The position numbers and the translations under genes are program-made. Source: Eledone cirrhosa (taxonomy: Eukaryota). From it: 64,000 nucleotides of DNA. Positions 1 through 64,000 of the stretch are shown piece by piece (the first letter of the stretch is position 1; every line of letters begins with the position of its first letter). The notes beneath the pieces are model-generated. The model did not search any database. It saw only the letters and a program-made list of their open reading frames with translations, and was not told the DNA's origin. The DNA lies in contig OZ024745.1 in the NCBI GenBank assembly GCA_964016885.1, positions 125,426,001 through 125,490,000 of the forward strand, written 5' to 3'.

Positions 1-689
1 TTTTGACTTACAACTATTAATAAATATAATTTTGCCAAACTTACTTTAGTAAAATAAACTATACTAGATTTTCTCTAATGTAAAATACTATATATTTATT
101 TAAATAATTTATAATCCTTAACATACACATCTAAACCAATATATTATTACTAATACATCTTAATATAATATAAAGACTTCTGTTTTAATTTTAATTTTTA
201 ATTTTTAATTTTTAATTTTTAATTTTTAATTTTTAATTATTAATTTTTTATTTTTATTTTTTTTTATTTATTTATTTTTTTTTTTTATTTTAATATTAAT
301 TTTTAATATTAATATTAAATTATTAAATTAAATCTTTAATATTAAGGCAAATTTTAATCTTTAATTTTTATTTCTAATTTTTAATTTTAATCTAATTTTT
401 CAACCTATCATTATAAATATTATAATCACAACGTAATGAACCTTACATTATAAATATTATTCTTCCACGTTAATCATATTTCTTCTTTCACTTAGATATA
501 TTTACGCTGTGTATATTTCTCCATTGAAACTTATTTCTTCATTCACTCTATCTTCACTATCAATATGTATAATCGTTCTTTCTTTCCTCTTCTCTCTTTC
601 TCCTTTCTTTTTTTTTCTCTCTCCGTTACATGTCATCTTCTTCCAACAGTTTAATTTAAATAAACCGTTATCTTTTCAACCTTTCGGAC

Positions 690-930
690 ACTCATTTGCA
701 TACTAACTCATAACTTTTTATTACCCTCAATAAAGTATTATCTCCACTATCCAGGAAGCTCCAACCGTTAAAGTTGTCTTTTTTCCGGGTATGTCAATAT
801 TTATTTATAAAACAAATCTGTATTTTATCTGATGAAAGCGCACCCTAATTTTCCTTGGTTGCCCTTGAAATATGTATAATAAAATAAATATGGTTTTATA
901 AATATAGTTTCCATTTATTAATATATTGTA
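690..930 (+). mobile_element. Family A HHR-bearing pseudo-LTR fragment ending at (TA)n
   Basis: Shares 'ttataaaacaaa..tattttatctgatga..aaatatggttttataaatatagtttccatttattaatat' with copies near 36280, 37440, 55880, 61580; left boundary approximate. Confidence 0.6.
821..886 (+). ncRNA. Type I minimal hammerhead ribozyme, family A (PLE pseudo-LTR)
   Basis: tattttat-CTGATGA-aagcgcacc..ggttgccctt-GAAA-tatgta-TA-ataaaata: perfect 8-bp stem I, canonical core, imperfect stem II, short stem III, AUA site. Confidence 0.8.
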
Positions 931-978
931 TATATATATACTTAAGTAAACATTAATGCAATTCGCTTTTCCTTATTC

Positions 979-1150
<172 letters not shown>

Positions 1151-1402
1151 TGGTTAGAGCATTGGGCTTGCAATCGAAAGGCTGTGAGTTCAATTCTCGG
1201 ACCGAGTGAGGTGTTGTTTCCTGAGCAAGACAGTTTATTTCACGTTGCTCCAGTTTACTCAGCTGTAGAAATGAGATGAGGAGGTACCGGCCTGCCCGCC
1301 CAGTCAGTGGGATGGCGTTATCTTATGGCTAAAACAGCACGACGTGCTGTGACCAGCGGCGCCGATTGGCGCCTAACAGACTGGTCGGTCAATGTGGTCA
1401 AG

Positions 1403-1404
<2 letters not shown>
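1151..1404 (+). mobile_element. tRNA-derived CORE-type SINE
   Basis: tRNA-like head (tggttagagc..gagttcaattc) followed by CORE-like 'cctgagcaagacagtttatttcacgttgctccagtttactcagctgtagaaatgag'; related copies at 26560 and 27570. Confidence 0.7.
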
Positions 1405-1475
<71 letters not shown>

Positions 1476-1707
1476 CAGTTAGTTACAGCCTAATTTTACT
1501 CAACCGTAGGGAAGTTAGAACAAAGTCAGAAGGGACGCATACACATTTAAACATGAGCATACATACTTTAAACTTATAATTTTATATAGCTCTGATTAAT
1601 GATTATTTATCTTATTCATTCGTTCATTGAGCCACATCGTTGAAGGTGGTCTACACTCATATACGTATCTATGCTTATGTTGTTTAAATATGTGTCCCTT
1701 CTGACTT

Positions 1708-1740
<33 letters not shown>

Positions 1741-1811
1741 ACACATAAATATATATATATACATACATATTTATATATTTGTGTGTACATATGAATATAT
1801 ATATATATGTG

Positions 1812-1869
<58 letters not shown>

Positions 1870-1959
1870 TGTGTATACATATAAGTATACTTGTATATGA
1901 GAAATGTATCTGCTTGTGTCTGTGTTTGTAAGGTGTATGTCTTGATCTCTGTGAACATT

Positions 1960-2340
1960 TTTTACATCAGCTGCCCTTCGCAGTATCTTTGGGCATATGT
2001 CTTTCGGTCGAAAGAATCTTTTTGATATAATATTAGAGTGGAATGCCAAATCATATAGAGCTTCTCAGTTGCACAGGCGGCATTCCTAAATGTATTTGCA
2101 TTATCTAGTACTGACCTTATGATGATGTTTGTCATTGTGTTGTCTCTTGATTTCTAAATTTGATTTGACAGTAATATGGAGTTTTCGAGGAGGTGATGTC
2201 GAAATGGGTTGTGTTCATACAAGTGTCTTTCGGATAAGTGATCTGTAAACCCTCTTTAGCGTTTTTATACATTTCTGGCGAATACATCGACAAGGTTTGC
2301 AATACCTTTCTCTGAACATTTAGATTGTAAATATCTAGTA
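1960..2340 (-). pseudogene. Degraded PLE GIY-YIG endonuclease C-terminal remnant
   Basis: Minus strand reads CRLCN*EALY, resembling the CxLCxxEK motif at the end of PLE endonucleases; many stops. Confidence 0.35.
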
Positions 2341-2401
2341 CAGAAATTAAACAAAACTAGATTATATAAACCCCGGAGAATTCATATAATTGTTTCTATT
2401 T

Positions 2402-2570
2402 TGGGCACAAGGCCAGCAATTACCCAGTACATTACTGGTACTTTATTTTATCGACCCCGTAAGGATGAAAGGTAAAGTTAACCTCGGCTGGATTTGAACT
2501 CAGATCATAAAGGGACGTAACTCTATGCTTCAAAGCATGGTGTCCGACTCTCTACCGATACTGAAACCTA
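2402..2570 (-). mobile_element. Abundant tRNA-derived SINE (family S1; central domain gcctttcatccttacggggtcgataaaataaagtaccag, Meta-domain-like)
   Basis: On minus strand: B box gagttcaaatcc and conserved central domain; about 25 copies in window. Confidence 0.85.
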
Positions 2571-3594
2571 CTAACTGTAAAGGACAGCATCCAATACGAC
2601 TAAAAAGTAAGCTTTCCTTCCATATATTAATATAATTCAGAATAAGAAAAAAGTTTTAATGTTACTCTTAAAACAAGTTTAAATCAATGGATTTGTAATA
2701 GTTTTTATGTTCAAGGAATTAATTATAATTCATTCTTTTCGCATCCTTCTTCAAAATAACTTATATCTTTGCAAAGAAATTGCAATGCAAAAAATGTGGT
2801 TGTTTTTTTTTTTTTATCAAATTATAGAGTATCGAGGAATTAGTGTCCTTCTTAGAAGTCTAGTAGAAATCTAGTTTTTAATTTGTCGATATAAAAATTG
2901 TTATAATTTTTATATGTAACTTTTTTTTTTTTTTTTTTTACATCGGAGAATTCTTTAATGTACAATTTTTTCCTAATTCAAAATTTAAAACATCGAAATA
3001 TTGAATAAAATAAAACATCATAAAAGTTTCATTTGGAGTTTTTTACCGTTTTCAAGATCGTCATATATATGCATTATGATAATTTTAAGAATATTGTACA
3101 ATGCATGTTTTTCTATCCTAATTAATGGTTTATTATATATTTTTTTATGTTTATGACGAAGGAGTTGTAAACAGGAATATAATGTAATATTTTTGCTTGT
3201 ATGAATTTAATTATATTTTTCGTTTTAATATTAAGGTTGTCCCGTTAGTTCGAGATACAAATTTTACTAAATCTTTGAAGTTAAAAACTAAATGTATGCT
3301 TCAGAAAAACACATCTTAAAATTAAAATAACTTTTAAAAAATTACAATAAGTTATTTTAATGTTATTTAATTTGGAAATCTCGGAAGATGAAAAATATTG
3401 GAAAATATTATGAAAATAATGTTTTAAGTAACTGACATAAATGTTTATCATACTATGTCTCAATTTAAAAAAAACATACAGAAAACAAATAAAATTTAAA
3501 TGTAAATTAAATTTTAATTCCAATATTAAGTAGAAAAAACTTATCTTGCAGGAAAAAGCAAATAATAATGATGATAATAATTGTTTCTAATGTT

Positions 3595-3945
3595 AGCACA
3601 AGGCCAGCATTAACCCCATTTATCGACCCCATAAGAGGTTCTATCGACCCCATAAGGATGAAAGACAAAGTTAACCTCGGCGGGATTTGAACTCACAACG
3701 TAAAGGGCACAACTCTCTGCTGAAAAACATGGCGTCTGACACGCTACCGATACTGCTAATAATGATTTCTAGTATAGGCTCAAGACCAGTAATTTGGGGA
3801 GAAGGAAAAGTCGATAAAATCGAACCCAGTACGTTACTGGTGCTTTTATTTTATCGACCCCGTAAGGATGAAAGGCAAATTTAACCTCGGCGGGATTTGA
3901 GCTCAGACCGTAAAGGACCGAAACTCTACCGATACTGCCAATTTC
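3595..3945 (-). mobile_element. Two tandem S1 SINE copies
   Basis: Same consensus as 58236-58421. Confidence 0.85.
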
Positions 3946-3959
3946 ACAACAATAATAAT

Positions 3960-4408
3960 CTCGTCGCTGATAGCTTCGCCAAAATCTTAGACTCTGGGTA
4001 TAGCAGATTTATGGGTGTAAAATTATCAATATGGACCCCAATGTTTGGATACTTTCTCAGCAGCCCATCAGCTCACAGAACTTGGAAATCCCTCCTTCTG
4101 CTGTCATTTGGCGTTAACGTCCGTTAAGATTTCGCCTAACAAACCTGCCATGTGAGCGTTAAACTTGTAAAGCCGAAATTTTAACCCAGGTGATTTGCCT
4201 TTCGTACAACAAGTCATCACCCCCTGTACAACATCAGCCATTGTTATTGGTTTTTCGTAATACTCTTCCTCCATTGCGGTGAGCTGCGGCAGCCTTACGA
4301 GATAGGCACTAAAGTTGATCCCGTGATCCAGCCGTTACTTCTCTAGAGTATCCGAGGGAAGTATCGCTGAAAATCGAATAACATGCGTCCTTTGTGGTCG
4401 AATGTGGC
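3960..4408 (-). pseudogene. Tx1/L1-clade LINE ORF2 remnant (RT N-terminal part)
   Basis: Minus translation LPQLTAMEEEYYEKPITMADV..GKSPGL..IDNFTPINLLYPESKILAKL matches the L1/Tx1 RT motifs GKSPGxDG and NFRPIxLLNxDxKIxAK. Confidence 0.7.
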
Positions 4409-4416
4409 TTGAGAGT

Positions 4417-6179
4417 AAAGCAGAAAGGTAGAGGAGGCAGAATCAGCTGCTGCACGCAATGACATGCGTTCTGTGTACCAAATTGCCAAGAAAATCACCG
4501 GCAGCTCTAGAGCTAACTCAGGCCCGGTGAAAGCGAAAGATGGTACGCTGCTTTCCAAGGGTGAAGAAAAGTTAGTCAGATGGGCTGAACATTTCAAGGA
4601 AGTCCTCAACCGACCGGAGCCACGTATGCCAGCAGGCCCTAAGGAACCTATTAGTTTGTTACCTATCAATACTGATGACTTCACAAAGAAGGAAGTCCGC
4701 TTTGCCATCAAAACCCTTAAGAATAACAAGTCACCAGGTATGGATGGAATTTCTGCTGAAATGCTGAAGTCAGGAGGCGAAAGCATGGTCAAGTGGATGG
4801 GCCACTTATGTAATCTTGTGTGGAACACGGGTGAAGTCCCAGAAGACTGGAGAAACGGAGCGGTTGTCTGTATCCCCAAGAAGGGCAACCTTGCCGATTG
4901 TGACAACTGGAGGGGAGTGACACTTCTCTCCATACCAGGGAAGGTCTATTGTCTAGTGATCCTGAACCGCATGCGTGGCATGGTAGACCGGGAACTGCGA
5001 GAACAACAGACAGGGTTCCGACCAAAACGTTCCTGTACAGAGTAGATCTTTACGCTACGCCGCATCATTGAGAGGTACAACGAATTCCAGAGTCCCCTCG
5101 CTATCAGCTTCATTGATTTCACCAAAGCATTCAATAGCATTCATCGGCCGTCGCTCTCGAGCATCATACATGAGTATGGTCTGCCCCAGAAAGTCATTTC
5201 GGCAATCAAACAGATTTACGTGCTGCATACGGACAGGGGATGGTTACAGTGACTGGTTTCAGGTGGTTACTGGCGTGCGTCAAGGTTGCTCGCTCTCTCC
5301 AATTCTCTTTGCCATAGCCATTGACTGGCTACTAAGAAGAGCGCCTAAAGATCAGGGTATATCTTGGGTGGGAGAGCAAAAGTTGTCTTACCTGGACTTT
5401 GCGGACGATATTGCTGCACTTGCAGAGAGCACAGCTGACCTGCAAATCATTGTGAACAATATCAATGTCGAAGCAGGAAGCTTAGGTCTCAATATCAGTG
5501 CCAAGAAGACCAAAAGCATGTTATCTGGGACACACCCACCACTAACCAGTGTCTTCATTGAACAAGGGGAGGTGGAGATAGTAGACAACTTCACCTACCT
5601 ACGAAGCGCCATTAACAATGAGCGCACCATGGACAGTGAACTGCAATGTAGAATGGGAAAGGCTTCAGCAGCATTTAACCAGCTTGACAAGATCTGGAAG
5701 AGCAGGAAGTTCACCCTCAAAACAAAGATGAGATTCTAAAACAGCAACGTGCTGTCCACACTCTTGTATGGAAGTGAAACATGGCACCTTAAGACCAGCT
5801 AAGAGAAGAAGTTGGACGCATTCGATTACAGATGTCTGCGAAAGATCCTGGGGATTAAATGGAGTGACCATGTAACAAACCAGGAAGTCAGGAACCGCAC
5901 CAACCAGCAGCTAGTCTCTTCTACCATCTGCAAGCGACGTCTGGGCTGGTTTGGACACGCTTTGAGACTTCCCCCGGAGAGACTGGCGAACCAAGTACTT
6001 AAATGGAGCCCGCAGGGAAGCAGACGGAGAGGACGACCCAAAATGAACTGGCGCCAGACAGTTAAGAGGGACCTGCGAGCGACACAGACAATGGCGGGAC
6101 GCTGTGCAACTGGCTGCTGACCGAACGCGATGGAACACTATGATTGCCTCATGCGTCGCAAGACGCGGGAGCTTCTGAG
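4417..6179 (+). mobile_element. 5'-truncated RTE-clade LINE with disrupted reverse transcriptase
   Basis: KSPGMDGISAEMLK, NWRGVTLLSIPGKV, GVRQGCSLSPILF, LDFADDIA, LLYGSETW, RRGRPKMNW; stops at 5043, 5737, 5800 plus frameshift; flanked by ttgagagt duplication (4409-4416, 6180-6187). Confidence 0.92.
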
Positions 6180-6187
6180 TTGAGAGT

Positions 6188-6630
6188 TTGTGGCCCACCA
6201 TAAACCGAATTGCAGTTTGATCACTACGCCAGGCTCAGCCATTCAAGTCCATCGAACGGTTTTCATAGCCGCATAACAAAGAACGCGCAACCTAGCTCAG
6301 ACGACGCAGCATTTCTGCTTTGCATTAGCAAATTGGTTGAGGGCCAATCTCACTGCGAGTAACTCGGCTACGTTACCTTTCTAATGAACCTCTTCTAGGT
6401 TTCTAACTAGCTTTCCCTCGAGTATAATTTTCTTTAATGACAAACCTTTGCTAAACCTCCTCGATTTTAACGTAATAAAACTTTTCAGGGCGACTCACCA
6501 TCTGCTGTTGACAGTTGCACCCGTCAACACTCGCTTAACTAATTTACTAACCCGGTCTAGAAAGATGGTCGCTATTATGAGATTCAGACCTTTCCGAAAC
6601 AAAGCAGCGAATCTTTCCTCCTCTAGATAC
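6188..6630 (-). pseudogene. Tx1/L1-clade ORF2 remnant (EN-RT linker), upstream half of the element split by the RTE
   Basis: FLDRVSKLVKRVLTGATVNSRW*VALKSFI..; reading continues across the TSD into 4408. Confidence 0.6.
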
Positions 6631-6711
6631 TTGTAACTCAATACCGCAAAGCATGTTGCAGGACGTTCTGCCGACACTGCCAACCCACCACTCTCAATAA
6701 TAATAATAATA

Positions 6712-7240
6712 AGCACAAGGCCAGCAATTTGAAGGAGGCGATTAAATCGACCCTCAGAGCATTACTGGTGCTTTATTTTATCGACCCAGTAAGGATGAAA
6801 GGCAAACCTTACCTCAGTGGGATTTGAACTCAGAACGTAAAGGTACATAACTCTATGCCACAAAGTATGGTGTCCGATGCTCTACCGATACGGCCAATCC
6901 ACCGCCTTAATAGTGATTTCTACTATAGGCACAAGGCCAGCAATTATTTGGGGGGAAGGGGAAAGTCAATTAAATCGACCCCGGTGCGTTACTGGTACTT
7001 TATTTTTCGACCCCGTAAGGATGGAAGACAAAGCTAACTTCGGTGGGATTTGAACTCAGAGCGTAAAGGGACGTAACTCTATACCGCGAAGCATGGTGTC
7101 CGACGCTCTACCGATATTGCCTTAATAATAATTGTTTCTACTTTTGCCACAAGGCCAGCAAATTACCCAGTGCATTACTGGTACTTTATTTTATCGACCC
7201 CGTAAGGATGAAAGGTAAAGTTAAACTCGGCGGGATTTGA
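6712..7240 (-). mobile_element. Three tandem S1 SINE copies
   Basis: Repeated gcacaaggccagcaat..tcgaccccgtaaggatgaaagg..gatttgaactcag. Confidence 0.85.
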
Positions 7241-7589
7241 TGTTAACTTCACCTTCCATCCTTACGGGGTCAATAATAACCATTCTTGATGGGTCTTCTC
7301 TCTCCCCATAATTTTAGCCCATGTCTTTCGCTGTTTTCTTGGATTTTTCATTTGGTTGTGTTTCCCTCTCTTTTTTCTCTCTCTCTATCTATCTATTTAT
7401 CTCTACCTCTATCTCAAACTCTCTATCACACTCTTTCTCTTTCACACTCTCTCTCATTCACGCTCTTTTACTTTGAAGAGAAATTTACTTTTGAAGTACA
7501 AACATATTTAATCCTGGATCGTTTGAAGATGAACTTGCGGTTAAAATAACCATATTCGAGAATAAAATTCTGTTTAGTAATATATATCG

Positions 7590-7810
7590 GTAAAATGCTT
7601 CCGGAAGACTAAATATTGTTTCACAGTTAATAGTTGGAGATTTTAATTACCAAGAAATTAATTGGCACAAAAATGAAACTATGAGGGGACTAGATAATAC
7701 AGCAAATAATTTTACAAAAACCTGAGCAAAATTATCTTGCACACCATGTATTTGAAATTACAAGAACGGGGTCGAGGAGATAGAGCAAGTGCGTTAGTTC
7801 TAATATTGGT
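7590..7810 (+). pseudogene. CR1/L2-like LINE AP-endonuclease fragment
   Basis: LIVGDFNYQEINW motif, followed by RGRGDRASALVLI. Confidence 0.55.
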
Positions 7811-7819
7811 TTCTTATAT

Positions 7820-8190
7820 AGGCACAAGGTCAGCAATTTTGGGGAGGGGAAAGTCGATTAAATCGACCACGGTACTTTATTTTATCGACCCCGTAAGGAT
7901 GAAAGGCAAAGTTAACCTCGGCGGATTTGAACTCAGAACGCAAAGGGCCATAACTATGCTGCAAAACATGGTGTCTGACACTCTACCGATACTGCCAAAC
8001 CACCGCCCTGTAATAATGGTTTCTAATTTAGGAACAAAGTGAACAAATTTCGGTGAAGGGAAAGTTGATTAAATTGACCCCAGTGCGTTAGCGGTACTTT
8101 ATTATATCGACCCCTTAAGGATGAAAGGCAAAGCTAACCTCGGTGCGATTTGAACTCAGTACGCAAAGCATATTGTCTGACGCTCTAACT
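7820..8190 (-). mobile_element. Two tandem S1 SINE copies
   Basis: Consensus match. Confidence 0.85.
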
Positions 8191-8546
8191 ATGCTGTATT
8201 AATGGCTACATGATTATATTATTACGGAGGTGCTAAACCAATTTACTGCCTTTGTCAAACATTTCGGAGTCAGCTTCTTCACGTATAAATACAGGAGGCC
8301 TCAAGTTAACTGGCTAATAACATCATCCAGGTTCTTATCCACCTTGAGGTATGAACTGAACTGCAACCTAAGCCTACTAACTTTATCATCGGTCCAGTGT
8401 GGCGTAAATTTGCCTCATCTGACTTGTCATGTATGATTATGTTACTAACTCATATTTGTTATATAATCTGAATTTCTGATGTGTTCCATGCCTTGAGATC
8501 TATATGATCCACACATATTGATTGAGTGTTTTATTATGTTATGATG

Positions 8547-9337
<791 letters not shown>

Positions 9338-9404
9338 TGTATGTATATATATATATTTTTAATATAGATAATATATATATATATATATTATATATATATA
9401 TATA

Positions 9405-9965
<561 letters not shown>

Positions 9966-10373
9966 TTGTATATATATATATATATATATTTAATATAGAT
10001 AATATATATGTACGTCAATACTCATCTTTTTCCATTTCTCCGAGGGTTCATAACCCCACTATCAGGCTACATAATTTCTTTAATTTCTTTAGTCAAAATA
10101 CGGCGATAGCTTACATTTCTAATAATTTCAAACCCACTCGCTGTTTCGAAAATATTCTTACATATATGCATATATATACATATATATATACACAGAGGTA
10201 TCTACAGTAAGTTGTGGGGTCTATTCTGCACGAAGAACTCGATGTAATCCATATGTTGAAAATGTTGAAGGTTAAGATAAATCTCAGAAAACAATAAAAC
10301 ATTAAAAGGAAAACAGAGTCATGATATAAGTTAAAACAGTGAAATAAAAAATCAAGTCATTAGAGATATACTT

Positions 10374-10515
10374 CACTGCTTTACGATCGTTTCTAGACGA
10401 TAATAATACATTATAGCTATACTCCGTTATTGATCTATGTAAGGTTAGTTACAAAATATCAGATAAAGAGAATATTTACTTACATGCATATCACCAGCTG
10501 TTTTCAAAAGCAATA
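10374..10515 (-). ncRNA. HHR family B, U3-A8 core, long stem II
   Basis: tattgctt-TTGAAAA-cagctggtgat..attatcgtcta-GAAA-cgatcg-TA-aagcagtg. Confidence 0.7.
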
Positions 10516-11950
10516 ATAATTCTATTCAGAATTAGTAGTATGTTAGTATCATGTCCTTATTTGGGGATAGTTGAAGAACTAACGAATCAAATTGTTTTTT
10601 TCATATGGTGTTAAGATGAAAAGTAATACACTTTAGTTGAGGTCATGACCCTTTGAAAGGAATGGTTGAATGGTTGAATTGATATGGATATCCATAAATA
10701 TAACAAAGTTCATATATAAAGAACTTAGAAAAACTATAAGAAAGCAAATACCACCGCACTAACATCCTTGAACAACATATGTGATATAGTAAAAATCTCC
10801 AGATTGAAGATAGGACTGAGCCTTTCACGCCTAAAACCCCGCACTTCAATCTGAAAGACCATTAATCTGACTTTAACTCGAATCCATCTAAATCTGATAT
10901 CGGTAATATCAGCAAAAAGATTATTGATCGTATCATTCAGCAAATTAGAAAATGTGTATCACTTCCACTATGGGATAACACTTCCCAAGTTATTGAATGG
11001 TTCACTAGCATTGGGAATAAAAACTCAGCTTCATTCATTCAATTCGACATCGATTCTTACTATTCTTCGATTTTCTTCAATTCTTTTAAACAAAACACTG
11101 ATCTTTGCCAGAAATAGATCGGATTTATCTACTGAGGAAATCAATATCATAACTCACGCTAGAAAAACCTTACTAAACTTCCAAGAAGAATACTGGACAA
11201 GAAACACATATAACAACTTATTCGATATTACGATGGGATCCATGGACTCTGCTCACGTTACAGACCTCGTTGGACTATTTCTCCTCTATAATATTCATGA
11301 CTCTTTTCCCCACCTCAAAGATGGTCTTTATCGGATCATTGTCTATTGTTATCTAACAATCTTAGCAATTCCAATATAGAAAAAAAAAACAAAAACAAAT
11401 TAGAAAATTCCACAAGGACTATTACAGCCTTAGCATCACTTTTGAAAACACTTCAAAAGTAGCTAATTTCCTTGATGTTACCTTAGACCTCTCTACGAAT
11501 ACTTATCAACCTTACCACAAACCTAACCAGAATCTACATCATGTACATTCACGCTCTATACTCAAGAACTTAGTTTATAACATATCTCTTAGACTTTCTA
11601 AATTATCTTCCAATTTATATTCACCTTATATTTATATTAACCTTAATTTATATTCACCTAAAAGCTCAATACAACACTAATCACCATTTATTTTGACATT
11701 CTTTTTAACTTCACTATACCAGAAACATTCAACTAGCAATTTGACAATCCCTTTCCTCCTAATAGATTGTTATGCCAATTCTACTATTAACACCATTCAA
11801 CCATTCCTTTCAAAGGGTCATGTCCTCCACTAAAGTGTATTACTTTTCATCTTAACACCATATGAAAAAAACAATTTGATTCGTTAGTTCTTCAAATACC
11901 TCCAAATAAGGACATGTTACTAACATACTACTAATTCTGAATAAAATTAT

Positions 11951-12092
11951 TATTGCTTTTGAAAACAGCTGGTGATATGCATGTAAGTAAATATTCTCTG
12001 TATCTGATATTTTGTAACTAACCTTACATAGATCAATAACGTAGTATAGCTACAATGTATTATCATCATCTAGAAACGATCGAAAAGCAGTG
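11951..12092 (+). ncRNA. HHR family B, U3-A8 core, cleavage triplet mutated (GAA), probably inactive
   Basis: tattgctt-TTGAAAA-cagctggtg..catcatcta-GAAA-cgatcg-AA-aagcagtg. Confidence 0.55.
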
Positions 12093-12362
12093 AAGTATAT
12101 CTCTAATGACTTGATTTTTTATTTCATTGTTTTAACTTATATATATATATATATATTTCGTTTCTGAATTTGTTTAGCAAGATTCTTTATCTGAAATCGT
12201 GTGTTGAAACCGATATTGTTATACTTTGGGAGGGTTATGTTGCCAATAAGAAACACACGCACCAGTTGCTTTCACTTCAATTTATTATATATTTATAAAT
12301 TTATAAATTTATACATTTCTGGTTGGTTGGTTGGTTCCACAACCAGATAGTTGTTTATATAT

Positions 12363-12407
12363 AGTCATAGTTCTTTCGTCACACACTCTATGACCTCTTC
12401 AGTGACT
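12363..12407 (-). ncRNA. HHR family C
   Basis: agtca-CTGAAGA-g-gtcata-gagtg-tgtgac-GAAA-gaac-TA-tgact: perfect 5-bp stem I, 6-bp stem II, CUA site. Confidence 0.8.
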
Positions 12408-12607
12408 GGAGATTCCTTTCTTTGTTTCTGTGCCTCTCCTTTGTTCTGTCCTACGCCATTTTGTTTCTGTGTGTGTGTTGTGTGCTCAGTCTGCACATGC
12501 GCCACATCCGGGTGTCTGTGTGTGTTTATCTTCATTTATTTATTTGTTTATTTACATGTTACTGGTTGGTTGTTTGTTCTATGTGTGTGTGTGTTTTCAT
12601 TTTGTCC

Positions 12608-12935
12608 TTAATTGTAAGTTGTGATGTTGCTGTTCCACTCATATTTTCTATTTAATTTTGGTTGTAATCCTTTTATGTTTATTGCCTCTGTAATTTGTCT
12701 AAACATTGCGTCTTTTCTGTGTGTAGATTCTATTTTTATTTCTATGTTCTCTAATTTACCCTTGTGTTCTATTTTAGCATGTTGGTAGAGTACAGATGAT
12801 TCTTTATTATCTTGAAGGTCTCGCCAGTGTTCATTTATCCGTTCCCCTACACTACGAGCTGTCTTACCTATGTACACTATATTTTTGTCTCTACATTGTC
12901 CTTCAGTACATCTTATGCTATACACTACATTTCTA
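12608..12935 (-). pseudogene. PLE GIY-YIG endonuclease domain (frameshifted from the RT near 12940)
   Basis: VVYSIRC..VYIGKTARSVGERINEH..RQITEAINI..PKLNRKYEW. Confidence 0.9.
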
Positions 12936-12938
12936 GTT

Positions 12939-14473
12939 TTACAGTTTAATATGGGGGCTTATTTTACAGGTTATACATTTCTTATCTATACATGAGGGTC
13001 TTTGAAAAGGGTATGTCTTGCTAATAAGTGTTTTTACGGAGGTACCTGGTCTTTCTACTATCTTAATATTGAGTTTATGTTTATTTAGGGCCCTTCTAAA
13101 TTTGTAAGCTAATTCACCTCTAGGGGTTGTATCGATGAACATTACACTCTGGTATTTATTGCTATCATACCATGAGTTTATTCTATTAGCCTTGTTCCTA
13201 GTTCTTTCTATTCTATTCCAAAATTTGCTCCTATACAAGGGGCAGGTCCCATTTATGTCATTATTTACCATTTTTTCCCATTTGGTTCTGGCTCCTCTAT
13301 ACACTCTGATTTTATCTCTCTGATTGTAGCCAGAGAACTGCATACGGTGGATGAAGTGTTGTATGTGTCTCTCTAGTTCTTCGGGGTTGCACATGCGGGA
13401 CACATTTCTCATCACCCGTACCAAATCCGCAATCAGTATGTTGATTTTGGTATGGTCCGAAATGGCCGAGATTCGGTGGATCAGATGTTTGGAAGTCATG
13501 GGTTTGGCATAATGGGAATAGAGGATTTGTTTTTTGTTGTTAATGGTATCTAACCAGGGCTCTGTGTCTAGTACAGGTAATCGATGGTTGGGGTGTTTAC
13601 TTGGGTAGTCTATAGTAACTCTAATGCTCTGGTGAATGGAGTTTGCTATTTGCTGGATGCTTTCCATTGTGTTTTTCTCTAGTTCCTGACTGTTCTCTAG
13701 TGGGGGTGTCTTAACTACGATGTTTATATCATCTACGTAGCGGGAGTACATTATCAGGGTTAAGGGGTCTTCTAATTGTTCTTTAAGTTTAAGTTTAAGT
13801 CTACTGTCCCACCATACCATGAATAAGTTAGCTATGTCGCCTGCAATGCTAACACCAATGGCTGCTCCTTCCTCTTGGGCATATGTTTTTCCATTAAATT
13901 TGAACATATGTTCCTTAAGGGTTAGTTTTATGCTGGCCCCTACCGCATGTGCAATCATTTTCTTCAGTTCATCGTGGTTTTCGGGTGTCCGTATGGCTCT
14001 GGTCCACCCGTTCCATCTATCTGTGTGTGTTTTCTTGGCCATTGAGGTAATGGTAGGTGGTCTGCCTCTTGCTGGTCTTGTAGGGCACAGGTTGCTAAGG
14101 TCATATGTGTCTAGGTAATTATTACTATAGGTAAGCTTAAGTAGGAGTCCCAGCTCACTGGTATCAATCCCACGGAACTCAACCTTGCTCTCACTGATCA
14201 TTTCTACGCATTTTTCCACAGCAAAATCTACGTCAATAGATGGATACAGGGACACAACATCCATACTGCCTATTATGCAGTTTGTTAGGTCCCCAGATCG
14301 GTTACCCACGCCGATTCTGCTGAGGAGGTCCTCCGTGCTGTCACATACATCTGGGGACATTTCAATGATGGGGCGTATGATCAGGGAGAGGAAGTAGGAC
14401 AGTCTGTAGTTACTAGCAATGTTAGCTCCACAGACTGGCCGTGTTGGTGGTCCCGCGACAGGGTCACAGCCCG
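12939..14473 (-). pseudogene. PLE reverse transcriptase (open frame from the truncation point)
   Basis: TRPVCG, GSMDVVSLYPSI, QEEGAAIGVSIAGDIANLFM, YSRYVDDI, LPVLD, SGY thumb motif. Confidence 0.92.
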
Positions 14474-14697
14474 TATATATATATATATATATATATATGT
14501 AGATAAATCTACCAAGAGTTTACGGTAGTGTCCAATCCGTATGAAGAACTCAATGTAGTCCGGATATCATGGAAAGAAGAGATGCAATGAAAAATCACTT
14601 TCGGTGAAAGATAAACGGAATACAGAGTCAAGATAAAATATTAAAAAAATAATGAATAAAACAATGAAACAGTTCCTTATATTAAACAAAAAAAGTT

Positions 14698-14847
14698 CAT
14701 TATTTAACGATCGTTTCTAGGATATATATGTGTTAGAATTGGCATGCATATTCAACAGATCTATGTACAAAATTATATAAAATTATACAAACTATCAAGA
14801 TTAAATATACATACCAAACACACATATATGCCGTCTTCAGAAATAAT
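14698..14847 (-). ncRNA. HHR family B', canonical C3-G8 core, long stem II (left arm of palindrome)
   Basis: Reverse complement of 14856-15006. Confidence 0.75.
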
Positions 14848-14855
14848 CATTATTT

Positions 14856-15006
14856 CATTATTTCTGAAGACGGCATATATGTGTGTTTGGTATGTATATT
14901 TAATCTTGATAGTTTGTATAATTTTATATAATTTTGTACATAGATCTGTTGAATATGCATGCCAATTCTAACACATATATATCCTAGAAACGATCGTTAA
15001 ATAATG
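14856..15006 (+). ncRNA. HHR family B', canonical core, 116-nt stem II domain
   Basis: cattattt-CTGAAGA-cggcatatatgtgt..acacatatatatccta-GAAA-cgatcg-TT-aaataatg; inner helix ttggtatgtatattt/gaatatgcatgccaa. Confidence 0.78.
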
Positions 15007-15016
15007 AACTTTTTTT

Positions 15017-16412
15017 AAGAGGGTGTTAAAGTTTGCTTGAAGCATTGTGAAATGTGTAAAAATACGTATTTAAGAAAGCCACAACAATGCAAAGGGAAAT
15101 CTCGAGGTAGGAAGTGAAATATAGATAGGAAAAACAGGTGAAAGTGAAAGTTGAGAGAGACAAAGATGAAAACAAAACAAAGGTAGAAGGGTTACCGTAG
15201 TAGAGATTTTAATCCCAATATTTCGGGCTCACGCCCATCAACGGGGGAAAAGTTCCAAAAGGGGGGAAAACAGGCCAAGCGGAGAAAGTGTTGATGTCGT
15301 TAAGACAGGAATGCCGTTAAGGGGAGAAAAATATTTAAAATTTAAACGAGGGAGAGAATGCGCGTGCGCGTGATAAGCTGTGGCAAAAGCTACTGACCAA
15401 ATGGGTTAAATCAAGAGGGTGCGTTAGCGTGTGAAAGCCTTAAGATATGTGTATGTAAATATATATGTGTGTGTGACTGTGTGTGTATAGGTGTAAGTGT
15501 GTATATGTGTGAGTGTGTGTGTGTGTGAAAGATAGTGGGCTGTAGAAGTTGGAAATCAAAGGGTGTGAAAGGTGGTAGGTTGTAAAATATGTGTGCGTGT
15601 ATAAATATAGAAGTGTGTGTGTGTAAGCGTATGGGTATACATGTGTGTGTGTAACTGTGTATGTATATGTGTGAGTGCGTTTGTGTGTGAAAGATAGTGG
15701 GCTGTAGAAGCTGGAAATCAAAGGGTGTGAAAGGTGGTAGGTTGTAAAAACATGTGTGCGTGTAAAATATAGAAGTGTGTGTGCATGCGTATGGGTATGC
15801 ATATACGTGCGTGTGTGTGAATATAACAGGCCGTAGGCTGTGAATGGTCAATATGGTTAAATTAGCCATGTCAGCTCATTTCTCTCAGCCCGGTTGTTAA
15901 GTGGGGGTCTGAGGTTCTTAATAACAAGTGCTTCCTTTATCCTTAAGGATCCGATGCTGCGTTCAGTCGCTAGGACTGTGACCAAGGGTCTACCCTGTGG
16001 GTTTCCGCATTTGAGGATATGTTTACGGAAGGAAGATGCGTTGGTGTTGATATGTTCCTTGATACGAACATGTAGGGGTCGGATGGTGCTACCTATGTAA
16101 AACTTGTTACATTTATCGCATTGAATCTTATATACGACATAGGTGCGTAGGCAATCTGCCCCCCGTATCGGGCAGTTGCTGAGGGAACAAGTCCTATCTG
16201 CCTCGTAGGGTTTGTTGGAGAGGCATCTTCGCAGCGAAGGTCCTGTGTGGGCCAAATGTATGTCAAGTCCCTCCGTACGTATGGCCCTGCGGATGGCGTT
16301 CGTGGTACATTCACTCAGGTGGGGGATTTTAAAGAAGCACCTGCTAATATTAAGTTTTCTAGTGGGTGTCGGTCTACTGGGTCTGGGGTCTCTAATTCCG
16401 TTAATCAGTCGC
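15017..16412 (-). mobile_element. 5'-truncated PLE (GIY-YIG end plus 3' UTR/pseudo-LTR) nested in the family B' element
   Basis: T7 target duplication 15010-15016 and 16413-16419; host sequence resumes at 16420. Confidence 0.85.
15857..16255 (-). pseudogene. PLE GIY-YIG endonuclease domain
   Basis: VVYKIQCDKCNKFYIGSTIRPLHVRIKEH..LRIKEALVIKNLRPPLN. Confidence 0.9.
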
Positions 16413-16465
16413 TTTTTTTGTTTAATATAAGGAACTGTTTCATTGTTTTATTCATTATTTTTTTA

Positions 16466-16507
<42 letters not shown>

Positions 16508-16510
<3 letters not shown>

Positions 16511-16620
16511 GTACTCCTCGTTTAACAAACGGGTTACGTTCCAATGACCCGTTCGTTAAACGAAATGATCGTTAAACGAGTGACTTTCTTACGACATTGG
16601 GCATATAGGTCTGTACAGTA
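16508..16620 (+). mobile_element. Tigger/pogo-like DNA transposon left end
   Basis: ta-caggtactcctcgtttaac terminus with internal cgttaaacga repeats; no right end found. Confidence 0.5.
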
Positions 16621-16961
16621 CAGTATATATTCTTGATATTGTTTCTTTATTTCGATTATTAGTTTTTAACTTAAAATCATATACACAGAACTATAGCTTT
16701 TCTTTATAAAGTATATTACTGTACAGTAGTCTTATTTTTTGTTTTAGCTGTAGATTTCAAGGTTTTCAAACTTAAACTAGGCTACATTATGGGCACTGAA
16801 TAACCTTTCGCTCGGCCAACATTCGTCATATACGTTCAGAATAATTCTGGATATATTGTTTCTTTATTTTGACTAATACCTTTTAACTTTAAATCGTATG
16901 TTATACATAGCACTATACCTTTTCTTTATAGAGTATATTAAAGCCTTACTTTTTGTTTTAC

Positions 16962-17102
16962 CGGTACTTTATTTTATCGACCCCGTAAGGATGAAAGGCA
17001 AAGTTAACCTCGGCGGGATTTGAACTCAGATCATACAAGGAGGTAACTCTATGCTTCAAAGTATGGCGTCCGAACATCTACCGATACTGCCAATCCACCG
17101 CC
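16962..17102 (-). mobile_element. S1 SINE
   Basis: Consensus match ending ccaatccaccgcc. Confidence 0.85.
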
Positions 17103-17492
17103 TATATATATATATATATTAATAAAAGGAATTCCAACTTTGTCTGATTTACTCGTTTTATTTACAATCCTTTAAAATTTATAATGGTCATATTGTGTGG
17201 TGACAGTCAAGTTTGCAATTTTCAACTTGAAAATTGCAAACTTGACTGTCACCACACAATATAAACCTGAAGATTGCGAAAGCATGAAAGTACTTGTTCA
17301 ATTAACACTTAACATTTAATATTCTACCATACTATTATTACTAAATAAAATATGTTGTTTTAAAGATTTCCTAACCCAGAAAAAAATAGATAAATAAAAA
17401 GGAAGAAAATATATTTTTCTTCCTAATAATCGTTTTTTTCTCCATATTTTCATATATATATATCCCAACTCGTGTGCCTCTTTTCCACATTT

Positions 17493-17538
<46 letters not shown>

Positions 17539-17657
17539 AGATATATATATATATATAATATAAGTTAAAACAATGAAATAAAAAATCAAGTGATTAGAGA
17601 TATACTTCACTGCTTTACAATCGTTTCTAGCTGATGATAATACATTGTAGCTATACT

Positions 17658-17799
17658 CATTGCTTTTGAAAACAGCTGGTGATATGCATGTAAGTAAATA
17701 TTCTCTTTATCTGATATTTTGTAACTAACCTTACATAGATCAATAACAGAGTATAGCTACAATGTATTATCATCACCTAGAAACGATCGTAAAGCAGTG
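17658..17799 (+). ncRNA. HHR family B, U3-A8 core, 107-nt stem II domain, intact GUA site
   Basis: cattgctt-TTGAAAA-cagctggtgata..tatcatcaccta-GAAA-cgatcg-TA-aagcagtg; preceded by an inverted partial copy 17560-17657. Confidence 0.78.
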
Positions 17800-17975
17800 A
17801 AGTATATCTCGAATGACTTGATTTTTTATTTCATTGTTTTAACTTATATCATGACTCTGTTTTCCTTTTAATGTTTTATTGTTTTCCGGGATTTATCTTA
17901 ACCTACAACATATGGATTACATCGAGTTCTTCATGCAGAATAGACCCCTCAATTTACTGTGTATATATATATATA

Positions 17976-18024
<49 letters not shown>

Positions 18025-18091
18025 AAAAAAAGATGAAATCGAAAATGCAACTGGAGTCTTATTTTTTTTTAAATATATATATTTATTTGGT

Positions 18092-18131
18092 TCCTTTACC
18101 GGTTTCGCAGTTCTTCTGCTTTTCAAAAGTA
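18092..18131 (-). ncRNA. HHR family E, U3-A8 core (left arm of palindrome)
   Basis: Exact reverse complement of 18205-18244. Confidence 0.75.
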
Positions 18132-18204
18132 GAGTTGAGATGGAGGGTCTGTGGTTTTGCTCACATCTGATGTGAGAAAAACCACAGACCCTCCATCTCA
18201 ACTC

Positions 18205-18244
18205 TACTTTTGAAAAGCAGAAGAACTGCGAAACCGGTAAAGGA
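18205..18244 (+). ncRNA. HHR family E, minimal, U3-A8 core
   Basis: ctt-TTGAAAA-GCAG-aagaa-CTGC-GAAA-CCGG-TA-aag: perfect stem II, palindromic loop III, GUA site, short stem I. Confidence 0.78.
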
Positions 18245-18373
18245 ACCAAATAAATATATATATATTTTTTAAAATAGGACTCCAGTTGCATTTTCGATTT
18301 CATCTTTTTTTCTTTATACTTTCACTCGTGTAGGACACCTCAGTTATTTTTCATTTTGTAAAAAAAACCTCAC

Positions 18374-18424
<51 letters not shown>

Positions 18425-18477
18425 TAAAATAAAATAAAATAAATAAGTCAAATGTTTTAAATTTGGCTTCGTTTATT

Positions 18478-18532
18478 ACTGCTATATATATTTCGGTGAC
18501 AGCCATCTTTGGCTGTGACCTCTTCAGGCAGT
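18478..18532 (-). ncRNA. HHR family F
   Basis: actgc-CTGAAGA-ggtcacagcca-aaga-tggctgtcacc-GAAA-tatata-TA-gcagt: perfect stem I, 11-position stem II with one C-C mismatch. Confidence 0.88.
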
Positions 18533-18856
18533 CCAAATTAGTATGGTAGAGACGAGTACACATGTTGTTGAGGTGTATAACTTTGTCAATACTCTGATAT
18601 GCCCAGTTCCTGGTTGGGTTGTTATTTCACTGAGGAACTGGAATCATATGAATTCAAACAAACGAATTTCAGTGTCAAAGGGCCTCTTCTCCTCTCATTG
18701 GTCAGTTGTTAAAACATTCCTCAGTCAAAAGTCTATAGAAATTCGTTCTGAGGCAAGCCAATCTGTAGTTGTTGTTCTTGTTATTGTTAGGTACATCTGA
18801 CCTCTATTCTTGTGTTGGTAGTAGTGTTAAAATGTATATATATATATATATATATA

Positions 18857-19050
18857 ACGAAGGATGTGTGGTAAGGAACCAGATGGACCATAACGCACCA
18901 GAGTACTCAATACTTAGGGTAGTAGAGTGGGTAATAGGAAAATGTTAGACCCCCCACGGCAGAGATCAAGCTTTTCTGGACGCGAAATAGGTCCAGAAAT
19001 ACCCGTTGCAACGGCTAGAGCTCTGCCGTCGGGGTCTAACATTTTCCTAT
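18857..19050. mobile_element. Family D element with internal inversion, between (TA)n tracts
   Basis: 18857-18940 is the reverse complement of 9531-9613-type sequence. Confidence 0.65.
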
Positions 19051-19784
19051 ATATATTTATATATATATTACATATATATAATGTTGATGATGTACATTAT
19101 ATCAATACAAACAGAAAGTATCCACAAGTAAAAGAAGGTACTCAATACATAAAATAAAATTCGTTCATGTATTGAATTAATGCATAAATCATAGTTTTAT
19201 AAGTTATAGATAAGGCAGTACCATTAAATCGGAAGATTATAAGCAGTTGTCGGAGTGGCTAAATGAGAGATTATGCTTACAAAGCAGAAAAAGTCAAGGT
19301 AGTAGAGCACGAATTAACGAAGTTGCTAGTAGAAAGGAGTGCAGTTTGTAGATAACGATAACACACACACACATATCTACATTTACAGACATACTCACAC
19401 TCACATATCTTCTCATTCTGAAACACACATCAAAGCATGTTAATTACTACATATATACATAGATGGATGTACAAATTGCATTCATTTTTATTTTATTTTA
19501 TGCTGTATGTATCTTTACATGCAGATTGATTAGGAAAATTTCAGTAAATTGAGATTATCCTTGCTACTTCAAAGTAAAATCTTCCTTTAATGATTTTCAA
19601 AACTAGAAACAGGAAGTATGATAGAGAAATTCTTGGTCATAAGCTGATATAACAGAGTTTGGAAGATGTTTGACTGCATGAAAATAACTATGGGAAATTG
19701 GAAGTTTGAACATGTACTGTAACAAAGAATTTATTATTATTTATAGTGAGGTGGATTGGCAGAATGTATTTTTATTTATAGTGA

Positions 19785-19962
19785 GGTGGATCGGTAGAGG
19801 GTCGGACGCCATGCTTTGACGCATAGAGTTACGGCCCTTGCCATTCTGAGTTCAAATCCTGCCAAGGTTAACTTTGCCTTTCATCCTTACGGGGTCGATA
19901 AAATTAAGTACCAGTAATGTACTGGGATAATTGCTGGCCTTGTTCCAAAAGTAGAAACAATT
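19785..19962 (+). mobile_element. S1 SINE
   Basis: Consensus match. Confidence 0.85.
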
Positions 19963-20839
19963 ATTTATAGTGAGGTGAAGTTGGAGTTAAATCTGAAGGA
20001 GGAAATCTTATTGTTTTTGTGAATTCTAAATATTCTATTATAAGAAAAAGAACACAGAAGGATAAAGAGTTTAAGAGTGTCTTGTTATAAAATGTAGTGA
20101 GATTGGATATGTCATTCGATTAAGAATAAAGAAGGAAATATTGTATGGTTATCCTCAGTAAAATGTATTTATATGTTCATGAGCTTGAGGTATGATTTCC
20201 AAGTTTTTCAATGGGTACTTGCCAAATAGGGATAATTTGTAAATAACTCTGACATAAAATTTAGAGAATTTGTAGATTTTTTTATAGTTTTTGAGCATGT
20301 GGCAATAAATAAAGCACAGCATTTCTGAATACTCTGCAGCCCTTCGAGATATTGATGTTGAAATCAGTTGCACATTTTGTTTTTCAAGCTCCTAATATGA
20401 TTAAAATAGCTTTGTTCCACTACTTGGTTTTGTTTTTCTGAAACAAAAAGTAGAGTTTAAGTACTATTTAGATTTAATTTTTACCATAAGTGTTTAGTAT
20501 TTGTGTAAGACATTACAGTTTTGTTTATTGCTTTCAATTGAACATTGTAGATAATTTGATGTGATACTAGCTTCAGTTAAATTAATTGTGTTACATACTA
20601 TAATTGTTTTTTTTTTAATATTTGAGAAGTACAATTATATAACTCAGTTTAACAATATTTCTCTTAAGTAGTTTTTTGTAACAATATATGTACATGCATG
20701 CACATATATATAAATGCATCTTTAGTTAGAACATCTCAATACATAATATAATATATATATATGTACACATATATATACATGTGTGTGTCACTGTCTGTTT
20801 ACATGTATGTGTGCATTTATATGTATACAAAATATACAT

Positions 20840-20859
<20 letters not shown>

Positions 20860-20896
<37 letters not shown>

Positions 20897-20964
20897 ATAT
20901 ACATGTTTACACACACAGACACATATATATACATATATATATACATATATACATATATATATAC

Positions 20965-20995
<31 letters not shown>

Positions 20996-21052
20996 CATAT
21001 ATATATATACATATATATATATACATATATATATATACATATATATATATAC

Positions 21053-21115
<63 letters not shown>

Positions 21116-21468
21116 CATACATATATATATATATACATATATATATATACATATATATATATATACATATATATATATACATATATATATATATACATAT
21201 ATATATATACATATATATATATATACATATATATATACATATATATATATATACATATATATATACATATATATATATACATATATATATATACATATAT
21301 ATATATACATATATATATATACATATATATATATACATACATATATATATATACATATATATATATACATATATATATACATATATATATATACGTATAT
21401 ATATATACATGCATACATATATGTATACACACACATATATATACATATATATATATAGATAGGTACAT

Positions 21469-21513
<45 letters not shown>
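20860..21513. repeat. Long compound (TA)n/(TACATATATATA)n microsatellite
   Basis: Direct reading. Confidence 0.97.
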
Positions 21514-21517
<4 letters not shown>

Positions 21518-22507
21518 TGAGCATATATGTCATCTGCTATACAGAATCGCACATAATCAACCACAATGGTATCTCCAATTAATGCATTATGCTATAGTTT
21601 TCTTTACAGTGATCAAATGCTCTGCATTCACTGTGGGACATCTATACACTATTTGTAAACAAGCTCTGTCAGATACTAGTAAAAATTACCAAAACATCAA
21701 CTGATAGAAATGTAATTCCATTTGTTTTTGACTGCAAAGAAAGGATTGTCTGGAAAACACTATTTGATTAACCTCACCTATTATTAGATTTTTCTGATGT
21801 TCTTCTTGTTATTTAGACATTTTTTTTCTTTTTGTGTGTATATGTGTATGTATGCGTGAGTGTCTATGCTTATATATGTCCATGCAGAGATATCCTGTTA
21901 GTTCTTTAATGAGAAGTTTGAAATAGTTTTGTCAACAACATAGAGAGTAGATAGATATAATTTCCTAAAGCAAATGGTAAATTAATGTTTTGTAATACAG
22001 CTGGTTTCCCCAATGTTCCATTTGGTTTAACATCACCACATGCTTCTTGAGTGCCTTTAGGAGAATTCATTCAGTTGCAAACATAATGTACAGTAACCTT
22101 CATTCTTTCCCAACCAGATTTTTTAATAATTTTTTATATGTTGAAGCTTACCATTAGCTAAAACCTACTATGTAAATGTCATGAGCCTTCATTTCTCCTA
22201 CCCAAACTAACATTTTAAATAAGTTTATTCCATATCATAATATAAATTATATAACTAAATACCACAAGGTATTTTCTCTATTACTCTACAAATTCTACAA
22301 TTTTACCACCATATGAAAAATCATATGTACTTCTTATAATGAAATAAAGGCAAACATTTTGAGGGAGGGACTGTTCGATTATATCAATGCCACCACTCAC
22401 TTGTACTTTATCTTTCCATTGTTGGCCTTGGTAAGATTTCAGATCAAATGCAAGTTATTTGTCCAATTTGATCTGTACATCCAGTTAATAAACAACCTTT
22501 CTACTTT

Positions 22508-22665
22508 TGGCACAAGGCCAGCAATTACCCCAGTGCATTACTAGTACTTTATTTTATCGACCCCATAAGGATGGAAGGCAAGTTAACCTCGGTGGATTTG
22601 AACTTAGAAAGTAAAGGGTCATAACTCTATGTTGCAAAGCATGGTGTCTGACACTCTACCGATTA
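22508..22665 (-). mobile_element. S1 SINE
   Basis: Consensus match. Confidence 0.85.
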
Positions 22666-23554
22666 ATGATATAATTTGATATGTAAAGTAATGATACTAT
22701 CTACCTTAGTATTTTCAGTCAACCCTTTATCAATTTCATCATTTTTTCTAATAAAAATTTGTTATATTGATGCAATGATATAAATTTATAGGAAGCAGAT
22801 TATAGACGTTTGAGTAAATTAAATGTATACTGCTGGTATATTTTATATTAGTCATGGAATGATCAAATGCAACGTGAATCAAGCTAACGGCACATTATTA
22901 AGTAATCTACTTTTTAAATTTTTTTTTCACACTATTAATTGTTTCTACTTTTGGCACAACGCCACCAGTTATCCAGTACATTACTGGTATTTTATTTTTA
23001 CACTATTAATTATAACAATAATTGTTTCTAACATATGGGCATTGTCAGACAGTTGAGGGGGAGAAAAAATATTTTTGTTGACCTCTGCATTTAACTGGTA
23101 CCTTATTTTATAGAAACTAGTACGGTGAGAGGTAAAATAGACCCTCGCAATCTTCTGCCCGCAGTAGGAGGGCACCAAAACTATCTCCTCACTCTTTAGG
23201 TTTACCAAAGAGTGAGACTTCACCTCTTGCGGGGTAGCAAAAAGTTTGTCTACTGTGGCATACTTTTAGCCTTGGGTGATGTTGGTTTTGCATGCCAACA
23301 CATACCCCAAGGCCTGTTGAATTTGAGCCTCTGTGGCTCTCTCTCTACCCAATGTGATCTTTTATTCACAGTTCATATGTCACCATCCACATCTCTTGGT
23401 CCTTGAAAAGATCAGGTGCAGGTTTCAGTGAGACTCGATTGGCAATTCTAGTCACCATGGCTCTTGCGATCGCCATCTCCTCCTCCGTGACTATCACCAT
23501 CTCTCCATTTCTTGCTGCCCCTGCAAAAGAGAGGGTCCTTTTTTCAGTGACACT

Positions 23555-23700
23555 ATTGTTGTTACCATTGCTGCTGCTGTTATTGGTCATGTTGGTGGTG
23601 TTGTTGCTGCTGCTACTGCTAATACTGGTGTTGTTGGTGTTGCTGCTGCTGCTGCTGCTAAATGCATCAGCATTTGTAGCTAAATGCATCAGCAGCAGCC
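23555..23700. repeat. Imperfect (CTG/TTG/GTG)n trinucleotide tract
   Basis: Direct reading. Confidence 0.85.
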
Positions 23701-24269
23701 ACTTCTCGACCACCGCTTGATGCAGAAGAAGATAAAATGGCCTTTGCCTGACTTTCACTACATGACGATGAAGCAGGCAAAAAGGAAATTGAAACCTCAA
23801 TCTCACAGCTTGGTGAAGAACGAAGTTTTGACTGAAGACAAGGTAGAGAAGGAGATTTCTTGAATGATGCCATTTTTCTTTTTTTTTTGTGGGCATATTT
23901 GCCAAATGCAAAGTTCAAATTGGAATTTAGGAAAAACCTAAAAACCAACTCATTCTTAATGATAAATGAAGAAACAATTACAGAAACTTGCTATGGGATT
24001 GAAACCAATTATGATAACATCTCGGAGGGTACTCTAGGTGAAGCTGTTACGTATGGCAGGTTGGACATGGATGAAGCAATACATTGTTCAGATTCTGAAG
24101 TACAGGCATCCACTGATTGTCATCAAGAAACTGTATCTAACAAGAGGGTTAATCTATATACCCGCAGGATGGGCAGGCATCGAAGTGAAGTGAAGGACAG
24201 TGGAAATGGTCAAAAGATCAGAACAGAATAGCTGTTAAATACTGCCTAAGGCCCAAAAATGGATGGAAG

Positions 24270-25405
24270 ATAAGGTATAGGCTCATAAGTTTTGAACCTA
24301 TGGAGGGAGACCTTGATCAAGGTCGTCCCAATTGTCATAGGAGCACTAGATACTATCTCAAGGTGTTTGACGTTGAAGGAAAATCAAGTGATGTGTCAAA
24401 TCCGCTTAATATTGAGAAATAAATGATCCACTAAAGTTGAGATTGACACTATCAAGGAAGGAATACTAACACACTGGCAATGATGGGGATCATGGAAACC
24501 AAATACATGAAAGCGACAATAGAGAAGAAGAAAGTGAACCAGAACGACCAGATGATGATGCAGAATCAGAGAGACAGCTGAGGCAAGAGGAATTGGCCCA
24601 GCTAGATGGAAGTCTATTAAAGGTGGGCATACTGTCAAGGCTAAGAATGATACATCATACTGATGAACCCGAAAAACCTGTAAGTCTAAAATGAGTTAAC
24701 AGTATTTGTGTACAATATGAGATATGCAAAAGTGAATTCCCTTTTGCCGTATATGCAGACATCTAATGCCATGGAAGTAAGAAAACTGTTATGCACAGCT
24801 GGTACACTAGTTGGAAAAGGGTATGAGCAAAAACAGTCATGAGAAAGAAAAAAGAAGCCTTGGTGGTAAATACGATTCAATGGTAATGTGAAAAGTCTCA
24901 GACAAGATTTAGAAAAAATAAAAGCATGGCAAATGGAGAAATGGAAGAAAGACAAAAATGGTGAAAAAGCAAGGATAAACCAAACTTATGAAACTAGGAC
25001 GAAGGAATTCAAGACTGTAATTGAGGAAATCAAACAGAGGAGTGCTGTTCATGAATGATCTGAAGGTATTTGCTAAGAATGAAAATTGGATCGATTCAGA
25101 CTGTTCATCACTGCTTTAAGGACATTAGAATGGAATTTGGTGTTAAAAAATGTGCAGTTTTGTCTATGAGATTAGGAAGAAGAGTCTATGGCTACAGAAT
25201 AGAACTCTCAATAGAAGAGATATAACCACATCTAAAGAGCTATGATATAAATATTTTGGTGTATTAGTGGCTGAGAAAATCCTTGATAGTCAGATGAAAC
25301 AACTAGTCAAAGAAACTAACTTCAGAAGAGTAGGATTACTTGTAAAAACAAAACTAAATACACAAAGTTTGATCACAGCTATGAATTGTTGGGTTGTAGC
25401 AGTAT
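24270..25405 (+). pseudogene. Fragmented R4/Dong-like (RLE-type) non-LTR retrotransposon
   Basis: IKVVPIVIGALDTIS (C-terminal), KKPWW*IRF..VKSLRQDL (N-terminal), LFMNDLKVFAKN..DIRMEFGVKKCA, YKYFGVL, RRVGLLVKTKLN..ITAMNCWVVAV (RT/thumb). Confidence 0.65.
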
Positions 25406-25635
25406 ACTTAAATTATAACAGTTTAAATTTATGTAGGTATTTTTGTAAAATTATAAAACAATTTAGCTCTGAAATAATCTGAAAAACAAAAGAAAATCAT
25501 TTAAGAAATTTTCTAAAAAAAATTAATTTAACACATATTGAAAAGTTGTAATTTTACCGTGTTGGAGGGGTGCCTACCAACCAATTGTCTTTTCAAAAGT
25601 AGAATTGAAAAAGCACGAACCCTCCATCTCAAATC

Positions 25636-25675
25636 TACTTTTGAAAAGCATAAGAAGTGTGAAACCAGTAAAGGA
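25636..25675 (+). ncRNA. HHR family E, diverged copy, U3-A8 core
   Basis: ctt-TTGAAAA-gcat-aagaa-gtgt-GAAA-ccag-TA-aag; stem II kept by G-U pairs. Confidence 0.6.
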
Positions 25676-26156
25676 AACAAATAAATATTCTTACAAAGAC
25701 TCCAGTTGCATTTTCGATTTCTTTTCCTTATATATATGTATATATATATATAGGAAAAAGTATGACCCCGACGGCAGAGCTGAAGCCGTTTCAACGGTGC
25801 GTTATGGCCCATCTGGTTCCTTAGCACAATTCCTTTGTTTTATATATATACATTAAATTAGCAGACGGTCCCCAAATCCATATAACACCATAGTCGCAGG
25901 CTGTCCCCGAATCAAATTTCTATCTTTTATTTTTTTCTCAATCATATCTTCCATCTATCTTTCATTCTATGTTTATTTTCATCGTATTCTTGTGACGTAA
26001 TTCTGCAAATAATACCTGATTAAATCACTTTGTCCTGCATCATAAGCGGATGATAGAATTGGGCCAGCAAAATATGTATAGTGCTTTCATAGAATTAAAA
26101 TTCAAAAGTAAATTTTCCAGTCGGGCTTTCTGTTGTTGCTTTAATGAATACTTAAC

Positions 26157-26285
26157 TCCATTCCTGCATAACCACTGGATACCACATCTGACATGGAGGA
26201 ATTACACAATGTTGAGTGCTTTAATTGGTATGTTGCATCATTGTTTACTGCCCCAAACCACCAGTTGTACCCATTGGTATACAGC
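26157..26285 (-). CDS. Candidate internal coding exon, unknown protein
   Basis: ttactttAG acceptor, GTtaagt donor, 129 nt, only one frame open: LYTNGYNWWFGAVNNDATYQLKHSTLCNSSMSDVVSSGYAGM; non-repetitive. Confidence 0.35.
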
Positions 26286-26559
26286 CTAAAGTAAATTATA
26301 TATATATATATATATATGAGGAGGTTATAGTTCACTTGAAGCATTGTGTAATGAGGTATAAACGTTTGAATATGTATAATAAAGCCAAAACAATGCAGGT
26401 ATGGACATAGAAAAAAGAATACAATTGCAAAAGATATTGTTGACAAATCGTCTTTTACCTTAGATTTATTTAAATGTCCTTAATTTTCGAGATAATATCT
26501 CTTCTTCAGAGGGAAATAAAGGTCTCAAACCAGCCTTCTAAATATCTTGCCAAGCCAAG

Positions 26560-26850
26560 CATGGTGAGTTCAATTCTCAGACCGGGTGATATGTTGTTTC
26601 CTTGAGCAAGACACTTTATTTCACATTGCTCCAGTTTACTCAGCTGTAGAAATGAGATGATAGGGAATGGGGTCCCTATCATTCCACTGCAAAGTGGTCG
26701 TGGAGGTGCCACGGCAAAAAAGCACCCAGCACTCACTGTAAATGAGGTTGGTGTTAGGAAGGGCATCCAGCTGTAGAAATCAAGCCAGAATCAGTTCCCG
26801 TCCCACCCTTGCAAGCAGGGAAAAGTGGACGTAAAATGATGATGATGATG

Positions 26851-26852
<2 letters not shown>
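26560..26852 (+). mobile_element. CORE-type SINE joined to an RTE-derived 3' tail ending (GAT)n
   Basis: B box and CORE as at 1151; tail matches the 3' UTR of the RTE at 37655-37880. Confidence 0.7.
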
Positions 26853-26905
<53 letters not shown>

Positions 26906-26906
26906 C

Positions 26907-26948
<42 letters not shown>

Positions 26949-27320
26949 AGATCAAAAGATGGTTAAAAGAGTTCCATGTATTTTATTATGCGCATTTCAA
27001 AAACAAATATCATCATGAGATGACATTTGCGTTTTTGTCAGATAAAATAGGGATACATGATATGAAGGTTAAAAAACACTTGTGAATAGTGAAGTTTTAA
27101 ATCAACATATGAAAAGTAATTTAAGATTGATGTGTGATATTGGGAAAAAGTGAGGGGGCTGGGGTTGGAAAGGGTGAAAAAGAGGAGGAGATGAGAGTAA
27201 AGAATGATGGAGGAGGAGTATAATAATGAAGGATGAGATAGGGGGAGAGATGGGTGATAGAGAGAGAGAGATATTTGCATTGCTTTATTGTACTACAATA
27301 AAACTCACCTCCTACGTTTA

Positions 27321-27354
<34 letters not shown>

Positions 27355-27395
27355 CATACGTTATATATATTTATATACATATATATACATACGTT

Positions 27396-27427
<32 letters not shown>

Positions 27428-27432
27428 CATAC

Positions 27433-27489
<57 letters not shown>

Positions 27490-27490
27490 C

Positions 27491-27547
<57 letters not shown>

Positions 27548-27716
27548 CATGCGTGGAGGCATGTGTATTAGTAGTTAAAGATTTGCACTTGCAATTGAGA
27601 GGTTGCAAGTTTAATCCCCAGACGGGATGATGCATTGTGTCCTTGAGCATGACACTTTGTCATAAGCACGATTGTATCAACTGAAACACTGTTTGTTTTA
27701 ACTGACAGAGTACCAG

Positions 27717-27773
<57 letters not shown>

Positions 27774-28023
27774 CTGTAGTACAAATTTTGTATATATATC
27801 CAAACGTTTACAGCACTCAGTCTATATGACGAGTTAATTGTAATTAGTTTCAATATTTATTTGTCCATTTATAGATAATTGTGTGATTACCTATTTTTAG
27901 AACACCCCTAAATGTTCTAAAATCTCCATGGGATGGAGCCATTTTTCCTTTTTGACAGGCAGAATGAGTTGGGGTAAACAACACAATGAAACTTAAATAC
28001 CTATACATGTCACTACTCTAAAT

Positions 28024-28361
28024 CAGGGGTTCTCAACCTGGTCCATGTGGACCACTAGTGGTCCACAGGAAAATTCCGGTGGTCCACAGAAAATGTTCAA
28101 TAGTAAATTCTATTTTGATCCATGCATTTGACTTAAAGCGCTGTTCTTATTCTTCGCATAAGTACGACTTCAGCTGTTTATTTGCGTAGATTTTTAGGCA
28201 CTGCAACATGATAATAGCATTTTCTAATTCATTGAAAAAAAACATCTACTGATGCTTATAAGTAGCAGTTCTATTACAAAAGATTTAAAACTTTAGGTGA
28301 TCCACAGGAAAAAATTACTTATGTTGGTGGTCCACAGCGAAAAAAAGGTTGAGAACCCCTG
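28024..28361. mobile_element. hAT (Charlie-like) MITE
   Basis: 16-bp TIR caggggttctcaacct / aggttgagaacccctg; perfect 8-bp TSD ctctaaat (28016-28023, 28362-28369). Confidence 0.92.
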
Positions 28362-29539
28362 CTCTAAATAATATATATATATATGCATTCATATACAATG
28401 TCAGTTTTATCTTTCAGTTGCAATTGCACTGAACCAAGCAACACTCTGCTTTGATTGCTCATTCATTTTAAACATTTCCTTACCATAATTCTAATGAAAG
28501 ACGTCGCCTAAGGTTTTCAAATAATTTTGAAAATAATCAAGTATTTGAAGGTTTGTGGTAACAAACTACCTTTCTCATTACTGAGCTAGTTTTCAGAACA
28601 AATTGCTGGATTTCATTATTTCATTAGTTTTTGGAACATTGGATATAGTTGGTTAATAAACCAAACAACGTATTTTATTTGAATATCTAATTTTGTAAAT
28701 ATTCCATAGAACTATAATTTTGTTGTTTATATCTATTTTTAAAAAAAGACATCTTATGTTTTACCCCAAATGCCTGAGTAGCAATTAAAGAAGTGGTCGA
28801 TGTTATTGCCAGTAATATTGCATAAATGAATTCAAATCTTAGCCTTCAATGATGTAACCTTTCTATTAATACAGATTAATAATAGCAATAACAGTTTGAT
28901 GGTTGCAAACATTTCATTGATTTCTTGATAGTTGTAGATATGTCATTGCATGGTGATTGTAGCCATCTTAATGTCTGACCATTGCTCTCATCATTTCCTT
29001 CCTTTTCTGGTGGCTAAACATATGTTTGTGGTTTTCTATAATGTGAGGTAATATTTTTGTACATACAATAACGATATTTCTATAGACTATTTTCAACAAG
29101 TTACTTTGTGCACTTAAGTGTTGTGATCATTTTATTAATTTTCACTCATGATCATGTATTTTATAAATCTGTTCACCAATATGGACTTTAGATTAGTCTA
29201 CACATGGCTTTAGGTATCTTCCTTTTGATACTGCCATGATGCATTCCATTGTGTTTCGCTGAATTTATATATATTTGTATTTCTGTGTATGCAAGTAAGT
29301 ATGTTCAAAGAGAAGGTACTGCATTAGTTTTTCTTTCATATTTTTTCATCTTTATTGGCATTATTCTACTTGATATGTTATTTCAAGCACTAATCATACA
29401 ACTACCAATATGAGTTGCTGTATTGATGCTTTCTTAAAAACAGTGAGTATATTTGGCAATTTTCAAGTTATATATCATATATGTTACAGTTACTTTCAAA
29501 GCTATTTCATTTCAACCATTTTCACCATCCCTATATCAA

Positions 29540-29697
29540 TCATCATCATCATCATCATCGTTTAATATCCATTTTCCACGCTAGCATAGGTAGGACGGGT
29601 TGACCGTTTGGCAGAGAATCTGGTCAGAGGACCATGTTTCGCTGGGCAGATTTTGGCTTGGTTTCTACAGCTGGATGCCCTTCCTAATGCCAACCGC
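29540..29697 (-). mobile_element. RTE 3'-tail fragment
   Basis: (cat)n..tttctacagctggatgcccttcctaatgccaacc. Confidence 0.7.
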
Positions 29698-29887
29698 AAC
29701 ATAATTGCATTGGCTGTTAATATTTCCTTCATAATTTCAATAAGATAACAGTATTAATAAAAACATACATGGTGTGTATGATGATGATTGTTTAAGGATT
29801 AATTTCTTAAGACAAAGTATGAGGTAAAGTTTTGGGAGGTAAGCTTACAGTTTACTGAATTGACTCTAACATATTTCTGGAGCCTGA

Positions 29888-30742
29888 GCGGTGAATTGGC
29901 AGTATCAGTAGAGGGTCGGACGCCATGCTCTGCAGCATAGAGTTACGGCCCTTTATGGTATGAGTTCAAATCCGCCGAGGTTAACTATGCCTTTCATCCT
30001 TATGACGGGGTCGATAAAATAAACCACCAGTAATGCACTGGGATAATTGCTGGCCTTGTGCCAAAAGTAGAAACAATATATTACTGGTGCCTATTTTATC
30101 AAACCCAGAAAGATTTAAACTCAAAATGACGAAGCATGTACATTTGGATATTATAAACCACATGTTCAAAAGGCAGTGACATCACCACTATCAATTTGAT
30201 AGCAATAATTGTTTCTACTTTTGGCACAAGGCCAACAATTACCCCAGTGTATTACTGGTGCTTTATTTCATCGACCCCACAAGGATGAAAGGCAAAGCTA
30301 AACTTGGTGGGATTTGAACTCAGAACGTAACTCTATGCTGCAAAGCATGCTATATGACACTCTACCGATACTTCCAATCCACTGCTCTTTTGATAGCAAT
30401 AATAAATAATAATTGTTTCTTTCATTGGCATGCAATTCTACAAATTTTGAGGAAGTGTGTATTTAGATTAAACTCCCAAAATTACGCTGGTACTGATTTT
30501 ATCAACTCCAGAATGTTAAACACAGATTTTAACAGCTTCCACATTAAGGGATATAATAATTGTTTCTATTTTAGGCACAAGGCCAGCAATTACCCAGTAC
30601 ATTACTGGTACTTTATTTTATCGACCCCGTAAGGATGAAAGGCAAAGTTAACCTTGGCCGGATTTGAACTCAGATCATAAAGGGACGTAACTATGCTGGA
30701 AAGCATGTCTGACCCTCTACAAATACTGCCAATTCACCGCCC
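29888..30742. mobile_element. S1 SINE cluster (29888-30078 +; 30221-30383 -; 30561-30742 -)
   Basis: Consensus match; last copy flanked by duplicated ttaagggatataataat. Confidence 0.85.
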
Positions 30743-31091
30743 TTTTAAGGGATATAATAATATATTGCAAACCATTTTTGACCAATTCTAAGCAGTACTC
30801 TACTGATTCTGAAAACATAATTTGTATAATAAAAGGAATAACAATAATGACAACAGCATCAATATTATCAAAAACAATTTCAATAATAAAAGAAAGAAAA
30901 ATGTGAGATAAATGTGAGGCAGTATATATATGGAGCAAAAGAGAATGACAGCCATAAACCAAAGTTTAATATAGTGCCAGAGCATGCTTACTGTATATAT
31001 TTGTATTGATACAGTGCTAAATGCATGTCCACAAAGTAGAATTAAATGTAAAACACTATTTGTATATACATATGTATGTATATAAATATGT

Positions 31092-31155
<64 letters not shown>

Positions 31156-31233
31156 GTGTGTGTGTGTGTTTTATATAAGCTTTTATGGTTTTGGCCAATT
31201 AGCTATGACTTTATTGGACCAATGCTATGCTTA

Positions 31234-31282
<49 letters not shown>

Positions 31283-32257
31283 GCATTTACTTTATATATA
31301 TATCATACACATGGATATATATTTACATACACATATATATACATATGTTTGTTGTGTGTATGTGTTTCATTTTCTTTTTTTTTTTCAGTTTTGATATCTG
31401 GATCACTCCAAATTGGAGTCCACCTTTTTTTCATTATTTTCTCAAATATTTAACTTATACGTTACCCCAACTCCTTGTTTCAGCAATGTTGCTTTAAATA
31501 AACTTTTCGTTTATTTTTTGTTTATATTTTACCTTTACAGTTTTCCATCATTTCTTGATGCAGGTAATTATTTTGTTTATATTTTCAATGTTTTGTATTT
31601 TATTCACTTTATCTCTGATATAGATAGTTATTTTTTTTAATTTAATTTTGATTTGATTTTTCAATTTTATTTCTTCTTATATATATATATTTTTTGAATT
31701 TATTTATTTATTTGTTTAATTTGTGAAGAAAAAAACTGGTTGAAAAATCCAAAAATTTTGAATTGGTTGCATTATCAGTGCCATATTCGACGGCGTTTTC
31801 TTGAATTTATACTTATTCCTTGGCATGTATTACAGCAGATTTGGTTGACGAACACATGCTTGCAGCGGCCTCTTTCCCTAAGCTTCCTACACAGGTTAAG
31901 ATTTTCCTTTTCAGGATTTCCACATTTAAAAGAATTGCCTGTTAATGAAAGAAAAAGAGCAAAATTTATTCAGAAATTTGTATTTTAAAAATCATTAAAA
32001 ACTTTTAAAATTACAAGTAAAGTAATTATTGTATTTGATGTTGAAGAGGTTGAATGCCATAAATTAATTCCGATGCTTTTGCAGGAAAAAATATATAATT
32101 TCACAATTAGTAATTACTCCTCTCATGATGGTTTTTAAATGATATGATGTAAAAATCAAATGTTTAAATTTTTGTTCTCTTGATTTCATTATTGACATCA
32201 TACTTATGTAAACCCTTGTGGTTAATAAATAAAGCATTATTGACATTGCTATTAATG

Positions 32258-32298
<41 letters not shown>

Positions 32299-34571
32299 GT
32301 TATTGTTGTTGTTGTTGTTATTATTGGAGTTATTATTATTAGAAATCATTAATATTTTTGTATTTTCAGCAATTTTATCTTAGACATTAGAGTAAATAAA
32401 TTTATTTGTGTAAATTATGAGTAGATTTCATGGCTAGATAAGAACCGAAGTAACATACACAGATACATAGTCATAAACATATTAACATTGCTAACTACAA
32501 ATATTTTGAATCTAAAACATGCATTTTCTACATGATTCAAATCCATAAGTATACAAATCAATTAAAATTGTTAAATATTCGGTTTGTGTGATGTTTCTTT
32601 AAAATTGTTAAATATTCAGTTTTTGTGATGTTTCATTTGAATACATTGCTGCTAAGTGAACAATCTCTTGAACCAATGATGTAGTAATAAAAATGAAAAT
32701 CTAAGAAAATGTATTAGACACCATCAAAGAGAGTAATCTAAAACATCTTGGACATTCAATTACAAAATCATTTGGAACAGAGACTATAAATGAATGAGAA
32801 ACAGTAATGGCAAGGGAGAGAGAAAAAACCCAAGAGGTACATAGATAGATGTTTTCAAGTATCAGCGAAGCTTAAACAAAAATCAGTGGATGTATAAGAA
32901 CAGTGCAGAAAATCAAAATTGTGATCCATGATATTTGACCTGCTAAAAACAAACAAAACCTATGAGACAGTGGTTATATGGTTTCTCAACATGTTAAAAG
33001 TTGCATCAGACAAATACTTCTGAAATTACAACTGCCTGACTTTAAAAAAAGGAAATATTTATTGAATAATGTAGTCAAAAATTAATCAGTATCTGAAATG
33101 AGCATAAGTTTGTTTAGTTAGGATGAACCAGAGACTTATCAAAAATGACGTTTACATTTCTCTGAAAGTCATCAAATTTTAAGCAAAAGAATATTACTTA
33201 CTTCTTGACTAGGCACAAAAAAAGCCATATGATTTTAAGAATCATGACAGTCATGTTTTTTTTTCTTGGGGCGGGGTGGGGGGAGTCTTTTTCAATACCC
33301 ACAACAAAGTCTTCGGGACTGATGGGAAGAAGAAAACATTACACACAAACCAGGACCCAAAAGCTTGCAAGAGCTTAAATGTCACTATAGCCTCCTAAGG
33401 ACCAGATGTTGGTGTTAAACTGTAAAATAGATTGAGTATACCACATAAGAATTTAAAATGTAAAAGAGCTGGAACAAACACTACACAGCATGTTGTCAGA
33501 CACTCTAATTATCCCAACAAACAATCACAGTAGACTGGTAGTTTGTTTTAATGCTCTCAGAAGAATGAAAGGCAAAGTTGATCCCAGCAATATTTGAACT
33601 TACAGTGCAGAGAGCAAGAAGAAAAATCGCAAATCCTTTTATCCTATGCCGTAACAACTTTGACAATGCACTCACTTATATTTCCTAATAAACTCAAGAG
33701 GGAATTAAAACTACATCAAAGTCTTGGTTTTGCAAAATCCTATCTCTTACTCTACTGACATATACTTTTATTTGCATAATCATTACTTATACAGGCACAG
33801 ATATCTGTATATTTGTAGAATAAGTATATACTCCATTGAATCAGTCCCAGAATATGCTTGACATATTTTATGAACTCTTCTTCAAGGTATAAAATCAATC
33901 CCAAAGAATTGTGAACTCAAAATGTAGAGAGATGAAACTAAATATTAAATCTTGCACACAAACAGCCCATACATATTACATAGACACACACACATGCACA
34001 TAGACCCATTCTCTCTCTCTCTCTCTCTCTTTCCTTCACACTCAGCCATTTCCACCATCTTCTTCATATAATGGAATATGATATATAAGGAAAGAACAAG
34101 GAACTACACAGATGGCTGTATGTATGTGTGGGTGCACGTGAACATGGATGTGAGTATATAGATTGACATTCAAAGGCACACAATGAATAATAATAACATC
34201 AATAACAAAAAAGTCAAAATAAAAACGTATGCAAGCCCCATGCAGCTTAATTACCAAGCAGAAGAGTACACAATTTCTAGTTACTAATCAAGTGATCAAT
34301 TAACAAAGCTTCAGCAAAGACCGTGGGAAAAATTACCATTTTATTTTCTCTTGAACATATTAATTAACTCATCTATATCTTTTCCTCTTACACACTCATT
34401 CTATATCTCTCACTCTCTCACTCTCACTTTATATTTATATATATATATATATATATATTCATTCAATTTGCATGTACATATTCTTAATCTCTCTCTAACA
34501 GAAATATCCATAATTCCTTGCTTTCTTCCTTTTCTGACTTTACTATCATTATAGTAGTAAATATAATAAAG

Positions 34572-34642
<71 letters not shown>

Positions 34643-36051
34643 TTCATAACAATACCTTCTTTTCTCAATTACAACTGTACTAGAAGAAGCTACTTCTAAA
34701 CATATCAAGGTCATTTTCATCATCAACAGAACTTCCACCATTACTGACACCACCTTTACTATTATTAAACATAGTTGTATGATTTATGTGGCTACTTTAT
34801 TTAATTTTGTTTGGGATTTGTTAGGAGATAAAAATGCTTGTGTGTTATGTGTATATGTATGTGAGTCCAAGGAAGTATGTCCATATGTGTGCATCATTAT
34901 TGGACGACATTGACTAGATAGTCAAACGTTGATGTATATATGAATACATATAAACACAATCAAATATATGTGTATATACATTTACAAGTACCAACATGCC
35001 ATATTATATATGTATACCCATATAGACATTATCATTGTCATATGCAATTGTGATTTTTATAAATCCAAATATATTGAATGGTTAACATGGGCAGACCTAC
35101 AAACCTATATATGCAGCTTCCCTACATGTCTCAGTCCTGGGTGTCCTTTTACATCACAGATCATAGGCCTCATGCACCAGGACAGAACAAAGTGTGATTT
35201 ACCACATTGGGTCTTGTTTCCCTCATGGACTCAGCTCCCTTCTCCTATTTCTTTAATATTGCACATACACGTTCGTGCTTACTTCCCTACCTTTGTTCCA
35301 TCACATTTACCCCGGCCGTTATCACACACGCGCTTCTACATTAACCCCTAGATTCCTCTGCCTCTCTTATTGTCAGAAACATATACTCTTACAGTTGACA
35401 CAGAGCAACAAAATACGTACACACACCTCTAGATTTCCCTTCACAGCTCTGTATATACACACCCACACCCACACGCACACACACACCCTTATATTAACAT
35501 ACTTTTGCTCACAGCTTCATACTTACAAGCACACAAACACTATTTTACTTACACAAATCCTCTTAGCTTCAAACACACACATACATGCACACACATATAC
35601 CTCTATATACAAAAGGTTTTTTTTTTCCATTTCAGGTAGACACGCACCCTCATCCACTTTTCTAAAAAGGTATATCATACACAAAATGTCAGCATCAACA
35701 GTTTTCCAAGAGATGGTAACATGAATGGACCTGTTATTTTCTCTAAAAACATTTTTTCCAATTCTGTCGTGCCAGTCCCTTCAATCTTTCTAATTTCTCA
35801 TTCTTTCTTCTGATAAAGGATTAGTGTTGGAAATATTAAGGTCCTCTTCCTGCTATTTCAAGTGTTAAACTTATATATTCCTTCCATGTGTTGTTATTTC
35901 TGTTTACCTTTTGCATATATGTATGTATATATATATATATATATATATGTATAAATATAGGAATAGCAAAGTGTAAATACAGAAGAGCATCGCAGCTCGA
36001 TGGTTGAGCTCTTGTCGTTTCCAAGTGCTCAGTAACTTGGCCTACACTTTC

Positions 36052-36087
<36 letters not shown>

Positions 36088-36318
36088 TAAAATAACAGAT
36101 TAAAGTTTCAGCAAAGAATCGCTGCTTTCACCCTTAACGGGATCTTCTGATTTATTATTATTACTATATATATATATATAAACAATTAGTTATTTGGTTT
36201 GTTGATTATTCAACAAGGTTAATTTACAACAGATTAGAAGCACTCAACGATATTTATCTGGAGTATCATTAATATCAATAATATTAATAAATGGAAAATA
36301 TCTTTATAAAACTATATT

Positions 36319-36379
36319 TATTTTATTATACGTATTTCAAGGGTACTAATATTTTACTATGCTTTCATCAGATAAAATA
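36319..36379 (-). ncRNA. HHR family A, degenerate stem II
   Basis: tattttat-CTGATGA-aagcatagta..tagtaccctt-GAAA-tacgta-TA-ataaaata. Confidence 0.7.
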
Positions 36380-37234
36380 TAATAATTGGTGTAAAGATAG
36401 TGACATATCTTCATATGAACTTTATGTTATAAGTTCATTGAAGATAGTGAATATAATTTTTCAAAACTCAGGGGGAAATATGCTAATGAGGATAATGTTA
36501 AAACTGAAAAGGATCAGTCCCCCATGTAAAGTGGGTATGCAGTCGACATTAATAATGTGTCAACTCCAACCTGTAAGTTAGTCATGCTGGAGACATGATG
36601 GAAAAGAACCCAGTCCACACTGTAAGATGGGTGGCATCCAGTCATAGAAACCAAACCAAAGTACAAATCCATATGAGCAAAATGTGGTCACTTAACCTGA
36701 CTTGTTTTTTAACATGACAACCCATCTGACAATGTTAGCATGGAAAAATGGACATTAAACATTGATGAGGATGATGATGATATACATGCATACATATACT
36801 AAAATCTGGGCATTACTTTCATTAAATTCCCTTAATACCTAATTTCGCATTAGTTATGTATCATTAGAGATATTATAAAACACATAAATTTATGGGTAGG
36901 AGATATCCTATATACCGTAGTATTTACTTTGACATAGCATGAAACATAACAAGGGCTGCATATTGAAGAATATATGAAATGTTTAATAGTAAGAAGAATC
37001 TAAGTTTGAGTTTACCATATATTATTTATAATCATGCATAACATGATCTGCTCAGTGTCTTAATCAATTATGATCAGCCTGAGTCTGGTGTCAATTTGCT
37101 CATGAGATATATAGAGGATCAGAATCAAAATATTTTCATCTCATCAGAGGGCGTTAGTCCCAGTGTTTGTATAGATATGGCTTCCTAAATCCGTGTTTCT
37201 TTAGAAATACGAAATTTCCATATATATATGTATA

Positions 37235-37281
<47 letters not shown>

Positions 37282-37465
37282 GCAAAAGTTCTATTTAAAT
37301 TGTTGGGATACAACAAGTAAATATTTTTATAACTGATATAAAGCACTCGACAAGTATTTGGAGTAGATATACGATATTAATATTACTATCCTGATGTCCT
37401 CCAAAAGTAATGGTCGCATTTTGAAAGGGTACGTCAATGCTTATTTGTAAAACTGATATATATTG

Positions 37466-37530
37466 TATTTTGTCTGATGAAGGCATACCATAATTTAACT
37501 TGGTATCCTTGAAATATGTATAATGAAATA
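37466..37530 (+). ncRNA. HHR family A, best-paired copy
   Basis: tattttgt-CTGATGA-aggcatacca-taatttaact-tggtatcctt-GAAA-tatgta-TA-atgaaata. Confidence 0.82.
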
Positions 37531-37654
37531 AATATGGTTTTATAAATATAGTTTCCATTTATTAATATCGTACATATATATATATATATATATATATGTG
37601 TATGTATGTATTTGAGATGAAAAAACTTTGATACATGCACACGCACACACACAC

Positions 37655-38430
37655 ATCATCATCACCGTTTTACGTCGGTTCTTCCACGCTAGCATGGGTT
37701 AGACTGGTTGTCCTGTTGTGGGCAGTAGCCGGTTGGCTGACCATGTCTTGCTCATACGGGCACTGATTCTGGCTTGATTTCTACAGCTGGAAGCCCTTCC
37801 TAACACCAACCTCATTCACAGTGAGTGCTGGGTGCTTTTTTTCTGTGGTGCCTACAACTCCACTTTGCAGTGGGAGGGGGTGTGGCATATTGTCTATATG
37901 CTTCAGCTTCAGCTTGTACCCATGGGGGCTCAGGTCTTCTGTATTACTGCATGACACCAGAGGTCACGGTCGTGTGTCATCGCTTTTGAGAGATGTAATT
38001 GGATAAGGTCGGCTTTAATCACCTCATCCAGGTCTGCTTGGGTCTCCCCACTCTGCGGTTTCCACCAACTTCTAGTGCTCAGCACCTTTTTATGCAGCTG
38101 TCATCCTTCATACGCATCATATGTCCATACCAACGCAACCTCCTCTCCTGCACACAGCATTTGATTCCTCTTATGCTGAGTCTCTCTCTCAATTCGTTTA
38201 TGCTTTGCCGTTCGTGTGTATTACCATTACACATCCATCGGAGCATGCAGGCTCCGTTTCGTTCTAATCTACGCAAGTCTTCTACAGACAGCACCCAGGT
38301 TTCACTACCATGTAACATTGCTGTTCGTATACACGCATCATACAGTCTGCCCTATATTTTGAGGGAAAAGCTTTTTGCAGCTAGCAGTGGCAGTAGCTCC
38401 CTGAACTTCTTCCATCCCGTTCTTACCCTA
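37655..38430 (-). mobile_element. 3' fragment of an RTE-clade LINE with long 3' UTR and (GAT)n tail
   Basis: MLHGSETWVL..MLRWMCN..RRLRWYGHMMR..GRPKQTW, followed by UTR ending gacgtaaaacggtgatgatga. Confidence 0.85.
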
Positions 38431-41400
38431 GTTAAATGTATCATCATCATACGTCCGCTTTTCCCTTTATATATATATAAAAATTAGTTTCAATCTATAA
38501 TCTACAAATTAGTTAGATCTTATGCATTTCAGATTTTCATGTATTTATATATATATATATATATATAAATTAGTTTCTGTTCATGATTTCAATCAATAAT
38601 CTATAAATTAGTTAGATTTCATGCATTTCAGATTTTTGAAACCCAGTCTCTGAAACCAAGTACATCAAGACTTGTTATAAATTTGAAGATTTAATCTCCA
38701 CGTAGAATACTTCGATTTGTCATTAGTCAAGAATGAATGTTTTACTTTTTATGCATTTTTTTTTTTAGTTAATGAGGTTCACATGTGTGTATGTACATGA
38801 TAAGAGAGGTATGGCTTATATAACAACTAACTTCACAATTTTGTATTATTATTAGTGCTACCAATTTGAATGAAGCTCTCATTGCTTTACCCAAATCACT
38901 AGTCAATATATATATATCACCATTACTTCAAACATGACTGACAATATAAACACAATCTATTTCAAATGGAGAAGGACAATATCCTAACTGTTTCAAGTTA
39001 GGCTCTTTTGATTAGTTTCTTTTCATTTTCTTTATAATGAACTTTGATATTCAGTCTTTCTAACAAATACCCATTCTTTACACCAATGGAGAATAACTAA
39101 TATATATGTTGGCTATGGTGGTGGTGATTATAATGATGATGATGCTTATGATAAAAGTGAAGATGATTATGACAATGATACCACTGATATTGATAAAAAG
39201 AAATAAGAAAAAACACCCATTCAGTATTACTGCTGCCAAGTTATATTATTAATGCCATCTTCATTCTGATAGCAAACTTTTAATACTGACCAATCCTGAA
39301 AACACTTCCACTCAATTAAGTTTACATCTCTGAAGCAAATAACATTAATGTTTTTTTTTTCAATCATTTCTAGTGTTTAAAGGGTTTTTTCTTCTATTCA
39401 AACATTTAAGATGTGTCTAGATAAATTGGTGGATTTGAATAACAAGGTGGGGTTAGTGTGGTTATGCCTTGATTTAAATTTCTCCAGATTAGTAGTTGGT
39501 AAACATTTAACAGTATAGCAATGACAGATGTTGATAAATTATTACATAGTGCCAACAGATGTTGATAAATTATTACATAGTGCCAAGCAAATTATTTAGT
39601 AAAGTGATTTGTTTGTGCAATGAAATGCGAACAACCAGAGAATAAAAAGCATCAAAAGATGATACAGAATTAACATTCTTGAAGTATCAGAAACAACAAC
39701 AATAGAACACATAATGAAAGAAAAGCCAATGTTTGTAAAAACATAATTTTTTAATTTATAATGAAAGACACTACCTATGATTTTCAAATCATTTTGAATA
39801 TATTGTAGAATTTGAAGAATTTAGTAATATAACTAACTTCACGTTATTAAACTGGTGTTAAAAACATAAAATAAAAAACGCTCTTATATAGAATTATGAT
39901 GGAAGGTTTTAAATGAATATCAACTGAGTCAGACATAAGATCAGACCAAGAAAACTGTTTCCATTGGTCTTTCTCTTTCTGATACTATGTGCCAGTTGCC
40001 ACTCCTGATAAGCATCTTAAAATAATAAATTTTATATCGTAGAACCAGTAATGCCTTCAGATGCTTTCGTATCCAAAGGGCTCATGTATATAATTTTAAA
40101 TTGCTATTTCTCTGTAGCTTACCAAGTAAGTCCAGTATGTTATTTAAGGACTTGGTAATAATTTACTTACAGTCCATTCACTGGTTACATACAACATATT
40201 GTAATTTATCATTGCTTACAATAAAGCACTAATGCCATCAGCACACAGTAAAACTATAAATTATTACCACTATCCCTGTTCATTTCCATTGACATTGGTA
40301 GCACTAACTTTACTTATAAACCCTGGAGGAAACCAAGTTATTCTGAATAGTTTATGGCCTTTAATAGTAGCTATACTAATATAATTAGCATCAGTATCAA
40401 TCCAGGATTAATGATAGATGTAACTGACTAAAATATATTACTCATCCCCAAATCACATTTCACAAAGACCATCGACATCATCCTCAGTCAGTTTATTTCC
40501 ATGCTGGCATGGATTGAAATATCGTCAAATTCCAAGATATGACAGGTTGGCAAATCAAGTTTTAGTTTTTATAGTTGGATGTCTTTCCTAATGCCAACCA
40601 CTTAAAGAATAATTGGGTGCACTTTAACATGGCACTAGCACTAAACATTCATTTTACAAAGTGTAGTTGATGCCTTTTATCATGACAACAGCATTGAGTA
40701 CTTTTTATCATGGCACTAGGACTACTATTTTACAAAGTGTATTAGATGTATTTTATTGTAGCACCAGCACTAATATTTTACAGGGTGTACAGTGTGTCAT
40801 GTCATCATTACTACCTTATTACAAAGTATATAGTAAGTGAAAGTGTTATGAACCTCACACTATATTAAAAGATCTAATAAATACATTGAAATATCTCCTC
40901 TAAACTGTATCACCTATTTTCATCAAACCTACCAACATTTTAATGAGGAACTATACATTTTTGCCACTACTTCCTCACTTGAGTTTTACATTGAATATCA
41001 AATAAGCTAGTCAGAATGCTCTATGCAATTATTTGCCTTACCAGATATGGTATGGAAATCGCCATAAAATCATGCCCAACCACCTTAAATAAAGAAGGCT
41101 ACATTGCACAATATAGTTTCTTATGTAAAATCATAGAGGATGATTGTGCCTGGAATATATTTGATCATAGATATATTTATTCATCGATGACCTGAGGCTA
41201 AGCATCAACATCATTTAGCAGCTTAAAATGTATATATGCACATACCAGCTATTTTAATCCTAAAAGCAAGATGCACCTACTCCCTATATTTACTTTTAAA
41301 TACAGACCAACTTTTTTAATGTTCAGATATTATGAGATACATGACATAAAATAGTAATGAAGTTCTTCACGCAATTAGCTGCATCACACCCATTAGCAAA

Positions 41401-44400
41401 AGATCTGCTGGAATGGAGTTGGTTAGTACTGATGAATATAAGCTATAAGCAGAGAAATTCAACATGGTCTCTTAACCTGCTAGAAATAGCAACCAAATCT
41501 CCCTCAAATCCCACCCTCAGCATCTTTAAAAGAGAATGACATACATGAAATCATATAGTCACAAAGGTATCCCAGTCTCAACGAAAAAAAAAGAATGGCT
41601 AATCATGATTGGATTTCCTTTGATAATTTAGTCTGCTATAATAGGGTTGACTTGTCGCTGAACAAGAACTAATATTACAACAGCCAATAGGACCCATATT
41701 TCATTACTATTCTAAGAAATGAATAACATTTGTTACATTTTTTCTATCTTGGATACTAGTGTCTCATTAATCGCTCTGCGTCTTAAAAACCTAAACAAAA
41801 CCCACCAACCAATCACCACCAACATCAAAAAACTAGAACAGCAATTATAACAGTAACAACAACATCAATAACACCATTACCACTACTAATGTGACCATCA
41901 CCAACACCATCATGCCTGAGGTGACCAGATATTCTGCAATTCAATATGAAATATTTGATCATTGGAGCAGTTCAAATGAAAAGAAATATTATTTAAGTAT
42001 ATATATATACACACACAATTAGAACGTTTCTTGACACTAACATATATTTTCAAATTGATTTTCAAATCTTTTTAAATAACTTTTAATCCTTATAATATGT
42101 ATGAATCAACTATTACTCCAGGAATATATAAACACTTTCTTATGTTGATAGAGGTTCATATATATATATATATATGTTTATCCCAGGTTCAATGGTGGTA
42201 ACCACAGTAAGTAATGTACTCAATACATAGCAGAGTACAAATGTTTAATATAGAAATGGCTTCTACAGGACTAGAACTGTTTCATTCGGGTTTTCCTGAT
42301 GATTTACTCCAAATAAAACAGTTCTAGTCCTGTAGAAGCCATTTCTATATATATATAATATATATATATTACTTTTTTCAAAATTTGGAATAACACCATT
42401 ATTTGTTTCATATCTATGATTTGAAGTATCTGTAAGTTTTGTCTCCAAATGTTTAAACTATTAGAAACTATAATGATCCCCAGCAGAAAGCCAATGAGCA
42501 GGAATTGTTCATGTGCTTGACTTTTCCAATTTTTCTGTTTCGTGATATGTCTCACGTGTTTTTTAATGATTGCATGTGTATGTATGTGCACATTTAATTT
42601 ATTTTCCTATCCAACTAGTTATAGAGCCTGCAGGCATTGTTTCAACCAACTAAAGACAATAACACATTTGCAAAATCAAATAGAACCCTCCTACCTTAAA
42701 ACAAACAAAATTACTAGATATACAAAAACATAGCATGTTCATAGTTGAAATACCTTCAATCATAGGTCAGTTTAGTCAGAGTGACATGGGGCTCAACAAC
42801 AATAATGATAGTTCTTTGTTTTTAATTGTCTTATGCAATCAATAAAAGCATATTTCTTCATAAAATAACAATCAACACAACTCTTCAGAATAAATTGTCA
42901 TAGATCCTCTGATAGACCCTCTGCCACTTTCTTTGATGAACCTTCAGTCATTGAATCAACTGAATGTCAAACTTGGGAAATAATATATAAGTGATTATGT
43001 ATTCCACAGTGTTGTGTATCCTTAACATAATTCACAAGCTCCATGAATGACATAATATATAACAAGGTTGGACTGGTCAACTACATATACATTCAATATG
43101 ATGGGCACCATATATCTACCCAAATTAACACATAAAGCTTGCATCAACTCGAGGCTATTGTAATGATAGTAGCACAAAATGTCACACAGTGAGATCAAAC
43201 CTAAAACTGCATGACAGTGAAGTGAATTTCTTCACCACTCAGATATATGAATTATATATTTACAAAATATCTTGTCAATGTTAATCTTGCTTCTTATAAT
43301 GTTATAAAGAAAACAAGTGGTATTTAATAAATGTGATTTTGGTCCTCAACCAAATTTCTAACTAAATGTTCTTTACTTTTATGACTGCATGTTTTTCTAA
43401 TAGTTTCATGTAATAACAAAGCTTACTTTATTGTAAAGTGAAAGAAATGTACCCTGCCGATTTTTATGATAATTAGTCCAGTTGAACTAACTAGTCAATG
43501 AGTTAACATGTATATGACTGAATATTCCAACAATACTTAAGCAGAATTAGCATGACACAGTGAGTTACAAGACTAGTTCTTTGCATTGCAGCTGCAGTTT
43601 TGATTTCACTCACAAGGATTTTATAAATCAAAAACTACAGCAAAAATGTATTCATTTTCTGAAATTATTAGGGAAGATATCTTCTGAGATATCAAGTACT
43701 TAACTGAGCTCTAGAAGAATAAAAGCAAAGCATTCCAATATATGAAGTTTCAGTATTTAACAACTCAGCTTCCTTACATGTTATATAATACTTTATAAAC
43801 ATTTATAATTTACAAACCAATAAAAACTTTTTCAATCTTTTCATAATTCAAAATTTATAGGAGATAAATTCTGTTTTGAATAAAAGTATCCATAAAATTA
43901 TGTTTATTACAGATTACATTTTTTACTATACATTGTCATTCATTTGGAATTTGATTTATTGGTAAACAATGTTTACTGATAGTAATTTTTAATTCAGAAA
44001 TTAGTACATGTAATATTTATTAACTTCATTTGTCTGAGTGAGAGTATACTAAAATATTTTTGTTGACTTGTGTTTTGATATACCAGTTTTTCAATAAATA
44101 TGAATTCTGCAATTTATTTAATTTATACTGTGGTAAAATAAGAATAAAAGGATAAAAGATCCCATAACTCCTTGTGGAGTCATCGAGGTACTGTCATATG
44201 GCATGTCCAGGGCACATGTAAACCTCGCAGAGCCCAATCCTCTCCACGTCAGAACACAGCCGATTTTTTCTATTGAGGAAGGATCAACCCGAGTACTGGA
44301 CTGGTATTTTTTTGTATCGACCTCGAAAGGATGGAAGGCAAAGTTGACCATGGTGGGATTTGAACTCAGTGCACGCAAAGACGTGGGAAGAATACAGTCA

Positions 44401-44939
44401 AGCATTCTATCTGATGTCTAACATTTACCAGTGGCATGCTAATTTCTTCAGTGCTTGATTTCTAGGTTAGGAAATAATGTTGCATTTAAAACAAAAGTAC
44501 TTTCTCTAAAGACCAAAAGGGAAATTAAATAACTGCAACAAAGTGTTAAACCTGTCTTATGTCTTCACCTTAAACAATGTTGATTTCTCTTCTCCACATG
44601 ATTGATTGTTATTTAGACTATTAGTTAGTGCAAATCATGACAACAACTTAATAGTAATAGTTTAAACATATGAACATTGAATCATTTAACTGCTCTCTCC
44701 TGTATTCTATCTAAAATGTTATAATTAATTAGTTATAACTTGTCATAAATAATATGTGACCTTTATGAAAAATTATTTACCAATATCAGTTTCTTATTTC
44801 TTCATCTATCTACATTATCATAAATAATATTTCCAAATATTTGACAATTATTTCAACTGAAAATAAACAGACTAGTTAAAACAAGTATGACCTGCTTTGT
44901 GACAGCTTTCAAATGTGATATATGAAATGATTTGTAGTA

Positions 44940-45138
44940 TAGGCACAAGACCAGTAATTTTGGGGGAGGGGAAACTCAATTAAACCGACCCCAGTACATT
45001 ACTGGTGCTTTATTTTATCGACCCCATAAGGATGAAAAGCAAAGTTAACCTTGGCGGGATTTGAACTCAGACCGTAAAGGACCGTAACTCAATGCTGCAA
45101 AGCATGGTGTCCGACTCTCTACCAATACTGCCAATCCA
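44940..45138 (-). mobile_element. S1 SINE
   Basis: Consensus match. Confidence 0.85.
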
Positions 45139-45980
45139 TATATGAAATGAGATGTAAGATGTATTGATATTGCAGTGATGCGAGTCAAATGACAATATCA
45201 ATAATGTTTTCAATGAGCATCAATGGGATTGAGGGCTTGTATATTGCAATCATTGCTGCACTTAGTCTATTTCAAATAAATGTTACTCCTTAATTAACCA
45301 TTCAGCTAATAGAGAATACCATGTGAGTATCTCTGTAGAGACTTGCAGGGTTAAATTCACCTTCTCCTGAGGATATAGCATAGTGAAGGAGAGATGCTCA
45401 TAAGCCCACTTAATATAAACTACATGAAGACAAATTCTTCAGTATTTTTATAATATTTTGGAATGCTGAGGGAAGTAGCTTAAGACATTAGAACACCAGA
45501 CTATAATAACTTACTCAGTACTTCACTTTTCTTAATTCAAAACCTATCAAGAAAATCTTTGCCTACCATCTTCCTGTCAGAATATTTATCATCACCTTCC
45601 ATCCCTTTTGCATTGGAGATACCGGTGACAGGAGCAGTAGTCTAAATAGTCTAACTAAGTTCTTATAATATATTAAATGTCACATCAATTCCTGATATCT
45701 GTATCCACCAAAAAGCCCATCATTGCTTAACAGTAAATACCAAAAAGAATTTATCCATCAAATGGCTGTGTGATCACATGGCAATATGTACAAAAAGTTT
45801 ATATATAGAAAGTAACTTTGATTTTTGCAACTAAATTTCTTATGGACACCTTGTTAACTATGAAATCTTTCTACTGTGATTATTATTATTTTTGTGTGAT
45901 TTTTAAAAACTGAAACATTGCATACTGAACTGAGAAGCTTTAAGTAGCAATTAGCGTATTTCATCATATGGGCATGTTTG

Positions 45981-46017
<37 letters not shown>

Positions 46018-46083
46018 AAGAACTTCTTCATAGCATGTTCACACACTAGACTTTCTTTAGCTAATTCTTATATTCATTCCATG

Positions 46084-46137
<54 letters not shown>

Positions 46138-46142
46138 ATATG

Positions 46143-46192
<50 letters not shown>

Positions 46193-46251
46193 TGTGTATG
46201 TGTGTGTGTATGTGTGTGTATAATCACATATATATACATATATACGTATAT

Positions 46252-46338
<87 letters not shown>

Positions 46339-46517
46339 CATATAATCATATATATATATATATATTTATACATATAATCATATATATATATATATATTTA
46401 TACATATAATCATATATATATAAATGAAGTATTTCCGAAGGAAAAGTAAAGGAAGGCTACAGAGCTTTTTAGTTATGGAATAAAGAACATAAGATAATTA
46501 TTTCATTTACCAGTATT

Positions 46518-46633
46518 TCTGAGTTCAAATCCCGCCGAGGTTAACTTTGCCTTTCATCCTTACGGGGTCGATAAAATAAAGTACCAGTAATGCACTGGGT
46601 AATTGCTGGCCTTGTGCCAAAAGTAGAAACAAT
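46518..46633 (+). mobile_element. 5'-truncated S1 SINE
   Basis: Starts at the B box. Confidence 0.85.
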
Positions 46634-47892
46634 TATACTTATATCACTGATAATAAACACTTGGATAGAATAAATCTGAGAAAATTTGCATTAAGGTGAA
46701 GCTAGTCAAATATAATTAATTCAAAATGTTAATACTTTAGTTAATGGGCTCATTCTCTCTCTCTCTCTCTTTCCCTTCCATTGGAACTTTAATCGCCAAA
46801 TTATTTTACAGCAAAGCTAAATATGCAATATTACACATAATTATTTCCATTAAATGATAGTTTTGTACAGAGTTTGTCATGGCTTCTCAATGAGGCACTA
46901 ATGATCTGCCCTACAAGAAATTACTGATAATATACAGCATCAATAATAACTATAGAAAGATATCAGTAGTTAAGTATATTAAAATAATAAAGAAAGACTT
47001 AGATAAACATTTACTTTTCCACCAAACTTATAATCCGAAAGAGAACATTTAATTGTACATGAGGATTTAGATAATTGCTCACAGCAACTGGATGAAAAAG
47101 AATGGTAGATTTACATTGCTTAATACGATTTATAGTGATTATTAAAATAGACATTTTCATAATAAATAATTGCTTCATGATTTTAGATATTATTTTAATG
47201 TTGATAATCTGAGTTCTACAAATTCAGATATTTGTAAATCTTTCAGGAGAATACTTTCATCACCACCATAAAATTACTAACAATGTCGTTAACATTACTA
47301 ACACCACATTCATACCATCAACAACAATGCCTTTAATAATACCACAACTATTAACATACTATTGTAGTGACCTACTTTCCTAGGGTTCATAGATACATTC
47401 TCTGTGCGTTGTTTGGCTCAGTTCAGCCAATCGCTGCCAGTGTAGGAGAATGTATTTTGACTTCCACCCTGAGGGAAAAATTCCCCGCGTCAATTCAGAA
47501 ATCTCTCTCTTGCAGCGTGACCATGTTAAGGTAAACACCACTTCTTCTTTTGCTCCGCAAGCACAAACAATATGTAACGACAAAACATTACTATGGGCCT
47601 GGCCAAGCGCCTCGGCCAGTCGACCGTACTTTCTCTTTTAATCTTAATTGATTTATTTCATTTCTTTTGGCATGCCAGCTTAATCCACCTCTTAAACTTT
47701 GTTAAATAAATAATTGTTTCTACTTTTGGCACAAGGCCAGGAATTATCCCAAAATAATGTAAAAACATGATAAAGTCTTGGTGATAATACTAATATACCT
47801 TATTGATAAAATGGTGATTATTATATTTCTGCTAAAATGGTGACCCCAACTAATCTCTTATAAAGTGCTCGACTATTATAAATAACAATATT

Positions 47893-48118
47893 AACAATAC
47901 TTCCACCACTATCATACCATCACCAACAATACTTCCACCACTATCATACCATCACCAACAATACTTCCACCACTATCATACCATCACCAACAATACTTCC
48001 ACCACTATCATACCATCACCAACAATACCATCACCAACAATACTTCCACCACTATCATACCATCACCAACAATACCATTAACAATACTTCCACCACTATC
48101 ATACCATCACCAACAATA
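47893..48118. repeat. 32-bp minisatellite (aacaatacttccaccactatcataccatcacc)n
   Basis: About 6 units plus partial units, no unique spacers. Confidence 0.92.
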
Positions 48119-48649
48119 TATCAATAAATGAATGAGGAAGCTTCAATATACTCCTTTGACATATTCAGAATAACTGGTAAACCTCCCTCACATCACAAAC
48201 TCCTGTATTGTAACAGGAAGAACACCACGGATAGAGCCCAGCAAGGTGGGGGTGGCTGTTGCAGCGGGTGTCGCTGGCCATTGTCTGCAGAAATGCTTTT
48301 GTAGTCTTGTCTGTGGGGCACAGCCCCAACACTGCTGTACCCAGGCTCAGAGCCCATCACCCTTCCCCTTCCCACTCATATGTGGCCCTGGAGCCCTTAC
48401 CTTATGCTTCCTTTTTCATTTTCAAATATTTGTAGTGTTTTTTCTAATTATTTTAGAGTCATTCATTCATGAGGTTATGTAGTTACTCGTTTATTATTTT
48501 ATTAAAGGGCGGTGGATTGGCAGTTCTGGTATCCAGCAAAGGGTTTACCCCTCTCCATTTCCCTCACATTTTCTTTTTTTTTTCTCTTTGGAATAATGAC
48601 ATCATAAAGGTACTCTAGATAAAATTCATATATTATTGATTGCTAAATT

Positions 48650-49290
48650 AGGCACAAGTCCAGCAATTCTGTGGAGGGTAAAATGGATTAGATCAACCCA
48701 CGTATTTGACTGGTACATTATTTTATTGACCTTGGAAGAATGAAAGGCAAAGTTGATCTTGGCGAGATTTGAACACAGACTGTAGAGAGCCACAATGGTA
48801 TTTTACCTGATGCTCTACCAATTCTTCCAATACACCACCTTGAAATTTATATAATATTAGTTTCTGATTTAGGCACAACGCCAACAATCTTTGGGGAAAG
48901 TCGATTAAATTAACCCCAGTGCTTTACTGGTACTTTATTTTATCAAACTTCTAAGGATGAAAGGCAAAGTTAACCTCAGCAAGATTTGAACTCAGATCAT
49001 AAAGCATAAAGGGCCATAATTCTATGCCATAAAGCATGCTGTCTGATGCTCTATTGATACTGGAAATTCACTGCCCTTTATATAATATTGATTTCTAATC
49101 CAGGCCTGTAATTTTTGGGGAGGGGAAAGTCGATTAAATCAACCCAAGATTTGACTGGTATTTTGTTTTATCAACCCTGGAAAAATGAAAGGCAAAATTG
49201 ACCTCAATAGAATTTGAACTCAGAATATAAAGCACCAGAAGAAATAGCACAATGGAATTTTATTGGATGCTCTACCAATTCTGCCACTCC
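48650..49290 (-). mobile_element. Three tandem older S1-type SINE copies
   Basis: Consensus match with more divergence. Confidence 0.8.
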
Positions 49291-51380
49291 ACCACTGAGA
49301 ATTTATATAACAAAAACTTAATTTTATTGACTGTTAATGAATGAAATCCAAGGTTTATCCAAGCAGGAATTGAACTTATGAGATAAATTGTACAACTAAA
49401 TACCACATGTAATGTCTCACCATATAGATTCTATTAATTTACAGCTCCGTCGGCTGTTATAGCTAATACAACACCATCACAATAACAACTAAACACAAGT
49501 ACCTATTCTATAGCCTTGTCTTCATCACCATTACTCACACACATCCCCACTACCACCATCATTATCATCATTATTACCACAATTACTTACAATCAGTGTT
49601 CTTCTGAATTACATGTCAACACTTGTGATAATATCAGGTTTAACATTCCCATCAATTGAAAGTTTGGTGATGAGAATATCCCACTTTGCACCACCTTATC
49701 AAGGCCACATCCTTTATCTTTCCCTGTTCTGAGAATAACAATAACTATCAAGATGTTTATAGAACTACCACACTTACTCTAATCACCTCATACTTTCATC
49801 AGGATTGTCACCAGTAGTAGTAACATCATAAAAATATTTAACAATCATTAGTACAACTAGTATTATCAGCATCATTTAAATGATCGACATCATCATTATC
49901 ATCATCCATCCACCTCTGCCTACACATCTTCATTATTATCATCACAACCCACTATTTTTCTCATTTCCAACAGTGCAATCACTGTCACAACAATCAATGT
50001 TACCATCATCAACATCAAGATAATCACTACTCTAATTATTTACATAACCACCAACATCATAATTGCTATCATTTGCATCAATGTCTTTCATTCTCATCAC
50101 CATTATCATTACTATTTTCACAACGTTGATTATAATTATCACTATAATTCTCATCATTTCCGTGTGTCCTTCCATGTTGTTGTCATCATCAATATCATAC
50201 ATCTCTCCTCTCAAACTACAGGCACATATATACATGCAAGTACACACACACACACACACATACACAGGTACCTGCTAGCAAGCATGCATACTTACTTACA
50301 TGTACACAAACAGCAGGTAACAACAAACTTGTTCTTGTACTATCCCTAGTCAATATACAGAATTGATTCTAACAAAAGTAGGCAGAAGCTCCACCCCCAC
50401 CTCTTGATAGCTATTACTGAAACAAACTTGCCAGTGACAACTCTTTGAAGAAGTGTTGATCTGAAGGTATCAAAAGGTTTTGGTTTTCAGAGATATCTCA
50501 CTAGATTTCTGATCAATTGCCAACTAACGGATCACAAGCATTTTACTTACTATATCACATACATGCTAATATATATATATTAGCATGTATGTGATATATA
50601 TATATATATAAAGAGCACAGCAAATTTCTAAACACATTAATACACGTATGTATCACTCTCTTCTACACACACATATATATAAATATATATACATACAAAA
50701 CAAAACACACATATATATAAATATATATACATACAAAACAAAACACACATATATGATATATATATACAAAGAGCGCAGAAAATTTCTAAACACATTAGTA
50801 GAAGTATGTATCACACTGTTCTACACTCACACATATATATATAAATATATATATATACAAAACCAAACACACATATACATACATAAACATGTAGGTTTGC
50901 CTTAATACAAATACACATAAAACATAAAAGCTTCTACTAAGATTTATACACACACGTGTGTGTAGCTTATATTTATATATATATATGTATACATAGGGAG
51001 AGAAGGAGAGAGAGAGAGAGATAGAGAAGTAAAATCCCAACCGGGGCACCAAGCAATTTCAGTTTGTGTATTAAGCAAGCCTTTATATACATATTTGTAC
51101 ATGTATATATAACCAAATGAAAAAATATATGTTTATATATAGAGAGAAAGAGCCATATAACATATTTGATATGTTTTGATTCATCATTTATATATATATA
51201 TATAAAGGTGAACATCGAAGCTAAATTTTACTTGACAATATTAATGCATTTATGTTTTAATATCATTTTTTTCCATTTTTTTTAACCAGACAATCTTTGT
51301 TGAAATACTCATGAAAATGATAAAATGATTTGTCCAGTGTGTCTTAAAATAAATCTTCTGAAACACTGGACAATGGTATA

Positions 51381-51709
51381 CAGTGTACCCCCAGAAGTCG
51401 TGGTGCTGTTTATTCGAGGAATTTTACTTAGAACCTAACTAATAATTGTTCGTGGAAAACGCCGGATGTTCATGGAATTGTAAATATCTTCCATGTTTAT
51501 ATTATGGCTTTCTTTGTGGCAATATATATTTTTTTAGGCTTTTTAATGCTAAATTATTAATAACAATATATTGTATTTGCCGGCCTATATTTTACATTAT
51601 GGTTTGCCATTTATAGGCATTTTTATGGACCACGTCAAATATTCACAGTTTTTTTACTCTTGGCGGGTGTTCTAGAAACGTCACCCCAATGAATACCAGG
51701 GTACAACTG
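51381..51709. mobile_element. Tigger/MER2-like MITE
   Basis: TA-cagtgtacccc .. agggtacaactg-TA imperfect TIRs with TA duplication. Confidence 0.65.
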
Positions 51710-52114
51710 TATTGGCATTGGTTAATGGCTCATATATATAAAAGAATGTGTTATATTTCTGTAAGTATACAAACTCCGTGTTGCTAGCTAGAATTTTGCA
51801 CCGAGGTAAATAAAACTTTACATTGAGATGTAAGTATGTATGTATACACACATACATATGTATACATTGAGTGATATATCTTTAAGATCATAGGCTATCA
51901 ATTTTTCTGATACTTGTTTGTATGCAACTAATGTTGGTGAATTAAATTGTCTGGCCAAAATGAAGATTATCAGTAAGTTTAGAATAAATATTAATGCAAT
52001 TTACCCAAAATGTAGTGACTTCATCTGATAGTGTTTATTTTAGATATTAATAAGCTTGGGTGATGTTGAAGGCTATTGCTAGTTCTGAATTAAACATATT
52101 CCTAAAGTGACATC

Positions 52115-52411
52115 ACTTTTGAGTCCCAAATAATAGAGGAGTGGAATAAGAAGGGGGTGGAATAAGCATGGAAGTGGAGGAAATCGGTATCTTTTCTAGA
52201 TTATCTCTGTTGATTTTTCTAAAAATTGGAACTAGTCATTTACATATTGAGTTCCCAAACCATCCTATTTACTTTATAACGCATGGGATTTCTACAAATG
52301 TAGAAATTAATTGTCACAGGAATGCTATCACTTAATCAAAATTTCAATGGAGATAGATCAGCAAAATTTAATAAGCAGGGAGAAGCAAAGATTATTCGAA
52401 ACCCAAGAGTA
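52115..52411. mobile_element. Possible Tc1/mariner-type MITE
   Basis: acttttgagtcccaaataat versus attattcgaaacccaagagt, imperfect terminal inverted repeats. Confidence 0.4.
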
Positions 52412-52900
52412 AGTATATTTTCTCTTCTTTGGAGTTGTCTCCCTTTTAAGTAATGTATGATGGATTGTTGACATAGGTGTTAGAATGAAGAAATGGAAGG
52501 GAAAAGATTAAAACATATTCTTCTCAATCTATTATTACTGCAGTAGAAAGCAATATATGAAGATAGCCCTTTTTCCTAAAATAAGTCTAAAAAATCTACC
52601 ATGCGTCCTGGAGGCCGAAGGTTGTTTGTTATTTTTTTCAAATTTTTGGTTGTCAAAATTATGGTGCGTCATCAAGGACGCCAGGAAATATGGTATTCAG
52701 GGATTGAACACCTAAATTGAGTACTTGCAAAAGCATGGAAGGAATGTGTAGCATTAAACTAGATGGCTGTCAAGCAAGCTAAAGCAAGTACCATGCCCAG
52801 AAGAGCAATACAGTTGATGTGTTAACATTTCTATTCATGACTAAATGAATTGATACATCATTGTTGTAAGTTCATGGCTTTTATACTTAGTATAATTAAT

Positions 52901-53111
52901 GATTTCTAGTAGAGGCACAAGGCCAGTCATTTGTGGGAGGGGAAAGTTGATTAAATCGAACCAGTGCATTACTGGTACTTTATTTTATCGACCCCGTAAG
53001 GATGAAAGGCAAAGTTAACCTCAGCGGGATTTGACCTCAGTACGTCAAGAGATGTAACTATGCCGTGAACCAAGGTGTCCGGCGCTCTACCTATTATGCC
53101 AATCCACCACC
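52901..53111 (-). mobile_element. Full-length S1 SINE with 21-bp TSD
   Basis: tttatacttagtataattaat at 52880-52900 and 53112-53132. Confidence 0.9.
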
Positions 53112-53257
53112 TTTATACTTAGTATAATTAATCAGAACAATCAATAAACAACACATAGCACATGTGTAAACCAACAAAAATTAATGCACACATAAATACA
53201 TCATAATATACAAATATATAACATACATTGAAATATTTACAAATGTTTGCATACATA

Positions 53258-53490
53258 CTGACATGGTGGCTGCCAACTCGTTTTCGAGTACGGCCACTAC
53301 TTTATATCCATGTAGGAGAACCCCTACCGATGCGCTGAACGAGTGTGACTTTTTAGTCCAGCCAGCAACTTGAAAACTCTGGTACAAACACTACACCTGT
53401 GACAATTATTGACACATAGTGCTGGGCCCTTGGTACCATGTGACGACAAGTGCAGAGAGATCTCCATGATATAAAGCAATGCCTGTGCCG
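53258..53490 (-). mobile_element. RTE-type LINE 3' end with C2H2 zinc finger
   Basis: CSVCTRVFKLLAGLKSHTRSAHR* then a short UTR. Confidence 0.6.
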
Positions 53491-54134
53491 TGAATATACT
53501 GACATACATACATGCATACACACACATGCACATGCACAATTGCCTGCATACATATGTACATACATACTTAAATACATGCATACATACATAAATACATACA
53601 TATATACAAGGTATGAAAATTTCTTTTATTTTACACCCTTACCACCCAGAAGGTGGCTGATCAAAAATGTACTCGAAATTAAGAGAAAGAGAAACATACA
53701 TACATATATGGGGATAAATACAACCACATCAGCATAGGGGACTATTTAGTCTTTCTTATAATGAATACTAATCCCTAAAAATTTTGCTTGCCATTAATAC
53801 AAACCTGGTAAAACTGGTCATCTTCTTTGGATAAATGTAAAGAAGCAATTTTATTAGAGAAGAATCTAGCAGTATATATATAGACATGTGGATTGTGATT
53901 ACGTTCAAAATGGCAGCGTTTAGCAGGTTGCAGAATCTCAGAAAGAAATACTAATGGATATTTTATTGAGAAATATACACACACACACACTAGCTGTTGA
54001 AATGGCAAGAGCTCAGCTGCCAGGTCCAGACACTTTATAATAATAGCCATACTCTACTACACTATGTATTGAGTACTCTGTTGAGTAATGCTAACTAGTT
54101 TTAAACTAGTTCTATCCTTATATATATATATATA

Positions 54135-54400
54135 TGGTCGTGGAGGTGCCACAACAAAAAAAGCACCAAGCCCACACTGTAAAGTGGACATGTAGGCGCC
54201 ACAGAAAAAAAGCACCCAGCACTCACTGTAAATGAGGTTGGTGTTAGGAAGGGCATCCAGCTGTAGAGATCAAGCCAGAATCAGTTCCCTTATGAGCAAG
54301 ACATGGTCAGCCGACCGGCTACTGCCCACAACAGGACAACCCGTTTAACCCATGCTAGCGTGGAAGAATGGACGTAAAACAGTGATGATGATGATGATGA
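54135..54400 (+). mobile_element. RTE 3' UTR fragment
   Basis: Close match to the reverse complement of 37655-37860; (GAT)n tail. Confidence 0.8.
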
Positions 54401-54854
54401 TATATAAAGTCTAAAGTCTGTCTTAAGCCAAAAGGCTCGTTTAGCCGGTGCTCATCCCGGTTTCATGGCAGATTTCTGGGGCCATATGCCAGAAATTATT
54501 TCTGGTGATTATGCTGCTCATTTGTTCAATGTCATATATGTAATGTTATGCAAAGTAATATAGATATCACATAATATGAGGGCTACAGCCTGTTGATATC
54601 CATCACACCCATAATTGTAATTGGTGAAGGGTGGTTGTTGTTTTGCTGAAAGGATGCATTTGAATTTTCATTGATGTCTTATATAGTATGTCCCTTGTGG
54701 TTGGAGTTAACTGTAAGATTATGGTTTGCCTTTACTTGAGTTTATAGTTAGCATGGGTTAGGTGGAGACTTGGTTTTGTTCAACTTAAGGTAATTGACAC
54801 TCTTAGTTATATATAGATATAAATGTTGACAACGTTATAGTAGGCACTACAGAT

Positions 54855-55263
54855 GTCGTGGTCATCCACTGTAGCCAAGAAAGTCCCTGGTCATGACAGA
54901 CCTCCGTACCACCAGATTGTAGTTTCTGCGGCCAAGTGAGTGGGACCGTCACTGTGCACTGGCCCTCCCACTATAAACCTTTCCCGCACAGGTTTCTTCT
55001 TTAGCGTGCACGCCTAAAGCCCTGCGGCAATGGGCAAGAAGTGGAGGTAACCTCTGGGAGTTGCAGAGGTCACTGAGGCCTGTGAAAGGAGGAGAAAGGC
55101 ATCAGCAGCTGCCCCAAGCGACTCCGGTCTCTTCCCTTGCCCCCACTGTCCCCGGACCTGCAAGTCAAGGATTGGCCTCCACAGCCACCTTCGTGCCCAC
55201 AGCAGACGGGAACAACAATGAAGAAGATGTCATCCATCGTTTATAATGGACAACCAAGAGAAG
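54855..55263 (+). mobile_element. Short non-autonomous RTE (BovB-like) derivative: 5'-UTR-like part plus ORF 3' end
   Basis: 55075-55221 reads EACERRRKASAAAPSDSGLFPCPHCPRTCKSRIGLHSHLRAHSRREQQ*; 3' end ggacaaccaagagaaga. Confidence 0.65.
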
Positions 55264-55904
55264 ATAAACTTTTAAGGAACAAAACCTGTCTCAGAGTGTT
55301 TACCAAGTGTATGTTTTGCAATATGGCATGTGCACCTAATTTAGTCTGGACATATGCAAATGCAGAAAACAGGTGCAACTGCAACTTGTCATAAACTGCA
55401 TTTGCTTCTTCAGCAGACGATGAAATAAGGATGGAATCTTGCTTATCGAATGTAAGATGTGATAGGACAACTAGGAGGAAAGGACTATCAGCAGCAGGTT
55501 GTGACATCACATGGGGAAGAAGGAGTTCTTCTTTGCCATAGGACAGAACTTTAATGGTGGCAAAAATTGAAGTAGAATATATTTCAAATCGGTAGCCATA
55601 AAATTAGATCACTACCAATTTGTGAAAAATAAAGTAAAAGAGAATTGTACAGAAACATAGAGGTATACAATTTACTTACGTTACTGGTTGTCTGTTAACT
55701 GGGAGAAAATACATATATGTGGATGAGGTTATAGTATCAACTATAATCTCACTTGCACACATTACACACTCAATGAATTATGAAAATATATATATATATA
55801 TCAATGATATTAATAAATGGAAATTATATTTATACTATCCAAATGGAACTTGAACCATTAGGATCTGATTCCTGGGCATGTCACTATTTATAAAACAAAC
55901 TTTG

Positions 55905-55945
55905 TATTTTATCTGATGAGGGCGTACCAAAGTTTTAATAGAATA
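55905..55945 (+). ncRNA. HHR family A relic, internally deleted
   Basis: tattttat-CTGATGA-gggcgtaccaaagtttt joined directly to aatagaata; 3' stem II and GAAA missing. Confidence 0.55.
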
Positions 55946-56263
55946 AATATGGTTTTATAAATATAGTTTCCATTTATTAATATCATTGTTATTATACTCC
56001 AGAAAATTTGTTGAGTGCTTCGAATCTGTTATAAATATATTTGTTGAATTACCAATAAATTAAATATACCTTTGCTTATATATAATATTCAGCAAGGTTT
56101 TGCACAATTTCTTCTGTCGTTCAAATTTTACTGACAAGCTATTAATCAACCCAATGTTACTTTAAAATACAACTGCCTAGTGTGCCATGCTGTAAGATTA
56201 AACCTAGAAACTTATTTCCTCTGCGTGAGGAAACCATATGTTAGTTATTATAACTATATATAC

Positions 56264-56297
<34 letters not shown>

Positions 56298-57035
56298 GAA
56301 AATGTTTAACCCCGATGGCAGAGCTCAAGCTGTTTTGACGGCTAGTTCTGGACTAAATTAGAATTTTTAGTGTATTAATAAATAGCCAAACTTTTCAAGG
56401 GGTAATTAAAATGTTAATAAATTGAGATTAAAAGATAATAAATAAATTTAAAAAAAATAAATAAAAATAATAAAATTAAATTGTAAAAAGTAATAAAACA
56501 ATCTCTTTTATTACTTTTTACTATTTAATTTAATTTAATTTTTTTTTTTTTAAATTTATTTATTATCTTTTAATCTCAATTTATTAACCTTTTAATTCTA
56601 TTATGTCCCACTCACAAATTCCTCCAGAATCCTTTTTCGCCTGCTTCCTAACTAGCCTAATTTCATACACACTCCTTAGAATTTGCTGTATAGAATTCAC
56701 TTTCAAAGCTTGACCGGCTCCACGCACTCCCTCATTGTCCTACAGGCAAGTTCAGCCACCCCAGCTCCCACCCAGTCATGAAAGACTTAATTGTGTTTGC
56801 AAGAAATTTTGACCAATCCTTTTGACAACTACAATCTTCCCATATAAGGAATTACCCCTTGAAAAGTTCAGCTATTTATTTCCACGCTAAAAATTCTAAT
56901 TTTGTCCAGAAATAGCTGTTGAAATGGCTTGTGTTCTGCCGTCCATTTTCCTATTACCCACTCTACTACCCTAAGTATTGAGTACTCTGGAGCATTATGG
57001 TCCATCTGGTTCCTTACCACACTTCCTTTGTTATA
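56298..57035. mobile_element. Family D element in inverted arrangement (56298-56408 vs 56850-56942) with nested AT-rich palindrome centred near 56501
   Basis: Reverse-complement matches read directly. Confidence 0.7.
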
Positions 57036-58235
57036 TATATATCTATATCTGTTAGAACACGAAAAGTGTGAAACACAGAATGTTCACTTTTCGTGTTCTA
57101 ACATATATGCCTAGCTTCTTTAAAAATTTTTCGGGGATAGCCGTGGTGGTGATCGTATGTGATTGGCTAATTTTCAACCAATCAGAGTACCTCTCTCTAT
57201 ATCTCTTCCACTGTTACTTACGCCTGTTTCTCTCTATCTGTTCCGTCTCTATTTATATCTCTTACTCTTTCGCTTTGCACTCCTCCCCTTCAATACCATC
57301 TCTCCCCCTCTCTATATATTTGTTACTCTATCGCTGCACGCTCCTCTCCTTCAATATATCAATTACACACGCTTTACACTCCTTTATCCCCAGCGCCCCT
57401 ATATATACACCCCCTCTCCCGCATCTATATTTTAATGTACCGTTGCACCGTGAATACATGTGTCTATATATATATATACATATATATTGTATATACACAT
57501 TCATGTATGTGTATACACACTCATGTATGTATATACACTGGTTTTATGTGTGTATTGTAAATTTGTACTGTTAAAACACGAAACTAACATTCGATTGACA
57601 CTTTGATTACCTGTACAGGCAATAGTTATTAGAATGCTGTTGAAGTGTGTATATATTTTTGGGGGACATCCTGTATATACACACATTATATATAATACAA
57701 TAAACAGATAAATACACACATATATATATGAGCTTATTTAATTATAAATATTGTGAATTTTTAACTCAGTTCAATTATATATATAAATGGCTTCTACAGG
57801 ACTAGAACTGTTTCATTCGAAAGAAATCATCATAATATTGAGAGGGGGGACTAGATAAAATATTTCAAATCAAATGTGTATAAGTTATAAGTTAAAATGT
57901 ATAAATAGAGACGATAGTGGAGGTATATCTGTTTAGTGGAACAGTAGACGATAGAATTAAATACAGACGATAATCTCCCTTTAATGAAACAGCAGACGAT
58001 AGAATTAAGGCAATTTAAATTTTAAGCATTTGCATTTTTGCCTTTCATCGTTACGGGGTCGATAAAATAAAGTACCAGTAATACACTGTCACTAGACGAC
58101 TTTCAAATTGAATTGTTGGTTCCATTTCTTTAGTATTTTCAATTGTAGTTATCTACTTAAAAAGCGTTACACGGTTAGAGACATAATTCGTAAGTTATAT
58201 CTTCCCTATTAAACCATTGCATTATTTCGCCTACA

Positions 58236-58421
58236 GGGCGGTGAATTGGCAGTATCGGTAGAGGGTTGGACGCCATGCTTTCTAGCATAGTTACGTCCCT
58301 TTACAGTCTGAGTTCAAATCCCGCCGAGGTTAACTTTGCCTTTCATCCTTACGGGGTCGATAAAATAAAGTACCAGTAATGTACTGGGTAATTTGCTGGC
58401 CTTGTGCCTAAAGTAGAAACA
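58236..58421 (+). mobile_element. Full-length S1 SINE with 15-bp TSD
   Basis: A box tggcagtatcgg, B box gagttcaaatcc; TSD attatttcgcctaca at 58221-58235 and 58422-58436. Confidence 0.92.
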
Positions 58422-58645
58422 ATTATTTCGCCTACAATAGAACAAAAATGAAATGTTCTTTAAAGAAACAGGAATATAACTTTATAAAAAAAAAAGTTGC
58501 ATCCGCTTCTTTTATCATTGATAATTTTTTCGTTTTAATATTAATTGTTTTTTGCAGTTGTTTATATTAAAAATCTTACTGTAATATTTACTTAAACGAA
58601 GGCAAACATCTAAACTTATAGATTAATCTTGAGCGAAGGACTAGA

Positions 58646-58735
<90 letters not shown>

Positions 58736-59852
58736 AACGAAGAATGATAAAATTTCAAGCAAAGAGTTTAATTAGGTATATTTTGTAATATTATTAACTA
58801 ATTATTATAATTAACGCGCATATTTTGCTATCCTCAAACACGTTTACACATGGCATGAAATATAACTAATCCGAGATGGCTAGGTTTCATCTTCTAACTG
58901 GATAAACGAAATCCATTATGTCTTGACAACAACATGAGGTAACATTATGTTATTCACAGACACACTTTGTACACTGTTCCATATCAGAATGTATTTCCTT
59001 CGTCACATTCACAAACAGTATTGAAAATATGTTCTTCGGCAAATAAAAATGTTTTGTTCATAATATTTCAACTAGCGATTGCTCTACTCCACGCACGACC
59101 ACCATAAATTAATGACCAGCTCAACACAAGTATTGGTAGAGCGTCAGACACCATGCTTTGCAGTATTGTTATGGTCCTTTGCATTCTAAGTTCAAATCCT
59201 GCCGAGGTTAACTTCGACTTTCATACTTACTAATTCGATAAAATAAAGTACCAGTAATGGACTGCCGTAATGGATTTGTGCCGAAAAATAGAAACACTAT
59301 TAATGTGCAATAAGAGCAAAATATAACGACATTGCTCAATTATTTTATCTAATGTTGTAATAACACAAGGAAATGTTGTTTGTGTATTTTTTTTTATATT
59401 TGCTCATAGGCTTTTACAATTTCGCTCAGCCAACAACTATTAAAAAGTGAGTTGCTTAAGATAACAATTTAATCACAAATTGTTGCTATCTTTTAATACA
59501 CTCCAACAAGTCATCAAATTATGTACAATAAAAACAAATCTTATTAATTTGCTCAGGGAATATAAAGAAAATGTATATACACTGATAATTGCAATTGTAT
59601 GTAAATATTTTGTTTTTGTATTGTATATTTTATGTTTTCTATTATGTATAATATATTGATTTAATATTGATTGTTTTTTGTAGTTGTTTATATTAAAAGT
59701 CTGAAAATATTTTTATACATCTTACACTAATATTTATAAGATAATTTATAATAACAATTACATAATCTAATTACATTACAACGATAATTTATTATTAATA
59801 TATATCCTGTTTAACTAGAGTTATTACAAGCGTTGCCTTAAAAAAATATTAA

Positions 59853-60809
59853 ACTAGACATGAAAAATGCGCAAGCTCAAAAGTGCCACAGAATGTTATA
59901 ATAAACCTTCAAAAGTGTGGGACTAGAGTTGTTGCTAAAAAATATTGTAATCATTATATATCGTACATTCTGTGGCATCCTTTATAAAAATAGCTTAAAC
60001 CAACGAAGCCTTTATTTTTACGCTATTTCACTTAGTTAATTCTTAGAGTGTAACATATAAAAATAAATACATCTATGTTTAATGTAATAACAGCTATAAA
60101 TAATTACGTAATATTATTATCATATACTCATAGTAACAAAATAATTGTGTTGAAACTTAATATGATGCTTATATGAACGATCAAATCTATAATGATAATT
60201 TCTTAAATATACTAATAGTAAAATAATTTAGTTATCTATTGTTACATTTTCATAGAACTATAATATTAACAATCGTATTGCATTATCAAATTTTTATCAC
60301 TACAAACTTTCATATTGAAATTACCTTAAGCCACTTATTATTACTTCGCTTTCGTACTTTTACAGCTGTAGATATTGCGCTGTATCTTATATCTAATATC
60401 AATATCTCGTGGTAATTTGCATGAAGTGTAAAATAGGTTTATTAATAACTTTAATATGAAATGTATTATACAGGGCTGCGGAGTCGGTCAAAAATTGACT
60501 GGCTCCAACTCAGGATCCGATACTCCATTATTTCCTAAATTTCAGCTCCGCAGCTCTGTTATTATATTAATTAATTTATTTTATAGTTGTAAATCATATT
60601 TTTATATGTTACACTCTAAGAATTAACTAAGTGAAATAGCGTAAAAATAAAGGCTTCGTTGGTTTAAGCTATTTTTATAAAGGATGCCACAGAATGTACG
60701 ATATATAATGATTACAATATTTTTTAGCAACAACTCTAGTCCCACACTTTTGAAGGTTTATTATAACATTCTGTGGCACTTTTGAGCTTGCGCATTTTTC
60801 ATGTCTAGT
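59853..60809. repeat. About 210-bp near-perfect inverted repeat with about 530-bp spacer
   Basis: actagacatgaaaaatgcgc..gtaacatataaaaata (59853-60064) versus 60598-60809. Confidence 0.9.
60471..60558. mobile_element. 88-bp hAT-like MITE
   Basis: TIR cagggctgcggag / ctccgcagctctg; near-TSD gtattata / ttattata. Confidence 0.65.
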
Positions 60810-60818
60810 ATATATATA

Positions 60819-60856
<38 letters not shown>

Positions 60857-60921
60857 AGAAGAAAAGAAAAATCCTGAAAGAAAGACAGAGTATTTTTGAA
60901 ATGTATAAAATGTGTACTAAC

Positions 60922-61072
60922 GATGTTTCTTCTTTGGACAGTGTTGGATTTGGCATTTTCTACGTATAATTGGTTTTGTAGCAGGGTCACATTCTTCAGT
61001 AGGCTGGCGTGATGCAATATCAAGGCATTTCACAAGACGAATCTGGTCACCAGTTCCACAGGTTTTGGTACA
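60922..61072 (-). CDS. Exon encoding a thrombospondin type-1 repeat of an ADAMTS/ADAMTS-like protein
   Basis: tcatttccttAG acceptor, GTtagt donor, 151 nt: CTKTCGTGDQIRLVKCLDIASRQPTEECDPATKPIIRRKCQIQHCPKKKH, with ADAMTS-type CxxTCGxGxQxRxVxC..C..KP....C....CP spacing. Confidence 0.88.
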
Positions 61073-61248
61073 CTAAGGAAATGAGAAGAGCATTCATTTT
61101 AAAAAGCAATCTAAAACACAAATTAACAAGATGTAAATACACAATCAAAGTATAATCTATTGCACATCTCTCTCACTCTTTCTCTCTCTCTCTCTCTCTC
61201 ATTTTTAAATATATATATACATCTATATATATATATATATATATATAT

Positions 61249-61450
61249 ATAGGAACAAGTAAGACCCCGACGGCTGAGCTCAAGCCGTTTTGACGGCTAA
61301 TTCTGTACTGCAGTACAGAATTAGCCGTCGAAACGGCTTGAGCTCAGCCGTCGGGGTCTTACTTGTTCCTATTACCCACTCCACTACCCTAAGTATTGAG
61401 TACTTTGGTGCGTTATGGTCCACCTGGTTCCTTACCACATTTTCTTCATT
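61249..61450. mobile_element. Family D element with about 125-bp fold-back palindrome
   Basis: ataggaacaagtaagacccc..ctgtactgcagtacag..ggggtcttacttgttcctat. Confidence 0.75.
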
Positions 61451-61536
61451 ATATATATATATATATAGATATAGATATATATATATATACATCTATATAC
61501 ATATATATATACATACATCTATATACATATATATAT

Positions 61537-61582
<46 letters not shown>

Positions 61583-61621
61583 ATATTAAATAAATGGAAA
61601 CTATATTTATAAAACCATATT

Positions 61622-61682
61622 TACTCTATTATATATATTTCAAGGGTACCAAAACTTTGGTACGCACTCATCAGATAAAATA
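61622..61682 (-). ncRNA. HHR family A
   Basis: tattttat-CTGATGA-gtgcgtacca-aagttt-tggtaccctt-GAAA-tatata-TA-atagagta. Confidence 0.75.
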
Positions 61683-61780
61683 CAAAGTTTGTTTTATAAA
61701 TATAGACATATCCAGGAAGAAGGTCTTAATGGTTCAAGTTTTTCCAGGAAAAACTTGAACCATTAAAATATCCCTTTTGC

Positions 61781-61807
<27 letters not shown>

Positions 61808-61811
<4 letters not shown>

Positions 61812-62095
61812 GAGATATCCATGGTAAGTTGTGGGGTCGTCTAGTCTGCATGAAGAACTCAATGTAATCTATATGTTGAAAATGTTATAGGTTCAAATAA
61901 ATCCCAGAAAACAATAAAACAGCTGGTGATATACAGGTAAGTAAATATTTTCCTTATCTGATATTTTGTAACAAACCTTACATAGATCGATAACGAAGTA
62001 TTGTTACGATATATTATCATCACCTAGAAACGATCGTAAACCAGTGAAATATATTTCTAATGACTTGAATTTTTATTTCATTGTTTTAACTTATA
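61808..62095. mobile_element. Family B element with inversion; HHR (61916-62046) lacks its 5' core
   Basis: 61808-61921 matches 10195-10301; 61916-62095 matches 17669-17848. Confidence 0.75.
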
Positions 62096-62139
62096 TATAT
62101 ATATCGCTTTTAGCTTTTCCGATTATGTATTTATATATT

Positions 62140-62800
62140 TACTCTTGTAGCAACAAATATGACCTTTCCCGATATAAGGTATGACTCTCTTTGTTTATTT
62201 GTTAGATGAATATTGATTGTTTGTTCTTATATCTCATTCTGCTATTTTGCCCGAGAAAATATCTATATGTGTCATAAAGCGGTGAACACATGGTTATTTT
62301 TTCATATCCAATTGAGTTCTCAGCACGTGGCTTGAATTCTTGTCAGAGTTCAACGACCTGCGCATGTATTGTTTTTGGTGGTAGCCTCTTTCCACCCATT
62401 TTTGGGACAGTGTGAGATTTTCTTTAGAACTGCTGGACTAACAACCTAGCAGTCCCCTCAAGCACTGATGGTGATTATCGCTAGATATTGATGTTGATTT
62501 GGTTATCAATACTAATATTATTGGGTACCCACTGAGATTTATAAGTGCCTTCTTGAATAAGTATCTGTTGATCTTATACAAGCTTCTACATAACTTGGTA
62601 TAATTTCACACAACTTTTAGAAATCTTATAGTGAAATGAGTCGTCTGGGAAATGATATATTTGATATATCTCATATGAAATAATACAGCCAATAATCCAC
62701 ACAATACAATATAGTTAACACCCCAAACATTTAATTGGGAATATACTCAGGTATTTCCTAATGTTTGTTGAGTGAGTTGGAATTTGGCCGGAGTATCGAT
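62140..62800 (-). pseudogene. Degraded PLE thumb/endonuclease remnant
   Basis: Weak: NLSGYP thumb-like and PYIG motifs; bounded by direct repeat ttttagcttt(c)tccgattatgtatttatata. Confidence 0.35.
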
Positions 62801-62848
62801 TTTAGCTTTCTCCGATTATGTATTTATATATATATATATATATATATA

Positions 62849-63297
62849 TTTCGTTTCTGAATTTTTTTAGCAAGATTCTTTATCTGAATTCGTGTGTTGA
62901 AACCGATATTGTTATACTTTGGGAGGGTCATGTTGCCAATAAGAAACACACGCACCAATTGCTTTCACTCCAATTTATTATAAATAAAATTTATAAATTT
63001 AAGAATTTATAAATTTCTGGTTGGTTGGTTGGTTGGTTCCACAACCAGACGATTGATCATATATTGTAAAAGTTCTTTCGTCACACATTCTGTGACCTCT
63101 TCAGTGACTGGGGCTTCTTTTCTTTGTTTTTGTGCCTCTCCTTTGTTCTGTCCTAAAACAAGATGGCGTAGGACAGAACAATGGAGAGGCAGAAATTTAT
63201 AAATTCTTAAATTTATAATTTAATTTATAATAAATTGGAGTGAAAGCAACTGGTGCGTGTGTTTCTTATTGGCAACATGACCCTCCAAAGCATAACA

Positions 63298-63300
<3 letters not shown>
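62849..63300 (-). mobile_element. Solo family C pseudo-LTR with inverted 3' piece; degenerate HHR at 63065-63109
   Basis: High identity to 12156-12455; CTGAAGA-g-gtcaca-gaatg-tgtgac-GAAA-gaac retained, stem I 3' arm mutated. Confidence 0.8.
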
Positions 63301-63950
<650 letters not shown>

Positions 63951-64000
63951 TAAATTACCGAGAATCATATTTCGGCTATTGGAAATTAGCGAAAAACAAC

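What the first reader, a model, noticed from the sequence alone, without database searches (positions are those of the whole stretch)
14856..17799. HHR family with a >100-nt stem II domain that switches between C3-G8 and U3-A8 cores
Seen: B' (14856-15006) and B (17658-17799, 10374-10515) share GAAA-CGATCG-UH, a C-A juxtaposition at the base of stem II and a 107-116-nt structured insert. Stem I differs with pairing kept (cattattt/aaataatg versus cattgctt/aagcagtg), outer stem II differs with pairing kept (cggcatatat/atatatccta versus cagctggtgat/atcatcaccta), and the core changes doubly, CUGAAGA to UUGAAAA. Known: positions 3 and 8 form a tertiary Watson-Crick pair in the active hammerhead. Inference: natural covariation of a tertiary pair within one lineage, plus an extra domain that length-limited searches would miss and that could stabilise the fold or bind protein.
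Basis: partly seen in the sequence, partly recalled or inferred. Interest (0 to 1): 0.85.

Follow-up and report, generated by a model that had tools for sequence, protein, structure and literature searches.

The report
Long-stemmed hammerhead of Hydra retrotransposons
Thousands of copies of an animal jumping gene carry a hammerhead self-cutting RNA motif with an unusually long side stem; many short copies stop exactly at its first letter while the gene-bearing copies checked read through it, which suggests the motif likely cuts and closes the RNA into a circle that would serve as the copying template.

Summary
Observation confirmed. These are type I hammerheads in the end repeats of Hydra-clade Penelope-like retroelements, about 11,000 copies genome-wide. 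The core does not switch back and forth. One lineage is fixed at U3-A8 and the others at C3-G8, and this covariation is already published for Penelope-like elements. Stem II is one unbranched 97-126-nt rod, against loops of 3-10 nt in published Hydra hammerheads. Its invariant part reads as either an internal loop or the splice signals of a retained 42-54-nt intron; no spliced copy was found.

More interesting is where copies end. About a third of B' copies stop at the first base of stem I, often after an extra G, likely the RNA cap. None of 56 ORF-bearing copies that reach that point stop there, and the cleavage site shows no excess of ends. Best reading: capped single-hammerhead RNAs stay uncut and give stubs, while two-hammerhead RNAs are likely cut as dimers and circularised. 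Read-through of tandem arrays is the main rival. Cleavage is untested.

The scan noted this family, the intron idea and cap-ended stubs before on other DNA; my look-ups showed no note of the stub/full-length contrast.

The parts
14498..14847 (-). B' long arm: pLTR copy from the inferred transcription start (A at 14847, extra G at 14848 on this strand) through the hammerhead to the distal end (about +350), followed by (TA)n
14699..14847 (-).
14857..15016 (+). B' short arm with hammerhead: stem I 14857-14863 / 14999-15005, C3-G8 core 14864-14870, stem II rod 14871-14986, palindromic stem III ACGAUCGU 14990-14997, predicted cut after 14998; arm ends early at 15016
14890..14943 (+). Intron-like segment inside B' stem II (GUAUGU ... 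UUGAU ... UACAUAG), 54 nt; splicing not shown
   Evidence: no spliced copy
17659..17800 (+). B hammerhead, U3-A8 core 17666-17672, stem II rod 17673-17779, predicted cut after 17791; this copy begins at stem I
17690..17738 (+). Intron-like segment inside B stem II (GUAAGU ... CUGAU/CUAAC ... UACAUAG), 49 nt; splicing not shown
   Evidence: no joint
17549..17657 (-). Inverted, 5'-truncated B short arm (begins inside stem II) joined head-to-head to the 17659 copy
10192..10516 (-). B long arm with intact U3-A8 hammerhead (core 10507-10501, cut after 10382); left end of an inverted-ended B insertion
10684..11578 (+). Broken fragment of the Hydra-type RT of the B insertion
   Evidence: tblastn 45-71% to the B' protein
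11952..12142 (+). B short arm; hammerhead with U16.1 changed to A (predicted inactive)
61916..62104 (+). 5'-truncated B copy lacking the CUGA-type core

Best explanation
This is a type I hammerhead motif with a 100-nt rod-like stem II in the end repeat of Hydra-clade Penelope-like retroelements; it likely forms the first 150 letters of the capped RNA and is predicted to cut only as a dimer, so that RNAs with two copies would be cut and closed into a cap-less unit circle that templates the long insertions, while one-copy RNAs stay uncut and are copied into short stubs ending at the cap. Shown: the motif, its host element, the fixed C3-G8 versus U3-A8 lineages, the rod, the pile of short-copy ends at the first base of stem I with an extra G, and ORF-bearing copies reading through that point. 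Inferred: that the G is the cap, dimer cleavage through the ACGAUCGU palindrome, ligation, and the circular template. The rod probably tolerates or sequesters a short retained intron; that part is weakest. Identity as a Hydra pLTR hammerhead is about 0.95; the confidence given is for the mechanism.
For: HOST: B' lies 3.73 kb behind an 813-814-aa RT plus C-terminal GIY-YIG ORF with Hydra motifs, in 6.67-kb units. 98 of 99 scored ORF matches have no stop in the 421 aa searched. SELECTION: lineage-fixed 3-8 double change with no amplified mismatch subfamily. Double and wobble-preserving changes in stems I and II. The 8-nt stem III is a perfect palindrome, self-duplex -10 kcal/mol, as in dimer-acting PLE hammerheads (PMC4209133, PMC6765202). 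RNA START: B' copies with a non-reference base just before stem I number about 1,620 (56 of 100 listed among 2,896), plus 120 and 317 at the neighbouring positions, against 3,829 with the reference bases, about 35%. G at that position: 402 copies, 15 of 56 listed, against 6 of 100 and 5 of 100 listed at the neighbours. In B it is 47 G to 34 A, with unrelated flanks. An untemplated 5' G is read as cap copying for L1 (PMC9341517). CONTRAST: of 79 ORF-bearing B' copies 0 end at that point, 48 read past it and 31 end before reaching it. In B, 8 of 12 pass and 0 stop. 34 followed further end at scattered points from -414 to -5763 with no pile; 11 reach the upstream ORF and 2 pass a second hammerhead. 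Repeated ends within one insertion differ by <=1 base in 20 of 32 pairs, against 2.1% of 2,743 between-locus pairs.
Against: No cleavage, ligation or circle was observed. Position 10.1-11.1 is a C.A mismatch where G-C is the norm (PMC4209133; PMC3088659 rejected such hits). Stem I from the inferred start is 7 bp and all A-U in B', and it did not form in the constrained monomer fold. No excess of 5' ends at the cleavage site: 54 copies genome-wide (15 of 30 inspected are truncations) against 68 at a control site, and 4 of 79 ORF copies where about 1.6 are expected. In vitro, an Anolis PLE used uncut RNA and hammerhead mutants inserted normally (PMC11167929). Arrays of four units exist, so read-through RNA could give the same contrast; matching ends do not separate a circle from a young homogeneous array. 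The 79 copies come from the 99 best-scoring of 40,808 candidates and are not all independent. Some end points may be alignment breaks at microsatellites.
Confidence: 0.45

Rival explanations
1. Long copies are made from uncut linear read-through RNA of multi-unit arrays, with copying started at the most 3' repeat. Stubs come from separate short capped RNAs of solo repeats. The hammerhead then only limits the RNA or is a protein-assisted scaffold.
For: Four-unit arrays with intact ORFs exist. Uncut RNA was the dominant substrate for an Anolis PLE in vitro (PMC11167929). No excess of ends at the cut site.
Against: Each repeat appears to carry its own start, and 48 of 79 ORF copies have an intact start just upstream of the ORF, so some cap-ended full-length copies are expected; 0 of 56 were seen. 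No upstream pile of ends marks another promoter within one unit.
Confidence: 0.35
2. The long stem II exists because a short spliceosomal intron (42-54 nt) sits in it and the rod hides its donor, branch point and pyrimidine tract, so the template keeps the intron. This is compatible with either template model.
For: A GUA(A/U/G)GU donor sits 17-19 nt after the core in B, B' and C, with only the +4 base varying. YUGAU lies 23-34 nt before an invariant UAG. The first nine bases of the donor strand are invariant in 11 of 11 B'/C representatives while the partner strand shifts among wobble pairs. All three signals are predicted paired except the UAG. The same arrangement arises in 0.15-0.35% of composition-matched random sequences, by criteria chosen after the fact. 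Penelope has a 75-nt intron 46 nt after its start (PMC2377424).
Against: 0 precise intron-less copies among 18 matches of spliced size, out of about 11,000 copies including about 2,000 cap-ended ones. 0 matches for splicing to an acceptor near the ATG. 42 nt is very short and the host's minimum intron size is unknown. A 10-base invariant block is not rare at 73% background identity.
Confidence: 0.35
3. One reading: the insert is an RNA domain (conserved 4x3 internal loop AKUU/UAG between GAU-AUC and UGUA-UACA) that stabilises the active fold or binds the element's protein, making up for the C.A mismatch and weak stems.
For: The module keeps its predicted shape in all subfamilies while the apical loop changes by 10-nt duplications. 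The sense strand folds better than the antisense (-43.9 vs -25.2). The Anolis PLE hammerhead is protein-assisted (PMC11167929).
Against: The module is invariant, so it shows no covariation. One multi-copy B subfamily breaks its G-C pair (L194). It lies 35-45 bp from the core. A short-stem family in this genome has the same C.A base with a 14-nt stem II region, so C.A does not require the insert.
Confidence: 0.3
4. Cutting at +141 removes the cap and switches the RNA to cap-independent translation of the ORF.
For: The 5' UTR holds 10 upstream ATGs. Hammerheads in viral 5' UTRs support cap-independent translation (PMC13725137, abstract only).
Against: No translation data. It does not by itself explain why ORF-bearing copies pass the start site.
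Confidence: 0.15

Closest known systems
Hammerheads of Hydra-clade Penelope-like elements (Craig et al. 2021, PMC8557442; passages, section 11 and supplement parts 1-2 read)
   Same: Type I motif in the pLTR of a C-terminal GIY-YIG element with DKT and CxCX5C motifs that inserts in (TA)n.
   Different: All 26 Hydra rows of File S2 have C3-G8 cores and 3-10-nt loop 2. Here stem II spans 97-126 nt, one lineage is U3-A8, and the unit is 6.67 kb rather than under 3 kb.
U3-A8 minimal hammerheads of Schistosoma Cercyon PLEs (Cervera and De la Pena 2014, PMC4209133; parts 1-2 of 4 read)
   Same: The same core covariation in pLTR hammerheads, palindromic helix III, dimer model, and the proposal of a circular template.
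   Different: Helix II of 7-8 bp with conserved G10.1-C11.1; no genomic test of the circle in the parts read.
Penelope of Drosophila virilis (Schostak et al. 2008, PMC2377424, passages; hammerhead in PMC4209133)
   Same: Internal promoter in the pLTR and a short retained intron just after the start, next to the hammerhead.
   Different: There the intron ends at the 5' end of helix I. Here the RNA appears to start at helix I and the intron-like segment lies inside helix II.
Poseidon PAc of Anolis (PMC11167929; passages and second part of the main text read)
   Same: Two internal start sites for reverse transcription that explain long and short arms; hammerhead in the pLTR.
   Different: Small stem II; arms here differ by about 135 nt rather than 30-40; uncut RNA was the substrate in vitro.
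Discontinuous Clec2 hammerheads (via review PMC2950038, passages)
   Same: Large insertion in a hammerhead loop that defeats standard searches.
   Different: Insertions are in loops 1 or 3 of a mammalian 3' UTR, not in stem II of a retroelement.

Membership tests
Type I hammerhead ribozyme | Core YUGANRA ... GAAA ... UH with a Watson-Crick 3-8 pair | tested here: met
Type I hammerhead ribozyme | Three helices, stem I open, with pairing kept across variants | tested here: met
   stem III is 2 bp plus a palindromic loop
Type I hammerhead ribozyme | Base pair at 10.1-11.1 (usually G-C) | tested here: not met
   C.A in all long-stem copies matched (the search patterns required it); also seen in a short-stem family
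Type I hammerhead ribozyme | Match to an Rfam hammerhead model | tested here: not met
   no hammerhead family among 140 matches; the short hammerheads of the window were missed too
Type I hammerhead ribozyme | Self-cleavage after UH | not testable with these tools
   indirect only; no excess of ends at the site
PLE pLTR hammerheads (Cervera 2014) | Located in the pLTR of a Penelope-like element | tested here: met
PLE pLTR hammerheads (Cervera 2014) | Short palindromic helix III | tested here: met
   ACGAUCGU
PLE pLTR hammerheads (Cervera 2014) | Helix II of about 6-8 bp with a small loop | tested here: not met
   97-126-nt rod
Hydra clade of PLEs | Single ORF, RT with C-terminal GIY-YIG, CCHH absent, CxxC and CxH near the end | tested here: met
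   read from the translation; Pfam gave no hit at its cut-off
Hydra clade of PLEs | DKT motif and CxCX5C linker | tested here: met
   against PMC8557442 section 11 and aligned rows, compared by eye
Hydra clade of PLEs | RWK motif | tested here: inconclusive
   RWR at that place
Hydra clade of PLEs | Insertion into (TA)n | tested here: met
Hydra clade of PLEs | Placement in an RT phylogeny | not tested
   no reference Hydra proteins were available as tool sequences
Naiad clade of PLEs | N-terminal GIY-YIG endonuclease | tested here: not met
   endonuclease is C-terminal
Spliceosomal (GT-AG) intron | Donor, branch point and acceptor in order | tested here: met
   donor-like motif found in 177 of 190 distinct copies; spacing is short
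Spliceosomal (GT-AG) intron | Spliced product exists | tested here: inconclusive
   0 of 18 spliced-size genomic matches are precise; no RNA run on record

The most novel reading that the evidence does not exclude
A protein-coding animal retrotransposon replicates through a 6.7-kb circular RNA made by its own dimeric hammerhead, and that hammerhead's stem II is a folded-back intron whose splice signals are hidden by the rod. One RNA element would then set the transcription start, keep the intron and switch the RNA from capped mRNA to circular template.
Probability: 0.2. Interest if true: 0.85.

Novelty: new variant of a known kind. Interest (0 to 1): 0.5.

Why it matters
What hammerheads do in Penelope-like elements is stated as unclear (PMC8557442). 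A circular template was proposed (PMC4209133), an antisense template was argued to explain intron retention (PMC3846280), and an in vitro system used uncut RNA (PMC11167929). Here a young, abundant family leaves a genomic record that bears on these models. Stubs appear to be copied from capped sense RNA, and ORF-bearing copies come from RNA without an end at that start. This makes the circle-versus-read-through question testable with one RT-PCR and one mutant. The long stem II and the U3-A8 core alone are modest: the core variant is published, and other families in the same genome have stem II regions of 13-68 nt.

Tried and rejected
Naiad assignment: rejected, the endonuclease is C-terminal.

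The RT ORF at 12939-14519 as the host of B': rejected. It has no significant similarity to the family's protein; the B' arm simply inserted beside it.

Repeated core switching: rejected. The two U3-A8-like hits among B'/C patterns were unrelated sequence.

Pile of 5' ends at the cleavage site: not found. An upstream promoter within one unit: no pile.

Intron-less genomic copies: none.

Expression: no RNA holder listed. Contigs of four coded runs of unrecorded kind showed no GT-AG joint for B' or B; a blank that shows nothing either way.

A downstream promoter element at +28 to +33: no match to the recalled consensus, and spacing from the start varies by 1 nt.

The repeat finder on the whole window was swamped by microsatellites. 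MAFFT misaligned B with B' in the insert, so the lineages were folded separately. No covariance model, tree or protein homolog search was run.

Lunse et al. 2017 is not held, and the supplementary figures of PMC4209133 were not read; either could show long-helix-II variants. Ten paper searches listed no paper whose title, abstract start or passages read describe a >100-nt stem II, an intron inside stem II, or the stub/full-length contrast in PLEs.

Full report
OBSERVATION. The three copies are present as described. The window also holds an inverted B' copy at 14847-14699, a B copy at 11952 with a damaged U16.1, and partial B arms. Both forms fold far better than shuffles (z -6.2 and -4.1). Rfam finds no hammerhead among 140 weak matches. 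In the 3.0-Gb genome G000 the family pattern matches 2,620 and 8,649 times in two length classes, against 4 and 7 for controls; a few of these are short or chance hits.

HOST ELEMENT. Many copies come as outward-facing pairs, one arm about 352-374 nt and the other 215 nt, ending in (TA)n. That is the inverted pLTR with one-sided tail of Penelope-like elements (PMC8557442). Longer insertions carry an 813-814-aa ORF with RT and C-terminal GIY-YIG, DKT, CxCX5C, CxxC and CxH motifs, the marks of the Hydra clade (compared by eye; RWK reads RWR; Pfam gave no hit). Units repeat every 6,673 nt with a 3.73-kb 3' UTR. 98 of the 99 best of 40,808 candidates have no stop in the 421 aa searched, so B' is young. 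B belongs to a sister lineage, 69-79% identical in protein; none of its 12 ORF-start copies reads more than 466 codons without a stop. A third lineage, C, has stems of about 97-108 nt. The RT at 12939-14519 is a different, unrelated element.

CORE. B is fixed at U3-A8: 1,105 U3 copies, 99 of 100 listed with A8, and 8 C3 copies, all C3.A8. B' and C are fixed at C3-G8, with 44 U3.G8 and 64 C3.A8 single mutants and no true U3-A8. All 26 Hydra rows in File S2 of PMC8557442 are C3-G8, so by parsimony one double change occurred at the base of B. It is good evidence of selection on the core but not new: PMC4209133 reports about 1,300 U3-A8 PLE hammerheads in Schistosoma and PMC3088659 reports the natural covariation.

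STEM II. It is one unbranched rod in all subfamilies. Among 11 B'/C representatives, 3 of 46 predicted pairs show double changes and many show wobble-preserving ones. Among 8 B representatives, 1 of 50 does. The distal module GAU-AKUU-UGUA / UACA-UAG-AUC is nearly invariant, so it gives no covariation. Overall B versus B' identity there is 76%, against 73% in the rest of the 5' UTR and in the ORF. Other hammerhead families in the fetched loci have stem II regions of 13-68 nt, one with the same C.A base, so the rod is the end of a range. The rod contains GUA(A/U/G)GU 17-19 nt after the core, YUGAU, and UACAUAG, which would define introns of 42 (C), 49 (B) and 54 nt (B'). The donor, branch A and pyrimidine tract are predicted paired. 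Penelope has a short intron at a similar distance from its start (PMC2377424). Against this, none of 18 spliced-size matches is a precise excision and none joins to an acceptor near the ATG. I put the intron at about 0.35.

WHERE COPIES BEGIN. In a non-random sample, 11 of 66 B', 14 of 38 C and 16 of 53 B copies begin within 16 nt of the core, most at -7 or -8. Genome-wide about 2,060 of 5,890 B' copies have a non-reference base at -9 to -7 (the -8 figure is scaled from 56 of 100 listed). The base before A(-7) is G in 402 copies, 27% of listed non-reference cases against 6% and 5% at the neighbours. In B it is G in 47 and A in 34, and 18 of 26 truncated junctions inspected have G after unrelated flanks (one ambiguous). 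The window's own inverted copy has it. For L1 such a G is read as copying of the cap (PMC9341517). So the RNA likely starts at the first base of stem I, and these stubs were copied from sense RNA that was not cut. This speaks against the antisense-template idea in PMC3846280 for these copies. Ends at the cleavage site are not enriched: 54 copies, 15 of 30 inspected being truncations, against 68 at a control site.

THE CONTRAST. Of 79 ORF-bearing B' copies, none ends at that start; 48 read past it and 31 end earlier, 4 of them near the cut site. With a 35% stop rate, 0 of 48 has a chance near 1e-9 if independent, which they are not fully. In B, 8 of 12 pass and none stops. The 34 followed further end at scattered points, 11 inside the upstream ORF, and 2 pass a second hammerhead (some ends may be alignment breaks). 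Repeated ends within one insertion are nearly identical, 20 of 32 pairs with at most one difference against 2.1% between loci. A capped linear monomer is therefore not the template of the long copies.

MECHANISM. Most likely the two hammerheads of a pLTR-ORF-pLTR transcript pair through the ACGAUCGU palindrome, cut at both ends and are ligated to a cap-less circle. Reverse transcription from the internal sites near +215 and +352 would then run round it, giving more-than-unit copies, the model proposed in PMC4209133. RNAs with one hammerhead would stay uncut and give stubs. Cleavage, ligation and the circle are inferred, not shown. The main rival is uncut read-through RNA from multi-unit arrays, which exist and fit the in vitro result for PAc (PMC11167929). 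The C.A mismatch and weak stem I argue for low intrinsic activity.

PRIOR WORK. Papers seen: PMC4209133 (parts 1-2 of 4); PMC8557442 (passages, section 11, supplement parts 1-2 and a search in it); PMC11167929 (passages, main text part 2); PMC3846280 (passages, discussion); PMC3088659, PMC2377424, PMC6765202, PMC9341517, PMC2950038 (passages); PMC13725137 (abstract); bioRxiv 10.64898/2026.07.22.740005 (part 1 of 5). Lunse et al. 2017 was not held. Splice-site, initiator and DPE consensus motifs are recalled. Scan notes describe the same family, a possible intron in a long stem, and cap-ended stubs in other genomes; my notebook entries on the pile of ends at stem I and on the cap G and intron precede the last two look-ups. 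They are unchecked notes and I count only my own tests. The look-up returned one note, on a different PLE class.

VERDICT. Real, a new variant of a known kind. The end-mapping contrast, which makes the function of PLE hammerheads directly testable, lifts it to 0.5.

Noticed in passing
window 821-886, 18478-18532, 26979-27049, 36319-36379, 37466-37530, 61622-61682: Six short type I hammerheads of other families (stem II region 26-36 nt, stem III palindromic or nearly so); several share the R-U, G-C, C.C stem II base of the long family.
   Followed up: partly
window 12939-14519 (-) and 15857-16447 (-): A Penelope-type RT fragment unrelated to the Hydra protein, and a GIY-YIG fragment (Pfam PF01541); the B' pair sits between them.
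   Followed up: partly
L201 and L214, head-to-head junctions; window 14848-14856: Short tandem repeats of the first 8-13 bases of the RNA at the junction, in L214 each starting with the extra G, as if the enzyme re-copied the capped end several times.
   Followed up: partly
L073:7947 and 7972: A-to-G differences common in coded run X4 but nearly absent in X1, like RNA editing; run kind and individual are not on record, so only a hint.
   Followed up: no
L073, 38-40 nt before the ATG; L068 likewise: A 17-nt block ATTTAG|TTGAGCTCTTT conserved between B and B' just upstream of the start codon; possible second splice acceptor or translation signal. No spliced genomic copy.
   Followed up: partly
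L073 5' UTR about +285 to +300 and B equivalent: A block conserved between B and B' between the two arm ends, possibly part of the signals where reverse transcription starts.
   Followed up: no
window 4343-5739: Frameshifted non-LTR (LINE-type) RT, Pfam RVT_1.
   Followed up: no
window 2384-2563 and about 20 other places: A dispersed repeat of about 180 nt, SINE-like, in both orientations.
   Followed up: no
L252, L070, L014: Other hammerhead families with stem II regions of 68, 52 and 49 nt and no obvious GT-AG segment.
   Followed up: no
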